Source of the DNA: Bdellovibrio sp.
GTDB taxonomy: Bacteria > Bdellovibrionota > Bdellovibrionia > Bdellovibrionales > Bdellovibrionaceae
Direction: 5' to 3'
Length of the DNA stretch: 64,000 nt
NCBI GenBank assembly: GCA_036676395.1
Contig: JAKFCY010000002.1
Span: forward strand, 1-64,000
This document shows, piece after piece, positions 1 through 64,000 of this stretch. The translations under genes were made by a program, and so were the position numbers. How positions within the stretch are numbered: position 1 is the first letter of the stretch; the number at the start of each line of letters is the position of its first letter. The notes under the pieces are model-generated. The model did no database searches and was not told the DNA's origin. It was given only the letters and a program-made list of their open reading frames with translations.

Positions 1-2313
1 GTAAATTTCATGGCTTCGAATTTAACAAAACAAGTTCGCGGTATCGTAAAAGTCGTAACTGCGGTTGCGAATGGCGATTTAAATCAAAAATTCGTATTAG
101 AAGCAAAAGGTGAAGTTGCTGCCCTGGCAGAAACAATCAACTCAATGACAGATACCTTACGTACATTCGCTGATCAGGTAACTACGGTTGCTCGTGAGGT
201 TGGTATCGAAGGTAAACTTGGCGGACAAGCAAAAGTACCGGGTGCATCTGGTACATGGAAAGATTTAACAGATAACGTAAATCAGTTAGCCGGAAATTTA
301 ACTTCTCAGGTACGTGCGATCGCAGAAGTTTCCACTGCGGTAACAAAAGGTGACTTAACTCGTTCAATCACGGTTGAAGCGCAAGGTGAGGTTGCTGCCT
401 TAAAAGATAATTTAAATCAAATGATCGGAAACCTTAAAGATACGACCGAGAAAAACACTGAGCAAGATTGGTTAAAAACAAACTTAGCTAAGTTCTCAGG
501 AATGATGCAAGGTCAACGCTCGATCACTTCAGTTGCTCAATTAATTATGTCTGAGTTAACTCCTCTGGTAGGTGGCCATCAAGGAACATTTTTCATGATG
601 GAAAATGATTCAGAAAAAGATGAAGCAACATTAAACTTAATCGCAAGTTATGCGTTCACTGAGCGCAGAAATGTTTCTAACAAATACCGTTTAAAAGAAG
701 GTCTTGTTGGACAATGTGCTTTTGAAAAGAAAAGAATCCTATTAACTCAACCGGATGACTACGTTGTGATTAGCTCTAGTTTAGTTGAAGAAAAACCGCG
801 TAACGTAATAGTTCTTCCGGTACTGTTCGAGGAAGAATTAAAAGCCGTTATCGAATTAGCATCGACTAAACCATTTACTCAGAATTATATCAGCTTCTTA
901 GATCAGTTAATGGATTCAGTAGGCGTTATCCTGAACATGATCTCATCTTCAATGAGAACAGAAGAATTATTACAAGAATTAAAACGTTCAAATGCAGAGC
1001 TAGAAGCTCAGGCAACAGAGCTAGAAGAAAAAGCAAAGCTACTAGAAGTAAAAAATCAAGAGGTAGAATTAGCTTCGGTAAGTCTAGAAGAAAAAGCCGA
1101 ACAGCTTTCATTAATTTCGAAATACAAATCGGAATTCTTAGCCAACATGTCGCATGAGTTACGTACGCCGTTAAACAGCTTACTAATTCTTTCTAAAACG
1201 TTAGCAGAGAACCGCGATAAAAACTTAAGCGATGAACAAGTTAAGTTTGCAAGCACGGTCCACTCAGCAGGTCAGGATCTATTAGCGTTAATTAATGAAA
1301 TCTTAGATCTTTCTAAAGTTGAGGCCGGCAAAATGCCAGTCACTCCTAAAGCGATCGAAATTATCGACGTACGCAGTTACTTAGAACAAACATTCCGTCC
1401 CGTAGCAGAACACAAAGGATTAGAATTTATCATTGAGTCAGGCGTAGATCTTCCGAAAACAATGTTTACGGATGAAAACCGCCTGCAACAAATCTTAAAA
1501 AATCTTTTATCTAATGCTTTTAAGTTCACAGATAAAGGCCAGGTAAAACTTGAAGTAAGTCTTGCGGATAAAGACCGTAAATTCCAAGTTGATACTTTAA
1601 ATAAAGCCAAAGCTGCGATTGTATTCTCGGTATCAGATTCAGGTATTGGTATTCCGCAAGATAAACAAAAATTGATCTTTGAAGCCTTCCAGCAAGCTGA
1701 TGGAACTACAAGCCGTAAATACGGTGGCACAGGATTAGGTTTGACCATCAGTCGTGAGATTGCTCGTTTGCTTGGTGGTATCATTGAAGTGGAAAGTGAG
1801 CCTGGCTACGGTAGTAAATTCACATTGATCTTACCGCAAAAATACACTGGTGCTGAAAATTTAATTGATGTGGCGTACATGGAAATCCAGCCGGCGCAAC
1901 ACATTCCGGATGGGGCAAGCTTTGATGGAAGCAAAATCTTAGTTATTGATGATGACGCCCGTAACGTTTTTGCTCTCTCAAGTATTCTAAAACAGCGTGG
2001 TATCCAAGTGATTTACGCAGAAAATGGGCGCCAAGGTATTTCTGTATTAAAAGAAAATCCAGACACAAATCTTGTGTTGATGGATACGATGATGCCAGAG
2101 ATGGATGGCTTAGAGGCGACTCGCGAAATTCGTTTGTTGCCTGAGTTTGAAAAGCTTCCGATTATTTCTTTAACGGCGAAAGCCATGAAAGGTGATCGTG
2201 AAAAATGCTTAGCTGCAGGAGCATCGGATTACGTTACGAAACCAGTTGATGAAAACTACTTATTATCTGTGATTTACAAATGGATTAAGCCGGAAGTTAG
2301 CATCATTTTATGA
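1..2313 (+). CDS. Poly-HAMP/GAF hybrid sensor histidine kinase (HAMP repeats-GAF-HisKA-HATPase-REC); 5' truncated by window edge
   Basis: Repeated HAMP units (NLTxQVRxIxxVxTAVxx[14 protein letters not shown]), GAF region, H-box [15 protein letters not shown]-box [11 protein letters not shown]-boxes DSGIGI/GGTGLGL, C-terminal REC; frame is open back to base 1. Confidence 0.93.
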
Positions 2314-4352
2314 AAACCACAGGCATCGTAGATATTTTAATTGTAGATGACCGTGAAGATGGGTTGATCGCTCTGGAAGCTGTATTATCACAGATTCCAG
2401 ATGTTAATCTGGTTCGCGCGCGTTCGGGGGTTGAGGCGTTAGACTTGCTTCCGCACCATGATTTTGCAGTGATTTTATTAGATGTGCAAATGCCGATTCT
2501 TGATGGTTTTCAAACCGCAAAAATTATTCGCACTCGCCATGAAAATTATAAATACACCCCGATCATTTTTGTTACCGCTATTAATAAAGATGATCAGTAT
2601 GTTTATAAAGGTTACGAAGCGGGAGCGGTGGATTATGTTTTTAAACCTTTCGAGCCGCAAATTTTACGCTCCAAAGTAAATGTGTTTCTTGATCTGTATC
2701 GCAAAACAAAGCTGTTAGTAATGCAGGGCGAACAAATCCGAATTAACGAACGCCGTGAACGCGTTTTAAAGTTGGCCGAGCAAGAATTAGATAGTTTAAA
2801 AAGATACCGCAATTTAGCTGATGCTATTCCGCATATCGTCTGGAGATCTAAAGTCGATGGCACTTTAGAATATTTTAATAAAGGCTGGACGAATTATACA
2901 GGTTTAACATTTGACCAGAGTGTTGGTTTGGGTTGGCAACGCAATATTCATAAAGAGGATTTAAATGCATTTTTAAAAGCATGGATTCAAGCCATGGCCA
3001 TGAATCAGCCTTTTGAAGTAGAGGCCCGCATTAAAGACGCATCAGGTGAAATGAATTGGCACTGGGTTCATGCCGTGCCCGAAATGCACAATGGTGTCAT
3101 CACAAGCTGGCTAGGAACTTGTACCAATATACATCAGCGTAAAATGAGTGAAGCAGCTTTAGCGCAAGCGCAAAAAGAAGCTGTGAAAGCTAATTTAGCA
3201 AAAACCCACTTTCTGGCAAATATGAGCCATGAAATTCGCACACCCATGGGAGCAATTTTAGGTTTTACAGAACTGATGCAGCAAATGGAGCAAACTGAAG
3301 AAGAGCGGGCCATTAGTATTTCAACAATTCATCGTAACGGAAAACAACTGTTATCTATCATCGACGAAATTTTAGATATCTCGAAAGTGGAAACTGGCAA
3401 TCTGCATATCGAGCAGGTGGATTTTAATTTTATTAAAATGATCAGCGAGATCAAATCCTTATTATTAATTCAAACCGAAAATAAAGGTTTAAAATTTACA
3501 TTTTCATTAAATTCACAAATTCCAGAAATGATTTGTACTGATCCGACACGTCTTCGCCAGATCATAATGAATGTCATCGGCAATGCGATTAAGTTCACGC
3601 AAAACGGAACTATCGCAGTGACTATTGATTGGCATTCTTCAGTCTTAGACTCGCACCTTGGATATTTTAATATTAGTGTAACCGACACTGGTGTAGGAAT
3701 CGATCCACTTCATGTTGACCAATTATTCAAACCTTTTGCTCAGGGCGATAGTTCGACGACCAGACGTTTTGGTGGCACTGGATTAGGTTTAGCACTTTCG
3801 CGCCAATTGGCTAAAGCTTTAGGCGGTGATGTTAAATTACTAAAAACAGAAGCTGGGCGTGGAACTACCTTCAGAATTCAAATTACCGCTCGCGCCCAAG
3901 CTAAAACAAAATGGGTTGAGACCCTACAGTTTGAACATGATGATACGATAAAAAAAATGTCGACTAAAGACAAAAATATTTTACGTGATGTGAATGTGCT
4001 TTTAGTTGATGATGCTGCTGATAATCAAACATTGATTGGTCATTTTTTGGGTCTTGCGGGTGCAAATGTAGAATTTGCTGACAATGGCGCTGAAGGCGTC
4101 GAAAAAGCTATGGCTGGTGACTATAATGTCGTACTGATGGACATTCAAATGCCTCATGTGGATGGCTATGAAGCTACCCGTCGATTACGTACACAAGGGT
4201 ATGACAAACCAATTATTGCCCTAACAGCACATGCACTTAAAGAAGAACGTGACCGTTGTTTAAAGGTTGGTTGCACCGATCATTTTACGAAACCTATAGG
4301 CCGCGAAAAATTAATTTCGTTAGTCGATAGAGTGACTCGTGGACTTCATTAG
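2310..4352 (+). CDS. Hybrid histidine kinase REC-PAS-HisKA-HATPase-REC
   Basis: N-terminal REC (ILIVDD, LLDVQMP), PAS ([16 protein letters not shown]), H-box MSHEIRTP, C-terminal REC; ATGA overlap with upstream kinase. Confidence 0.93.
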
Positions 4353-4365
4353 GAATGCTGTGTCT

Positions 4366-4755
4366 ATGAAACGTGACGATTTACCCAAAGACGTTAAATA
4401 TTTTCTTGAAACCAGTATTGATTCTATCGAGCAGCTGCAGGTATTAATTTTATTACATGCACATCCCGATAAAATTTGGACGAGCAATGAAATCGCTATT
4501 GAACTGCGAAGCGTAGATACGTCTATTCAAAAAAGGCTTCAGGATCTTTATCGAAGAAAAATCTTGTTAGTGTCAGAAAAAGAAAGTGAACATCAATTTT
4601 TACCAAGCTCTGCATCCATGAAAGCGATTATCGATATTTTAGTCGGTGAAAATCAATTGCGGCCTTATCAAGTTATTGATGCCATTTATGCTTCACCTGA
4701 TAAATCAATTTTAGACTTTGCCAATGCATTTAAAATGCGAGGAGACAAATCATGA
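4366..4755 (+). CDS. Conserved hypothetical protein, winged-helix-like
   Basis: ATG at 4366 after AGGA; SIEQLQVLILL..WTSNEIAIELR..LQDLYRRKIL resembles a wHTH; C-terminal FANAFKMR. Confidence 0.7.
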   Translation: MKRDDLPKDVKYFLETSIDSIEQLQVLILLHAHPDKIWTSNEIAIELRSVDTSIQKRLQDLYRRKILLVSEKESEHQFLPSSASMKAIIDILVGENQLRPYQVIDAIYASPDKSILDFANAFKMRGDKS

Positions 4756-5015
4756 TTTCATCCATCGTTTATCTATTATGCGCCTTCACAAGCATTGCGT
4801 GTACCACGCTGCTTTTTTTAAAATACCGCAGAAATCAGACCAAACTTTTATTTTGGTGTGCAATCTGTTTTTTCGGTTTGGCCCTGAATAATATCTTGCT
4901 GGTTGTTGATTTGGTTTTAACGCCACCGACATTTGATTTACTTACGGTGCGCTCCGTACCTGCTGCTTTGGGATTTGCCGCTTTAGTCACTGGCTTTGCA
5001 TGGGATATGCCATGA
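4752..5015 (+). CDS. DUF5985-like small 3-TM membrane protein
   Basis: 87 aa, three hydrophobic segments, VYLLC..LLFW..CFFGLALNNILL pattern; ATGA overlap. Confidence 0.75.
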   Translation: MISSIVYLLCAFTSIACTTLLFLKYRRNQTKLLFWCAICFFGLALNNILLVVDLVLTPPTFDLLTVRSVPAALGFAALVTGFAWDMP

Positions 5016-5278
5016 ACGCAATGGCATTTTTTCTATCAGGTTGTGCGATGCTGGGAGCATGGGTTGCGGGGGTTCACTTTTTTAGATTTTGGCTAAAAAG
5101 TCGTGATCGGTTGTTTTTTATGTTCGGTGTAAGTTTTTGGTTAATGTCTCTGGAAAGGCTGGTTTTGGCTTTCACGAGTCCATGGCGAGAAGAGTATTCC
5201 TATGTTTATATTATTCGGTTGATTGCCTTTTTGATTATTATTATAGCGGTGGTTGATAAAAATCGTAAGAACGTTTAA
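5012..5278 (+). CDS. DUF5985-like small 3-TM membrane protein (second type)
   Basis: FFRFW..SRDRLF..F..SF..YIIRLIAFLIIIIAVVDKN pattern; ATG at 5012 overlaps the upstream TGA. Confidence 0.75.
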   Translation: MNAMAFFLSGCAMLGAWVAGVHFFRFWLKSRDRLFFMFGVSFWLMSLERLVLAFTSPWREEYSYVYIIRLIAFLIIIIAVVDKNRKNV

Positions 5279-5288
5279 TATTTATGTA

Positions 5289-5822
5289 ATGGCTTCTGCA
5301 TTTTCACATATCATTATACCTATAGCATTAAAACTTGCGGGTAGAAAAAATAGCATACCTTGGAGGCTTTTGTTTCTGGGAATGTTCTTATCTGTGGCTC
5401 CAGACTTTGATTCGATAGGCTTTACATTTGGAATTCCGTATGCGTCTCAGTGGGGTCATCGCGGATTTACTCATTCTCTAGTATTTGCGCTTGTTATAGC
5501 TTTATTGTGTATGCGTTGTAGTAAATTATTTTTATCAAGTTCGAAAACAGTATTTTTATTTTCATTTTTATCAATGGTTTCTCACAGCATGCTGGATGCG
5601 CTGACTAACGGCGGATTAGGGGTCGCCGTTTTTTGGCCTTTTGATTCTGAACGCTATTTTCTGCCGTGGCGAGTGATTGAAGTGTCTCCTATCAGTGTTT
5701 CAAGATTTTTTACTGAAAAAGGACTTTCAGTTTTGAGTTCAGAATTTATTTACATTTGGCTACCTTGTTTAAGTGTGGCCGGTTTATTGTTTTTATTGCG
5801 AGGCAGAAGCAATGCCCACTAG
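5289..5822 (+). CDS. Metal-dependent membrane hydrolase (YdjM/YbcI family)
   Basis: SH..PDFD..GHRGFTHSL..SHSMLDALTNGG..FWPF motifs; start moved to ATG 5289. Confidence 0.85.
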   Translation: MASAFSHIIIPIALKLAGRKNSIPWRLLFLGMFLSVAPDFDSIGFTFGIPYASQWGHRGFTHSLVFALVIALLCMRCSKLFLSSSKTVFLFSFLSMVSHSMLDALTNGGLGVAVFWPFDSERYFLPWRVIEVSPISVSRFFTEKGLSVLSSEFIYIWLPCLSVAGLLFLLRGRSNAH

Positions 5823-6192
5823 AAGTTATCGTTATAATTCAGAATGGATGCCGAAAAGTTTTCAGCATGATTTCGACGCACATATTTATTTTTCTGCAAC
5901 GCAATTAGAATTTGTTAAATCATTACGCGAAAAGATTGGTGCTGCTTTTAACAATAGCGAAGTTTTTGTTGGTGATATAATCCCTGAACCGATTGGTCCG
6001 CATACGTTACCCATGTTAGAAGTTAATTTTTCGAAAGCTAAATACGAAGAATTTGTACCTTGGCTTGAACGAGAACGTGGTTCATTGAATATTTTAGTGC
6101 ATCCACAAAGTGGCGATGACTACGATGACCACACGAATGGCGCAGTTTGGTTAGGAAAGCCTGTGGATATTAAACTGGAAGTGTTTAAATGA
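5812..6192 (+). CDS. DOPA 4,5-dioxygenase family protein
   Basis: FDAHIYF, PIGPH, LNILVHP..DH..AVWLG motifs; ATG 5812 after GAGG. Confidence 0.85.
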   Translation: MPTRSYRYNSEWMPKSFQHDFDAHIYFSATQLEFVKSLREKIGAAFNNSEVFVGDIIPEPIGPHTLPMLEVNFSKAKYEEFVPWLERERGSLNILVHPQSGDDYDDHTNGAVWLGKPVDIKLEVFK

Positions 6193-6677
6193 TTAAAAAT
6201 GAATTAGCTAAAGTTATCGCTCTCAGAAAAGAAAATAAACCTGAAGAAGCATTAGTGATTTTAGATTCTTTATTACAGATGCATCCAAACGATCCTGATG
6301 TGAATTATCAAATGGCTTGGACCTGTGATTTTATGGGCAAAGAATCTGCGGCAGTGCCATTTTATGAAAAAGCTATATCTAGTGGCCTTAAAGAAGATCG
6401 CGACGGCGCGATGCTTGGTTTAGGCAGTACGTATCGCTGTCTTGGTGAATATGAAAAATCACTTAAAATTTTTGATCAAGCCTTGGTTGAATTTCCTGAA
6501 CATCGCGCGATTAAAGTATTTCGTGCACTAAGCTTATATAACTTAGGTAAAGCTGAAGAATCAGTTAGTCAGCTTTTAATTCAACTTTTAGATACAACAA
6601 ATGATGATTCAGTAAAATCTTACGAGCGCGCTTTAAGATTTTATTCTGATAAATTGAATGAAACTTGGAAGGATTGA
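6189..6677 (+). CDS. Tetratricopeptide repeat protein
   Basis: AWTCDFMGKESAAVPFYEKAI..LGLGSTYRCLGEY TPR pattern. Confidence 0.8.
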   Translation: MIKNELAKVIALRKENKPEEALVILDSLLQMHPNDPDVNYQMAWTCDFMGKESAAVPFYEKAISSGLKEDRDGAMLGLGSTYRCLGEYEKSLKIFDQALVEFPEHRAIKVFRALSLYNLGKAEESVSQLLIQLLDTTNDDSVKSYERALRFYSDKLNETWKD

Positions 6678-6679
6678 CG

Positions 6680-6865
6680 GTGGATGAATCAGATTTCGAA
6701 GGCACTTTAGTTTTAGAGAAACTTGCAGCAATTAATAAAGTAGATGTCTTTATGGAAGCGGTTGATTCTGATGATTTTGATCGCGCTAAATTATTAATGA
6801 AAAAAGCTAAAGTTGACTCTGAAACCATCGCGATAGTTTTAAAAAAAATGCTCGCAGCTGAATAG
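6680..6865 (+). CDS. Small conserved hypothetical protein
   Basis: GTG 6680 after AAGGA; MDESDFEGTLVLEKLA..; fits operon spacing. Confidence 0.65.
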   Translation: MDESDFEGTLVLEKLAAINKVDVFMEAVDSDDFDRAKLLMKKAKVDSETIAIVLKKMLAAE

Positions 6866-6899
6866 CACGACTATTGCGCGGGTATTGCACGACTATTGC
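6865..6899 (+). repeat. Perfect 13-bp direct repeat GCACGACTATTGC x2, 22-bp period
   Basis: Copies at 6865-6877 and 6887-6899, upstream of the SRPBCC gene. Confidence 0.85.
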
Positions 6900-6936
6900 A
6901 ACAGCTATCCTATTCAATTTACGAAAGGATATAGTT

Positions 6937-7470
6937 ATGCAAGAAAGCACAACGCAGAATAGCCAAGGGACAAATCAGACCTTTAATGTAGAAAAATACC
7001 CTCTGGTTCAATTAACGCGAAAATTTGCCGCACCCGTTGAACGTGTCTGGAAAGCTTGGACTACGCCAGATCTTGTTAAACAGTGGTGGGGCCCAGAAAC
7101 CTATTCATGTCCTGAAGCAAAAATTGATTTACGCAAAGGCGGAAAAATGCTTATGGCTATGAAAGGCCCGGATGAAAAAGTCATCTATAGCGGTGGAACA
7201 ATTGAAGAACTTATTCCTGACACAAAGATTGTAACAACAGATCATTTTATGGATAAAGACGGCAATGTCATGTCTGCTAAAGATTACGGAATGCCCGGTG
7301 ACTGGCCTGAAAATGGCAGTCGCATTACTGTTGAATTTAGCAGTTTAGGTGCTGACGAATCACAAATTCAGATTGTTCATGAAGGCATTCCTAAAGACAT
7401 GCACGATGATTGTGTTGATGGCTGGTCTTCTTCAATTGATAAATTGCAAAGATTGGTTGAACCCTCGTAG
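6937..7470 (+). CDS. SRPBCC/AHSA1 (START-like) domain protein
   Basis: TRKFAAPVERVWKAWT.P..KQWWGP..GWSSSIDKL; ATG 6937 after AAGGA. Confidence 0.9.
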   Translation: MQESTTQNSQGTNQTFNVEKYPLVQLTRKFAAPVERVWKAWTTPDLVKQWWGPETYSCPEAKIDLRKGGKMLMAMKGPDEKVIYSGGTIEELIPDTKIVTTDHFMDKDGNVMSAKDYGMPGDWPENGSRITVEFSSLGADESQIQIVHEGIPKDMHDDCVDGWSSSIDKLQRLVEPS

Positions 7471-7560
7471 TTTAGATATGTTAGCTATGTCAACGCGCTG
7501 TTAAAGATTTAACAAAATTTATGTTCTCAGATACGCTAAACCCTTCTGCTGGAGGGGTTT

Positions 7561-8820
7561 ATGTCGTTTTTTATCGTGTTACTTCTTTCTGTTCCATCAT
7601 GGGCGATTAGTCTTGATGAAGCCGTGCAATCGTCACTACAAAAAAATGAATTTGTTTCGCAAAGCAGATCACAAGTCAAACAATCTGAAGAAGCCGTTGA
7701 TCAAATCCGGGGAAACATCTTTCCGACGATCTCATTGAATGCAACTTATTTACGTCAACCGCGTTTAGCTGATCCGATTGCTGCAGCTATTTTTCCTGAA
7801 GAGCAGACGACAACCAACATTGAGCTAACACAACCGCTATTTCGTGGTTTTCGTGAATTTGCAGCCCTTGATCGCCAAAAAGATCTGCGATCAGCGCAAA
7901 AAAATACTCATCTTGTTCAAATGATAGATATCTATCAACAAGTGGCCGCAAGTTATTTAGATGTGTTATCACTGCAGCAAGATATTCGTAATCTTGAAGC
8001 TCAGCAAAAAATTTATAAAGATCGTGTGCGTGATTTACAAGGCCGTGCCCGTCGCGGAGAATCAAGTTCTACAGAAACTTTAACCGCGCAATCGACAGCA
8101 GCTACTTTAGATGCTGAATACCAAATTCAAAATTCTAGATTGCGTGCCGCTCGCGAAAACTTTTCGTTACTTACGGGTTTGCCAGCTGAAACAGAAGTCA
8201 CTGATCTTCCTGAAAATGAAACCAAACAATCGCTAAAATCTCTTGAAGATTATTTAGGCCGTATTGAAGACCGCCCTGATATGAAAGCTTCTAAAATGAT
8301 GGCCTCAGCTGCTGATGAAGAAGTTTCGATTGCCAAAGGTGCACACTGGCCAACGATTGATTTGACCGGTAATTATTATTTTACGCGCCCTGAAGGTTTT
8401 AGTGAAGATCTTGATTGGGATGTGCAATTACGCGCGACTCTTCCACTTTTTGAAGGCGGAGTCACGCAATCTAAAGTGCGCATGGCTGTGTTACAGCGTT
8501 CAGAAAAAGACCTAGCGGCAAATCAAATGCGCCGTAAAGCAGAAGCCGAGATTAAATCATTGTTCGATGCGCTAAGAATGCGGGTTGATCAGTTGAAAGC
8601 CCTAAAACTTGCTTCTGATCTGTCAGAAAAAAATTATCAATTGTTACTTCGTGATTCGCGCCGTGGATTAGCCAGAAGCCTTGATGTGCAAATGGGTTTA
8701 ACTGAATACCGTTTGGCCAAACGTAATTACGATCAGGCTCGCTATCAAACCCGCTTAGAGCGTATTCGTTTAGATTTAGCTTCGGCACAAATTCCATCTA
8801 TTTTAAGTAAGGAAATGTAG
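7561..8820 (+). CDS. TolC family outer membrane efflux protein
   Basis: Signal peptide, two OEP repeats (LTQPLFRGF; LPLFEGG), helical coiled segments; GGAGG SD. Confidence 0.9.
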   Translation: MSFFIVLLLSVPSWAISLDEAVQSSLQKNEFVSQSRSQVKQSEEAVDQIRGNIFPTISLNATYLRQPRLADPIAAAIFPEEQTTTNIELTQPLFRGFREFAALDRQKDLRSAQKNTHLVQMIDIYQQVAASYLDVLSLQQDIRNLEAQQKIYKDRVRDLQGRARRGESSSTETLTAQSTAATLDAEYQIQNSRLRAARENFSLLTGLPAETEVTDLPENETKQSLKSLEDYLGRIEDRPDMKASKMMASAADEEVSIAKGAHWPTIDLTGNYYFTRPEGFSEDLDWDVQLRATLPLFEGGVTQSKVRMAVLQRSEKDLAANQMRRKAEAEIKSLFDALRMRVDQLKALKLASDLSEKNYQLLLRDSRRGLARSLDVQMGLTEYRLAKRNYDQARYQTRLERIRLDLASAQIPSILSKEM

Positions 8821-8822
8821 TC

Positions 8823-11800
8823 ATGACTCTTTCAGATTTATCGATTAAAAGACCGGTTTTTGCATGGATGTTGATGTTTGGTTTGATAGTCTTCGGGGCG
8901 ATCAGCTTTACGCGTATGGGTGTCAGCGACATGCCCGATGTTGAATTTCCGATTATTGCCTTAACCGCTAGGTATGAAGGTGCTGCGCCTGAAGTTATTG
9001 AAGCGGATGTGGTTGATCCGTTAGAAGACGTGTTGATCAGTATTCAAGGCATTAAAAATATCACTTCTAAGTCACGCGTTGGCGTAGCTGAAATCACTTT
9101 AGAATTTGATTTAAACCGTGATATCGATGCCGCCTTTCAAGATGTGCAGGCAAAAATTTCGCAAGCGCAAGAAATGCTGCCACCGGCGATGGAACCGATT
9201 ACGGCAATGAAAATTGCGATCTCTGAATTTCCGATCATGTGGATTTCAGTGACCAGCGATAAAATGAAATTAAATGATCTGATGGTGTTTGTTAAAAATG
9301 ATATTCGTGACCGTATCACTACTGTACCTGGCGTAGGAAATTTGTGGATGCCAGGTTATTTAGAACCGAACTTGCGTGTTTGGGTTGATAACAAAGCACT
9401 CCAGCAATATGCCCTTTCAATTAATGATGTGGTTGCAAATATTCAAAATGAACACCGCGAACCGCCATCAGGGCGAACTGAATATAATAAAAAAGAATAC
9501 AGTCTGCGCACGTTGGGCGAAGAAAAAGATGTCGCCAAATTTTCTAATATTTTACTGAATTCTCGTGGTGGTGGACCCAATTTTAATCCGGTTCCGCTTT
9601 CAAGGGTAGCGCGTGTCGAAGAAGGCACGGTCGATGTTTTACAATTTGCCCGCACCAACGGGGCACCCGCAGTGGGTTTGGGAGTTGTTAAACAGCGCGG
9701 AGCCAATGCGGTCACTGTGGCCAGAGGAGTCAAAGAACGTATTGCTGAAATTCAAAAAACACTGCCTGAAGGCACAAACATCGTGGTCAACTTTGACGGA
9801 ACCAAATTCGTTGAAGAATCAGTTTTTGAATTAATATTAACTTTAATGTTAGCAGCACTTTTAACTTCACTGGTGTGTTGGGTATTTATCGGTTCGTGGT
9901 CTTCAACGATCAATGTCTTACTGGCTATTCCGACTTCAGTGCTTGGAAGTTTTATTATTCTTAATTATTTAAATTTCACTTTAAATATTTTTACACTTTT
10001 GGGTTTAAGTTTAGCGATTGGTATTGTCGTCGATGATGCGATCATGGTCTTAGAAAATATCATTCGTCACCGCGAAAAAGGTAAAGGGCGCAAAGAAGCT
10101 GCTATTTTCGGAGCGCGTGAAATTACTTTTGCTGCGGTTGCAGCCTCTGTGTCGTTAATCGCGATTTTTTTACCGATTGCTTTTATGGAAGGTATCGTCG
10201 GGCGTTTTTTATTTGAATTCGGCGTAACCCTAAGTGCTGCCGTAATGATTTCGTTACTTGAAGCTTTAACACTTACACCGATGCGGGCATCGCAGTTTAA
10301 AGGCAGTGTTGAGCGCACTTCAAAATTTGGCCATTTGTTTGAAGCCAAGTTTCTTCGTCTACGCGATTTTTATCATCGCACCTTAGAATATTCATTAAAT
10401 CACCGCTGGAAAGTGATCGGCGGATCAGTTGTATTTTTTGTATTAAGCTTTGGATCAGCAGCATTTTTAAAAGGTGAATTTCAACCAGCACAAGATCAAA
10501 GCATGTTAATGATCCAAATCACAAACCCTCCGGGGTCAGCGATCACTTTAACCGACGAGCGCGCAAAATTGATCGAAGACTATCTTAAAAACAGAAGTGA
10601 AGTGAACTCGTACTTCGTTGCAGCCGGTGGCTTTACCGGTGGTGAAACCAATGCTGCGATTGTGTTTGTCGAATTAAAACCAAAAGGTCAGCGCGGTATT
10701 GATCCAGAAAAGAAAAAAGAATTAAGCCAACAAGAATTAATCGAAATCGTGCGCGAATATTTAGTTAAAGCATTACCTGATGCAAAACCACAGGTGCAAG
10801 ATCCATCAACGCAAGGTTTTGGCGGCGGTGGCGGCAGCGGCTATCCGGTTGAATTTACAATTCAAGGGCCAAACTGGAATGAACTTGGTAAAATGGCTGA
10901 ACAAATTATTAAAGAGGTCACTGATAAAAAAGTGATGACTGATGTAAATTCAGATTTATTAACGGGTGCTCCTGAAATGCATATTATACCAAATCGGCAA
11001 AAAGCCTCAGACCGCGGTGTTGCCGTAACGGCTGTGGGTATGGCGGTCAACGCTGGATTAGGTGGGGCTATCGCTGGATCAATTGAAAAAGCCGGGCATC
11101 GTTATGATATCAGAGTAAAACTTGAAGAAGACGGCAAGTCTCCGAAAGATCGCATTATGTCGTTGTATGTGCGAAATAATCGCGGCGAATTAGTTCCGAT
11201 TTCATCTGTTGTCGACATCAAAGAAGAAACTGTGGCCTCTTCGATTTCTAGAAAAAACCGTGAACGCGCGATCACGATTTTTGGTAACGTCGGTACTGGC
11301 TTAAGTCAGCAAGAGACCCTAACTAAAGCTGAAGAGATCGCCAAAGCTGCGCTAAAAGAAGGTTACACATTTAACTTGAGTGGTTCGGCTGAAGAATTTA
11401 TGAAAAGTTTTATCGGGTTAGTTGTCACACTGGTCTTAGGATTTCTAGTGGCCTACATGGTGTTAGCTTCGCAGTTTAATAGTTTTATTGATCCGATCAC
11501 GGTATTTGTAGCCTTGCCGTTTAGCTTTTCAGGAGCATTCATCGCCTTACTCATGGGCGGGCAGACGCTGAACTTATTTAGTATGATCGGTTTTATTTTA
11601 TTAATGGGTATCGTAAAAAAGAATTCGATTCTATTAGTGGATTTTACAAATCAAGCACGTGAAGGCGGCAGTGATGTCAGATCGGCATTGCTTGAAGCCT
11701 GTCCGAATCGTCTGCGTCCGATTTTAATGACATCCATTGCAACTATTGCCGGAGCAATTCCTGCAGCGATGAGTTTTGGCCCTGGTGCTGAAGCAAGGCA

Positions 11801-11921
11801 GCCGATGGCGATTGCAGTCATTGGCGGGGTATTGGTTTCAACGTTATTAACATTGTATGTGGTGCCGAGTGTTTATAGCGTGTTATCGCGTTTTAGTCAT
11901 TCGCACCGTGAGCAGGAATAG
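8823..11921 (+). CDS. RND efflux permease (AcrB/AcrD/AcrF family)
   Basis: 1032 aa, SIKRPV start, TM4 GIVVDDAIMVLENI, TM10 KKNSILLVD, RLRPILMT. Confidence 0.95.
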   Translation: MTLSDLSIKRPVFAWMLMFGLIVFGAISFTRMGVSDMPDVEFPIIALTARYEGAAPEVIEADVVDPLEDVLISIQGIKNITSKSRVGVAEITLEFDLNRDIDAAFQDVQAKISQAQEMLPPAMEPITAMKIAISEFPIMWISVTSDKMKLNDLMVFVKNDIRDRITTVPGVGNLWMPGYLEPNLRVWVDNKALQQYALSINDVVANIQNEHREPPSGRTEYNKKEYSLRTLGEEKDVAKFSNILLNSRGGGPNFNPVPLSRVARVEEGTVDVLQFARTNGAPAVGLGVVKQRGANAVTVARGVKERIAEIQKTLPEGTNIVVNFDGTKFVEESVFELILTLMLAALLTSLVCWVFIGSWSSTINVLLAIPTSVLGSFIILNYLNFTLNIFTLLGLSLAIGIVVDDAIMVLENIIRHREKGKGRKEAAIFGAREITFAAVAASVSLIAIFLPIAFMEGIVGRFLFEFGVTLSAAVMISLLEALTLTPMRASQFKGSVERTSKFGHLFEAKFLRLRDFYHRTLEYSLNHRWKVIGGSVVFFVLSFGSAAFLKGEFQPAQDQSMLMIQITNPPGSAITLTDERAKLIEDYLKNRSEVNSYFVAAGGFTGGETNAAIVFVELKPKGQRGIDPEKKKELSQQELIEIVREYLVKALPDAKPQVQDPSTQGFGGGGGSGYPVEFTIQGPNWNELGKMAEQIIKEVTDKKVMTDVNSDLLTGAPEMHIIPNRQKASDRGVAVTAVGMAVNAGLGGAIAGSIEKAGHRYDIRVKLEEDGKSPKDRIMSLYVRNNRGELVPISSVVDIKEETVASSISRKNRERAITIFGNVGTGLSQQETLTKAEEIAKAALKEGYTFNLSGSAEEFMKSFIGLVVTLVLGFLVAYMVLASQFNSFIDPITVFVALPFSFSGAFIALLMGGQTLNLFSMIGFILLMGIVKKNSILLVDFTNQAREGGSDVRSALLEACPNRLRPILMTSIATIAGAIPAAMSFGPGAEARQPMAIAVIGGVLVSTLLTLYVVPSVYSVLSRFSHSHREQE

Positions 11922-11959
11922 AAAAAAAACTTAGCCGAGGGTTATAGCTCGGCGATAAG
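11922..11959 (-). terminator. Probable intrinsic terminator (minus strand)
   Basis: GCCGAG/CTCGGC stem at 11934-11953 followed on the minus strand by 8 T. Confidence 0.6.
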
Positions 11960-12113
11960 TAGACCTGAGAAGTTTTCACCGTGCACAAAGCGAGTTGTTT
12001 GTGACGAAGTCGGTTCTAAGCGAAAATAGTGTTCGCCATCAAAAAGCTCCTCCACATGGAGGATTTAAAACGACTTTAATTTTATTTCCTTTTTGCAAAG
12101 TTCCGTATACTAA
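11942..12113 (-). pseudogene. Remnant of an SRPBCC/polyketide-cyclase-like gene with internal deletion and frameshift
   Basis: Manual translation: GTLQKGNKIKVVLNPPCGG in one frame, then LFDGEHYFRLEPTSSQTTRFVHGENFSGLLIAEL* (12046-11942) in another; both resemble segments of one SRPBCC subfamily; the N-terminal part is absent. Confidence 0.7.
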
Positions 12114-12115
12114 AA

Positions 12116-13852
12116 CTAGAGCTCTTCAGCAAAAACCTTCTCGGTGATTTTCCAGTACTTATCTTGTTTTCGGGCGATGACAAACGCCGGCAGGCGAAAT
12201 AACTTTTGATATTTCACCACATCCATCGGGTTAGTGAATTCATCAGCTAGTTCTGGACGGCGCAAGTGCGAACGTAAAAAATTAATATTAAATTTCTTAA
12301 GCGAAGTCGGATTACTAAAAAAATGGGCTTCGCTGATGTATTGTGAATCCAGATCGTAATATCTGATTTCTAGATACGGATTAGAATTTTTATCTTTGCG
12401 TTCTTCAAACGAAATGCGATCTGGTGTAAGCACATGTGCGTTTTTAGAAAGCCTGGCTTGTTTTAATTTGGCATCAGCATCAATAAGTACAGCCTTACAG
12501 TTATCACAAGCTTTCGCGGTGATATCGTTTTCACCACCGCAGCTATGGCAAATTTTAGATCTGAATCTGTACCCACACGAAACAATCTGAAAGGTGTCGG
12601 GATCTTGTTTGGCGCCCCGGCATTTTCTGCCGAAGTGTTCATACACAATGCCATCATCATCTGCATAACCCCAAAAATCATTCACATGATCACACACCGG
12701 ACAAGGCACTTGCACAGCAACGGTATCTTTAGCAGGGCGTTTATCGCTGATTTCAGGGGTAAAGATATCATGGCCCATGCCGGTGTAATCCAGAATGTAA
12801 CAATCTTTTTTATCATCTGATAAGCGTAAACCACGGCCGACAATTTGTTGGTATAAACTATTTGATTCTGTCGGACGAAGAATCGCGATCACATCAACAT
12901 GAGGCGCATCAAACCCTGTGGTTAACACTGATACATTGACTAGGTATTTAAATTTTTTCTTTTTAAAATCATTAATGATGTCGTTACGTTCGCTCATCTC
13001 GGTATCGCCGATCACCATGCGGGCATCCCCTTTAGGCAAATAGCTCATAATTTCTTCAGCATGTTTAATTGTGCTGCTAAAAATCATCACACCTTTACGG
13101 TTATATTTTTCAGTGATGTCGATAATGTTTTTAATAATCAATGGGGTCAGGCGTTTTTGGCTATTTAGAATTTCTTCGATTTCAGCTGTGGTGTACGAGC
13201 GATTTTTTTCGGTTAATTCAGAAAAATCATAACAAGTGACCGGAATATCCACTTTTACCGGTTGGGTCAGAAATTTATTTTTAATCATGTACGACAGCGG
13301 AAGCTCGAACACACACTGTTTAAAAAAGCGTTTTTTCTCGGTTTTAAGTTCACCTAAATTTGAATATTCGTAAATCCAGCCTACACCTAAGCGATATGGT
13401 GTGGCTGTGAGCCCTAAAATACAAAGTTCGGGGTTACGCTCTAGCAGTTTTGTAATCACGCTTTGATATTGCGTTGAGCCTTCTTCATCGACACGGTGAC
13501 ATTCATCTATGACTAATAACGAAAAATTATCAAAAAAATTATCTGGCGCGCGCGCGACCGATTGTACACTGCCAAAGATAGCTTTGTGATCCCAGTCTTT
13601 TTTGCCAAGACTTGCAGAAAAAATTCCGGCAGATAAGCCATAGCTTTTATATTTTTCATAGTTTTGTTCAACGAGCTCTTTAACGTGCGCTAAAACTAAA
13701 ACGCGGCCTTTGGCAATCCGCGCTAGTTCTGCGATCACTAAACTTTTACCGGCGCCCGTAGGTAATACAATAACGGCAGGCACACGTTTTTTTTGAAAAA
13801 ACTTAATCGTGTTATTTACAGCCTGTTGTTGGTAATCGCGCAGTTTATACAT
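12116..13852 (-). CDS. radD: RadD/YejH-like SF2 DNA repair helicase with zinc finger
   Basis: [42 protein letters not shown]; 578 aa. Confidence 0.85.
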
Positions 13853-13878
13853 TTCAAGGCAAGTATAACCTTGATTAA

Positions 13879-14394
13879 TTAAAATGGCACTTCGATTTTA
13901 TAAACATAGGATTTTTTTGGCGGACCGTACGAGATAACAACGTCTTGAACGCCAGTATTAATAGCGCCGATTTTTTCCATCGCTTTTTGTGAGCGTTTAT
14001 TGTTTAAACCCACTTGAAAGTAGGTGGTCTTCACAAATTGTAGAGCGTAGTTTACCACTAATTTTTTAAGCTCTTTATTGAAGTTTCCGCCCCAGTATTT
14101 TCTGCTTAGAAATGTATAACCAATAATCACTGAAGAATCTTCTTTTGAATAATCATAAAAGCGGGTCGTGCCGATAATTTCATTGGTCGCGCGATCTATA
14201 ATAACTAGAGCACCTTTTGAAGCTAGGGCTTCATTAAAAAAAGGCTTAAACACTTCTGGTTTGTAGCGATCTGATTGCGGGTGTTGTTGCCAAATTAACG
14301 GGTCAGATGCAGCTTTTAATAAATTATCGTAGTCTGCTTGTTGAAGTGCACGCAGTTCAAGTCGTTCAGCTGTTAAAGTGGGTTGCAGATTCAT
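13879..14394 (-). CDS. GNAT N-acetyltransferase (RimJ/RimL-like)
   Basis: [34 protein letters not shown]. Confidence 0.88.
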
Positions 14395-14849
14395 AATTTT
14401 TTATCTTTCTTTAAAGATTGAATAATGCGGTCAAGCGTTGCTAAAAATTTTGACCGGGCTTGTTTATCCATCGGAGCCGGGCCGCCGCGAACTTCGCCCA
14501 TGTGTCGAAGATTTTGCATCAGTTCTCGGCTAGCAACGGCAGACCCTATATTGTCTTCGGTGAATTCGTCACCTTTGTGCCCTAGCACTCGGGCTGATTT
14601 TTTTACGCAACGTTCAGCTAATAAAATATCAGCTGTTACCACAATATCAAAAGCTTGGCATTGCTCGACAATCCAGTCATCGGCAGCATCAAAATTACCT
14701 TTAACGACAATCATTTCTAAAAGTGGATTTAGTGGCAGGTTTAAGGGTTTATTGGCGACAAGCACAATGTTGAGCTGATAGCGCTCGGCCACGCGATAGA
14801 CTTCTTCTTTCACGGGACAACCATCAGCATCTATAAATATTTTCGCCAT
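14391..14849 (-). CDS. yaiI: YaiI/YqxD (UPF0178) family protein
   Basis: [26 protein letters not shown]. Confidence 0.9.
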
Positions 14850-14881
14850 GGGCTTATGCTACACTTAAGTGCATCAATAAA

Positions 14882-15505
14882 TCAATGCGGATGCAGGCTT
14901 ACTGCCGGCGACATTCGGGTTAGCGGGTGGCTGATCGAGGTTTGTAATGAATCACTGAGATAGATTTTACATTTAACGATATAGGTTTCGCTCATGCGCT
15001 CAAGTTCTGATCGCAGAAACAAGTTTTCAACTAGCGGAAAAATTTGGTGCTCTTCTTCATGAATATGGTTTTTAACAAGGTTTGCGACAACTTTTGCTTT
15101 GGCTTCGATTTCTTCGCTCCATGAATCGCGATAGCCCATCTCTAATAATTCGCGCTCCATGCGAAAAGCCACATCATGCTCATCTTGCGCAGAAAAACCA
15201 GCTAAGCGCGCGTCTTTATCAGCATGATCGCGAAGGGCGGGATATAAAACTTCTTCTTCGGCTTTGCCGTGCATTTCAAGTAATCTAAAAAAACGAAATA
15301 GATGATCTTGTTTTTCAATATCGCTGGCCATCTTATTCATAAGAACATCAATAGATTGTTCAATAAAGTCGTGATGTCTTTCCATAAGCGGAATAAATTC
15401 CATTTCATCAATAAGGGCTTCATCTAAGCCTAACTGCACATCTTCTAATGGCAGGGCTTCATGCGGAACAATAGATTTAAAAAAGTCTTCGATAACATTA
15501 GCCAT
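14882..15505 (-). CDS. Hemerythrin-like domain protein
   Basis: HH..HGKAEEEVLYP..EH..HIHEEEHQIFP; AAGGAG SD. Confidence 0.85.
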   Translation of the reverse strand: MANVIEDFFKSIVPHEALPLEDVQLGLDEALIDEMEFIPLMERHHDFIEQSIDVLMNKMASDIEKQDHLFRFFRLLEMHGKAEEEVLYPALRDHADKDARLAGFSAQDEHDVAFRMERELLEMGYRDSWSEEIEAKAKVVANLVKNHIHEEEHQIFPLVENLFLRSELERMSETYIVKCKIYLSDSLQTSISHPLTRMSPAVSLHPH

Positions 15506-15561
15506 AAAATTCTCCTTTTATGCGCGTGGCATCGTAGGTAATGGGTACCTAGAAGAATAAA

Positions 15562-15577
15562 TGCAATCCATTCGCCA
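15562..15577 (-). promoter_or_regulatory. Candidate sigma54 -24/-12 promoter of hemerythrin gene
   Basis: Minus strand TGGCGAATGGATTGCA (GG-N10-GC). Confidence 0.55.
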
Positions 15578-15607
15578 CAGGGCAAATTGGTACTTAGCTG
15601 CTGCTTC

Positions 15608-16180
15608 TTAAGTATTTTTAACCACATCACCGATCGCATAGTAATTGCCGCCAGCGATGTGATGGATGCTTCTTAAATTTGGGTCTGCGGTTTCAAAATG
15701 CCAACGACCATCTTTGCAAACGCGTGTGTCGGCCCAAGCTGCGATAATTTCTACAACGAATAGATCATAAGCGTTTTGTATATGGGGTTCTGGAATCACT
15801 TTGCAGGCAAGCCATGCTGTACACCCTGCTACAAAGGGTAAATCAAAACCTTCGATATTAAATAATTCAACGCCGGCTTTTTTTAATTTGTCGGCATCAT
15901 CAGCTAAACTATGACTGCCCACCGCCGTAGTCAGTTGAGCTTGTGCAACCGTAGGCACTTGAATACATAAGTAACCAGTTTTATCGACAAATTCGCGTGT
16001 CTTAGTTTCGCTATCAATAACCACAGTTAATTTCGGTGGGGTAAAATCTAATGCACAGGCCCAGGCTGCGGCCATTACGTTATCCACACCCTCAAAGCGT
16101 GAAGACACTAAAACGGTCGGGCCATGATTAATTAAACGGTAAGCTTTAGCTAGCTCGACTTCAGCCAGATATGGGTTCAT
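15608..16180 (-). CDS. Flavin reductase family protein
   Basis: AYRLINHGPTVLVS..NVMAAAWA..YDLF; ATG 16180 after AGGAG. Confidence 0.88.
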   Translation of the reverse strand: MNPYLAEVELAKAYRLINHGPTVLVSSRFEGVDNVMAAAWACALDFTPPKLTVVIDSETKTREFVDKTGYLCIQVPTVAQAQLTTAVGSHSLADDADKLKKAGVELFNIEGFDLPFVAGCTAWLACKVIPEPHIQNAYDLFVVEIIAAWADTRVCKDGRWHFETADPNLRSIHHIAGGNYYAIGDVVKNT

Positions 16181-16327
16181 GAAAACTCCTTGAGAAAACC
16201 AGATTTCTAGTCCAGCGTAGTCTGACTTTTTCATCAAGTCACTTGCCTATGATAGATCTCATCAAATAGACTTTCTTTCACACCATCTGTTTATATATAA
16301 ACAAAAATTATTTTAGAGGAGTTCTAG

Positions 16328-16960
16328 ATGAAAACATCATTCGTATTAGCATTAACAGTTTTGACACTTGGTCTTAATGTATCAGCTAAAGATAAAAAAG
16401 CTGCAACAGCAGCTCCAGCAGCCGCAGTAGAAACTTACAAAGTGGATACAGCAGCAAGCACTGTTAACTGGAAAGGCACTAAAAAATTAGGTAGCTTTCA
16501 TGAAGGCACGATGGCTGTTCAAGGCGGATCATTCGCTGTTGAAAAAAACATGGTTAAATCAGGTGATGTAACTGTTGATATGACAGCATTAAAAAATACA
16601 GATATTAAAGATGCTGATAATAATAAAAAATTAGTTGGCCACTTATCTAGCCCTGATTTTTTCAATGTGGCTAAATACCCAACTTCGACTTTTAAAATCA
16701 CTTCAGTTACCGCTGGCAAAGCTAAAAACGAAATGACAGTTAAAGGTGATTTCACAATGATTGGTCAAACACACCCCATTGAATTTCCTGCGGTTGTTAC
16801 AATTGCCAATGGCCAAGCAACTGGTGATGCGACTGTAAAAATTGATCGCACTAAATGGGGTTTAAAATATAACTCTGGTAACATCATTAAAGATTTAGCC
16901 GCTGATAAAATTATCAACGATGAATTCGAATTAAAATTAAAGCTAGTTGCTAAAAAGTAA
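16328..16960 (+). CDS. yceI: YceI family lipid/polyisoprenoid-binding protein
   Basis: Signal peptide, YKVDTAAS.VNW.G, HLSSPDFFNVAKYPT, IDRTKWG. Confidence 0.92.
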   Translation: MKTSFVLALTVLTLGLNVSAKDKKAATAAPAAAVETYKVDTAASTVNWKGTKKLGSFHEGTMAVQGGSFAVEKNMVKSGDVTVDMTALKNTDIKDADNNKKLVGHLSSPDFFNVAKYPTSTFKITSVTAGKAKNEMTVKGDFTMIGQTHPIEFPAVVTIANGQATGDATVKIDRTKWGLKYNSGNIIKDLAADKIINDEFELKLKLVAKK

Positions 16961-16985
16961 TTAGAAATTAAATTTAGATTTCGCG

Positions 16986-17012
16986 AAAAAGCCCTACATT
17001 GTAGGGCTTTTT
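16986..17012. terminator. Bidirectional intrinsic terminator
   Basis: AAAAA-GCCCTAC-ATT-GTAGGGC-TTTTT between convergent genes. Confidence 0.9.
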
Positions 17013-17027
17013 AATTTAAAACAACAG

Positions 17028-17915
17028 CTATTTTAAATGAGTTTTGAAAAAATCGACAGTGCGGGTCCAAGCTAGTTTTGCCGCCGTATCATCAAACCTT
17101 GGTGTCGTGTCGTTATGAAAGCCATGTTGAGCGCCTTCATACATATGATGCGTGAAATTTACTTTATTAGCTTTAAGTGCCGCTACATAAGCTGGAACAC
17201 CTTTCACAATGCGTTCATCAAGTGAAGCATCATGAATTAATACCGCAGCTTTAATATTTTTTACTTCATCAACAGCAGGTTGTGATCCGTAAAATGGAAC
17301 GGCTGCTTGTAATTTATCACCCATTCTGACAGCTAAAGTATTTGAAATTGCTCCGCCAAAACAAAAGCCGACAACACCCAGTTTTCCGGTCGAGTCGTTG
17401 CGATTTTTTAACCAAAGTGCCGAGGCGATAAAATCTTCTGTCATTTTTTCGCGATCAACGGTTTTAAATAAAGCTCCGCCTTTTTCGTCATCTCCGGGGT
17501 AGCCACCAACACTGGTTAAGCCATCTGGTGCAAAAGCGATGAAGCCTTCAGTGGCTAAGCGTCTGGCGACATCTTCAACATATGGATTTAAACCGCGATT
17601 TTCATGCACGACAAGCACTGCAGGGTATATGCCTTTTTTTGCAGGCATTGCTAAATGACCCTTGATCATTCCATGGCCAATGGCAGAAACAACAGTCACT
17701 GTTTCAGTTTTAATGCGTTTATCATTTTTTTGAACTTGAATGGCCAAAGCGTAGTTTGGTTTAATCAAATCAAACATCGCGTTGATCGTCATGCCAGCGA
17801 TAGCAAACTTTGCCGCATGCATTAGAAAAGTTCGGCGATCCATTTCGCCGTGCACATAACGATCAAATAAAGACCAAAGCTCTTGCGGAAATTCGTCAGC
17901 AGATTTTCTTTTCAT
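17028..17915 (-). CDS. Dienelactone hydrolase family (YghX-like)
   Basis: FDRYVHGEMDRRTF, VHENRGLNP, GFCFGG nucleophile, HGFHNDTTPR. Confidence 0.9.
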   Translation of the reverse strand: MKRKSADEFPQELWSLFDRYVHGEMDRRTFLMHAAKFAIAGMTINAMFDLIKPNYALAIQVQKNDKRIKTETVTVVSAIGHGMIKGHLAMPAKKGIYPAVLVVHENRGLNPYVEDVARRLATEGFIAFAPDGLTSVGGYPGDDEKGGALFKTVDREKMTEDFIASALWLKNRNDSTGKLGVVGFCFGGAISNTLAVRMGDKLQAAVPFYGSQPAVDEVKNIKAAVLIHDASLDERIVKGVPAYVAALKANKVNFTHHMYEGAQHGFHNDTTPRFDDTAAKLAWTRTVDFFKTHLK

Positions 17916-18002
17916 GGGCCCAAGCATAGCTAGGCTTTATTTTGAAGTGTATTGAAAATCAGTCTTGAAGCGGTGAGCCTATTTTTATCAATTAGTTTTT
18001 AA

Positions 18003-18018
18003 TGGCGCATTTATTGCT
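18003..18018 (+). promoter_or_regulatory. Candidate sigma54 promoter of APC permease
   Basis: TGGCGCATTTATTGCT (GG-N10-GC); very close to the ATG, implying a near-leaderless mRNA. Confidence 0.5.
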
Positions 18019-18030
18019 CTCGCAAACGAT

Positions 18031-19299
18031 ATGGCAGAACTGAATCGTACCCTGGGTATTCCGATGTTAACGTTTTATGGAACCGGAATGATTCTTGGGG
18101 CGGGCATTTATTCAGTTATCGGCAAGGCCGCAGGTTTAACAGCTGAAAGCCTGTGGATAAGTTTTGTTCTGGCTTCGGTGGTCGCCATATTAACAGCTTT
18201 TTCTTATTCAGAATTGGCAGCGATGTTCCCCAAAGCCGGGGCAGAATATATTTATCTTGGTAAAGCTTTTAAAAAACAAAAATGGTTTGCAGAAACGGTC
18301 GGCTTTGCCATGGCTTTTTCTGGAGCTGCTACGGCCGCAACGGTGGCGCTGGCCTTTACGGGGTATTTAAATCAGTTCGTCGATGTTTCAAGTGCTATTG
18401 TTGCGCCCGCGCTATTAACTGCACTTACCGGAATTGCACTTATCGGTATTCGCACATCGGGGTGGACGAATATTATATTTACGTTAATTGAAATCGGCGG
18501 GCTGGGGTTAATTATTTATTTAGGCCTACAAAATGAAAAATTTGGTGAAGCTCTTTCGGCAACACCGCATATGGGAACACTTTCAGGAGCCGCGCTGATT
18601 ATTTTTTCTTTTTTCGGTTTTGAAAATATTGTGAACCTTGCCGAAGAATCTAAAAAACCAGAAAAACATATTCCTAAAGCTATTTTTATCAGTGTCGGTA
18701 TCGCGACAGTATTATATATCTTGGTCAGTTTTTCGGCGTTGGCACTTCTGCCGACTGAAAAGCTGGCGCAAAGTAGCGCAGCTTTAATGTCAGTCGCTGA
18801 AGCAAGTTCTGAAAAAGCCGGAAGAGTGTTAGGAGCGATTGCTCTTTTTTCAACAGCGAACACGGCATTGATTTCGATGATCGGCGCAAGTCGCATTCTT
18901 TACGGCATGGCTGGAGAGCATTCGTTGCCAGAAGTTATGGCTAAAGTGGCCTCAACAAAAAAAACACCTTGGGTGGCATCGTTAGTTGTTTTCATCACAG
19001 CTTTGGTTTTATTACCACTCGGAAAAGTTGAAACTGTAGCCAGTGTCTCGGCCTTAGCTACGCTATTTGCTTTTATCGCGGTCAATGTAACTTTGATTCG
19101 CTTGCGTTACATCGACGCCGATCGAGAAAGACCATTTCGTGTGCCGTTAAATTTTGGTCAATTGCCGATACTGCCCGTGTTAGGAATTTTATTATGCACA
19201 GCTTTTTTATTTCAATTTGAATCAACTGTGTATTTAGTTGGCGGATTATTTTTATCATTAAGCGCTGCTCTATTTGCGTGGCGCGGCCATCGCAAATAG
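18031..19299 (+). CDS. APC family amino acid permease
   Basis: GMILGAGIY, SYSELAAMFPKAGAEY, FFGFENI..AEE, about 12 TM. Confidence 0.92.
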   Translation: MAELNRTLGIPMLTFYGTGMILGAGIYSVIGKAAGLTAESLWISFVLASVVAILTAFSYSELAAMFPKAGAEYIYLGKAFKKQKWFAETVGFAMAFSGAATAATVALAFTGYLNQFVDVSSAIVAPALLTALTGIALIGIRTSGWTNIIFTLIEIGGLGLIIYLGLQNEKFGEALSATPHMGTLSGAALIIFSFFGFENIVNLAEESKKPEKHIPKAIFISVGIATVLYILVSFSALALLPTEKLAQSSAALMSVAEASSEKAGRVLGAIALFSTANTALISMIGASRILYGMAGEHSLPEVMAKVASTKKTPWVASLVVFITALVLLPLGKVETVASVSALATLFAFIAVNVTLIRLRYIDADRERPFRVPLNFGQLPILPVLGILLCTAFLFQFESTVYLVGGLFLSLSAALFAWRGHRK

Positions 19300-19356
19300 A
19301 AAGCATCCTATTATGACTTTCTTGCGCGAATTTTTTTAACGGGTATACTAAAAATT

Positions 19357-19800
19357 ATGAATGCATCAACGTTAGAAACAAAACTTCATACAGAAATTCC
19401 ATTAAGCCAGTTTATGCAGGTTAAAGTGATTCACGCTGATGAAAAACAAATTGAATTACATTGCCCATTGGGGCCAAACCACAATCACGTGGGCACAGCG
19501 TTCGGTGGGTCTTTAGCAACGCTGATGGTGTTGGCAGCGTATTGTCAGCTATTTAAAATAATTCATGAAACAGGGCATGTTTTATTAAAAACATCGTCGA
19601 TGAAATACATGCACCCGGTTGAAGAAACTCTGCGCGCAGTTTGCAAGGCACCTACTGAAGACCAGGTTAATAAGTTTAAAGAAGCTTTTGCTAAAAAAGG
19701 CAAAGGCCGCTTAACTTTATCAAGTCAGATTGTCTTAGCCGATGGCCGTATAGCTTGCGAAATGACCGGCGAATTCGTCGGAGTCGGTGACGATGTCTAA
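19357..19800 (+). CDS. YiiD C-terminal-like thioesterase (hotdog fold)
   Basis: IPLSQFM..PNHNHVGTAFGGSL. Confidence 0.85.
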   Translation: MNASTLETKLHTEIPLSQFMQVKVIHADEKQIELHCPLGPNHNHVGTAFGGSLATLMVLAAYCQLFKIIHETGHVLLKTSSMKYMHPVEETLRAVCKAPTEDQVNKFKEAFAKKGKGRLTLSSQIVLADGRIACEMTGEFVGVGDDV

Positions 19801-20155
19801 AGAAGAAATTGTAAAACTAGAACAAAGATTAAATGAAGCAGATGCCAGCAAAGAAATCGATACTCGTCATATTTTAGAAGAGCTGCTTGCGCCCACGGCA
19901 TTGATCGTAGGCCCTAAAGGTGAACTGTATGATAAAGCGTTTATTTTAAATGCCCACGGGCCAAAGCGCGTGCCGTTTGAAGCTGTCATCGTTGATGAAT
20001 TAAAAATTGATACTTATCCAGATACAGCGATCGTTTATAGTTTAACGACTTATAAAACAAAGGCAGAATCGTTTAAATTAAGATTTTTCAGAGTCTGGAA
20101 AAAGTTAGATAACAAGTGGCAAGTCGTTGGTGGCTCTACAACTATCGTGCCGTAG
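19793..20155 (+). CDS. NTF2-like / DUF4440 protein
   Basis: LEELLA..GPKG..DTAIV..RFFRVWKK..WQVV. Confidence 0.75.
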   Translation: MSKEEIVKLEQRLNEADASKEIDTRHILEELLAPTALIVGPKGELYDKAFILNAHGPKRVPFEAVIVDELKIDTYPDTAIVYSLTTYKTKAESFKLRFFRVWKKLDNKWQVVGGSTTIVP

Positions 20156-20166
20156 GCGCGTCAGTT

Positions 20167-21585
20167 TCATCGTGTCCTAGGTGGCGGAATAAGTTTCTTT
20201 TTGATTTGTTCTAAAACCTTTTCAGGGCTGCGCACGCGTAAGGTTACGCCATTTTCATTGTAGCTTTCGCTTAAGACACGAAGTTTAGATCTGATTTCGC
20301 CGATAACACCTTGAACTGTGTATGGAATAAAAATATCTTCATCAACCATATCAGTTTCAAAGTAACTCATGATTTTATCACGCATACGTTTTAAATCGTC
20401 TTTATCGCGCGTTGAAATCATAATTGCGTCTGGATATTCAACCATTAAGGTAGCAGCTTCATCTGCACTTAAGTTATCGCGCTTATTTAAAACTAACAGA
20501 CTTGGAATTTCGTCAGCGCCAACTTCGCTTAAAGTACTTTTTGTCACTTCTAATTGCGAACGAAATGAAGCATCAGAACTATCTACAACGAACAGTAATA
20601 ACGAAGCGTTTAAAGCTTCATCTAATGTTGATTTAAACGAAGCCACAAGGTCATGTGGAAGTTTTTTAATAAAACCAACAGTATCAGATAATAAAACTTT
20701 AGGACGTGTTTCAGGATAGATCGGGCGGATTGTCGTATCAAGTGTCGCAAATAACTTATCGGCCACGTAGATTTCACTGCCTGTCATTGCACGCATTAAC
20801 GAAGATTTACCAGCATTCGTGTAACCAACTAAAGCCACGCTGATTTCTTGGTCGCGGCGATTGCGGCGAATCTGATGTTGATTGCCGATAGCTTCTAATT
20901 CAGTTCTTAATTCTTTAATACGATCACGAACTTTACGTTTATCTAATTCAATCGCACTTTCGCCGACACCTTTACCGCCACCACCTTCACGGTCTTCGCC
21001 GCCACCAGTTTCGCGTAATCTTGGTCCTAAATACGTTAAACGGGCGATCTCGACCTGAAGACGAGCTGTTTTAGTTTTTGCATGGCGCGAAAAAATTTCG
21101 ATAATTACACCAGTGCGATCAAAAACAGTAACGCCAGTTGCGCTTTCTAAGTTTCTGATTTGTGAGGGTGACAATTCAGTATCAACGATAACAATCTGAG
21201 CTGAATTTCTTTTGTCTTCTGGAATTAAATTATTAGCTTCTTCGCTTTCAGGTTCTGAAGACTCAGTCTCAAGAGTCTCTTCAGATTCTTCAGGCTGTTC
21301 TTTATCATCTAACCATTTCTGTTTTGCTTTGCTGATTTTAACATCTACAACTGAAGCCACTACGCCGGTGCCGTTGGTCCATTGCGCTAATTCTTTTAAT
21401 TTGCCATCACCTAAAACTGTCATCGTACGGTCGCTACTGCGCTTTTGCGTGACTTGTCCAACAACATTGTAACCAAGAGTTGTCACTAGACGTGTTAACT
21501 CCTGAAGAGAGGCTTCAAGTTCTGCTGTAGAAACTTTCGGTAACTGAATGCCGACTAAGACTGCGCTTTTGACTGGTTTATTCAT
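20167..21585 (-). CDS. hflX: GTPase HflX
   Basis: DRTGVIIEIFSRHA, ARLQVEIARL, VGYTNAGKSS, LFATLDTT, DTVGFI, NKRD. Confidence 0.95.
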   Translation of the reverse strand: MNKPVKSAVLVGIQLPKVSTAELEASLQELTRLVTTLGYNVVGQVTQKRSSDRTMTVLGDGKLKELAQWTNGTGVVASVVDVKISKAKQKWLDDKEQPEESEETLETESSEPESEEANNLIPEDKRNSAQIVIVDTELSPSQIRNLESATGVTVFDRTGVIIEIFSRHAKTKTARLQVEIARLTYLGPRLRETGGGEDREGGGGKGVGESAIELDKRKVRDRIKELRTELEAIGNQHQIRRNRRDQEISVALVGYTNAGKSSLMRAMTGSEIYVADKLFATLDTTIRPIYPETRPKVLLSDTVGFIKKLPHDLVASFKSTLDEALNASLLLFVVDSSDASFRSQLEVTKSTLSEVGADEIPSLLVLNKRDNLSADEAATLMVEYPDAIMISTRDKDDLKRMRDKIMSYFETDMVDEDIFIPYTVQGVIGEIRSKLRVLSESYNENGVTLRVRSPEKVLEQIKKKLIPPPRTR

Positions 21586-21588
21586 GAA

Positions 21589-22914
21589 CTACTTTTTTGC
21601 CGGATTGTAGGGTTTAGGTTTAAACTTCGGACGCTGAGATTTTGCACGTGGCGGAGCCGCAGGTTTTGCAGCTTTTGCCGCAGCAGAAGCTTTTGCACCA
21701 GCTACAGTTTTTTTACGTTTAATACGCTTAGGTTTACGCAACTCTTCGGCCACGTGTAAGCGTTTGCCGGTTTTATCTTTAAAGCGAGCTTTTAAATCTT
21801 TTGCTGATGCGCCTTTACCTTCAAGCTTAGCTATCAAGGCCAGATCACGTTCAGTCACTAAGTTTACAACTAAGCCCTGTCTGCCGGCACGAGCCGTACG
21901 ACCTACGCGGTGAAGGTAATTAGTTAACTCTTCGGGTAAGTGATAATTAATAACGCGGCCTACGTAATCTAAATCTAAACCACGCGCAGCTAAATCAGTA
22001 CAAACTAGAAGACTTACTTTGCCATCGCGAAAAGATTTAAGATTTTGGCGACGTTCGCTTTTATCCATCTCACCACGGTAAGAAAGACATTCGTAACCAT
22101 GTTGAGTTAACTCATTCGTGATTTTATCAACTTGATCGCGAGTGTTGGCGAAAATAATTGTTCCACCTGCAGGTTTTTGCTTAATTAATTTTTCAAAAAT
22201 CGGCCAACGAACACCATCGATCACAGTTTCGTTTTTAGTAGTTAAAGTTTTTACGACTTTACCAGCGCCGCTTGATTTGATCACTTCAGCTTTAGCAAAG
22301 ATTGTATTAATTAAATCTTGAACGGTATGTGAAACCGTCGCCGAAAATAAAGCCAATGATGTATCAGAGCCACAAGAATTTACGATCATTTGTGATTCAG
22401 TTAAAAAACCGTCATCTAACATTTGATCGGCTTCATCAAACACGATCATACGAACATCAGAAAAATTGATTAAACGTTTTTCTACCAACTGAGCTAAACG
22501 ACCAGGTGTAGCTAATAAAATTTCAAACGGAGCCGCAATGCTGCGACGACTTTGTTCGAAAGTGGTTCCGCCTAATACCGGACGAACACGTAAACGAGTA
22601 TCATGGGTGTAGTTTTTAAAAACTTTTGAAACTTGTTCACCTAAATCACGCGAAGGCACTAAAACGATCGCGCGCGGTGATGCAGGTTCAGTAACAGGGT
22701 TACCGTCATTTTCTAAAGTCTTAGCCATATGCATGATGGGTAAAGCGTAAGTTAAAGTTTTACCGCTTCCTGTTTCAGAAACGCCAACAACTGATTGGCC
22801 TGACATCAACATCGGGATCGCATACTTTTGGATCTCGGTCGGAGTATAAATTTTATTTGCTTTTAATGTTTTCGTTAACGATGGCAATAAGCCAAATTCT
22901 GGAAATGTATTCAT
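21589..22914 (-). CDS. DEAD-box RNA helicase with basic C-terminal tail
   Basis: PTEIQ, TGSGKT, TPGRL, DEAD, SAT, ARGLD, HRVGRTAR; ATG 22914. Confidence 0.93.
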   Translation of the reverse strand: MNTFPEFGLLPSLTKTLKANKIYTPTEIQKYAIPMLMSGQSVVGVSETGSGKTLTYALPIMHMAKTLENDGNPVTEPASPRAIVLVPSRDLGEQVSKVFKNYTHDTRLRVRPVLGGTTFEQSRRSIAAPFEILLATPGRLAQLVEKRLINFSDVRMIVFDEADQMLDDGFLTESQMIVNSCGSDTSLALFSATVSHTVQDLINTIFAKAEVIKSSGAGKVVKTLTTKNETVIDGVRWPIFEKLIKQKPAGGTIIFANTRDQVDKITNELTQHGYECLSYRGEMDKSERRQNLKSFRDGKVSLLVCTDLAARGLDLDYVGRVINYHLPEELTNYLHRVGRTARAGRQGLVVNLVTERDLALIAKLEGKGASAKDLKARFKDKTGKRLHVAEELRKPKRIKRKKTVAGAKASAAAKAAKPAAPPRAKSQRPKFKPKPYNPAKK

Positions 22915-23041
22915 AGAGGCGGAGTGTATACGCGTAGCCCTCAATTTACCAAGCAAATAAGAGCTAACCTGTTAAAATTACCCGTAAATTTCATTAAGTT
23001 GAGGGTTGTGAAAGCTCCATTTTGGCTCTACCATTTTAAGT

Positions 23042-23785
23042 ATGGATAAATCATATTACCACGCGCATGAATCGGCTTATCAGCAAATAAAATCAAACGG
23101 TTACGTCGGTTGGGGCAATGCCAAGACGCTGAATGATTTAGGTGACGACGTCACTAAACAGTACCTGCACGACACGGTTTTAAAGCACTTTCCGCAAACC
23201 GCGGGTAAAAAAGCTCTGGATATCGGCTGTGGCACAGGTACGACGGCATTTATGTTATCGCGTATGGGAATGGATGTAACGGGAATCGATATTTCTGAAA
23301 CAGCCATCGCTATGGGCGAAGAACTTTCGCGCACGCAAGGTTTAAATATTAAATTTGTTGTCGGCGATGTGCTGCATTTAGAAAAGCTAAACCAGAAATT
23401 TGATTTAATTTATGATAGTCACTGCCTTCACTGCATCGTTTTTGATGAAGATCGCCAAAATGTTTTAACTGGGGCGAAGAAATCTTTGGTTGATGGCGGC
23501 ATTTTTGTTTTAGACACGATGGTTATGCCTGAAGTTCCGCATGATCCAGCCTCGGCTTATGGCACTTTACGTTTTGATGAAGATTATATTCTTTGGCATA
23601 AAACGAAATCTACAAACATGAAGGGCGTAGTCGAAATCGACGGGCAGGCATGGTGTGCTCAACGCAGAATTTATCCAGCTCATGTGGTTATGGCAGAAGT
23701 TGCGAAAGCTGGTTTTGTTACCGTGTCGCATAGATTAGATGTGCAAGAGAACGAACCTTCGATGCTTCGTTTAATTTTGAGGTAA
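23042..23785 (+). CDS. Class I SAM-dependent methyltransferase
   Basis: ALDIGCGTG, GIDISETAI, FDLIYDSHCLH. Confidence 0.88.
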   Translation: MDKSYYHAHESAYQQIKSNGYVGWGNAKTLNDLGDDVTKQYLHDTVLKHFPQTAGKKALDIGCGTGTTAFMLSRMGMDVTGIDISETAIAMGEELSRTQGLNIKFVVGDVLHLEKLNQKFDLIYDSHCLHCIVFDEDRQNVLTGAKKSLVDGGIFVLDTMVMPEVPHDPASAYGTLRFDEDYILWHKTKSTNMKGVVEIDGQAWCAQRRIYPAHVVMAEVAKAGFVTVSHRLDVQENEPSMLRLILR

Positions 23786-23840
23786 TTTGCCCTAGCGCGG
23801 GGTTTGCACAATCATCTTTTTCTAACTAAGGGAGAGATGT

Positions 23841-23966
23841 ATGCAATTACAAAAATTTATCGATAATGTTAATGGTCGCGTGGCAGTACCAATTATTATG
23901 TGGATGCTGGGTGCGCCGTTGGGGCTTGTGGTTTTACTTTGGTTTTTCTTCTTTCGTGGAAGATAA
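23841..23966 (+). CDS. Small membrane protein, 41 aa (absent from ORF track)
   Basis: MQLQKFIDNVNGRVAVPIIMWMLGAPLGLVVLLWFFFFRGR*; GGGAG SD upstream, hairpin downstream. Confidence 0.75.
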   Translation: MQLQKFIDNVNGRVAVPIIMWMLGAPLGLVVLLWFFFFRGR

Positions 23967-23976
23967 GCTTAGTACA

Positions 23977-24006
23977 TAGCTCACTACTTATTACAGTAGT
24001 GAGCTA
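23977..24006. terminator. Hairpin/terminator between convergent genes
   Basis: TAGCTCACTACT / AGTAGTGAGCTA 12-bp perfect stem. Confidence 0.7.
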
Positions 24007-24016
24007 GATTTAACTT

Positions 24017-24886
24017 TTAATGTCTCATCTCTAATTCAGAATGCATCACTTTAGCTTCACCTAAGAATTTCACTAAAGCGTTGTTCACTTCATCTGCATG
24101 ACTTGCCAATAATCCGTGTGGACCACCGTCGATTTCAACATACTGACAATTCGGCAACATTTCGCGAAGACGTCGTCCTGTCACATCGATCGGTGTGATT
24201 TTATCGCCGTTACCGTGAATGACTAAACTTGGGATTTTAATTTTTGCTAGATCACTTCTGAAATCTTCTAACCAGGCATCAATACAGTTTACCGTGGCAA
24301 TCGCTGAAGCTTCCATAGCTAAATTCCAACTAAATTGAATTACGTCGTCGCTGACATCTTTTGTGCCTAGAACACCGTGGCTGTAGAAATCTTTTAAAAA
24401 ATCTTTAATAAATGTTGGGCGATCGGCGATACATTTTCTAATCATGTCGTCGAAAACTTTTTTATCAACACCTGCCTGATTGCCTTCGGTTTTTAATAGT
24501 GCTGGCAAAATTCCTGAAATGAAAACGGCTTTTTCGATGCGTTCATCGCCATACATTGAAATGTATCTGGCGATTTCGCCGGTGCCCATAGAGAAGCCCA
24601 CTAAAGTAATTTCTGATAAATTTAATTTCGCGATGATTTGATGTAAGTCATCAGCGAATGTGTCGTAGTTGTATCCCGTTGCGGGTTTACTTGATTCACC
24701 GAAACCGCGTCTTGCGTAGCTGATTACACGAAAGCCTTTTGCTAACAGTACGGCTTCTTGGTTTTCCCATGAGCGTTCGTTCAGTGGCCAACCGTGAAGC
24801 AAGACTACTGGCTTACCTGTGCCGTGATCTTGGTAATGTAGATCGATGGTTGCTGAATTTTCTTTGCCGACTTCAATGTAATGCAT
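24017..24886 (-). CDS. Alpha/beta hydrolase, non-heme haloperoxidase/arylesterase type
   Basis: HGWPL, RRGFGES, GFSMGTGE, HGNGD, GGPHG. Confidence 0.92.
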   Translation of the reverse strand: MHYIEVGKENSATIDLHYQDHGTGKPVVLLHGWPLNERSWENQEAVLLAKGFRVISYARRGFGESSKPATGYNYDTFADDLHQIIAKLNLSEITLVGFSMGTGEIARYISMYGDERIEKAVFISGILPALLKTEGNQAGVDKKVFDDMIRKCIADRPTFIKDFLKDFYSHGVLGTKDVSDDVIQFSWNLAMEASAIATVNCIDAWLEDFRSDLAKIKIPSLVIHGNGDKITPIDVTGRRLREMLPNCQYVEIDGGPHGLLASHADEVNNALVKFLGEAKVMHSELEMRH

Positions 24887-24888
24887 AA

Positions 24889-24921
24889 AGCTCTCCTAAG
24901 TTTAAAAACTTTAGGAGAGCT
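24889..24921 (-). promoter_or_regulatory. Hairpin enclosing the SD of the hydrolase gene
   Basis: AGCTCTCCTAA / TTAGGAGAGCT 11-bp perfect stem ending 2 nt before the ATG. Confidence 0.6.
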
Positions 24922-24964
24922 GCAAAAAGTATTCTTACATAATCGGGGAGTGTTGCCCCAGAAA

Positions 24965-25918
24965 TTATTGTTTTAAGTAGTCTTCTAACTTATCAAACGA
25001 TCCAGTCCAACCTTGAGTCATGCCGCCTCTTTCTTTAAGAAATGCTGCAAGTTCTTCAGCAGAACATTTGCCGACAACTTCCCATTCGACAGTCACGCGA
25101 GTTTGATTCGGGCCTTCTTCGTGAAAAGTTACAGTAGATTGCATAGTCTCTGGCCAAGTAGGTGCACCTGGGTGACGAGAAACATTTTCTTTTTCGTCGG
25201 CGAACTGCTGCGTGTACACAAGACGATTTGGGCTTGTGATTTCTTTGTACGCAAGGGTACCGTACATGGTGAAACCTTGGTCGTTCGACATTTTGTAGAA
25301 AGACTTTCCGCCTTCTTTGATTTCAGCGCGGATAAATTCCATGTTAAATCCAGTAGGTGCTAACCATTTTGAAAAATGATTTGGGTCGGTCCACATTTTA
25401 AACATGGTGTTCATATCAGTTTCAAAAGATCTGTTGATCACGAACACGTCTTTATTTTTTGTCTGTTTATCTAAGTATTCGCCTAAGCGATCCCAAGTTC
25501 CGTTTCCGCCGGCCGCCTTGATGAATTTTTTAGTTTCTCGTGCAACTTCTTCAGTTGCCAGCGCCATAGTGAAGTCTAATTTGGTTTTACCGCCTTTTTC
25601 CTCGATGAAATCCACAGTCACGCGAAATAAGGGCGGGCGATCATCGTTGCCGCCGTGATCGTAAACTAAACGAGAATATTTTTCGATCACGTGATAGATC
25701 GTTTTATTTTCCCAGTTTTTGCCGTCAGGTCCGTGCATGGTGTAGGCCCAGTGACCGCCGGGTTTAAAATCTTTTGAATGTGTCGTTAACCTAAATCCGC
25801 GGGGGCCCCACCACTGGGCTACTTGGTTGGGGTCGTTAAAGACTTCCCATACAGTTTTTACTGGCGCATCGTAGACGCGGGTTAAATAGATTTCATTGGG
25901 TTTATTTTTTGCGGCCAT
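24965..25918 (-). CDS. Tandem SRPBCC/AHSA1 double-domain protein
   Basis: Two repeats: TRVYDAPVKTVW..WWGP and NRSFET..WTDP..GWTGSFDKL. Confidence 0.9.
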   Translation of the reverse strand: MAAKNKPNEIYLTRVYDAPVKTVWEVFNDPNQVAQWWGPRGFRLTTHSKDFKPGGHWAYTMHGPDGKNWENKTIYHVIEKYSRLVYDHGGNDDRPPLFRVTVDFIEEKGGKTKLDFTMALATEEVARETKKFIKAAGGNGTWDRLGEYLDKQTKNKDVFVINRSFETDMNTMFKMWTDPNHFSKWLAPTGFNMEFIRAEIKEGGKSFYKMSNDQGFTMYGTLAYKEITSPNRLVYTQQFADEKENVSRHPGAPTWPETMQSTVTFHEEGPNQTRVTVEWEVVGKCSAEELAAFLKERGGMTQGWTGSFDKLEDYLKQ

Positions 25919-26291
25919 GGTTTTTTCCCTTCGCGGTTTTTTTCTTTTTTGTGGTTTCTTTTTCTTTTGCGGTCACTGTTTTTAAATATTCACCTAAACG
26001 ATCTAAACTTGCTTCCCAGAATATGCGGTAGTGCTCCATCCAGTCGGTCGCATCTTTTAAGGGTGCGCCATTTAATTTGCAGGGGCGGTACTGGGCATCT
26101 CGGCTTTTTGTAACTAGCCCCGCATTTTCTAAAACTTTTAAATGCTTGGTAATAGCGGGTAGGCTCATCTCTTTTAGAAAAGGCTTTGCTAAGTCAGACA
26201 CATTAGCTTCACCTAGCGAAAGCTTTGCCAACATCGCTCGGCGAGTTGGATCGGCTAGGGCTTGAAATGTTTGCGATAATTGATCGTGCAT
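25902..26291 (-). CDS. ArsR/SmtB family transcriptional regulator
   Basis: FQALADPTRRAML..SLPAITKHLKVLENAGLV..DAQYRPC. Confidence 0.93.
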   Translation of the reverse strand: MHDQLSQTFQALADPTRRAMLAKLSLGEANVSDLAKPFLKEMSLPAITKHLKVLENAGLVTKSRDAQYRPCKLNGAPLKDATDWMEHYRIFWEASLDRLGEYLKTVTAKEKETTKKKKTAKGKNHGRKK

Positions 26292-26297
26292 CTTATT

Positions 26298-26331
26298 ATA
26301 CCTTTTGGTTAATTAACCATTTAGTTAAATA
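26298..26331. promoter_or_regulatory. Probable ArsR autoregulatory operator
   Basis: GGTTAATTAACC palindrome plus TTAACCATTTAGTTAA immediately upstream of the ArsR start. Confidence 0.55.
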
Positions 26332-26428
26332 TCGGTCGTTTTTCTGCTAAAGTCAATAGCAGTTTTTATTTAAGCTGTAAGTGATTGAAATGATTGAATA
26401 GTTTTAGATGGCGAGTAAGATGGCTGTT

Positions 26429-27319
26429 ATGAAAACTAACGACTTAATCCGACTTTTAAGCCTGGCTGCGATCTGGAGTGGATCATTTATTTTTATCAAA
26501 GTTTTAGCGCCTGTGCTTGGACCAGTGATGACCGCTTGCTTGCGCGTTTTAATTGCGGGAGCAGTTTTAAGTTTATATTTTTATTCTATTAAATTCGATG
26601 TCGAGTGGCGCAAATACTGGAAACATTATTTTATTATCGGCATCGTGAATTCATCGATTCCATTTTTATTGTATGCAATTGCCGCATTACATATTCCGGC
26701 ATCACTTTCGGTGATCTTAAATTCAAGCACGCCGTTATTTTCTGCGATCTTTGCGGCCCTTTGGTTAAATGATAAATTAACACCGCGAAAAATCGCTGGA
26801 TTGTTTTTAGGGATGACCGGTGTTGCATTTGTGGCCGTAAAAGAAGCGATCACGATCAGTGATTTTGGAATACTTGCAGCGCTGGCGTGTTTAGGAGCTG
26901 CGATTTGTTACGGTTTAGCAGGAATCTTCATTAAAAAATACACGCCATTTTTAAAACCACTAGCTATTGCCGGAGCTTCGCAGTTAGCTGCAGGGCTTGC
27001 GTTGGTTCCATTTATTTTTATCAGTCCAATTACCGGTGAAGTGAATTTATCGGTGATTTTAAATATGTTAGCTCTGGCACTTTTATGCAGTGGTGTCGCG
27101 TATATCTTATATTTTCGTTTAATTGCTGATGTAGGCCCGGTAAAAGCTGCGACGGTGCCAATGATTATGCCGGCGTTTGGATTAGTGTGGGGCGTAATTT
27201 TTTTAAAAGAGATTATCACTGTGCAGATGTTAGCTGGTTGCTTGTTGATTGTCGGCGGATTGATTTTAGTTCTGTTTAAAAAGAATAGCGAAAACCTAAA
27301 GCCAAGCCATCGCCCGTAG
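26429..27319 (+). CDS. DMT/EamA family transporter
   Basis: LAAIWSGSFIF, about 10 TM, two EamA repeats. Confidence 0.9.
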   Translation: MKTNDLIRLLSLAAIWSGSFIFIKVLAPVLGPVMTACLRVLIAGAVLSLYFYSIKFDVEWRKYWKHYFIIGIVNSSIPFLLYAIAALHIPASLSVILNSSTPLFSAIFAALWLNDKLTPRKIAGLFLGMTGVAFVAVKEAITISDFGILAALACLGAAICYGLAGIFIKKYTPFLKPLAIAGASQLAAGLALVPFIFISPITGEVNLSVILNMLALALLCSGVAYILYFRLIADVGPVKAATVPMIMPAFGLVWGVIFLKEIITVQMLAGCLLIVGGLILVLFKKNSENLKPSHRP

Positions 27320-28031
27320 GTAACGCCGTAAATTCAGAATTGGATTGTTGGTTTTCTTTTTTGTTCTTATATCTTTGCGCCATACTAAACCCGTAACTTG
27401 CACCGATCGCAGCCCCGGCTAAGACATCATGAACATAATGACGATTATCATTCATGCGACTGTAGGCTACACCTGTGGCCATAATGTAAGCGGGGATTCC
27501 CCACCCTGAATCGTGCAGTTCATTTACGGTTGCAGCAAAAGCAAACGCGCGTGTGGCGTGCGCCGATGGAAAAGATTCTTTATCGCTGGGATCACCCGGT
27601 CGTGGTTCTTGCACCGAGTTTTTTAACACATCAGTTACAATACTTGAATAGAGAGTGGCTTTTAACATCACCTTGGCAAATTCATGGGCTTCGGGATCGT
27701 CTGCAAAAAAAGCATAGGCTTCCATGCCGGCCATATATAAAATGCTTGGATACATTTGTCCGGCCGTATCGCCGTATTTACAATAAGAACCCATGGGCCT
27801 ATTTTTAACCGTTTCTTCTTGCAGCGGATAACTTGTCACATCGCGGGTAGCTACAAGGCCTGCCGAAAGCCCAAGGCCGCCGATAAGAATTTTTCTGCCT
27901 GTTAGATTAGTCCACGGTGCGATGAAATCATTTTTGACGTTGGCCCAGAAATTTTCTTCTTCGATTTGCGCAAAACTGTTCTGGCAAATAAAAAGCACAA
28001 CTAAAATAATAGCGAAAATATTCTTGCGCAT
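27276..28031 (-). CDS. PAP2 family phosphatase with signal peptide
   Basis: LKNSVQEPRP, SFPSAH, SRMNDNRHYVHD. Confidence 0.88.
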   Translation of the reverse strand: MRKNIFAIILVVLFICQNSFAQIEEENFWANVKNDFIAPWTNLTGRKILIGGLGLSAGLVATRDVTSYPLQEETVKNRPMGSYCKYGDTAGQMYPSILYMAGMEAYAFFADDPEAHEFAKVMLKATLYSSIVTDVLKNSVQEPRPGDPSDKESFPSAHATRAFAFAATVNELHDSGWGIPAYIMATGVAYSRMNDNRHYVHDVLAGAAIGASYGFSMAQRYKNKKENQQSNSEFTALPTGDGLALGFRYSF

Positions 28032-28111
28032 GAAAAATTAGTTTAACAAAGATGTTTTGAATTTTGGAATAAAAATGAAACAGGTCTGTGAAGTAAAGTT
28101 TATTTTCTAAA

Positions 28112-29419
28112 TTAAAAATGATGTTGAAAAAAAAGAGCTAAACCATCATTGGTTGGAATCGGCATCCATTTTATTTCTGCCTGCGGGTTAATGTGCGTCA
28201 GATAACTTGCGCGCGCCCAGAACACGCCGAGCGTAATACCTGAAGTAATATCACTGATCCAGTGCGCACTTTCTTTGATGCGTGAAATCGAAATGCCGGT
28301 GGCCACAATATATGCGGGAAGCCCGGCTTGCCAGCCGTAAGCGTAAGCCAGCGATCCCGCAGTAGCAAAGGCTGACGAGGCATGGCCTGACGGGTACGAA
28401 GAGGGAAAAGGTAAATAATCACCGCGGCCATCAGGGCGTTCGCGTTGAAAAATATAAGCAAGGCTTACATGACTTAAAGTCGTGAGCGCTAAGGCTCGGG
28501 CATGCATTAAGCCGTTGGGTTGATCCCAAATAATTTGTGCCACTGCGATGCCAACACCGAAAACACCATTGCCAATTCTTGCAAAATCACTGGCCGTATT
28601 TGCATCTATTAAAAGTTCATGACCATTTTGATTGTGCTCAACCACTTTGCCATCGTATTGATGTGCAGCAATGGTGGTTAGCCCGCCAATGCCTAAAATT
28701 AGAATTCCACTTTGATCAAAACTATTTTGGATGGTGGGTTTAAATTGGTCTTCCCATAACCACGGAAAAAATGGCTTTCCTTGCGTCGGATCTTCATAGC
28801 TGAATCCAGATCGCGAAAAAATAATTAAGCCTATAAAAATAAAACGACTTAAATAAACCGTTTTACCTGCGCGAATTTTATTTATTAGAAAAAAAGCAAG
28901 CCAGGCTAAAATGATTCCTAAAATGGCTCCGACTATAACATCACTCGGGTAATGTACGCCGCAATAGACACGCGAATACGCTGTAAGGGTTGCGAGGATA
29001 AAAAATAACCAGCGTAATTTTGGAAAATAAAAACTTAAAAACGTGGCGATAAAAAATCCATCGACCGCATGTCCTGAAGGAAACGATAACCCACCTTGCG
29101 GGTCACCGCGAAAAATCACATCAAAAGGTAAGTTTTCAGTGATAAATGGCCGTGGCCGGCCAAACACAGGTTTTATGATTCGAACAAATTGATCAAGAAC
29201 GGCCGTCATAATAACGGCACTGATGACAAGTGCTAAACCTTTACCGCGCGCTTTCCAATAGGTGTACATTAATAAAATCGGAGCTACGAGATACAAAAAA
29301 ACCTGCAGTTTATGAAAGTTTGTCCAGATCGGAAAAAAAACATCAAACCAAGAATTCGCTAAGGTTGTATTGATCAGATAAAATATTGAGTGGTCTAACT
29401 CAAGTAATGTTTCAGTCAT
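28112..29419 (-). CDS. Tandem PAP2-PAP2 fusion phosphatase
   Basis: Two sets of PAP2 motifs: KPVFGRPRP/SFPSGH/SRVYCGVHYPSD and RERP/SYPSGH/SRIKESAHWISD. Confidence 0.88.
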   Translation of the reverse strand: MTETLLELDHSIFYLINTTLANSWFDVFFPIWTNFHKLQVFLYLVAPILLMYTYWKARGKGLALVISAVIMTAVLDQFVRIIKPVFGRPRPFITENLPFDVIFRGDPQGGLSFPSGHAVDGFFIATFLSFYFPKLRWLFFILATLTAYSRVYCGVHYPSDVIVGAILGIILAWLAFFLINKIRAGKTVYLSRFIFIGLIIFSRSGFSYEDPTQGKPFFPWLWEDQFKPTIQNSFDQSGILILGIGGLTTIAAHQYDGKVVEHNQNGHELLIDANTASDFARIGNGVFGVGIAVAQIIWDQPNGLMHARALALTTLSHVSLAYIFQRERPDGRGDYLPFPSSYPSGHASSAFATAGSLAYAYGWQAGLPAYIVATGISISRIKESAHWISDITSGITLGVFWARASYLTHINPQAEIKWMPIPTNDGLALFFQHHF

Positions 29420-30057
29420 TAAAAAAGAAGTACTCCTATGGTAAATTGTAGGCTGTAGATCGTAGAATTATCATTCACTGCTTGGCTAGAAATCGCAATA
29501 GGATACTGGCCATCGATGGCGACGTCATCACGGTGTTTGATTTGCTGGGCGGTGCCGTTAAGTTCGATAAACCAAATTTTTTCGTTTTTAGTTTTTTTGG
29601 TCTTGCCAAATCCTAAACCCAGGGCAGGGCCATCCATATGCAGCCTGCGTGTATTTTTGTCGACCACAGGTTGGTCTTCGCCTAGCACGATAACTAAAAC
29701 CCCAGCCCCCGCAAAGGCGCGAAAATAATAATCTTCGATGCGGTAGCGTAGCCCCAGAGTTAATAAAGTATCCCAGATTAAATCGCCATTAAGACGATTA
29801 AATTTTACACTGGCGCTGGATTCAAGGGCCCAGTCATGATGAAAGAACCAACCCACATCAGTTTTAAAATTACTGCCTAAGCCTAAATAATTTCTGCGGG
29901 TGTTAGAATGATAATTTGATGAATTTATTCCGGCTCCGATAAAAATATGCAAACCTTCGCTCCAATCATCAGTTAAAAATTCTTCTTCTGTATCAAAAAG
30001 CTGAGCACTAGCGATCAGTGGCAGCATAAAAATAAAAAGAAAAATTAATCTTTTCAT
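29419..30057 (-). CDS. Putative small outer-membrane beta-barrel protein
   Basis: Signal peptide MKRLIFLF..ASA, alternating beta-strand pattern, terminal F; overlaps both neighbours. Confidence 0.6.
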   Translation of the reverse strand: MKRLIFLFIFMLPLIASAQLFDTEEEFLTDDWSEGLHIFIGAGINSSNYHSNTRRNYLGLGSNFKTDVGWFFHHDWALESSASVKFNRLNGDLIWDTLLTLGLRYRIEDYYFRAFAGAGVLVIVLGEDQPVVDKNTRRLHMDGPALGLGFGKTKKTKNEKIWFIELNGTAQQIKHRDDVAIDGQYPIAISSQAVNDNSTIYSLQFTIGVLLF

Positions 30058-30674
30058 TCGAATTCCCACTGCAACATAAGACTTATTTTATTTTGCCCGG
30101 GTAACACATAACCAAAAATCGTATTGGTCGCAGGCAGCAGCGGAAACGGATTTAAAATATAACCAGCAAGATCGCCAAGCCAAGTGTCAGTGTCATGCAG
30201 GTAGATTGATAATTTTTCAACACCGACACCTAAGGCGGTTCCAAATACCGGCGTTTGATACAGATCTTGATAACTGGGTCTTTCGGTAACAGTTTCAATC
30301 GTGAATTCAAAAGCAAATGATGAAAGCACTGACCAAAGAAAGGCATTTTGCCGGGTGTAATTTCTAGAGCGATAGAAAAGATAATAGTACTGACCCGCAA
30401 TTGAATGGCGAATTAAATTGTATTCAAAGCTATCGCGATCGTAATGCGGATTAATCGAATTTTTGTGCCAGTTTTTAAACGAGCCGTATTTTTCGATCTC
30501 GTCGTCATGGGCTATTAAATAATATGTCCACTGCGCAGCATACACGACAGCAAAGTTAACTGCTTTTTCTTTGGAATGAATTCTGGCAGTACCCGATACC
30601 GCAGAGTCATTCTGGGCGCAGGTTAGGGCAGAATAGCAGGTCATTAGAATGAAAAGACACACGGCTTTTATCAT
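30054..30674 (-). CDS. DUF3943 domain protein
   Basis: DRDSFEYNLIRHSIAGQYYY..R..S..FEFTIE..ERPSYQDL..TPVFGTALG. Confidence 0.8.
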   Translation of the reverse strand: MIKAVCLFILMTCYSALTCAQNDSAVSGTARIHSKEKAVNFAVVYAAQWTYYLIAHDDEIEKYGSFKNWHKNSINPHYDRDSFEYNLIRHSIAGQYYYLFYRSRNYTRQNAFLWSVLSSFAFEFTIETVTERPSYQDLYQTPVFGTALGVGVEKLSIYLHDTDTWLGDLAGYILNPFPLLPATNTIFGYVLPGQNKISLMLQWEFE

Positions 30675-30829
30675 ATAAATTTTCGGTAAAGTTTTGGTAA
30701 AAGTGCAAAACAAGGTCCAACGTCAATTATTTTGACACCTAAAATAGGCCTAAACGCCTCATAATAGCCTGATCAGCTTGGTCTGCGTTTCGCTATACAA
30801 AAATCAATAGAATAACAAAGGTTGGATGT

Positions 30830-31387
30830 ATGAAAAAATTGATGGCAATCGTATTAGGTTTGATGGCTTTTTCTCAAAGCACATTTGCAGCCCCTTATTA
30901 TACAGGCATCGGTTGTAATGCTGAAGGCACGGCATGTGTTTTCGGAAAACCGTCAAAACGTGTTTTAAATTGGTCTAAAAAAGGAACGATCGCAGAGCTT
31001 GGTGCAAAGTGCGAAAAATTTTTAGAAAATATTGAAACCCGTAAAAATGTGATCGCGCAAAATCAACCAGTCGTTTTGCAATACAAAAATTTTCACTATT
31101 CTTGGTCTTCTGAATTAGAGCCAACTGGCCAAGCTAAAATTATTTGTAAAGTTGAAATTCATTCTGAATTAGAAAATGTAAAAATCGTTTCTAAAACTTA
31201 TAAAAGTATGAACTGGGTTTGTGACAATGAACAACAAGCTGGAATCTGCAAACACTACATGCGTGAATGTGAAGCGGCTCGTGATCAAGCTTTACAAGAT
31301 GGCCATGTTTTAGATGCGACGATTTATTTGGGTAGTTCGTTAGCACAAGGTCAAATTTGTTACGTAGCAGCAGCTACTTTTAAATAA
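30830..31387 (+). CDS. Secreted Cys-rich hypothetical protein
   Basis: Signal peptide ending TFA-A; 8 Cys in the mature part. Confidence 0.75.
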   Translation: MKKLMAIVLGLMAFSQSTFAAPYYTGIGCNAEGTACVFGKPSKRVLNWSKKGTIAELGAKCEKFLENIETRKNVIAQNQPVVLQYKNFHYSWSSELEPTGQAKIICKVEIHSELENVKIVSKTYKSMNWVCDNEQQAGICKHYMRECEAARDQALQDGHVLDATIYLGSSLAQGQICYVAAATFK

Positions 31388-31510
31388 TGCCTAAAAATAT
31401 CACCTAGACTTAGGTCTAGCTTATGGCTGGCCTAAGTTTTTCTAATTTCGTTTATCAACACATTTTTGTTAGCGTTTTAGCAACAGCTAAGTTCCACGGA
31501 AGGAATAAAA

Positions 31511-32470
31511 ATGTTGAAAAACATCACCAGCGTTTTTCTGATCTTGTTATCGAGTTCTCTAGTTTACGGATGGGGATCTAAAGGTCATCAAATCGTCGCT
31601 TATGTGGGAGCTAATCTTACAACAGATGGCCAGGCTTTTTGGCAGGCAAATCTTGAACCACTTAGAAAATTAACAACTGTTCCTGATCGTGTATGGAAGG
31701 CTCCGGCGACCAAAGCTGGCGAAGCCAATACACATTGGTTTCAAGTCGATGCTTATTACCAGCCTGCCGATTACAATCAAATTATTCGTTTTCCAAGCAG
31801 TTATTCTGATGCCATCACTAAATATGGTGCAAGCATGATTGAACTTAATGGCGTAGCGCCGTGGCGTATTCGTCAGTTATACCAATTAGCTTTTTACAGT
31901 TTTTTGCAAGGTGATATGAAAAGTGCTTTAGAGTATGTCGGAGTCATGACCCATTATATTGGTGATCTATCACAACCTTTACATGTCACTGAAAATTATG
32001 ACGGCCAACAAAGCGGCAACAAAGGAATTCATTCTTACTTTGAAACCACAGTTATTAAAGACGAAATAAAAGTGCGCGTGGATGTTGAAAAAAAGGCACA
32101 ACGTCTACTGGCTGATGCCAGTTTTTTAAGTCAATTTAATGGCAATCTGATGGATGCGATTTTATTAGAAGTCGAAAGATCAGTTTCTTTTCGTGATCAA
32201 GTTCTGCAAAACGATGATAAGTACGGTCGCAGTAAAAATGGCGCAAGTATTCAATTAGAATTAGCTAAAGATCGCATGGCCGATGCGGCGGCAACGACAG
32301 CGATGATTTTAAATCAGTTATGGCGCGATACCGGTCTTGTGGCCCAGGCCACACCGATGACGATTCAAGATCCAAAATGGGTGAAGCCGGATTTTAATAA
32401 TTTACCCGAAGAGCGCATGACACCAATTCATCAGAGATTTTTATCTGATGAATTGGATTGTTCACTTTAA
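31511..32470 (+). CDS. S1/P1 nuclease / Zn-dependent phospholipase C fold protein, secreted
   Basis: Mature N-terminus WGSKGH, PD, HW, HYIGDLSQPLH, IHSYFE. Confidence 0.85.
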   Translation: MLKNITSVFLILLSSSLVYGWGSKGHQIVAYVGANLTTDGQAFWQANLEPLRKLTTVPDRVWKAPATKAGEANTHWFQVDAYYQPADYNQIIRFPSSYSDAITKYGASMIELNGVAPWRIRQLYQLAFYSFLQGDMKSALEYVGVMTHYIGDLSQPLHVTENYDGQQSGNKGIHSYFETTVIKDEIKVRVDVEKKAQRLLADASFLSQFNGNLMDAILLEVERSVSFRDQVLQNDDKYGRSKNGASIQLELAKDRMADAAATTAMILNQLWRDTGLVAQATPMTIQDPKWVKPDFNNLPEERMTPIHQRFLSDELDCSL

Positions 32471-34038
32471 TTCGCAGGCTGAATCGTCGGCCCGATTTCA
32501 CCTTCGGCGTGTTTTAGGCCGTCGTGTGAATGGGTAAAATGCCCTGAATACCAGAAGACTAAATTCTGCTCTGCTAAGATTTCTCCTCCTACAAAACTAT
32601 TCAGCGCAGCGCGAGTTGAAGTGCGAATGCGGTTATCATCAATTTCATTAGACTTATAACGAAGTAACCAAGCATCAGCGACACCGTAATAGTCGGCTTG
32701 GCTGTCATGATCACCCGGAACAATATCATAAGCATCATTTTCTGCATTAGTGATGCGCCAGAATTGATTGTTCAGATTTTTTTTAAACATCACTTCTTGA
32801 TTCACCGGTCTGAAAATTTCACCATCTGACACTTGCGCCGAATTGGGGATTCCGCCGATATCAAAATCAAAACGCCAATAGACATGATGGTGATGGGTGT
32901 AACAGACACAAGAGTTTCTGACTGCTGAAAATTGAAATACCGGCTTAATTTCGCCATTATTATAAAGTTCAAATTTACTGGCGTAGCGGTACCAGCCTGC
33001 CGAGATCTCTGTGACTAAAGTTACTTTTTCTTCGGTTTGGTAAATCGCGACGCCGCGAAAGTTACCGCGGTCATTGCCGGTATCAAAAATAGTGGTTGGC
33101 GGCTGATGGGTAATGCGAATTCCGGGAGCTTGATCACTGCCGAAAGCCGTAAAATAATTCTCAGCATAAGCCCAATCACGGTAAGGGCCACACATATTCC
33201 CCGAGTACTGCACATTTAAAATTGGAGTATGCGCACGAGTTAAAATTAATTTTCCTTTATAATAAACATTTTTGATTTCTAAACCTGAACCTTTGCTTCC
33301 TGACGAAGCCGACGGGCGAACCACGACGAAATTCCATAAAGGGCCCTCATCATTTGAAATATTAATTTCAGCAGAGCCCGCGCGGCCTTTACCTGTTACC
33401 GACTGACCGGCATTTGCTAAACCACAAACTGCTTCAGTAGCTAGCGAAGTCGGCGGAGCTTTTTCAGGAAAGCGCACCACAGTTAATGTGCTTAGGTTCA
33501 CACCGACAATTTCATGAATCGTAGAATCTGTTTTTGAAGCGATACCAACCCCAATTACCCGCGGCCCACCAAAACCACGCAGCATTTCGACGGTAGGCAC
33601 TGTGCTAGGCATGGGCTCATAAGTAAATAACTCTCTGCTGATTAAACCATTTGAGAATTCTGAATCCTGCAGTAATAAATTAACAGCTTCTTCGAATTCT
33701 TCAGGCGTAGCGGCCACGTCTTCAATGGTGGGTTGTATTTTGGGAGCAATTGTAAAATCAATGGGGCCAGTTAAGCGCAACATTGTTAAATCAGTGTAAT
33801 TAAAGATACACACATCATAATCAAGCCCTGATGCTAAGGCCCGTTCGCTGAGTTCAGATGTAATTAGTCGATAATCTTTTTGATCGAGTATTTTTATGAC
33901 GTCAGGATGAGCTAAAAGTTTTTCAACGACTTTTGAGCGGTCTTCATCGGTTGGTCCGATTTGCCTCGCAGTTATTTTTGTCGTGTCAGCATGAGAAAAA
34001 AATCCACAAAACAAAGCAGCAAAAAAATATTTAAACAT
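32467..34038 (-). CDS. Secreted copper-amine-oxidase-like protein
   Basis: Signal peptide; ISAGWYRY, HHHHVYWRFDFDIGG and NLVFWYSGHFTH resemble CAO catalytic-domain motifs. Confidence 0.6.
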   Translation of the reverse strand: MFKYFFAALFCGFFSHADTTKITARQIGPTDEDRSKVVEKLLAHPDVIKILDQKDYRLITSELSERALASGLDYDVCIFNYTDLTMLRLTGPIDFTIAPKIQPTIEDVAATPEEFEEAVNLLLQDSEFSNGLISRELFTYEPMPSTVPTVEMLRGFGGPRVIGVGIASKTDSTIHEIVGVNLSTLTVVRFPEKAPPTSLATEAVCGLANAGQSVTGKGRAGSAEINISNDEGPLWNFVVVRPSASSGSKGSGLEIKNVYYKGKLILTRAHTPILNVQYSGNMCGPYRDWAYAENYFTAFGSDQAPGIRITHQPPTTIFDTGNDRGNFRGVAIYQTEEKVTLVTEISAGWYRYASKFELYNNGEIKPVFQFSAVRNSCVCYTHHHHVYWRFDFDIGGIPNSAQVSDGEIFRPVNQEVMFKKNLNNQFWRITNAENDAYDIVPGDHDSQADYYGVADAWLLRYKSNEIDDNRIRTSTRAALNSFVGGEILAEQNLVFWYSGHFTHSHDGLKHAEGEIGPTIQPAN

Positions 34039-34074
34039 GAATTATCCTTTGTGAGTTTGAAACGAACTAAAAAA

Positions 34075-34090
34075 AGCAAAGCCAGTGCCA
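34075..34090 (-). promoter_or_regulatory. Candidate sigma54 promoter of CAO-like gene
   Basis: Minus strand TGGCACTGGCTTTGCT, near-consensus TGGCAC-N5-TTGC. Confidence 0.7.
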
Positions 34091-34098
34091 CTGATACG

Positions 34099-35976
34099 TT
34101 AGTGGTCTAAAGGATATTCAGCAGGAGGGTTGGTCAAACGTGCATGCCCATGTTTTTTCCAGAGATCCATCAGGGCGTGTTCATTTAAGGTTTCTGAAAC
34201 TTGTAAGATTTTAACCGCTTCAATAATAAAGGTTTTATTTCGCGTTAAAGTCTCAGTGGCGCGCGAGAAACAATGATCTAGAATGGCACGCACTTCTTGG
34301 TCTACATCTGAAGCGGTGCGATCACTTAAAAGTTTTCCGCCAGCTTCATAAGGGTTTTGTAAATAAGGTGAACGTTTATTTTCTAAAGTGACCATGCCAA
34401 TTTTTTCACTCATCCCAAATTGAGTAACCATAGCACGTGCTAAATCAGTAGCTTTGGCTAAATCATCACTGGCGCCAGTAGATATTTTTTCGCAAAAAAT
34501 AGCTTCAGAACATCGGCCCCCTAAAAGAACTGCGATTTTATCAAATAGCTCGTCTTCATCTAACACATAACGATCTTCGGTAGGGCGCTGAATGGTGTAA
34601 CCTAAAGCGCCCATGCCACGGGGAATAACGCTGACTTTGTGCACTTTATCTGTGGTGCTCAATGCTAATGCTACAGTCGCGTGACCCATTTCATGATAGG
34701 CAATGCGCCGTTTTTCTTTTTCGTTCATGACTTTGCCTTTTTTTTCTAATCCGGCAATCAAACGTTCTATGGCTTGGGTGAAATCATCTTCAACGACGAA
34801 GTCAGCATTTCTTCTGGTCGCAACGATAGCGGCTTCATTTACTAAATTAGCTAAATCTGCTCCTGAAAATCCAGAAGTGAGTGAAGCTATATGATTTAAA
34901 TCAATATTTGGATCAAGAGTGATACGTTTGACATGCACTTTCAAAATTTGTAAACGCCCGACCTGATCAGGCGCACTTAATAAAATCTGGCGATCAAAAC
35001 GACCGGCGCGCAGCAATGCAGGATCTAAAATTTCAGGGCGATTTGTGGCAGCAATCATAATCACACCTTCAGAACTATCAAAGCCATCCATCTCGGCTAA
35101 GAGCTGATTCAGTGTTTGTTCTTTTTCGTCGTTACCCCCGCCGCCGATCACGCCAAAAGCGCGCGATTTTCCTAAGGCATCAATTTCATCAATGAATAAT
35201 AAACAGGGGGCTTGGGCGCGGGCTTGTTCAAATAAATCCCGTACCCGGGCAGCACCAAGGCCAACAAACATTTCGACAAATTCTGAACCGTTAATAGAAA
35301 AAAAAGTGACTTTAGCTTCACCTGCAACGGCGCGGGCTAATAAAGTTTTTCCAGTTCCTGGCGGGCCAACTAATAAAACCCCTTTGGGGGCACGGCCGCC
35401 CAAGCGACTGTAGCGTGATGGATCTTGTAAGAAATTAACGATTTCAGCTAATTCATCTTTGGCTTCATCAACGCCGGCCACATCAGAAAAAGTAGTCTTG
35501 ACCCCTTTTTCCATATAAATTTTTGCGCGTGATTTGGTTAAAGATAAAATACCACTGGCTCCGCGGCCCATTCCGCGGGCAGCAATACTAAATAAAAAAT
35601 AAATGAATAAAATGGGAATCAGCCACGCAAACGCGATTCGCCAAAATGGATCTTTGAATTCACTGCGAAAGGTTACATTATTATCATGCAGTCGCTGCAC
35701 TAGGTTTTCATCTGGCGCTAAATTGGTTGTAAAAGTTTTTGCATTATTCGGATCGGCATTTTTAATTTCACCGCGCACCGAGGATTCGGTGATGACGATA
35801 TTGTTAATTTCATTTTTATCTAAGAGCAGCAGAAATTCGCTGTAGGGGATAGTTTCTGCGCGTGAGCGGAAGAGATAACTATTAAAAACAATGATGGCCA
35901 GTAAAACCATGAACATTACGCCAAAATTCATTTTGTTATCGACTAATTTGTTGGGTTTTGGTTGGTCGTCTTGCAT
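34099..35976 (-). CDS. ftsH: ATP-dependent zinc metalloprotease FtsH
   Basis: 2 [34 protein letters not shown]. Confidence 0.95.
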
Positions 35977-36147
35977 GCCGAAAAACTAAAGGTTCAAATT
36001 CTATTCCATCAGCGCAGGCGATAAGGGCCAATACATCCAGCAAGCGAGGCAACTTAGTTTAAACTAAACTAAGTCTTGAGACATTTTAAGACAAATAAAA
36101 ATGCGTTTAGTTGACGAAACCCCCGTCGACGCGTGTAGGATTAGCCA

Positions 36148-36789
36148 GTGTCGTCAATTAATCATTATCCTACTTTTCACTATTCACAGCCCAGTGAATA
36201 CCATTTCAGTCATGATTCGGTATTTTTGGCCCGCGAAGTTTATGAGCGTCATGGTGATCAATTAGCCAAAGACGGGATTAAGATTCTGGATCTGTGCGCC
36301 GGTTGCGGGGTTGTCGGTATGGATTTACTGTTTCATCAACTCAAAGAAAAGACTTTTGCCGGTGAAATTGATTTTTTAGAAATTCAATCTGTCTATGAAT
36401 CTCACTGGGCAAAAAATAAAGAAATTATGCAGGGGTATTTTCCGGATAACCCGCTTAATTTTAATTTCATTCTACAAAATTATGCACAGGTAACTTCGCC
36501 TAAAAAATATGATTTCATTTTATCAAACCCACCGTATTTTCTAATCGGGCAGGGTGTAAAATCGCCGAGCGAGTTTAAAAATCGTTGCCGCTTTTTTATG
36601 GATGCTGATTGGCAGGCGATGTTGTGTTTTATGCAGGCTTCGCTAAAACCTGAAGGTCAGGCTTATTTTTTAGTACGCGACGAGCTTAAAGATATTATCA
36701 GCCGACAGCCGGCCAGTGAAGTGACTTTTCCTTTCAAAGTGCGCACCGCCTGGGTTGCACACATGAAAAAATTAACATCTATAGACTAA
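36148..36789 (+). CDS. Adenine N6-methyltransferase, YfiC/TrmN6-like
   Basis: YSQP..YHFSHDSVFLA, LDLCAGCG, SNPPYF. Confidence 0.75.
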   Translation: MSSINHYPTFHYSQPSEYHFSHDSVFLAREVYERHGDQLAKDGIKILDLCAGCGVVGMDLLFHQLKEKTFAGEIDFLEIQSVYESHWAKNKEIMQGYFPDNPLNFNFILQNYAQVTSPKKYDFILSNPPYFLIGQGVKSPSEFKNRCRFFMDADWQAMLCFMQASLKPEGQAYFLVRDELKDIISRQPASEVTFPFKVRTAWVAHMKKLTSID

Positions 36790-37372
36790 AAGCTTTTTTA
36801 ACTTTTTTAGTCGGGCGTTTAAAGCCAGAGCGAAAATCTAAAATTTCATTTTGCATATGGTTAAAGTAATAACTTAATTGCACCATTGTTCCGAATTGTT
36901 CAGCCAACTCAAAATGGGTGATTTTAAATCCAGCTTTAAGTTTAGCAATGATGATGTCGTTGTTGGTGATAACATGACGACTGTAGATGCGCGTAAAACC
37001 TTTGGCTTTAATACGTTTCAGAGTCTCTTGCATTAAACAGGTGTATAAACCTTTTTTACGGTGGGTAGGTAAAATGGCAGAATTACACATATAGTAAACT
37101 GTGGCGCTTTCTTGAAAGCCCCAGCTCCAGCCGACAAATTTATTTTTATAATAAAGCCCCAGATTAAGTTTAAAAGCTTTGGGATTTTTAAAGTCAGCGC
37201 GCAACTTAGTCTGTCTGGTTAAATCGAGTTTGCTGAACACTTCTTTAGGCAGATAAAACATCGACACGTCGTTGAAAATTTTCTTAGCCGGGCGCGTCCA
37301 CAAATTCCAGAATTGAGCGTCAGGAATTTCTCTAATTTCGTAGCCTACCGGAAGCTTGTATTTTAAACTCAT
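36779..37372 (-). CDS. GNAT family N-acetyltransferase
   Basis: SAILPTHRKKGLY acetyl-CoA motif A. Confidence 0.8.
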   Translation of the reverse strand: MSLKYKLPVGYEIREIPDAQFWNLWTRPAKKIFNDVSMFYLPKEVFSKLDLTRQTKLRADFKNPKAFKLNLGLYYKNKFVGWSWGFQESATVYYMCNSAILPTHRKKGLYTCLMQETLKRIKAKGFTRIYSRHVITNNDIIIAKLKAGFKITHFELAEQFGTMVQLSYYFNHMQNEILDFRSGFKRPTKKVKKAFSL

Positions 37373-37385
37373 TACAGAAGTATAT

Positions 37386-38027
37386 ATGAGTCAAAAAAGC
37401 GCCGTCAGTAAAATTAATAGTCGCGGAGCCTTATTGGTGTTTCCGATCAATAATAAAAAAGAACCAGCTTCTTTGTGGTCTGAGTTTTACCCAAAATCTA
37501 AAATGCGTTGGGAGTGGGATACCGACGGCGATGACCGTGTCGGTAAACTTTGGACGTTAATGAAAAAACTTTCGGATAGCCGTGAAGTCGTCTATTCAAA
37601 GTGGTATCAAGGCAGGGCTACGTTTTTTTCGCGTAAGCTGTTTACCGCGCTATTATGTAAGTCTTTACAGGATTTCGATGAGCCGCACCTGTCTCATACT
37701 GCAAAAAATCTATTAGACACTTTAGAAAGTGATTCGCCATTATCAACGAAACAATTAAAACAAATCACCGAGCTGCGTGGTAAAGATAATGAGCGTTTCT
37801 ATAATCGGGGTATGAAAGAGTTATTCTCGAAATTTCTAATTGTCGCGTTTGGCGAAGTGGATGATGGAGCTTTTCCATCGTTAGCTGTAGGTGCGACAAA
37901 GAATTTGTATGAAGATTTATTAACTGATGCGCGTGTGATGCGTGTGACAGAAGCTGATAAGATCATTAACGAGTATTTACCTGAAGGTAATCTGTTTCGT
38001 AAACAATTGGATAAGAGAGTAAAATGA
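37386..38027 (+). CDS. AlkZ-related winged-helix protein
   Basis: SLW..LWTLMKKL..VVYSKWYQGRATFFS..LESDSPLSTKQLK. Confidence 0.55.
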   Translation: MSQKSAVSKINSRGALLVFPINNKKEPASLWSEFYPKSKMRWEWDTDGDDRVGKLWTLMKKLSDSREVVYSKWYQGRATFFSRKLFTALLCKSLQDFDEPHLSHTAKNLLDTLESDSPLSTKQLKQITELRGKDNERFYNRGMKELFSKFLIVAFGEVDDGAFPSLAVGATKNLYEDLLTDARVMRVTEADKIINEYLPEGNLFRKQLDKRVK

Positions 38028-38674
38028 AAACTGCAGTAATTATTGGTTCAACAGGACTTGTCGGCACAGAACTTATTCATGCATTAGGCCGCCATTATGA
38101 TAAAATATTCGTAATTACTCGTCGTCGGGTTGAATTTATTGATGCAAAAGTTGAACCCGTGGTTTTAGCCTTTGAACAATTAGAAGAACAAATGTTTCCT
38201 GCAGCTGCAGATTATTTTTGCGCGTTAGGAACCACAATCAAACAAGCGGGATCACAAGCTGAATTTCGTAAAGTTGATTACGACTATGTTTTAAGTTTTG
38301 CTAAAGTAGCAAAAAAATGTGCGGCGAATTCATTTCACATGGTTTCAGCATTGGGCGCTAGCACGACATCGACAAATTTTTATTCACGCACCAAAGGCGA
38401 AATCGAAAAAGCTGTCTCAGCTTTAGAATTAAAAAAACTTCGTATTTATCAGCCAAGTTTGTTAATCGGTAAACGAGATAAACTAGGTCAACCCACCAGA
38501 TTAGGTGAAGAGATTGTTACGGCTCTTTATCACAAAGGCAAATTTTTATTTTCAGGTATATTACGAAAATATGAACCTATTACTGCGGAGAAAGTCGCTT
38601 CAGCTATGGTCAAGAATGCCATAGCTGATTCAGAAAAAGCGAAAATGATTATTTCAAATCAAGAAATGCACTAG
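38024..38674 (+). CDS. NAD(P)H-binding oxidoreductase (YraR/TIP30-like)
   Basis: GSTGLVG, CALGTTIKQAGS..FRKVDY, FYSRTKGEIE. Confidence 0.88.
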   Translation: MKTAVIIGSTGLVGTELIHALGRHYDKIFVITRRRVEFIDAKVEPVVLAFEQLEEQMFPAAADYFCALGTTIKQAGSQAEFRKVDYDYVLSFAKVAKKCAANSFHMVSALGASTTSTNFYSRTKGEIEKAVSALELKKLRIYQPSLLIGKRDKLGQPTRLGEEIVTALYHKGKFLFSGILRKYEPITAEKVASAMVKNAIADSEKAKMIISNQEMH

Positions 38675-39177
38675 TGATGTTGGTGTTCAGCTTCTGTTAA
38701 CGAAATAAACGGCGCAGGTTTTGTGCTATCAGCAGCTTCTGCCCATTTAGTTTCACCTTTTTTGCAAGTTTGAATCACCGGAAAAGCTAATTTAGCTTCT
38801 TTAGTTTCTGGTAATTTAAGACTTAAACCAAATTCATCCATATGTTCATCTGGTAATACGCCACCAGACCAAGTCACTTCTGAAATCGTTTCAGTGATTT
38901 CTTTGCTGTGTGAAGTGATTGGTTTAGCTAGTTTTACTTTTTTAGTTGTGATCTTCCAGCCAGCGTGAACTTGTGGTTTTACTGACAAACTATTTTCAGG
39001 AATCATGACGGTGATTTTTGTGGTCGCTGAACCATCGCAACCATGGGGTACGCGAAAGGTCAATTTTGCGTAACCGCCAGCTGCTGCGGCTTTTGGCTCA
39101 ACACCTACATGGGCTAAAGTATTAATCGAAAATAAGAATGAGATAAGTATTGTAAGATTTTTCATGAGTAATTTCAT
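38671..39177 (-). CDS. YcnI/DUF1775 family copper-binding exported protein
   Basis: Signal peptide then HV, FRVPHGC, GW, VTWSGG, FPVIQTC..W; start 39177 or 39165. Confidence 0.85.
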   Translation of the reverse strand: MKLLMKNLTILISFLFSINTLAHVGVEPKAAAAGGYAKLTFRVPHGCDGSATTKITVMIPENSLSVKPQVHAGWKITTKKVKLAKPITSHSKEITETISEVTWSGGVLPDEHMDEFGLSLKLPETKEAKLAFPVIQTCKKGETKWAEAADSTKPAPFISLTEAEHQHH

Positions 39178-39287
39178 ACGCCTATGTTGTGTTGGCCGCA
39201 AATAAAACATTAAGTCGAGGTCCACAAATGCCACATTACAACATAGAAACTATTATGCTAAAGTTTTAGCTCTCAGAAAGAGGATTT

Positions 39288-39821
39288 ATGGCTAAAAAAA
39301 TACTTTTAAGTCTTGTGGTCGTGATTGTTTTATTCTTAGGTTTTGTTTCAACTCGTAACGGTAAATTTAATTATGAAAGAAGTGTTGTGATCAATGCGCC
39401 TGCTGAAAAAATATATCCTTATTTGAGCAATTTTAAATTAGGCTCGCAGTGGAATCCTTTTGATCAAAAAGATCCAAATTTGAAACGCACTTTTTTAGGC
39501 AACGACGGCGAAGTTGGTTCTGCCATGAACTTTGAAGGTAACAACGAAGCAGGTAGCGGAAAATTAGAAATGTTAAGTTTGATTCCAAACACAGAAGCGC
39601 AGATCAAACTGACAATGACTAAGCCTTGGAAAGCTGAAAATTTAATTATTTATAAGCTAGCTCCAGAAGATGCGAGCACTCGTTTTACCTGGACGATGAG
39701 TGGTGATGGCGGTTTTATGGGTAAATTAATGATGACCCTAATAGATTGCGAAAAAATGGTGACCGATGAATTTGAAAAAGGCTTTCAAAATTTAAAATTT
39801 ATTATTGAAAATAAAAAATAG
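39288..39821 (+). CDS. SRPBCC family protein with N-terminal anchor
   Basis: ERSVVINAPAEKIY..WNPF..DP..FEKGFQNLK. Confidence 0.88.
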   Translation: MAKKILLSLVVVIVLFLGFVSTRNGKFNYERSVVINAPAEKIYPYLSNFKLGSQWNPFDQKDPNLKRTFLGNDGEVGSAMNFEGNNEAGSGKLEMLSLIPNTEAQIKLTMTKPWKAENLIIYKLAPEDASTRFTWTMSGDGGFMGKLMMTLIDCEKMVTDEFEKGFQNLKFIIENKK

Positions 39822-39830
39822 GATTTACAT

Positions 39831-40781
39831 ATGAAATTAACAACCAATCAAGATTTAAAACAGTTTCCTGAATCACATTATGTATTTATTGAAAAAATTG
39901 GTCCGTTTCAAGAGACCGCAATGGCTGCTTGGCAAGAATTGCATAACCATCTAGAAACAATCGGATCTAATCACAAAATCACGGGTTATTTCAGCCAATA
40001 TAAAGTTCAGCCGCAAATGATTTATCGTGCCGGTGTAGCCGTAGATCAAAAGCCTGTGGCATTACCAGAAGGATTTAAATACGAAAGATTCGACGGCGGC
40101 GTTTATCAGCGCTATACTTTAACTGGTGGATATCAAAATTTGCCAGAAGCTTGTGGTGTGGTGTTTGCGCTCGTCGAAAAAGAAAAAATACCGATGCGTC
40201 CTGATTGGTTTGTTGAAAATTATATTAATAGCCCCAAAGAAACCGCCGAAGAAAATTTAATCACCGAAATTTTAATTCCAACCACTTCAGAGATTAAACC
40301 TTTTACAATTAGTCGTGAGTTTAATGCGTCAAAAGATTTAATGTGGAAGTGCTGGACTGAGATGTCACATTTAGAAAAATGGTCTGGTCCAAAAGGTTCA
40401 AAGTTAAAACAATCAACCCACGACTTTAAAACGGGCGCGACAAATCATTACTGCATGACGACTCCTGATGGCCAAGAAACCTGGGGTATACAAGTATTTC
40501 GCGACATCGTAAAACCTGATCGTTATGTTTATATAAATAGCTTTGCAGATGCTAAGGGCAACAGTGCTCGTCACCCGATGAGTGCCACTTGGCCATTAGA
40601 AATGCTGACAACAATCACGTTAACGAGTTTCGGGACAAAGACTCAAGTGACGATTGAGTGGATGCCCATGGACGCTAACGCCGAAGAAATTAAAACTTTC
40701 AACGACGCTCATGAAGGTATGAAAATGGGTTGGGATGGTTCTTTAGATACTCTTGAAGAGTATCTAAAGACTTTAACTTAA
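39831..40781 (+). CDS. GyrI-like domain fused to SRPBCC/AHSA1 domain
   Basis: N half GPF..YRAGV..GGY..ENYINSP..TEILIP; C half SREFNAS..WSGPKG..GWDGSLDTL. Confidence 0.82.
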   Translation: MKLTTNQDLKQFPESHYVFIEKIGPFQETAMAAWQELHNHLETIGSNHKITGYFSQYKVQPQMIYRAGVAVDQKPVALPEGFKYERFDGGVYQRYTLTGGYQNLPEACGVVFALVEKEKIPMRPDWFVENYINSPKETAEENLITEILIPTTSEIKPFTISREFNASKDLMWKCWTEMSHLEKWSGPKGSKLKQSTHDFKTGATNHYCMTTPDGQETWGIQVFRDIVKPDRYVYINSFADAKGNSARHPMSATWPLEMLTTITLTSFGTKTQVTIEWMPMDANAEEIKTFNDAHEGMKMGWDGSLDTLEEYLKTLT

Positions 40782-41966
40782 TTGCGCTTTAGGTTTTTTC
40801 ACGACGATAATTAAACCAATTAAAGACGATATACACATGACCGCAGCGGTAGGAAGACTGCCGCTGACATTCAGCATGCCTACGCCAGCACTGGCCACAG
40901 AGCCAACCCCTAATTGTAAAAATCCTAACAGCGCTGAAGCTGCACCCGCATTTTTTTCAAACGGCGCCAGAGCTAAAGCTACGGCATTTGGATAAGTAAG
41001 CCCTGCACAAGTTAAAAGTAAAAATAAAATGATTACGGTGGGAATAAGGGTAAACCAGTTATTAAGTACGCCTGTAAAAAAAATTACACCCATGATCACT
41101 TGAAAAAATAAAGCTGTCTTAAAGATCTGAGGGCTTGTGAATTTTTTTGTTAATAATAAATTAATTTGGCCGCCGCCGATCATACCAACAGCAAGAATAG
41201 CAAAAATTATCCCGTACACTTGTGCGCTGACTTTAAAGCCTTCCATAAACATAGCCGGAGACCCGGCGATATAAACGAACAGACCTGCAAATGAAAAAGA
41301 TCCTGCAAATGTGTATATAGAAAATTGCGGAACTTTTAAAATTTCTTTAAATCCGCGCAGAATAGATTTAAAATTTAATGACCTTGTCGCATAATCAGGA
41401 ACAAATTTTTCTGGTAAGACAAAGTACGCTAACGCCAGATTCATAATACCAAGCCCGACTAGTGTGCCAAAAATCACGCGCCAACCCCAAGCGGTCACAA
41501 CAAAGCCACCCACTGTCGGAGCCAGCAGCGGAGAAACACTTAACACCAGCATTAATAGTGAAAATACTTTGGCACTATCTTCGACAGGAAAAAAGTCACG
41601 CACCATAGACATCGCACCGACCGAGGCCACACAACCACCCATAGCTTGGATAAAACGAAGCACTAAAAATACTTCAATCGATTGGGTGTACATGATTCCG
41701 ATTGTCGATAAAATATAAATAATTAAACCTGCATAAAGCGGTTTTTTGCGGCCGAAGTAATCCAACATCGGCCCATAAATAATCTGACCTAGAGCAAAAC
41801 CAATAAAGTATGTAGAAATTGAAAATGAAACTTTAGCAGTAGTGGTTTGTAGATCGCTGGCAATTTGGGTAAATGCTGGTAAATACATATCAATCGAAAA
41901 TGGAGTTAAAGCTTCAAGAGAGCCTAAAATCAGGATTAACAGGGCATTTTGTTTTTTCGTGCGCAT
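40773..41966 (-). CDS. Bcr/CflA family MFS multidrug efflux transporter
   Basis: PFSIDMYLPAF, DYFGRK, 12 TM. Confidence 0.92.
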   Translation of the reverse strand: MRTKKQNALLILILGSLEALTPFSIDMYLPAFTQIASDLQTTTAKVSFSISTYFIGFALGQIIYGPMLDYFGRKKPLYAGLIIYILSTIGIMYTQSIEVFLVLRFIQAMGGCVASVGAMSMVRDFFPVEDSAKVFSLLMLVLSVSPLLAPTVGGFVVTAWGWRVIFGTLVGLGIMNLALAYFVLPEKFVPDYATRSLNFKSILRGFKEILKVPQFSIYTFAGSFSFAGLFVYIAGSPAMFMEGFKVSAQVYGIIFAILAVGMIGGGQINLLLTKKFTSPQIFKTALFFQVIMGVIFFTGVLNNWFTLIPTVIILFLLLTCAGLTYPNAVALALAPFEKNAGAASALLGFLQLGVGSVASAGVGMLNVSGSLPTAAVMCISSLIGLIIVVKKPKAQLS

Positions 41967-41994
41967 CCACGCAGACTAATGTAATTTAAACCGT

Positions 41995-42627
41995 ATGTCG
42001 ACAAACTGGGAAAATATATTTGAAAACAAAATTTCGATTGTAGCTACAAGTGATGACCCCGCTCATTATTTAAATCATTTTAAACGGGTTGTAACCATGG
42101 CAAAAAAATTATGCTTACTTGAAAATGCCAACGCTGATGTCGTTATCCCGGCCGCCTGGTTGCATGACTTAGTCATTGTACCCAAAAATTCACCCCTGCG
42201 CAGTCAGGCCTCTAAAATGTCAGCTGAAAAAGCGATCGAATTTTTACGCGAAATAAATTATCCCGAACAATTTCACGACGCTATCGCGCACGCGATCGAA
42301 GGGCATAGCTTTAGTGCTAATATTGAAGTTAAAACCATCGAAGCTAAAATTGTGCAAGATGCAGATCGTTTAGATGGATTAGGCGCTATTGGTATTGCCC
42401 GCTGTTTTGCGACTGCGGGTTTAATGAAAAGATCTTTTTACCAAGCTGAAGATCCTTTTTGTGAAAACCGAAATCCTGATGATCAAAATTATACGATTGA
42501 TCATTTTTATCAAAAACTATTTAAAACCGCAGACACTTTAAAAACTCAATCCGGAAAAATCGAAGCAGCAGCGCGTATTCAGTTTATGCAGCAGTATTTA
42601 AATATTTTAAGATCAGAAATTCTTTAG
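41995..42627 (+). CDS. HD-domain phosphohydrolase (YedJ-like)
   Basis: DPAH..H..RV, AAWLHD, HSFS, VQDADRLD. Confidence 0.9.
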   Translation: MSTNWENIFENKISIVATSDDPAHYLNHFKRVVTMAKKLCLLENANADVVIPAAWLHDLVIVPKNSPLRSQASKMSAEKAIEFLREINYPEQFHDAIAHAIEGHSFSANIEVKTIEAKIVQDADRLDGLGAIGIARCFATAGLMKRSFYQAEDPFCENRNPDDQNYTIDHFYQKLFKTADTLKTQSGKIEAAARIQFMQQYLNILRSEIL

Positions 42628-42676
42628 CTCTATTTTTGCAAAGCCTTTCAAGAATCAAATTATTGAAAGGATATTT

Positions 42677-43432
42677 ATGCAAATCGGGGTAAATTGGAAA
42701 AATCTATTGGGCATTCTGGTGTTTGTTGCATCCCAACACGCCATGGCCAGTTACAAAGTCATTACAGATCGTAAACCCTTAGGCAAAGGCTGGGCTTATT
42801 CTTGGGCCGAGTTTTCTAAGCGAAAAAAGCCGCTAGCCTTGGGTTTATCAATTACCGGCAGTGCGATAAAAACGGCTCCTGATGAAATGCTGATGCTTCA
42901 TTTAAAACCAAAGAAAAAACATTACATTCCGCCATTTAAACATTTTACCGTCGACTGGAATCCGCACGGGCATGAACCTATGGGAATTTATACGGTTCCG
43001 CATTATGATTTTCACTTTTTTACGATTCCGCAAGAAGTGGTTCATAACATCACCTGCCAGGGTGCAGACGCGCTAAACTGTATGCAAGCCGTTGCGGCTC
43101 CGCTATTACCGGCAAATTATGTTCCGACGCCTGAGGGTGTGCCGATGATGGGATGGCATTGGGTCGATGTCACTTCGCCAGAATTTAATAACCAACCTTT
43201 TTCAGCAACATTTATTTATGGCTATTACAAAGGTAAAACGGCATTTTTAGAACCGATGGTTGCACTTGATTATTTACAAACTAAGCCAAATTCAATATAT
43301 CCTGTAAAACAGCAACCTGCGGTTTCTGAAGATGGTTATTATCCGCAAAATTACACTGTTAGCTATAATGCAGTGAAAGATGTGTATGATGTGGCTTTTG
43401 TGAATTTAAAGTACCGCACTACAGGCAGATAG
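42677..43432 (+). CDS. DUF5602-like secreted His-rich protein
   Basis: Signal peptide; DWNPHGHEP..Y.VPHYDFHF, VPMMGWHW, FLEPMV. Confidence 0.7.
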   Translation: MQIGVNWKNLLGILVFVASQHAMASYKVITDRKPLGKGWAYSWAEFSKRKKPLALGLSITGSAIKTAPDEMLMLHLKPKKKHYIPPFKHFTVDWNPHGHEPMGIYTVPHYDFHFFTIPQEVVHNITCQGADALNCMQAVAAPLLPANYVPTPEGVPMMGWHWVDVTSPEFNNQPFSATFIYGYYKGKTAFLEPMVALDYLQTKPNSIYPVKQQPAVSEDGYYPQNYTVSYNAVKDVYDVAFVNLKYRTTGR

Positions 43433-43447
43433 GTATACAATGCTGAA

Positions 43448-43834
43448 ATGTCAGTTGAATCTACTCATCTTAAAAATAAATTAGCTTTTGAAGTTAAAAC
43501 TCGTGAATTTATGGTCAATTCTGATGTGAATGCGCAATTAGGCGGAGATAATTCTGCGCCTGATCCGCATCAATATATGGAAGTGGCTTTGGCCAGTTGC
43601 ACGGCAATTACAGTGATGATGTATGCCAAAAGAAAAGCGATTCCATTAGAAGATATCAATGTCACAATCCATATCACTGCTGAAGGTGAAACCAATGCTA
43701 TTTCACGCGGTATTAAATTAATCGGCAATCTAACTTCTGAACAAAAAGAAAGCCTTCTGGCGATCGCTGAAAAGTGCCCGATCCATAAGTTTCTTTCTCG
43801 CGGGGCAAAGATCGCTTCAACTCTGAAAGATTAA
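43448..43834 (+). CDS. OsmC family protein
   Basis: GGDNSAPDP..LASCTAIT..AEKCPIH. Confidence 0.9.
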   Translation: MSVESTHLKNKLAFEVKTREFMVNSDVNAQLGGDNSAPDPHQYMEVALASCTAITVMMYAKRKAIPLEDINVTIHITAEGETNAISRGIKLIGNLTSEQKESLLAIAEKCPIHKFLSRGAKIASTLKD

Positions 43835-43837
43835 TAT

Positions 43838-44725
43838 ATGCTTAAACATGATATTTTAATCAGCGGTAAGAAAAAAGATTTAGGCGGCTTTATGGTCAGC
43901 CGTACTTTGCCAAATATTAAACGTCGCCATGTGGGGCCCTTTGTTTTTTTAGATCATATGGGGCCATTGCAGGTTGATCACGAACATTTAATGAGTGTTC
44001 GCCCGCACCCGCACATCGGTTTATCGACGGTGACTTATTTATTTTCTGGACGGGGATTACACCGTGATAGTTTAGGATCAAAACAAGTTATTTCTCCCGG
44101 TGATCTGAATTGGATGACCGCAGGCCGGGGCATCGTACATTCAGAGCGCACACCGGTTGAAGATTTATCAGCGCATCCGAAACCAACACTGCATGGAATT
44201 CAGATCTGGGTAGCGCTGCCAACAGATCAAGAAGAATGCGAACCCAATTTTACCCATTACGAAAAAGAAACTTTACCAAAATTTACTTTAGCAGAAAATT
44301 TAACCGGTAAACTGCTTATTGGAAGCCATGGCGGTACGACTTCGCCAGTAAAAACGTATTCACCGACATTTTTTGCCGATATCACTGTGGAAAATTCTGT
44401 GAATAACATGATTTCAATTTCAGAAGAAGAACTAGGTGTATTTTTATTAGAAGGTGCAGCCACGATTAACGATCAGGAATTAACAACGGATGATTTATTG
44501 TTAGTGGCAAAACCTGAGCAAATTAAAATTAAAGCAAGCTCTGGTACAAGATTGATTTTTATTGGTGGTTCAACGTTTCCCGAACCCAGATATATTTGGT
44601 GGAACTTTGTTTCGTCTCGTCGTGAAAGAATCCGCGAAGCCGCCGGGCAGTGGGAAAAACAACTTTTCGGCACGGTGAGTGATGAGAATGATTTTATTCC
44701 ACTGCCAACTGATCCATTACCTTAA
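43838..44725 (+). CDS. Pirin family protein
   Basis: GPFVFLDHMGP, HPHIGL, HRDSLG, WMTAGRGIVHSE. Confidence 0.93.
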   Translation: MLKHDILISGKKKDLGGFMVSRTLPNIKRRHVGPFVFLDHMGPLQVDHEHLMSVRPHPHIGLSTVTYLFSGRGLHRDSLGSKQVISPGDLNWMTAGRGIVHSERTPVEDLSAHPKPTLHGIQIWVALPTDQEECEPNFTHYEKETLPKFTLAENLTGKLLIGSHGGTTSPVKTYSPTFFADITVENSVNNMISISEEELGVFLLEGAATINDQELTTDDLLLVAKPEQIKIKASSGTRLIFIGGSTFPEPRYIWWNFVSSRRERIREAAGQWEKQLFGTVSDENDFIPLPTDPLP

Positions 44726-45576
44726 AGGCGGCCCATTTTACCGCTTTCATAATCTTCGAACGCCTGGCGAATCTCGGCTTGGCTATTCATAACAAACGGG
44801 CCGTAGCCAACGATAGGTTCATTTAAGGGTTCACCACCTAAGAATAATAGTTTTGTGTCTTCTAAGGCGTCGATCTTAAATGTCTGGCCAGCATTTTCCA
44901 TTAAAGCAATTTCTGCATCGCCGATGGTTTTGTCATCGTTAAGTTTAATGCCTCCGCTTAAAACAAAAACTGAAGCTGTATGACCTTCGGGCACAGTAAA
45001 AATATTTTCACTGCCTTTACCTAAGCGAATATCCCATAGATTTATATCTGAATGAGTTTTCGCCGGGCCAGTGGCTGCTAAATAATGACCTGCAATCACG
45101 CGAAGTTTACCCCCCTGAAGTAACACTTCAGGAATTTCTTCGTTACGAAGACCCTGATAACGTGGTTTATTCATTTTATCTTTTTTCGGTAGATTCACCC
45201 AAAGCTGAACCATTTCAAAAAGACCACCATTTTTAGCAAAGTCGACTCCATGTTTTTCTTCATGCACTAAACCTGAAGCGGCTGTCATCCATTGCACATC
45301 GCCAGATTTAATGACGCCGCCACCACCAGCAGAGTCACGATGTTCGACTTCGCCTGAATAGACAATCGTTACAGTTTCAAAACCACGATGTGGATGTTCG
45401 CCCACGCCACGGCGATGTTCTGAAGGAGTAAATTCAGCAGGGCCCGCATAGTCCATTAATAAAAAAGGTGATAAATGCTGGCCTAAATCAGTGTAAGAAA
45501 AAATCGTGCGTACCGGAAAGCCGTCTCCGACCCAGTGTGGAGTGTCGCTTCGTTGTGTGTGTAATATTTTTTTCAT
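44722..45576 (-). CDS. Pirin family protein (second subfamily)
   Basis: HWVGDGFPV, HPHRGFETVT, WMTAASGLVHEE, GPFVMN; ATG 45576 after GGGAG. Confidence 0.93.
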   Translation of the reverse strand: MKKILHTQRSDTPHWVGDGFPVRTIFSYTDLGQHLSPFLLMDYAGPAEFTPSEHRRGVGEHPHRGFETVTIVYSGEVEHRDSAGGGGVIKSGDVQWMTAASGLVHEEKHGVDFAKNGGLFEMVQLWVNLPKKDKMNKPRYQGLRNEEIPEVLLQGGKLRVIAGHYLAATGPAKTHSDINLWDIRLGKGSENIFTVPEGHTASVFVLSGGIKLNDDKTIGDAEIALMENAGQTFKIDALEDTKLLFLGGEPLNEPIVGYGPFVMNSQAEIRQAFEDYESGKMGRL

Positions 45577-45642
45577 AATTACTCCCATGTCTTTGAATAT
45601 ATATTACGGCTATTGGAGGTCTTTGACTAGTCGGTACAATCT

Positions 45643-45676
45643 AATTTCATTGTTCTGTATATTGAACAATGAAATT
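45643..45676. promoter_or_regulatory. Palindromic operator, LysR-type
   Basis: AATTTCATTGTTC-N8-GAACAATGAAATT 13-bp perfect inverted repeat upstream of pirin. Confidence 0.65.
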
Positions 45677-45681
45677 TGGAT

Positions 45682-45717
45682 AAAAAGAAAGGATAGACTG
45701 TAACTTCTATCCTTTCT
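45682..45717 (-). terminator. Intrinsic terminator of OmpA-family gene
   Basis: AGAAAGGATAGA / TCTATCCTTTCT stem, T-run on the minus strand. Confidence 0.7.
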
Positions 45718-45751
45718 AACTAAAATATTTGCCGCCTGTCGTTTGCAAAAA

Positions 45752-46861
45752 TTATCTGCGGATCACTTCGATATCGATACGGCGGTTTTCGCTACGGCCG
45801 CTTTCGCTGCCATTGTCACCCACGGGTTGCACCGAGCCCATGCCGGCAGCTTCGATACGATCAGCAGCAATCCCTTGAGTAATCAAAGACTGGCGTAAGG
45901 CTTCAGCGCGATCCATAGAAAGTTGTTGGTTCGCACTTTCGACGCCAATATTATCAGTGTGACCGACAATACGAATGCGTGCTGTTGTATATTGATTTAA
46001 TAGTGCAGCTAAAGCCGTGCTTGTGGCCGTAGCTTCAGTGCTCAGCACTGCTGATCCTGTCGGAAAGTTTAATTCTCGTAAAGAAAACGCGCGTGGTGCG
46101 ACGGCGCCAGGATTAGCTAAAAATTGGGCGAGCTCATTCATTACAGTTTGATCAGTTGCTGCATAAGCTGTGGTACCGGTGGCAGCCGGAATGGATTCTG
46201 TATTAACTTGCGGGCTGGTGATGACAGGAGTTGTTTTTCTCCCCTGGCTCCACCAGATGATTCCAAGAACTACGGCTAATAAAATCCAGGGCCATACTTT
46301 TCTTGAAACACTCGGCTGTACTCCGGCTAATGGAACCGTGTTGGTTGCGAATTTTTGTGCCGATGCAGATAAGTCTGGCGTAAACCCACTTCCTTGCCCG
46401 AGCACATTGGCAAAAGCAGCAGGAGCTAAGGTTCCGCCTTTCATTTTTGATCCGATAAAAGTAAACACAGCCGCAGAAGCTGCACCTAATAATTTTGATC
46501 CCTGTGAAGTGTTCACGCCGGCTGCAGTTGTTACTTTTCCAAGTAAAGAATCTGTTTGGCCGCCCAGCACTTTTTGTAATAAATCTTGGCCTTTGTTAAT
46601 TTGTGAGGTGATGTTTGAAGTGTCACTCGTTACGCTTGCAGGCTGATCAAATCCACTTTCATGAATGGCGCTGGCTACAGTTTGAATACCATCAGGGCTG
46701 CGAATTTTTTTTTGCAGCTCTGTAAAAACTGCTGGAATGGCGGTTAGCATAGTTGATTTAGTTTTTTCGACAGGAATTCCTAAAGTTTCGCTGATTTTAT
46801 TAAAAAACCCAGTAGGTAAAACATTGGTAAATGAGTTTAAAGCATCGGCTGTAAGTTCCAT
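45752..46861 (-). CDS. OmpA family protein with N-terminal DUF937-like domain and central TM
   Basis: ATG 46861 after AGGAG; TM WPWILLAVVLGIIWW; LNFPTGSA..GHTD..LSMDRA..NRRIDI. Confidence 0.88.
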   Translation of the reverse strand: MELTADALNSFTNVLPTGFFNKISETLGIPVEKTKSTMLTAIPAVFTELQKKIRSPDGIQTVASAIHESGFDQPASVTSDTSNITSQINKGQDLLQKVLGGQTDSLLGKVTTAAGVNTSQGSKLLGAASAAVFTFIGSKMKGGTLAPAAFANVLGQGSGFTPDLSASAQKFATNTVPLAGVQPSVSRKVWPWILLAVVLGIIWWSQGRKTTPVITSPQVNTESIPAATGTTAYAATDQTVMNELAQFLANPGAVAPRAFSLRELNFPTGSAVLSTEATATSTALAALLNQYTTARIRIVGHTDNIGVESANQQLSMDRAEALRQSLITQGIAADRIEAAGMGSVQPVGDNGSESGRSENRRIDIEVIRR

Positions 46862-46919
46862 AAAATACTCCTTTATTTTGAGGTAAAATGACTTCCATGT
46901 GCACTCGGTTATATTAATA

Positions 46920-46935
46920 AGCAAAGCTAGTGCCG
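46920..46935 (-). promoter_or_regulatory. Candidate sigma54 promoter of OmpA-family gene
   Basis: Minus strand CGGCACTAGCTTTGCT. Confidence 0.65.
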
Positions 46936-46988
46936 CGGGTGCAAAAATAGGCTTTCCTTTACGGGGCAAACTGGGGTATGAATGGCGT

Positions 46989-47639
46989 ATGGGAAAAATT
47001 GAAATTCTCAGATTGATGGCCGGCTTTAAAAAGTTTCGCGAAAAATATTTCGCCGGCGAACACCCACTGTATGGAAGACTTTCTAACAGCACTGGCGTGG
47101 GGCAAACACCAAAAACCTTAATCATTGGTTGCAGCGATTCACGTGTTGACCCGGCAATTATCACTTCAGCATCACCGGGTGAGTTATTTATCGTGCGCAA
47201 TGTGGCTAATCTTGTGCCACCGTACGAAAAAGGCGGCGGCTTTCACGGGGTGAGTGCCGCGATCGAATTCGCTGTGGTGAATTTAAAAGTAGAAAATATA
47301 ATCGTGCTTGGGCATCGCCAATGCGGTGGTATCAGAGCTTTAATGTTAAATCAAAATTCTGAACAAACCAGTTTCGTTGATCGTTGGGTTAACATTGCTC
47401 AAGACGCTAAAGAACGTGTGCTTGCGGCTCATGCGGGCGAAGATGACGACAGTCTTTGTCGTCATGGTGAATTAGAATCTATTGTAACATCATTAAATAA
47501 TCTAAGAACATTTCCGTTTGTTAAATCCGCGATTGAAGAGCGCGGTCTAGCGTTAATGGGAATCTACTTCGATCTTGAGTTAGGCCACTTGCTTGAATTC
47601 GACGACGAAGCTCGTAACTTTCGTTCGATTGAAATGTAA
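46989..47639 (+). CDS. Beta-class carbonic anhydrase
   Basis: CSDSRV, RNVAN, GHRQCGG. Confidence 0.95.
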   Translation: MGKIEILRLMAGFKKFREKYFAGEHPLYGRLSNSTGVGQTPKTLIIGCSDSRVDPAIITSASPGELFIVRNVANLVPPYEKGGGFHGVSAAIEFAVVNLKVENIIVLGHRQCGGIRALMLNQNSEQTSFVDRWVNIAQDAKERVLAAHAGEDDDSLCRHGELESIVTSLNNLRTFPFVKSAIEERGLALMGIYFDLELGHLLEFDDEARNFRSIEM

Positions 47640-47653
47640 TTTTAAATACACAT

Positions 47654-48178
47654 TTAGTGTGGAGCATGGTGTTCATCACTTTGTTTTTGCGTCAGGCGCT
47701 GGCGTTCGTATCTTCCGGTAATTTGAGCGGTTTTCAGAATATGGTTTTTCATGGTTTCATGAATTGTTTTAATATCTGCGCGCGCTGGTCCTAAGTTTTC
47801 AATATCTAATGCAAACAAGGTAAAAATATAACGATGGGCTAAATCTCCCGGAGGAGGCTTAGGGCCGTCATAACCCGTGCTGCCAAATGAATTTATGCCT
47901 TGATCAATGCGGAGTGGATCATGCAGTTCTTCTTTTTTTTCTAAGCCTTCATGCAGTGCCGAAATTGAGGGTGAAATATTATAAACAACCCAATGTGTGA
48001 AAGTGGGATCTTGCGGCGAATTTTTGGGTGCGTCGATATCTTCACACATTAACACTAAACTTTTACAGCCACTGGGGATATCTGACCATTCTAACGCAGG
48101 CGATAGATTGTCGCCATCAGCAGTGAATTGTTGTGGTATTTTGCCATAGTCGTCGAATGATGAACTGTTCAAATGCAT
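47654..48178 (-). CDS. YbhB/YbcL (PEBP/Raf kinase inhibitor-like) protein
   Basis: SPALEW, DIDAP, FTHWVVYNI, GYDGPKPP..HRY.F. Confidence 0.92.
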   Translation of the reverse strand: MHLNSSSFDDYGKIPQQFTADGDNLSPALEWSDIPSGCKSLVLMCEDIDAPKNSPQDPTFTHWVVYNISPSISALHEGLEKKEELHDPLRIDQGINSFGSTGYDGPKPPPGDLAHRYIFTLFALDIENLGPARADIKTIHETMKNHILKTAQITGRYERQRLTQKQSDEHHAPH

Positions 48179-48234
48179 AAGAAGCTCCTTCTAAATTTTA
48201 AATTTGAGTTTCAATTGATATTATTGAAAGTATT

Positions 48235-48250
48235 TGCAAAGCTTAAGCCA
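48235..48250 (-). promoter_or_regulatory. Candidate sigma54 promoter of YbhB/YbcL gene
   Basis: Minus strand TGGCTTAAGCTTTGCA. Confidence 0.55.
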
Positions 48251-48266
48251 TTAGAAGGAGTGTGTT

Positions 48267-48626
48267 ATGGCGAAATATGTCGATGGATTTGTAATACCAA
48301 TCGCAAAAAATAAAGTGGCCGCTTACCGAAAAATTGCAGCCAAGGCCGGAAAACTATGGATGAAGTATGGGGCTTTAGAATACTTTGAAACAGTCGGTGA
48401 AGATTTAAAAATGCCTTTTGGTATGCCATTTACTAAAATGGCCAAGCTTAAAAAGAATGAGACTGTTATTTTTTCTTGGATTGTTTATAAAAACAAAGCT
48501 CATCGCAATAAAGTGAACAAACTGATTATGCAAGATCCTTGGATGCAAACGATGGATCCAAATACGATGCCCTTTGATCATAAGAAAATGGCCGTGGGTG
48601 GTTTTAAAGTGCTTGTCGAAGAGTAG
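48267..48626 (+). CDS. DUF1428 (YbaA) family protein
   Basis: YVDGFVIPI..YGALEY.E..ETVIFSWI..MPFD.KKM..GGF. Confidence 0.9.
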   Translation: MAKYVDGFVIPIAKNKVAAYRKIAAKAGKLWMKYGALEYFETVGEDLKMPFGMPFTKMAKLKKNETVIFSWIVYKNKAHRNKVNKLIMQDPWMQTMDPNTMPFDHKKMAVGGFKVLVEE

Positions 48627-48665
48627 ATTTACTTAATATGATATCTTAACAAGGGGATATCATCT

Positions 48666-49091
48666 ATGAATCAAAAAATTAAATGTTTTATGCAACCTTA
48701 CGTTTTACCGAAGTGTGCATCGACTGGGCTTCTAATTGTTCGTTTAGTTGTGGGTATTGCAATGATTATGCACGGCTGGGGAAAAATCCAATCGCCATTT
48801 TCATGGATGGGCGCTGATGCGCCAGTTCCGGGTGTTTTACAATTATTAGCTGCGATTTCAGAATTTGGCGGCGGCATTGCGCTTGTTCTTGGATTATTAA
48901 CATCATTAGCGATGGTTGGAATGGCGATCACAATGGCGGTTGCTGTTTACACGCATGCGGTTGTTAAAGGCGATCCGTTCGTGGGTGGCTATGAATTAGC
49001 TGCAGTTTATATGGTGATTGCGTTGATGTTCATCGCAGTTGGCCCAGGTAAATATTCTGTAGATCATAAAATTTTCGGTGATAAGGCATAA
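48666..49091 (+). CDS. DoxX family membrane protein
   Basis: LIVRLVVG..HGWGK..EFGGG..GPGKYSVD. Confidence 0.9.
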   Translation: MNQKIKCFMQPYVLPKCASTGLLIVRLVVGIAMIMHGWGKIQSPFSWMGADAPVPGVLQLLAAISEFGGGIALVLGLLTSLAMVGMAITMAVAVYTHAVVKGDPFVGGYELAAVYMVIALMFIAVGPGKYSVDHKIFGDKA

Positions 49092-49096
49092 TAATT

Positions 49097-49462
49097 ATGG
49101 CAAAAGCTGCAAAATATATCGATATCTGTATTCAACCGATTCCTAAGAAAAATTTAGCTGAATACACTAAAACGACTAAATTAATCGGCCAGATTTTAGT
49201 GAAACATGGAGCTCTTGCGAGCCGTGATTATGTTGGCGAAGATAAAAACGCAACTTCAATTTCTGCACCATTTGGTAAAAGCGTGAAATTGAAAAAAAAT
49301 GAAGTCGTTATTTACGCCGTTGCTGAATTTAAATCAAAAAAACACCGTGAACAGGTTTTTGCTAAAATGATGAAAGATCCAAAGATGAAAGAGATTTCAT
49401 TTATGATGGATGAAGACCGCATGGTCATGGGCGGTTTTGAACTTTTAGTGGCCGTCGACTAG
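49097..49462 (+). CDS. DUF1428 family protein, divergent paralog
   Basis: YID..PIPKKN..HGAL..KLKKNE..HR..MMKDP..MVMGGF, parallel to 48267-48626. Confidence 0.75.
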   Translation: MAKAAKYIDICIQPIPKKNLAEYTKTTKLIGQILVKHGALASRDYVGEDKNATSISAPFGKSVKLKKNEVVIYAVAEFKSKKHREQVFAKMMKDPKMKEISFMMDEDRMVMGGFELLVAVD

Positions 49463-49470
49463 TTTTGCCG

Positions 49471-50040
49471 ATGCACAAAGGTCGTCTTGAAGCGTTTAGT
49501 GATGGTGTAATTGCCATCATTATTACGATCATGGTTTTAGAATTTAAAGTTCCGCATGAAACTGACTTATCTGCCTTATTAGGTCTGTGGCATATTTTTT
49601 TAAGTTACACTCTGAGTTTTATTTACGTCGGAATTTACTGGAACAATCACCACCATTTATTTCAGGCGACGAATAAAATTCATGGTGGGATTTTGTGGGC
49701 GAACTTACATTTATTATTTTGGTTGTCATTGATTCCGTTTTCTACGGCTTGGCTGGGTGAAAATAAATTTGCCGATGGACCAGTTGCAGTTTATGGCGTC
49801 GTTTTATTAATGGCTGCTGTGGCCTACACGGTTTTACAGAGTCTGTTAGTTAAACATCATGGTAACGATTCAACTTTAGCAAAAGCGATTGGTACTGATA
49901 ATAAAGGTAAAATTTCTGTAGCGTGCTATGTAGCGGGTATTTTATTATCGCATATTATGCCGTGGGCATCATGCGCTCTGTATGTGTTTGTCGCGATGTT
50001 GTGGCTTGTTCCAGATCGTCGTATCGAACAAGCCATATAA
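49471..50040 (+). CDS. TMEM175 family potassium channel
   Basis: RLEAFSDGVIAIIITIMVLE, YWNNHH. Confidence 0.92.
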   Translation: MHKGRLEAFSDGVIAIIITIMVLEFKVPHETDLSALLGLWHIFLSYTLSFIYVGIYWNNHHHLFQATNKIHGGILWANLHLLFWLSLIPFSTAWLGENKFADGPVAVYGVVLLMAAVAYTVLQSLLVKHHGNDSTLAKAIGTDNKGKISVACYVAGILLSHIMPWASCALYVFVAMLWLVPDRRIEQAI

Positions 50041-50043
50041 TTA

Positions 50044-50814
50044 TTAGTTAATTAATTTTTTACGAATTTGCGTATAAGCCAGTGTGCATAACACTGCGCT
50101 TTGCACGATTAGAATTCCACCGTGAAATGCTAAAGCTTCAAGAATATCTTTATTCCAGAATAGAGCCTGGGCAATACGAACTCCATGAATTAACGGGAAA
50201 AAGTTGGCAATAAAACGAACGATATTATTCATTTGTTCGATCGGAAAAAAGATTCCTGATAAAAAATATAACGGGGCTATTAAAAATGAATACACCGTTT
50301 GAAATTGATTAATATTTTTTACCCACGCCGTCGCTAATAATCCCATCGCCCCGCAAGGTACTGCGACTAAACAGCCGACAATAGCCACGGCTGGGATTAA
50401 CCATGGATTTACCATTAATCCACAAAGTGCAAGTACGACGGCCACACCAACCGCCATCAATGCGCCTTTAAGGCCAACCCAAATTAATTCGCCGAACACA
50501 ACTTCTTTGACGCCGATCGGGGTTGTTAACATTGCTTTGAAAACATTTTCATAACTCATGCGAACATAAAAACCGTAGCTGCTTTCAAAAAACGAGGTGA
50601 AAAGTGCAGTAGCCACAGTTAAGCCCGGGGCTAAAAACTGCATATAGCTCATGCCTTCAACATTAGTTAAATAAGAACCCAGACCTAATCCAAGTGACAC
50701 TAAAATTAATGCAGGATCTGCAACTGTTGGTGAAATATTTGATATGAAATCTTTTTTATACACAGTCCAATTGCGGAGTGTGATGTAAAAAAATAATTGA
50801 ATGGTGTTAAGCAT
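50044..50814 (-). CDS. ABC-2 type permease (NodJ-like)
   Basis: YMQFLAPGL, MLTTPI, FLSGIFFPI. Confidence 0.88.
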   Translation of the reverse strand: MLNTIQLFFYITLRNWTVYKKDFISNISPTVADPALILVSLGLGLGSYLTNVEGMSYMQFLAPGLTVATALFTSFFESSYGFYVRMSYENVFKAMLTTPIGVKEVVFGELIWVGLKGALMAVGVAVVLALCGLMVNPWLIPAVAIVGCLVAVPCGAMGLLATAWVKNINQFQTVYSFLIAPLYFLSGIFFPIEQMNNIVRFIANFFPLIHGVRIAQALFWNKDILEALAFHGGILIVQSAVLCTLAYTQIRKKLIN

Positions 50815-51718
50815 CGGCTGTAAGTTCCTGTCCAGTGACTTTTAAAAATACATCTTCTAGATTCGAAGGTCTGATCTGAAGCGGAGTTAAATTGTTTTTC
50901 GTGTGCAAGGTTGTTAATTCATCTAATGAATTTGTGCGCACGTATAATCCTGAAGTGTCTTCAGTTAAGGTGTATGAATTATTGCTGGCGACAATTTTTT
51001 GCACTTGTTCGCGATTTTCGATAGAAAAAATGCCAACATAGCCTGGGGTGTGCAGATTAATTAATTCTTTAGGGCTGCCTTGGCCCACAACTAAACCTTT
51101 ATTCATGATCACTAGACGATTACATAAAACTTCGGCTTCGTGCATGTAATGTGTGGTTAAAACAATGGTTGTACCCTGATTGTGTAATTCTTTAACTTTA
51201 CCCCATAATAAATGGCGAACTGCCGGATCTAATCCTGTTGTGGGTTCGTCTAGAATTAATAATTCAGGTTTTCCTAAAAGCGCACGCACAAACACTAAAC
51301 GGCGTTTCATGCCGCCAGACAAAGCCATGATCGGCATATCTTTTTTGTGCATCAGATTCATGTATTCTAAAAGCTCTTCGACTCGTTTTTTACGTTCGTC
51401 TTTAGCTACGCCAATAAAAGCACAGTAGATCATCATGTTTTCAAGCACAGTTAATGATTCATCAAGGGCATTTTCTTGGGTGACCACGCCCATGCGTCTT
51501 TTAATATCACGGCTATGTGTTTTTGGATCATAACCAAAAACAGTTAAATCACCCGAGGTGCGCTGCACGCTTCCGTAAGTCATGCTGATGAAAGTGGATT
51601 TACCGGCGCCATTGGGGCCAAGTAAGCCAAAACATTCGCCCTTGTTGATTTGTAAATTTAATTCATCAACGGCTTTAAAATCGCCGAACTTTTTGACTAA
51701 CGAAGAAGCTGTTATCAT
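50807..51718 (-). CDS. ABC transporter ATP-binding protein (NodI-like)
   Basis: GECFGLLGPNGAGKS, LSGGMKRRL, DEPTTGLDP, TTHYM. Confidence 0.92.
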   Translation of the reverse strand: MITASSLVKKFGDFKAVDELNLQINKGECFGLLGPNGAGKSTFISMTYGSVQRTSGDLTVFGYDPKTHSRDIKRRMGVVTQENALDESLTVLENMMIYCAFIGVAKDERKKRVEELLEYMNLMHKKDMPIMALSGGMKRRLVFVRALLGKPELLILDEPTTGLDPAVRHLLWGKVKELHNQGTTIVLTTHYMHEAEVLCNRLVIMNKGLVVGQGSPKELINLHTPGYVGIFSIENREQVQKIVASNNSYTLTEDTSGLYVRTNSLDELTTLHTKNNLTPLQIRPSNLEDVFLKVTGQELTADA

Positions 51719-52132
51719 TTATTTTTTTTCCGCAGCTTGGTTGAACATCCAGTTCACACCAAACTTATCTGTCAACATACCAAATTTAATCGCCCAGAAG
51801 GTTTGCTGTAACGGCATTGTGATTTTTCCGCCAGCAGCTAATTTATTAAAAGCTTCAGCGGGATCAGTATTTTTATCATAATTAACCGATAATTGAATAT
51901 TATTACCAATTGAAACATCGTTTCCAGAATGAGAATCTGACGCCAGCAATTCAGTGCCGCGAATTTTAAAAACTGTATGAATAATTTTGTTTTTTGATTC
52001 GTCGGCCACATCAGTCGGTGTGTCACCATAGCGTGTAGTAAATAACACTTCGCCGTTAAATGTTTGGCAATAAAATTTGACGGCCTCTTCGCAGTTGCCA
52101 TTGAATAAAAGATAAGTTTGTAATCCTGCCAT
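51719..52132 (-). CDS. VOC family protein (PhnB/YjdN-like)
   Basis: YLLFNGNCEEAVKFY..IIH..MPLQQTFWA..DKFGVNWM; ATG 52132 after AAGGAG. Confidence 0.9.
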   Translation of the reverse strand: MAGLQTYLLFNGNCEEAVKFYCQTFNGEVLFTTRYGDTPTDVADESKNKIIHTVFKIRGTELLASDSHSGNDVSIGNNIQLSVNYDKNTDPAEAFNKLAAGGKITMPLQQTFWAIKFGMLTDKFGVNWMFNQAAEKK

Positions 52133-52191
52133 TGGGTGCTCCTTTGCGGGTTGTTTCAAAGATTGCCCATCTTAGCCCAAGATGCCAGACT

Positions 52192-52422
52192 ATGAAAATG
52201 AAAATCACCGTGGCTGTGAAGCCTAACAGCAAAAAAGAATTGGTCGAACAAATGCCCGATGGCACATATACGGTTCGCGTTAACGTGCCTCCGGTAGAAG
52301 GTAAAGCCAATGAGCGGGTGATTGAACTGTTGTCTGAACACTTCAGACGGCCCAAGTCATTGATTACACTAGTTAGTGGGTTAAAAAGTAAAAAGAAAAT
52401 ATTTTCGATCGGGAGTAAATAA
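52192..52422 (+). CDS. DUF167 (YggU/UPF0235) protein
   Basis: VKPNSK..PPVEGKAN..SG.KSKKK. Confidence 0.88.
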   Translation: MKMKITVAVKPNSKKELVEQMPDGTYTVRVNVPPVEGKANERVIELLSEHFRRPKSLITLVSGLKSKKKIFSIGSK

Positions 52423-52426
52423 AACG

Positions 52427-53185
52427 ATGAAAAAATTATTTGTTATTATCACTGGGTTATTTCTATTTGCAGGTTGCGCTTCGATTCGAACCGACTCGTC
52501 AAATCCCACCCTGCAAAGCCCGATCACGACCACTTCAGAAAAATTAGGTTTTAATTTAGAACTGGGTTCATCAGATCGAATTAAATTTACCGATGATGCC
52601 AGCGCAAGACCACCAACGATTGCTTTAGTGCATAGCCGCAGTAATGATGTGCGTGCGAATTTACTTTACGGTATTAATCAAAGTCTTGATATCAGTGCCG
52701 GTATCACCAGCAGTGCGGGGTTAAATTTAGCTTCGCGCCTGCGTTTAATGGGTGACCACGCCTCAACCTGGTCGATGGCCGGAACATTGTTTCTAAATTT
52801 TGATAATAGTTCAAAATCTGGTGATCAATTGGGTGAATTTGGCCCGGGTGGTTATAACTGGAAAGCTGATGCAAGTTCTACTTTAGCCGCTCTAGGCATT
52901 GCTGTCGGTTACCGTAGTTCAGAAAATTTATTATTCATTGCCAATGCCGGCGTTGGCCAAACCACAGCCAAGTTAGAAATTACGCAGGAGCCTGGAACCA
53001 GCGATCCTGGCGGAAGTTACAGCAGTGATACTAAAGCGCCATTACATAATTTAGGCGTAGGCGCCGTTTTTGGTCGTGATGGTTTAGTGACCTTAGGTGT
53101 GATGCACACGCGCAAACAGTGGCAAGATTCAAGCTTAGGTGATACATCTACGACACACGCCATTTTAAAATTAGAGACACATTAA
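52427..53185 (+). CDS. Hypothetical lipoprotein, beta-rich
   Basis: Lipobox LFAG-C; amphipathic beta-strand pattern. Confidence 0.65.
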   Translation: MKKLFVIITGLFLFAGCASIRTDSSNPTLQSPITTTSEKLGFNLELGSSDRIKFTDDASARPPTIALVHSRSNDVRANLLYGINQSLDISAGITSSAGLNLASRLRLMGDHASTWSMAGTLFLNFDNSSKSGDQLGEFGPGGYNWKADASSTLAALGIAVGYRSSENLLFIANAGVGQTTAKLEITQEPGTSDPGGSYSSDTKAPLHNLGVGAVFGRDGLVTLGVMHTRKQWQDSSLGDTSTTHAILKLETH

Positions 53186-53186
53186 T

Positions 53187-53810
53187 ATGAAATATTGGAT
53201 ATTTGATTTAGACGGAACCCTAGTAGATTCATTCGGTGGTTATTTTTCAACTGTCGAAAAAATTTTAAATAAAACAATGAGTACTGAAGAGCGCAAAGTT
53301 TGTGTAAGCCTGCATCCGACAGATTTATTTGCAATGCATTTGCCGCCAGAAAAAAGCAAAGAAGCTTTAATGGAGCTTCGTCGCATGGACCCCGCAGCTG
53401 TAGCTAATGTGGCAAAATTTTCTGCAATTGATAATTTGTTTCAGCATTTAAAAGCCAAGGGCTGTCATATCTCTATTTTTACCAGCCGCGATTTAACGTC
53501 AGCTAAGATGACTATTAAAGGTGCGGGCTTACATCAATATGTCGATCATTTAATTTCTGGCGACTGCGTGTCTGAGAAAAAACCAAATCCAGAAGGCCTA
53601 CACCAGTTACAAAAACTATATAACTGTAAATACGAAGACATGGTCATGATCGGTGATCATGACTGTGATATGCAAGCTGGCACACAAGTTGGCGCTTATT
53701 CAGTGCGCGCCAGCTGGCATACGCACTGGGAGCACGAAAACTGCGAATTGGCGAATCAGCAATTTCATTCTGATGATCATTTCTTATCGTGGGTTAAAGA
53801 AACTATCTAA
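53187..53810 (+). CDS. HAD family hydrolase (phosphoglycolate phosphatase-like)
   Basis: FDLDGTLVDS, FTS, KPNP, IGDHDCD. Confidence 0.9.
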   Translation: MKYWIFDLDGTLVDSFGGYFSTVEKILNKTMSTEERKVCVSLHPTDLFAMHLPPEKSKEALMELRRMDPAAVANVAKFSAIDNLFQHLKAKGCHISIFTSRDLTSAKMTIKGAGLHQYVDHLISGDCVSEKKPNPEGLHQLQKLYNCKYEDMVMIGDHDCDMQAGTQVGAYSVRASWHTHWEHENCELANQQFHSDDHFLSWVKETI

Positions 53811-54715
53811 AGAATTTCGCTTAAAGCTTTTTGGCAAACGACGAATATTTTATCACTGACGATTTTTAATCGCGCTGATGAAGACATGGATATCGGTGAC
53901 ACCATTGAAACGGGAAAGCCCACGTTGCTCCATCCAGGTAAGACTCTAACTAATCTTTTTTGCTGGAGCTCTTGTTTTGCCAGATAACTCGGTACCAGCG
54001 CCACGCCGCCACCGGCAATAGCTACTTGCAGTAAACTTGTCATTTGATTGCTTTCAGTTTTAACGTTGATTGCAACCTTTGCAGATTCTTTTTTATTTTT
54101 TAAATCCCAACGTTGTGACACTGATAAACCTGCAATACTTAAACAATCGTGTTTTGCCAAATCCTGGGGTGAATTTATTTTTTCGCGTTTTTCTAAATAC
54201 TGCGGCGATGCGACCGGTATCAAATTCACTTCACCGATGCGTTTGGCTTTTAAGCCGCTTTGTTTAAGCGCACCGATGCGAATCGCAAAATCAAAACCAT
54301 CTTTCACTAAATCAATCACTTGGTTGGTGTAATACAATTCAAAAGAAAGCTTGTCATAAATTTGCGATAGTTCACCGATCATCGGGGCAATAACATGCGT
54401 GCCTAAATCTTCTGGAGCGGTGATTCTGATTTTTCCGGCAACGATAGCATCTTGGCCAAATAGGGATTTTTGGGCGTCTTCTAAAATTTGTAGTGGTTCT
54501 AAACAGGTCTCATAAAAGGCGCGACCAGAAGCTGTTAAGGTTTGGCTGCGCGTGGTGCGGATTAAAAGTTTTGTGCCGGTTTCGCGCTCTAAGCGAGAGA
54601 TCGCTTTACTGACCGTAGATTTAGGAATTTTCAATGAATCCGCAGCCTTAGAGAAGCTGCCGTGCTGAATGACTTTGACAAAAATGCGGGTCAGTTCAAT
54701 TCCTATTGTTTCCAT
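53807..54715 (-). CDS. LysR family regulator (CrgA/DmlR-like)
   Basis: FVKVIQHGSFSKAA..KSTVSKAISRLE..RTTR, DLVKDGFDFAIR. Confidence 0.95.
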   Translation of the reverse strand: METIGIELTRIFVKVIQHGSFSKAADSLKIPKSTVSKAISRLERETGTKLLIRTTRSQTLTASGRAFYETCLEPLQILEDAQKSLFGQDAIVAGKIRITAPEDLGTHVIAPMIGELSQIYDKLSFELYYTNQVIDLVKDGFDFAIRIGALKQSGLKAKRIGEVNLIPVASPQYLEKREKINSPQDLAKHDCLSIAGLSVSQRWDLKNKKESAKVAINVKTESNQMTSLLQVAIAGGGVALVPSYLAKQELQQKRLVRVLPGWSNVGFPVSMVSPISMSSSARLKIVSDKIFVVCQKALSEIL

Positions 54716-54726
54716 ATAGAAACAAT
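54705..54726. promoter_or_regulatory. LysR recognition site overlapping the LysR start
   Basis: ATTGTTTC-CATATA-GAAACAAT inverted repeat between divergent genes. Confidence 0.65.
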
Positions 54727-54812
54727 GTAATTCAATCAGACCATCTAATCAACAATCGAAAACTAGGCGATAATGTTTGCATACAGTCATTCATCAAACA
54801 AAAGGAGTTTAT

Positions 54813-55658
54813 ATGAAAAAAGATTTAATATTAGTGGTTGGGGCATCAGGCACCGTGGGTTCTGAAATCGTTCGTCAGTTAAAAGCAGAAGGTTATGCTG
54901 TTCGTGCAACCACCAGTAAACCAGTTAGCGAAAATACTTCAGAATTAGTTCATGTGAATATGGCTACTGGCGAAGGCATCAAAGCAGCCTTTGAAAATGT
55001 CGATAAGGCATTTTTACTATCGCCTCCGGGTTACGCCGATCAGTACGCGATGTTATCGCCCTTAGTTCAAGAAGCTAAACGCCGGGCTTTAAAAAAAGTA
55101 GTGTTAATGACAGCTATGGGAGCCAATGCTAATGAAGCTGCCCCATTTCGTAAAGTAGAAATCGAATTAGAAAAATCGGGTTTAAATTATAACATCATCC
55201 GCCCGAATTGGTTTATGCAAAATTTTAACTCGTTCTGGTTGCAAGGTATTCGCGAACAGAAAAAAATTCTATTACCAGCCGGTAAAGCTAAAGTAAGTTT
55301 TATTGATGCCCGCGATATTTCAACAGTGGCGACTAAATTATTAATCAGTGATGAATTTAATAATAAAGATTTTGATTTAACTGGTCCACAAGCTGTCGAT
55401 CATGATTATGTAGCCGCACAGATCAGTACAGCTACTGAAGATACAATTACTTATAAAGAAACTACACCAGAAGAATTTCGTCAGGGTTTAACCGCTGCAG
55501 GTCTACCCAATGATTATGTCGATTTTATGGTAATGATTATGGGATTTTTACGTGAAGGTTACAGCGCCGCTGTAAATGATAATGTTAAAAAAATCACTGG
55601 CCGCGAAGCCATTGCCGTTTCGCAATATGCGCAAGATTATAAAAATTCTTGGAAGTAG
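54813..55658 (+). CDS. NmrA-like/atypical SDR NAD(P)H-binding oxidoreductase
   Basis: VGASGTVG, IRPNWFMQN, FIDARDI; AAGGAG SD. Confidence 0.9.
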   Translation: MKKDLILVVGASGTVGSEIVRQLKAEGYAVRATTSKPVSENTSELVHVNMATGEGIKAAFENVDKAFLLSPPGYADQYAMLSPLVQEAKRRALKKVVLMTAMGANANEAAPFRKVEIELEKSGLNYNIIRPNWFMQNFNSFWLQGIREQKKILLPAGKAKVSFIDARDISTVATKLLISDEFNNKDFDLTGPQAVDHDYVAAQISTATEDTITYKETTPEEFRQGLTAAGLPNDYVDFMVMIMGFLREGYSAAVNDNVKKITGREAIAVSQYAQDYKNSWK

Positions 55659-55745
55659 CTGAATGTAGATTAGGGAAATTCGCCACTGTGGCGGGTGAAA
55701 AGGCTACGTCGACGTTCCCATTATATCCTATTGACCTTCTGCGCT

Positions 55746-55761
55746 TGGCGACTTTTTTGCA
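55746..55761 (+). promoter_or_regulatory. Candidate sigma54 promoter of RR-porin-kinase operon
   Basis: TGGCGACTTTTTTGCA (GG-N10-GC). Confidence 0.55.
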
Positions 55762-55790
55762 CAAATTGCCCAATGCAGAGGGGTGTATTT

Positions 55791-56300
55791 ATGAAGACAG
55801 ATAAACATTTTATATTTTTGGTTGAAGATAATGCCGATGATGAAGCGTTAACATTACGCGCCCTGAAGAAAAATAACATCAGCAATCAAGTCATTGTGGC
55901 TCGTGATGGAGCAGAGGCTTTAGAATTTTTGTTTGCCGAAGGCAAATACGCCGACCGTGACATGACGGTACAGCCGCAAGTGATGTTGCTTGATTTAAAC
56001 CTGCCAAAAATTGATGGATTAAACGTTTTAAAAAAAATGCGCAGTGACGAGCGCACGAAACTGATTCCAGTGGTGATCTTAACATCGTCAAAAGAAGACC
56101 AAGATATTATTGAAGGTTATAGTTTAGGCGCCAACAGTTATGTGCGTAAACCTGTGGATTTCAACGATTTCAGCGAAGCTATTCGTCAACTTGGACTTTA
56201 TTGGTTAATACTAAATGAAGTCGCAAAAGCTCCGCAGACAGATCAGATGGCGCAAATTAATCGTGCACCGGCAGAAAATAAATCATTCACTCATCACTAG
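55791..56300 (+). CDS. Single-domain response regulator (Rcp1-like)
   Basis: LVEDNADD, LLDLNLPKIDG, LTSS, ANSYVRKPVDF..YW; ATG 55791 after GAGGGG. Confidence 0.92.
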   Translation: MKTDKHFIFLVEDNADDEALTLRALKKNNISNQVIVARDGAEALEFLFAEGKYADRDMTVQPQVMLLDLNLPKIDGLNVLKKMRSDERTKLIPVVILTSSKEDQDIIEGYSLGANSYVRKPVDFNDFSEAIRQLGLYWLILNEVAKAPQTDQMAQINRAPAENKSFTHH

Positions 56301-56315
56301 CTTCGGGAGCCCAGC

Positions 56316-57500
56316 GTGAAACTTTTTTTTCTGGTCATGATAATTTCTATTTCTGTTTCTGCGGCAGAAACTAAAACCGCAGATGGTAACGCTATTGAAG
56401 ATATCGAACAGCGAATTATCGAATTAGAACAACGTCAAAAAGACATTAACATCTGGTACGAAAATTTTTATCTTTTAGGAAAAGGCAGAGTAGCGCCATT
56501 TTTAGGAGAAAGCATGTCGATTGGCGGTTTTTTTGAAACTGCGGTGACTCATCTTTACGGACCAGATATGGCAACGCAAACTTCAGGAAATATTCATACT
56601 TTAGGTTTAAATTTAGCTGCGCAGTTTAATGAAAAAACTAAATTTGTAACTCAGACTGTGACTCGATTAGTAATTCCGCTCAGAAATTTAAATAACAATC
56701 CTAATTTAACCCCACCACAGCGTGGTTTTGTGGGTTATAACTTTTTTTCAATCGTAGCTCAGGGTTATCTTGAATATCGAATCTCAGATTTTGTTACTGT
56801 GCAGTCTGGTCTTGGTTATACGCCCTTCGGAATTGCTTCGCAGCAACGCGAACCGCAGTTGTTTCGCCTGCGGGGTGGTTCACAAATCATTGCCTATGAC
56901 GACGGAGACACCATAGGAATTTTATCTCCGCTATGGACAGGTTTGCATTTTTACGGTGTTGTACCAGTGAATCGCAATCTTGGTTATAATGTGTATACAT
57001 TTACTCCGGTGACTAAAGTTTCAACCTTGGGAATCGGTGGCAGACTTTGGTATAAAGCCAGCGAAAATGTGATGATCGGAACCTCAGCACAGTCGGGTGA
57101 ACAGGCTAAAGGGCATTTTTTTTCACACGGATTTGATGTGGATTTAAAATACAATGAGTATGGTTTTGTGTCTGAATATGGACATGCAACTAATTCTGGT
57201 AATGTGCTTGATGCAGAGTTTTATTATTTTGAACCCTACGTGAAATTTGCAAAAGATCGATGGATGTTTTTTTTAAACGCTGAATATATTGATACTCTCG
57301 AGCGTACCGATGTTTTTACTCACCTTCCAGATCCGGTTAAAAAATGGCAATACGGTGGGGGACTCAATTGGCTGCCGATACCGAATGCGCGTTTGCGTTT
57401 AACTTATTTGTATCATGATTATATTGATGAAACTAATACGATCAGTGGGCAAGAGCGTGATTACAACGTCATTGATTTTTCAACGGCAGTAGCCTTTTAG
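56316..57500 (+). CDS. Porin-like outer-membrane beta-barrel with N-terminal coiled coil (paralog A)
   Basis: Signal peptide, heptad IEDIEQRIIELEQRQ, QGYLEY..G..PFG, aromatic-rich strands, C-terminal AVAF. Confidence 0.72.
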   Translation: MKLFFLVMIISISVSAAETKTADGNAIEDIEQRIIELEQRQKDINIWYENFYLLGKGRVAPFLGESMSIGGFFETAVTHLYGPDMATQTSGNIHTLGLNLAAQFNEKTKFVTQTVTRLVIPLRNLNNNPNLTPPQRGFVGYNFFSIVAQGYLEYRISDFVTVQSGLGYTPFGIASQQREPQLFRLRGGSQIIAYDDGDTIGILSPLWTGLHFYGVVPVNRNLGYNVYTFTPVTKVSTLGIGGRLWYKASENVMIGTSAQSGEQAKGHFFSHGFDVDLKYNEYGFVSEYGHATNSGNVLDAEFYYFEPYVKFAKDRWMFFLNAEYIDTLERTDVFTHLPDPVKKWQYGGGLNWLPIPNARLRLTYLYHDYIDETNTISGQERDYNVIDFSTAVAF

Positions 57501-57507
57501 GTATAAG

Positions 57508-58689
57508 ATGCGGTTGATAATTGCTGTAACTATTTTTTCTTTAACTTTAATCGCACAAGCTAGCTTGGCCTCAGAAAAAATTGCCGAGCTTCAACAGCGT
57601 TTGCACGATCTCGAAATGCAGCAAAAAGAAATAGAAGACTGGTACACTAATTTTTATTTTTTAGGTAAAGACCGTGTGAGTTCGTTCTTGGATAATAAAA
57701 TTTTTTTGGGTGGATATTTTGAAACTAGTATTTCTAATATTAGTGGCCCAGATATGCCAACCCAAACATCTTCACAAAACCAGGCTTTAGGCATTAGTGT
57801 TACGGCGGAACTGAATGAAAACATTCGATTAGTTACCCAGACGTTAACAGCCGGTGGTATTCCTTTGCGCAATCAACATAACAACCCAAATTTGACGCCA
57901 ACACGCCGTGAGTATTCAGGTTATGTTTTTGGCTCTCTGCTGGCTCAGGGGTATTTAGAATACAGGCCAGGCAATTTTTTTAATTTACAAGCGGGATTAG
58001 GCTATATTCCCTTTGGAATAGCTTATCAACAGCGCGAACCAGTTTTATTTAAGAAGCGTGGGGGGCCACAAATGCTGCTTAATGATGATGGAACTGGCGT
58101 GGGTATCGCTTCAGCGCTTTGGATGGGATTGCATGTTTATGGATTGCTTCCTCTTGAGAAAAAAAGCTTAGGCTACAATTTGTATACAGTTCCTCCAGCA
58201 AGTAAAGTGAATATGATTGGAGCGGGCGGCAGACTTTGGTGGGCCGTGAATGAAAATTTAAAAACCGGCGTCTCTTTTCAATATGGAGAAAAAGTTCAGA
58301 ACAGTTATTTGAGTCAAGGTGTAGACATCGATTTCAAACATGGCAACTATGGATTTTTAAGTGAATATGCGGTCGTTGATTATTCGGGAAATAATTTAAG
58401 CGCAAAAAGTTATTATTTTGAACCCTACTATAAACTTTTCGAAGGCCGATGGATTGTTTTTGTAAACATAGACTATATAAAATTACCTACTCGGGTTGAT
58501 GCAGCTACGCAAACGCCTGATCCTATCGAAAAACGGTTTTATGGGGCCGGAGTTAATTGGTTGCCACTGCCTACAGTTCGGCTTCGGTTGAATTATTTAA
58601 AACACGATTACATTAAAGAAACTGATAGTATCGACGGGCAGAAACGTGACTATGCCCAAGTCGAATTTTCAATGGCCGTGGCCTTTTAG
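57508..58689 (+). CDS. Porin-like outer-membrane beta-barrel with N-terminal coiled coil (paralog B)
   Basis: Collinear with paralog A (NNPNLTP, AQGYLEYR, QQREP, YYFEPY, NWLP, GQ.RDY, AVAF). Confidence 0.72.
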   Translation: MRLIIAVTIFSLTLIAQASLASEKIAELQQRLHDLEMQQKEIEDWYTNFYFLGKDRVSSFLDNKIFLGGYFETSISNISGPDMPTQTSSQNQALGISVTAELNENIRLVTQTLTAGGIPLRNQHNNPNLTPTRREYSGYVFGSLLAQGYLEYRPGNFFNLQAGLGYIPFGIAYQQREPVLFKKRGGPQMLLNDDGTGVGIASALWMGLHVYGLLPLEKKSLGYNLYTVPPASKVNMIGAGGRLWWAVNENLKTGVSFQYGEKVQNSYLSQGVDIDFKHGNYGFLSEYAVVDYSGNNLSAKSYYFEPYYKLFEGRWIVFVNIDYIKLPTRVDAATQTPDPIEKRFYGAGVNWLPLPTVRLRLNYLKHDYIKETDSIDGQKRDYAQVEFSMAVAF

Positions 58690-58697
58690 GAAAAAAA

Positions 58698-59138
58698 ATG
58701 ACTCTGCGAAATTACATAATCATTATTACGATCATGTTAGCTTTGCAAATAGCATTGGCACAATCTGATGATGTCGTGTTTATTGTCAATGCCGAAAATC
58801 CGGCCGAGAAAATAACTGTTACAGAAATTCGCGATTTCTATTTTAAACGTAAACGCCGCTGGAACAACGGCGAAAGTATTCGCTTTATGGATAGAACTAA
58901 TGGGCCCCTGCGCGAAAAATTTTTAAAAAAGTACATTAATAAAACAACCTCTGATGTTGAACTTTTCTGGATCGGCCAAAAACTTTATTCGGGAGACAGC
59001 GCACCCTTAAAAGAAGCCTCTGATTCTACCACGATGCGTTTCGTGGGTTCGCTTAAAGGAGCGATCGGCTATGTCTCAGAAGCTACGGTTTTACGTAAAA
59101 ATGTAAAAGTGATTAAAGTAGAAAGTGTAGAGGAATAG
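58698..59138 (+). CDS. Small periplasmic protein, PstS-like substrate-binding fold (single lobe)
   Basis: Signal peptide; VFIVNAENP..IRDFY..W..F..W..G..P..FVGSLKGAIGYV. Confidence 0.75.
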   Translation: MTLRNYIIIITIMLALQIALAQSDDVVFIVNAENPAEKITVTEIRDFYFKRKRRWNNGESIRFMDRTNGPLREKFLKKYINKTTSDVELFWIGQKLYSGDSAPLKEASDSTTMRFVGSLKGAIGYVSEATVLRKNVKVIKVESVEE

Positions 59139-59141
59139 TCT

Positions 59142-60962
59142 ATCAATACACTGAAGCAGACCAAATCTATTACTAGAAGTTTAACGGTAACCATTGCGGT
59201 TATTTCGTTATTACTTTTATTAGAAGTCATTGGTATCGGTCTTGCCAGTCGTAATACTTTAGAGGGTTTGACCGATTTACACCGAACGATTCAGGTGATT
59301 AATCAGGTGCGCAATTTGCGTCAGGTCGTTGCAACCCGCACTCAATTTTTAAAAGATTTTGCACGTGATAATAAAGCAAGTGCCGAAGAAGCTGTTATTT
59401 TAGATAATATTGAAAAACAAACCGATGATTTATTCGTCGTTTGTTTGCAATTAAGTACCGCACATAAAGACGTTAACAGCTTAATTGCTGAAGCTCAAAA
59501 GGGCTTATTAGAAGAGCGAGTTCTTTCGCGTAAAATGCTGTCTGATCCTAACAGCATTTTTGAATCAACTGTTGTCGATCAAATTATTCTTGAAGCGCAA
59601 GATTCTTTGGGAAAAGTTCAGCTCGTTCTATCAAAAGATTCTGATGCGTTGTTTGAGCGAATTTTTAATTCGCGCTTTATACCTTTGATCGTGGCTGTTG
59701 TTCTGGCTTTAATTTTTTTAGTTTTTGCTCTGTTCATGGGGTATCGATTAAAACGCCAAATAGATTTACCGATTAAAAATCTAATTCAAAGTACAAAACA
59801 ACTGGCTGAAGGAAATCTTCGCGCTCGCGCCACTATTTATGATGTGGATGAACTCGGATTATTAGCTCATGCCTTTAATGCGATGGCCGGAACTCTTGAG
59901 CAAAGCACGGTGTCACGCGGCTATATCGAAAGTATTTTAGAATCAATGTTCAACTGTGTATTGGTGTTAGATAACAAAGGCACAATTTTGACCGTAAATC
60001 GGTTAACCGTGCAAACGTTCGGTTATTCAAAAACAGAATTAATTGGCTTATCAATGAAAGCCATTTTGCATGAGGATGTTGAATTACTAGATCCTAATTC
60101 GAATATAGAGACTGATGCCTACACTCGCTCGGGCCGAAAATTTCCCGTTTTAGTTTCGGTAGCTGATTTAGACGAGCAGGCAAAGATGCCCTCGAATTTA
60201 AGAGTTTGCGTCATTCAGGACATTTCTGAAAGTAAAAGATTAGAAAGCGAAATTAAAGAACGTAACTTAGCATTAAACGCCGCAAATCAAGAACTTGAGG
60301 CCTTTAGTTATTCGGTATCTCATGATTTACGAGCTCCACTTCGAATTATCGACGGGTTTAGCCAAGCATTAGTTGAAGATGCAGGTGATCAGCTACAGGG
60401 TGAGGCTAAAGTTCATTTAGAACGTATTCGTGCGGGCGTGCAACGAATGGGACAACTTATCGACGCTGTTTTAAATTTATCGCGTCTAACCAGAGCCGCA
60501 ATGACTGTCGTTGATTTAGATTTAACTGCGATGGCAAAAAGCATTATCGCAGAACTGCGCGGCCTTGAGCCAAATCGTAAAGCCGAAGTTATCATCCAAG
60601 AAGGAATGCATGCAAATGGCGATTTAGTGCTGATGAAAGTGACCTTAGAAAATTTAATCGGTAATGCTTGGAAATACACTTCTAAAAAAGAAGTCGCGCA
60701 AATCCAATTTGGTCAAACAACGAAAGATGGCCTTGAAGTTTTTTACATTCAAGATAACGGGGCTGGTTTTGATATGAATTACGCGAAAAAATTATTTACA
60801 CCGTTTCAGCGTTTACACACACAAAATGAGTTTTCAGGAACAGGTATTGGTTTAGCCAGCGTAAAAAGAATTATTCATCGTCATGCAGGAACTATCTGGG
60901 TAGAAAGTGCTGTGGGTGAAGGTACAACATTTTATTTTACATTGGCGGCGGCGCCAACCTAG
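59142..60962 (+). CDS. Membrane sensor histidine kinase TM-periplasmic-TM-HAMP-PAS-HisKA-HATPase (Cph1-like kinase core); start uncertain
   Basis: ELEAFSYSVSHDLRAPLR, NLIGNAWKYT, DNGAGFDM, FQRLH, GTGIGL; TM1 lies upstream of the track start at 59268. Confidence 0.85.
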   Translation: MNTLKQTKSITRSLTVTIAVISLLLLLEVIGIGLASRNTLEGLTDLHRTIQVINQVRNLRQVVATRTQFLKDFARDNKASAEEAVILDNIEKQTDDLFVVCLQLSTAHKDVNSLIAEAQKGLLEERVLSRKMLSDPNSIFESTVVDQIILEAQDSLGKVQLVLSKDSDALFERIFNSRFIPLIVAVVLALIFLVFALFMGYRLKRQIDLPIKNLIQSTKQLAEGNLRARATIYDVDELGLLAHAFNAMAGTLEQSTVSRGYIESILESMFNCVLVLDNKGTILTVNRLTVQTFGYSKTELIGLSMKAILHEDVELLDPNSNIETDAYTRSGRKFPVLVSVADLDEQAKMPSNLRVCVIQDISESKRLESEIKERNLALNAANQELEAFSYSVSHDLRAPLRIIDGFSQALVEDAGDQLQGEAKVHLERIRAGVQRMGQLIDAVLNLSRLTRAAMTVVDLDLTAMAKSIIAELRGLEPNRKAEVIIQEGMHANGDLVLMKVTLENLIGNAWKYTSKKEVAQIQFGQTTKDGLEVFYIQDNGAGFDMNYAKKLFTPFQRLHTQNEFSGTGIGLASVKRIIHRHAGTIWVESAVGEGTTFYFTLAAAPT

Positions 60963-62955
60963 ATTCAGGGTTTATCAGGTTACCATTACGATATTTAGCT
61001 AAACAATCGACGAGCTCGCGTTTTTTGATGGGCTTTGACAGAAAATCTGTAAAGCCCATTTTTAAACAGCGTTCGCGTTCGTCTTCGAAAGCATGTGCAG
61101 TGAAGGCTATGATCGGCTTTTTATAGCCGTGTTGACGTAAAGTCGAAGTGGCTGTGTATCCATCCATGATCGGCATTTGGATATCCATAATAACTAAATC
61201 ATGCTCGCCTTCTTCGGCTTTTTTCATGCCTTCTTCACCATCAGCCGCTAAATCAACTTTTACGCCTTCCATTTCAAGAAAATTTTGCACAAGCAATTGG
61301 TTATCCAGCGAATCTTCGACCAGCAAAACTTTAAAATTATTCATGTTTGGTTTAGCTGCTACAGGTTTTTGCGCAGCTAAATCGACAGTGTCGACAGGCT
61401 CAGAGAGTAGGTTTGTAAAACTTGTAATCATTGGTGAGATAGAGATATCACCAGTTTTAATTTTTGCAATGAATGTGCTGCCTTGGCCTGGCGTGCTGGA
61501 TTGTAATATCACATCTCCGCCTAAAGCTTGGGCTAATTGTTTGGCCAAAGTTAATCCCAGGCCGGTGCCGCCAAACCTGCGAGTCATTGAACTATCCACC
61601 TGAGTGAAAGGTTCAAAGAGATGTTTAATTTCATCTGACGACATGCCAATTCCGGTATCAATAACAATGAAGTGCAAGAGTGGCTCAGAATTTTCTTCGG
61701 CTAGTTTTACAATTAATTCGACTGTGCCTTGGTTGGTAAATTTGATCGCATTGCCTAATAAATTAAGCAGGATATGCTGAAGCTTCGATGGATCTGAATT
61801 GATTTTTTCAGGTATCGGACCTTCGGTCTCAAAATGCAAAGTCAGATTTTTTTCATTAGCTAGCGGTGATAAAATTGATTTCACTTGGGCAATGACATTA
61901 GGTACTGAAAATTTTGCAATTTTTAATTGTAGTTTACCGGCTTCAATTTTTGATAAATCTAAAATTTCATCAATGACTTTTTTAAGGTGTTCACTATTGC
62001 GAGTAATTTTTTTTAGCCACAGAATACGCTCTTTTTCGTCTTTATAGTCAGTTTGCAATAGTTCAGATAAGCCCATAATGGCATTTAATGGCGTACGAAT
62101 TTCATGGCTCATATTAGCTAAAAATTGTGATTTGGCGTTGCTGGCATACTCTGCATCGCGCTTGGCATTTTTAAGGTCTTCTTCGTACATTTTACTTTCG
62201 CTGATATCAGTCATTAGACAAACATAACCACGTACTGTGCCGTTTTCAAATTCCGGGCTCACGGCCACATTAACAAATTGGGGTGAAGTTGACCCCAGCA
62301 AAACACTTTCAAAAGTAACCTGCTCACCGTGATCTAAACGCGGAATATTTTTTTTAATTTGAGTCGTAATTTCAAGGCCAAAAATTTTTTCGACTGGCTC
62401 ATTAATCAGAGTTTTTTCAAACCACTCCGTGCTGACCTGATTTGAAAAACTAAATTTTAGGTCAGGTGTGATGTAGGTCAGCGATGCTGGTATAATATCA
62501 GTGATAACTTTAAGTTGTTTTTCATTTTGGCGAAGACGCTGTTCTACAATGACTTTTTCGTATTGCGATTTTGTCAGCTCTAAAGCATTTTTTATAGCTG
62601 AAGGCAGGCGTACAATTTTGTCTTTAATAACATAATCAACAGCGCCTTTTTTAAGACATTCAACAGCCATTTCATCAGATAAGGTTCCAGTAACAATAAT
62701 TAGCGGCGTAAGTATTTTTTGTTCTTGCAGTATATCTAACGCAGAAAGAGCACCAAATTGCGGTATTGAATAATCACATAGAATTATATTTGGCTTAAAG
62801 TTTTCGAGCGCTTCTAAAAAAGCTGCTCGATTATCAACGGTTACAGACGAATAATTCAGATCAGACTTGCTTAAAGTGCGTTGCACTAGCAACTGGTCTA
62901 GCTCGTTGTCTTCGGCGATCAAAATTTTAAGACTTTTGTCCTGAACCTCGTCCAT
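60937..62955 (-). CDS. Hybrid histidine kinase REC-PAS-HisKA-HATPase-REC
   Basis: [37 protein letters not shown]-terminal REC. Confidence 0.93.
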   Translation of the reverse strand: MDEVQDKSLKILIAEDNELDQLLVQRTLSKSDLNYSSVTVDNRAAFLEALENFKPNIILCDYSIPQFGALSALDILQEQKILTPLIIVTGTLSDEMAVECLKKGAVDYVIKDKIVRLPSAIKNALELTKSQYEKVIVEQRLRQNEKQLKVITDIIPASLTYITPDLKFSFSNQVSTEWFEKTLINEPVEKIFGLEITTQIKKNIPRLDHGEQVTFESVLLGSTSPQFVNVAVSPEFENGTVRGYVCLMTDISESKMYEEDLKNAKRDAEYASNAKSQFLANMSHEIRTPLNAIMGLSELLQTDYKDEKERILWLKKITRNSEHLKKVIDEILDLSKIEAGKLQLKIAKFSVPNVIAQVKSILSPLANEKNLTLHFETEGPIPEKINSDPSKLQHILLNLLGNAIKFTNQGTVELIVKLAEENSEPLLHFIVIDTGIGMSSDEIKHLFEPFTQVDSSMTRRFGGTGLGLTLAKQLAQALGGDVILQSSTPGQGSTFIAKIKTGDISISPMITSFTNLLSEPVDTVDLAAQKPVAAKPNMNNFKVLLVEDSLDNQLLVQNFLEMEGVKVDLAADGEEGMKKAEEGEHDLVIMDIQMPIMDGYTATSTLRQHGYKKPIIAFTAHAFEDERERCLKMGFTDFLSKPIKKRELVDCLAKYRNGNLINPESRLAPPPM

Positions 62956-63165
62956 ATCTAATGTTTATCACGACGATAACAGATCTTAAATACATAACTG
63001 AACTAAACAACTGGCGAGGAAAATTTGGACTAGTTGTTTTTTTATTTATACATAATAAAATTGGATTCGGTGCTTTTTTTGTTGCATGAGAAAATCCGAG
63101 TTTTATAGCACGACCGAAGTCCAATTTCGGTACATTTTAGCTCTGAAAAAGCCGATAGCGTATTT

Positions 63166-64000
63166 GTGAAAAACACCAATGCAGATCGTAAATGGATCAT
63201 CCTAATTGGCCTTCTGCTGATAGCAGAAGTGCTATGGCTATTAGTTGATTTGCAGTGGATTAATGTTCCATTTTTTTCAAAAAAATCAAACACTTCAAAT
63301 GCTGTTGATGCCGGATATATTATCTCGAGTAAAAAAGATTTAAAACGCCGCGGGGCAAATAGTCTCATCTGGGAAGACACCCAGCCTAAAGATACACTTT
63401 TTTACCATGATTCGGTTTTAACGCTTTCACAGAGTTCGGCTAAACTTTATTTAAAAGATCAGACTGATCTGGAGCTTTCAGAAAATACTTTAGTTACTCT
63501 TGAAGAACCAGAAGACAAAACTAAATCTGAAATTCGCTTACGTTTTTCGCGCGGTGATTTGCGCGCCCGTAATCCCTCATTTAAAACAAGCGTTGTGGGC
63601 GAAGACTGGGTCATCAATTTAGATAAAGGCTCAGACATCGTATTGCGTAAAGATCAAGGTTCATACGAGTTTGAAGTTGTTTCAGGCACCGCCACGCTGC
63701 AAACAAAAGATGGCGAAGAAAATTTAACTGAAGATAAAATTTTAAAATTAAATGATGATCACAAAGTTGAAAAAGTTGAAAAAAGTACTGATCTTCAGTG
63801 GAAAGAAAAAAAGCCAGTTAGAATTTACACGTTAGGCGAGAATGCAAATATTCCGCTCGAGTGGATGGGTGATGCCAAAGATCTTGTTATCAATAAAGCG
63901 GGCAGTGAAGAAAAAAATCAAAATTTAGAAACGCAAAAGCAAACATCATCGGTAAAACTTGCGCATGGCAGTTATAAAATCAGACTTAAAAATGCGTCAG
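63166..64000 (+). CDS. FecR-domain membrane-anchored protein, 3' truncated (absent from ORF track)
   Basis: Manual translation from GTG 63166: MKNTNADRKWIILIGLLLIAEVLWLL..KRRGANSLIWED..DSVLTLSQSSAKLYLKDQTDLELSENTLV; frame appears open to the window end. Confidence 0.75.
   Translation, partial: MKNTNADRKWIILIGLLLIAEVLWLLVDLQWINVPFFSKKSNTSNAVDAGYIISSKKDLKRRGANSLIWEDTQPKDTLFYHDSVLTLSQSSAKLYLKDQTDLELSENTLVTLEEPEDKTKSEIRLRFSRGDLRARNPSFKTSVVGEDWVINLDKGSDIVLRKDQGSYEFEVVSGTATLQTKDGEENLTEDKILKLNDDHKVEKVEKSTDLQWKEKKPVRIYTLGENANIPLEWMGDAKDLVINKAGSEEKNQNLETQKQTSSVKLAHGSYKIRLKNAS

Follow-up and report, generated by a model that had tools for sequence, protein, structure and literature searches.

The gene considered here lies on the reverse strand of the window, the whole 64,000-nucleotide stretch of Bdellovibrio DNA that was analysed, and raises the question of what a protein may do that aligns with the copper amine oxidases (CAOs) but carries W-Y-R in place of their N-Y-D/E motif. 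CAOs are the textbook example of a protein that makes its own cofactor, and, to our knowledge, three features have been treated as universal among them: the N-Y-D/E motif, a catalytic Asp and a dimer clasped by arms. At stake is the extent to which the formation of topaquinone (TPQ) needs the classical active site, or else a new cofactor or reaction on the CAO fold.

The gene, its product and its predicted promoter

The features to which the text refers are listed below in the direction of transcription.

34075..34090, minus strand: sigma-54 type promoter element TGGCAC-N5-TTGCT (-24/-12), an exact consensus match
34045..34050, minus strand: ribosome-binding site AAAGGA, 6 nt ahead of the ATG, invariant in a six-sequence alignment
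32467..34038, minus strand: coding sequence (523 aa) of a divergent CAO-like protein with predicted D2-D3-D4 architecture, from the ORF, an AF2 model and hhalign
33988..34038, minus strand: signal-like N-terminus, residues 1 to 17 (MFKYFFAALFCGFFSHA), read from sequence
33205..33207, minus strand: Y278, aligned with the strictly conserved CAO active-site tyrosine (TynA precursor Y399; hhalign confidence of about 0.7)
33160..33162, minus strand: E293, a near-invariant acid one column past the TynA catalytic Asp (hhalign)
32983..32994, minus strand: W349-Y350-R351-Y352, with Y350 in the column of the TPQ precursor tyrosine
32860..32895, minus strand: H382-H-H384-H385-VYW-R389-F-D391-F-D393, the H-x-H copper ligand columns followed by an R-x-D-x-D motif
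32530..32553, minus strand: W496-Y-S-G-H500-F-T-H503, with H503 aligned to the third copper histidine

A single ORF at 32467..34038 (minus strand) carried TEISAGWYRY, HHHHVYWRFDFDIGG and NLVFWYSGHFTH, in the order given in the original prediction. Retranslation of the coordinates placed WYRY at 32983-32994, HHHHVYWRFDFD at 32860-32895 and WYSGHFTH at 32530-32553. The N-terminus, MFKYFFAALFCGFFSHA followed by D, was examined by eye and has a lysine at position 3, a hydrophobic core of 11 residues and S-H-A ahead of the likely cut, and hence reads as a Sec signal; a hydrophobic N-terminal stretch was present in 68 of 123 family rows. A lipoprotein reading was rejected, as the A-L-F preceding C11 does not constitute a lipobox. 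The product had been described as exported and short, which agrees with this signal-like N-terminus and with a length of 523 aa compared to 757 aa for Escherichia coli TynA and 638 aa for AGAO, the phenylethylamine oxidase of Arthrobacter globiformis.

The promoter had been called near consensus; the match of TGGCACtggctTTGCT at 34075-34090 (minus strand), 36 nt upstream of the ORF, to TGGCAC-N5-TTGCW is in fact exact, with GG at -24 and GC at -12. This was the one exact site in the window, and eight were found in the 3.40-Mb genome, compared to one for a reversed control pattern. The element was invariant in the window and in five of five Bdellovibrio/Pseudobdellovibrio loci, with variable flanking bases, and the genome encodes rpoN and 12 strong enhancer-binding proteins. 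Transcription in the Bdellovibrio host would thus start at a predicted sigma-54 promoter and, if so, would need an enhancer-binding activator. Of the genes that follow the seven other exact sites, three are unknowns and the others encode a TPR protein, a PAS-domain response regulator, a hemerythrin and a DUF5666-like protein; neither a functional theme nor a link to nitrogen assimilation was detected among these seven.

Predicted fold and active-site columns

The AF2 model of the 523-aa protein had a pLDDT of 80.2 and a pTM of 0.80; loops 210-215, 245-250, 284-290 and 468-474 were modelled with low confidence, yet are conserved in the family. A Foldseek search with this model returned CAOs throughout ranks 1 to 49 among the matches listed (best E value of 7.1e-18, probability of 1.00). 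With VIA-align, all 50 of the matches listed were of the CAO family, and residues 25-523 of the model superimposed on residues 10-615 of AGAO with a Z score of 24.6 and an rmsd of 6.2 Å over 412 aligned residues. A family profile built from 20 sequences gave 16 PDB matches at an E value of ≤1, all of them amine oxidases, the best being AGAO (E value of 3.7e-5), while a PDB search with the single sequence gave just one chance match (E value of 1.6). The hhalign probability was 86% against TynA alone, 99.65% (E value of 4e-24) against 7 CAOs and 99.4% (E value of 3e-21) over the full length against 14 CAOs. The 120 matches listed in a search with TynA were enterobacterial or Pseudomonas enzymes with 79 to 100% identity; the canonical CAOs for the profile comparison were drawn from genome scans and not from that search. 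These results indicated a resemblance to CAOs far beyond chance, and, as modelled, the whole chain has a CAO-like D2-D3-D4 fold whose catalytic domain is a beta-sandwich. A fold of another kind had been named in advance as evidence against the original prediction, and the CAO-like model therefore leaves that objection without force.

In family searches with the 523-aa protein, the Pfam family PF01179 (Cu_amine_oxid; EC 1.4.3.21/22) matched residues 373-426 only, at 15.9 bits (E value of 0.0061), below the gathering cutoff of 27 bits; a PF01179 scan of the window's own genome detected nothing at an E value of ≤0.001, and an NCBIfam search detected no family. Of 15 longer relatives scanned, three reached the PF01179 cutoff, with 36.3, 32.9 and 27.1 bits.

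The alignments placed the key residues of CAOs by column. WYRY fell under the NYDY of AGAO in the HMM alignment, and hhalign to TynA concurred with a confidence of 9 at those columns; the tyrosine of the CAO consensus T/S-X-X-N-Y-D/E is present as Y350, but the motif as a whole, S-A-G-W-Y-R, does not match. The stretch from H382 to D393 aligned without gaps to H-Q-H-IYNF-R-L-D-L-D of TynA (hhalign), and the region of H503 aligned to VVWHTFGLTH of AGAO (profile) and VVWMTTGTTH of TynA (hhalign), so that the three strictly conserved copper histidines of CAOs are matched by H382, H384 and H503. D391, D393 and N492 fall on Asp residues of a peripheral calcium site of ECAO, and the position of N492 was an Asp in 96 of 123 relatives. 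The claims that the copper site and the tyrosine are retained and that the residues flanking the tyrosine differ were thus both borne out at the level of aligned columns.

Two further columns bear on the chemistry. TynA precursor Y399, the counterpart of Y278, corresponds to Tyr305 of HPAO-1. In HPAO-1, Tyr305 is strictly conserved and hydrogen-bonds O4 of TPQ, according to PMC3382800. The catalytic Asp of TynA (precursor D413) fell on A292, with E293 in the next column, at a column confidence of about 0.5 (hhalign). The same text reports that replacement of the catalytic Asp of ECAO by Glu lowers kcat by 6.4e4-fold and that, in the yeast enzyme HPAO-1, N404A gives 5 to 10% TPQ and E406Q is tenfold slower, so that the flanking Asn and acid matter for TPQ formation (PMC3382800).

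The alignment with CAOs (hhalign) also contained a 19-residue gap just ahead of the TPQ strand, at the position of dimerisation arm I, and the beta-hairpin arm of CAOs was absent there. In canonical CAOs arm I reaches over from the other subunit and forms a wall of the substrate channel. In hVAP-1 the arm I residues L447 and Y448 lie 23 to 24 residues ahead of TPQ471, as given in PMC7144023. Judged by the Pfam score below the cutoff, W-Y-R for N-Y-D/E and the arm I gap, the 523-aa protein is not a classical CAO.

A widespread family with a fixed W-Y-R-Y

The family was found in at least 596 species genomes from many phyla. WYRY was kept in 121 of 123 family rows and N-Y-D/E occurred in none; R351 and Y352 were kept in all 123. 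Conservation was also high for Y278 (122/123), E293 (120/123), H384 and R389 (122/123 each), H382 (113/123) and H503 (112/123), with all three copper-column histidines kept in 111 rows, and dozens of polar residues were near invariant across phyla. H385 (109/123), H500 (108/123), R287 and D288 are family specific, without a TynA counterpart, and the same is true of C205, C283, C377 and C379, which occurred together in 113 rows, including rows without a signal-like N-terminus. No invariant lysine was found in the family alignment.

Canonical CAOs co-occurred with family members in three of five genomes checked, and hence the family is not their replacement; in genomes with both, PF01179 scores were 242 to 512 bits for canonical CAOs and 21 to 30 bits for family members. 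Fusions to P-domain, fn3, BACON or T9SS tail modules occur among the relatives, and some members are annotated in public data as "copper amine oxidase family protein." A literature search (with subscription journals outside its coverage) found no paper on the WYRY family, which appears to be a large bacterial family that has never been studied. Overall, the WYRY family lies within the known CAO superfamily as a deep and distinct branch. The earlier description of a candidate new cuproenzyme family was apt as to a large uncharacterised family, but "new" was an overstatement, as some members pass the PF01179 cutoff. Cultured carriers (Pseudobdellovibrio sp. HCB154, Flavobacterium enshiense DK69, Peribacillus kribbensis DSM 17871 and Lederbergia and Psychrobacillus species) make the family directly testable. 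Its interest lies in the fact that a family of this extent keeps the copper and tyrosine columns while N-Y-D/E, the Asp column and the arm features have changed under strong selection.

Eight of the 123 relatives had Arg in place of H382, and all eight had also lost H503, which was replaced by Arg, Lys, Gln, Glu or Phe; WYRY, Y278, E293 and H384 were retained in each. These relatives formed five separate pure clades in a FastTree tree, a clade count that is not robustly supported. The paired loss of H382 and H503 with retention of WYRY suggested that the conserved core may be independent of the copper site of CAOs. The original prediction included neither this paired loss nor the arm I gap nor the Glu next to the catalytic Asp column.

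Gene neighbourhoods were compared at 81 family loci. There was no conserved partner gene, and no neighbour family occurred in more than 11 of the 81 loci; recurring neighbours reflected lineage synteny or housekeeping genes, and the second-largest neighbour cluster (11 loci) was made up largely of antisense ORFs from genomes of high GC content. No LodB/GoxB-like flavoprotein was found among the shared neighbours of these loci, and no amine-catabolic neighbour gene, such as the feaB and feaR found beside tynA, was found at family loci.

Candidate reactions and comparison with known systems

The reading that we prefer, and to which we give about an even chance, is that the protein is exported, consists of a single chain and belongs to a sister family of CAOs that has not been studied, and that it is most likely a self-processing copper/quinone oxidase of amines. 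Once exported by the Sec route and cleaved near A17, the mature protein would bind Cu(II), and copper and O2 would convert Y350 in place to a quinone, either TPQ or a close variant, with no helper protein. The quinone would oxidise a primary amine via a Schiff base, E293 being the likely base for proton abstraction, and reoxidation of the cofactor by O2 would yield aldehyde, ammonia and H2O2. The lack of arm I probably leaves the active site more open, which would suit bulky or polymer-bound amines, and the enzyme may depart from the usual dimeric state. The absence of a shared neighbour gene at the 81 loci was counted in favour of self-processing, and the signal-like N-terminus, together with the fusion modules in relatives, in favour of an extracellular role. 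Counting against a copper/quinone oxidase, as far as the aligned columns go, are the Trp and Arg flanking Y350, the Ala in the catalytic Asp column, the one-column offset of E293, the Pfam score of 15.9 bits, the low model confidence of the four conserved loops and the H382R relatives.

A further suggestion, which we put forward tentatively, is that the near-invariant W-Y-R-Y, Y278, E293, H384 and those His and Cys residues that are specific to the family make up a catalytic centre unlike the classical TPQ/copper centre, with a new, possibly cross-linked, Tyr-derived cofactor or a chemistry able to run without the CAO copper site. Such copper-site-free chemistry is suggested because the paired replacement of H382 and H503 recurs in branches that keep all else. 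It is on balance rather unlikely that the protein is a copper enzyme that uses the CAO scaffold for a different protein-derived cofactor or reaction, in which case its substrate need not be a primary amine; Y350 could, for example, form a cross-link with W349 or with one of the four conserved cysteines, or could have a radical or ligand role. Such an enzyme would be consistent with the stricter conservation of W-Y-R-Y than of the copper ligands H382 and H503, with the family-specific residues and with the coexistence of canonical CAOs. Both residues that tune TPQ formation in CAOs, according to PMC3382800, are also changed. Nothing positive was found for any particular alternative cofactor, however, and two features linked with TPQ chemistry are kept, namely Y278 and an acid close to the base column; the accessible part of a 2025 review of protein-derived cofactors gives TPQ alone for the CAO fold.

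It is improbable that the protein is an ordinary copper/TPQ primary-amine oxidase, like TynA or AGAO, that has merely drifted in sequence. The shared fold, the shared copper and tyrosine columns and the relatives above the Pfam cutoff would fit such drift, but the presence of WYRY in nearly every row across many phyla indicated that the differences are fixed, and the deletion of arm I, the Ala in the catalytic Asp column, the much higher scores of canonical CAOs in the same genomes and the lack of an amine-catabolic neighbour also argue against it. A noncatalytic protein (binding, structural or a pseudoenzyme) that merely keeps the CAO fold is more improbable still, for although two copper ligands were lost in several branches, the 523-aa protein and 111 rows keep the three histidines with the tyrosine, Y278 and E293, and the near-invariant polar residues form an active-site pattern.

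Among known systems, lysyl oxidase (LTQ) and LodA/GoxA (CTQ) share with the preferred copper/quinone oxidase just the idea of a cross-linked Tyr- or Trp-derived quinone made in place. LodA and GoxA need an adjacent LodB or GoxB flavoprotein gene for the formation of their cofactor, whereas no such gene was among the neighbours shared by WYRY family loci, and the fold here is CAO-like; the 523-aa protein had no Pfam match to the lysyl oxidase or LodA/GoxA families at an E value of ≤1. TynA (ECAO) is a periplasmic primary-amine oxidase and is exported, as is predicted for the protein described here; the hhalign alignment spans residues 2-523 of the query and 85-742 of TynA, and Y350, H382, H384, H503 and Y278 share columns with precursor Y496, H554, H556, H719 and Y399. 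Unlike TynA, the protein has no D1 domain and has Ala where TynA has its catalytic Asp, followed by Glu in the next column; Y350 and H382 are 32 residues apart rather than 58, and H384 and H503 are 119 apart rather than 163, owing to further deletions that lie after the TPQ strand and before the third copper histidine. The tynA gene lies beside feaB and feaR, whereas the gene described here has no catabolic neighbours.

AGAO (PDB 1AVK, 1W4N and others), a homodimeric copper/TPQ amine oxidase, shares the D2-D3-D4 fold, the columns of the TPQ tyrosine, H-x-H and the C-terminal His, and the R-x-D-x-D after H-x-H. It differs in having only 17 to 18% identity to the 523-aa protein and N-Y-D-Y rather than W-Y-R-Y, and the 523-aa protein is shorter by about 115 residues, most of them in D4. 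PPLO, a lysyl oxidase of the CAO family from Pichia pastoris, acts on peptidyl lysine. Its structures (PDB 1N9E, 1W7C and 1RKY) share the CAO fold, with VIA-align Z scores of 22.9 to 23.4. Although a canonical TPQ enzyme, PPLO is a precedent for the use of protein-bound amines on this fold, which fits the more open site proposed here.

The query gene and its copper amine oxidase-like fold

The three motifs of the original prediction, TEISAGWYRY, then HHHHVYWRFDFDIGG, then NLVFWYSGHFTH, were present in that order in a single 523-aa ORF (the query), of which the description had been right on all points. Coordinates of the WYRY codons, the His block and WYSGHFTH were confirmed by re-translation.

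Features of the query gene and its upstream region
32467..34038, minus strand: query CDS, single ORF, 523 aa
32983-32994, minus strand: WYRY codons
32860-32895, minus strand: His block HHHHVYWRFDFDIGG
32530-32553, minus strand: WYSGHFTH
6 nt 5' of the query ATG: ribosome-binding site AAAGGA
34075-34090, minus strand: sigma-54-type element TGGCACtggctTTGCT, between the ftsH stop and the query start
34099-34101: stop codon of the upstream ftsH gene

The N-terminus (MFKYFFAALFCGFFSHA followed by D) reads as an apparent Sec signal, as expected from the proposal that the protein is exported. A lipoprotein reading was rejected, since the residues preceding C11 do not appear to form a lipobox. A convergent gene on the plus strand (31511-32470), encoding an exported S1/P1-nuclease-like or zinc phospholipase C-like protein, overlaps the query gene by 4 bp at its 3' end and is retained at 6 Bdellovibrio-type loci.

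A Pfam scan of the query detected only Cu_amine_oxid, at a sub-threshold 15.9 bits (cut-off, 27; residues 373-426), while an NCBIfam scan gave no match and a PDB search with the query as a single sequence gave no real match. With a profile of 20 family members, 16 PDB sequences were detected at E ≤ 1, all of them amine oxidases, and the Arthrobacter globiformis enzyme (AGAO) was the top match (E = 3.7e-5). An AlphaFold2 model of the query based on the same 20-member alignment (mean pLDDT, 80.2; pTM, 0.80) had 146 Foldseek matches at E ≤ 0.001, the best being 1W4N (E = 7.1e-18), and those listed were copper amine oxidases (CAOs) throughout. VIA-align superposed model residues 25-523 on AGAO residues 10-615 (Z, 24.6; rmsd, 6.2 Å; 412 residues aligned; 18% identity), and 50 of 50 among the matches listed belonged to the CAO family. 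The model thus keeps the whole D2-D3-D4 architecture. Profile-profile comparison agreed: 123 family rows against 7 CAOs gave a probability of 99.65% in global mode (E = 4e-24) and local mode gave 98.7%, with values of 99.4% against 14 CAOs (E = 3e-21) and 86% against E. coli TynA alone.

Alignments to TynA (precursor numbering) and AGAO were used to map individual residues. Y350 aligned with the tyrosine that becomes topaquinone (TPQ) and H503 with the third copper His (confidence 9 for each), while W349, R351 and Y352 occupied the columns of the Asn, the Asp/Glu and the next Tyr of CAOs. H382 and H384 aligned with the H-x-H motif, with no gaps through to R389-x-D391-x-D393, and Y278 aligned with the active-site Tyr that is strictly conserved in CAOs (confidence about 0.7). 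A292 occupied the column of the catalytic Asp and E293 the next one, in a region of only moderate alignment confidence (about 0.5). The query has a 19-residue gap immediately ahead of the TPQ strand. According to one report, L447/Y448 of arm I in hVAP-1 lie 23-24 residues ahead of TPQ471 (PMC7144023), a position which indicates that the gap removes the arm I hairpin. Spacing also differed from that in TynA, with 32 rather than 58 residues between Y350 and H382 and 119 rather than 163 between H384 and H503, and the family's H385 and H500 stand opposite Ile and Gly of TynA. Clustering of the Tyr and His residues in the query would follow from positional homology.

Distribution and conservation of the WYRY family

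A protein search at E ≤ 0.001 detected 566 relatives, mostly unnamed or "hypothetical," and 697 clusters at 50% identity were found, 244 of them at E ≤ 1e-30. At least 596 stretches of species-representative genomes encode a relative. Carriers were found in Bdellovibrionota, Actinomycetota (Solirubrobacteraceae and Rubrobacter), Acidobacteriota (Blastocatellia), Bacillota, Bacteroidota, Armatimonadota and one Thermoproteota MAG, and in a protein atlas the query falls among clusters that bear the name "copper amine oxidase family protein" or "hypothetical protein."

Conservation was examined in 123 rows drawn from 266 proteins, 208 of which were 480-620 aa long; the rows comprised every fourth protein of this length from the first list, all such proteins from the representative search and the query. 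R351 and Y352 were present in all 123 rows, H384, R389 and Y278 in 122, WYRY in 121 and E293 in 120, followed by H382 (113), H503 (112), H385 (109) and H500 (108). All three copper-column His residues occurred jointly in 111 rows and all four cysteines (C205, C283, C377 and C379) in 113. E293, R351, Y352, H384 and R389 were invariant in a 111-row subset which omits 12 truncated or partly matching rows; the 123-row counts are preferred because all three rows without E293 were among those omitted. Eight rows had Arg at position 382, and all eight also lacked H503 (R, K, Q, E or F in its place) while retaining WYRY, Y278, E293 and H384. These rows fell into five separate pure clades, a provisional count, in a midpoint-rooted FastTree tree, where the two clades of more than one leaf had support of 0.85 and 1.0. 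Such paired loss is evolutionary evidence that positions 382 and 503 cooperate, as in a shared metal site. It also shows that loss of this site need not abolish the conserved core.

A hydrophobic N-terminal stretch was present in 68 rows and absent in 55, and many actinobacterial rows start only a few residues ahead of the first strand; export is therefore a reading suggested for the query that does not extend to the family as a rule. Retention of the four cysteines was seen in both groups (68 of 68 with the stretch and 45 of 55 without). Longer relatives bear P-domain, fn3, BACON, DUF11 or T9SS tail modules, and two of 16 short matches inspected, proteins P0252 (359 aa) and P0255 (445 aa), consist of the catalytic domain only with their own signal-like N-terminus.

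Putative sigma-54 promoter and gene context

The sigma-54 consensus is TGGCAC-N5-TTGCW. The near-consensus promoter originally proposed proved to be an exact one: the 16-mer TGGCACtggctTTGCT fits perfectly and is the sole exact match in the window. One-mismatch sites in the window numbered 4 against 3.04 expected, so weight is placed only on the exact match. The 3.40-Mb genome contains 8 exact sites, compared to 1 for a reversed control pattern, together with rpoN (216 bits) and 12 strong Sigma54_activat matches, all of which lie outside the window. No sigma-70-like site was found upstream of the query gene on its strand, nor a terminator-like site between ftsH and the query gene. The element and the ribosome-binding site were invariant, amid variable surrounding bases, in the window and five Bdellovibrio/Pseudobdellovibrio loci with 72-93% protein identity. 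Of the 72 family loci for which a start could be called, only those five had an exact site and one more had a one-mismatch site, indicating that the putative sigma-54 control is a trait of the Bdellovibrio-type lineage and not of the WYRY family.

The remaining seven exact sites (loci L103 to L109) each lie on the coding strand directly 5' of an ORF (187-618 aa), with the start at most 94 nt away. Four of these genes encode a TPR protein, a PAS-domain response regulator, a hemerythrin and a DUF5666-like protein, and the products of the other three have no Pfam match. Together the genes make up a small putative sigma-54 regulon that lacks an evident shared theme. A second sigma-54-like element with one mismatch, CGGCACtagctTTGCT (46920-46935, minus strand), lies about 60 nt 5' of an ATG (about 46860) which is preceded by AAAGGAG and begins a gene for a DUF937 and OmpA-domain protein. 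The listed start of this gene, a TTG at 47200, probably lies too far 5'.

No conserved neighbour gene was found across 81 family loci; no neighbour family was common to more than 11, and those that recur reflect lineage synteny or are housekeeping genes. In Flavobacterium enshiense DK69, a galactose-oxidase/glyoxal-oxidase-like gene (L042:7872-11447; 1191 aa; GO-like_E_set, 65.8 bits) lies directly downstream of a family member, at this one locus only; this type is likewise a copper oxidase with a tyrosine-derived cofactor. The window's genome has one WYRY-family copy, and no canonical CAO was found in it, while three of five other carrier genomes have canonical CAOs (242-512 bits) in addition to their WYRY-family protein (21-30 bits). 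Of 61 related genomes, 4 carry the family, including the window's own (3 of 36 others of the genus and 0 of 24 from other families of the order), which indicates a patchy accessory gene.

Proposed chemistry and relation to known enzymes

The fold, residue columns and conservation are established. The best-supported reading, to which we give about an even chance, is that the query may be a self-processing copper/quinone oxidase with amine substrates; this is favored by the retained copper columns, the precursor Tyr, Y278 and the nearby acid. Purifying selection is strong and no helper gene was found, both of which also favor this reading. In such an enzyme, copper would be bound, a quinone would form, E293 would serve as the catalytic base, an amine would be the substrate and loss of arm I may leave an open or monomeric site.

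The main rival, a different cofactor or different chemistry, is possible at clearly lower probability, and it is kept alive by three observations that count against a self-processing amine oxidase. In one study, HPAO-1 N404A is left with 5-10% TPQ and E406Q is tenfold slower, and the ECAO (TynA) base Asp is replaceable by Glu only, with a 6.4e4-fold-lower kcat (PMC3382800); copper ligands have also been lost in some family branches. An ordinary CAO that has drifted in sequence is unlikely, and a non-catalytic protein is slightly more so.

No publication on the WYRY family was found in a literature search. The available text of a 2025 CuAO phylogeny, which covers plants and animals, makes no mention of such a group (PMC12058724), and that of a 2025 review of protein-derived cofactors gives TPQ alone for the CAO fold (PMC11951088). 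Intermediate PF01179 matches in genomes G119 (C1:6755179-6756300), G089 (C19:12835-13959) and G104 (C5:71858-72925), with 130-144 bits and frames of 481-932 aa, may represent a third CAO-like class; these scores lie between those of canonical CAOs (>350 bits) and those of the WYRY family (20-36 bits).

The nearest known proteins to the query are AGAO and TynA, with which the WYRY family has its scaffold in common. Unlike classical CAOs, the query falls below the Pfam cut-off, lacks the N-Y-D/E consensus and arm I and, at moderate alignment confidence, has Ala in the catalytic Asp column with E293 one column on. The "new cuproenzyme family" of the original prediction is therefore an overstatement: the family is set apart from the classical CAO family but remains within the CAO superfamily, as a new variant on the same scaffold.
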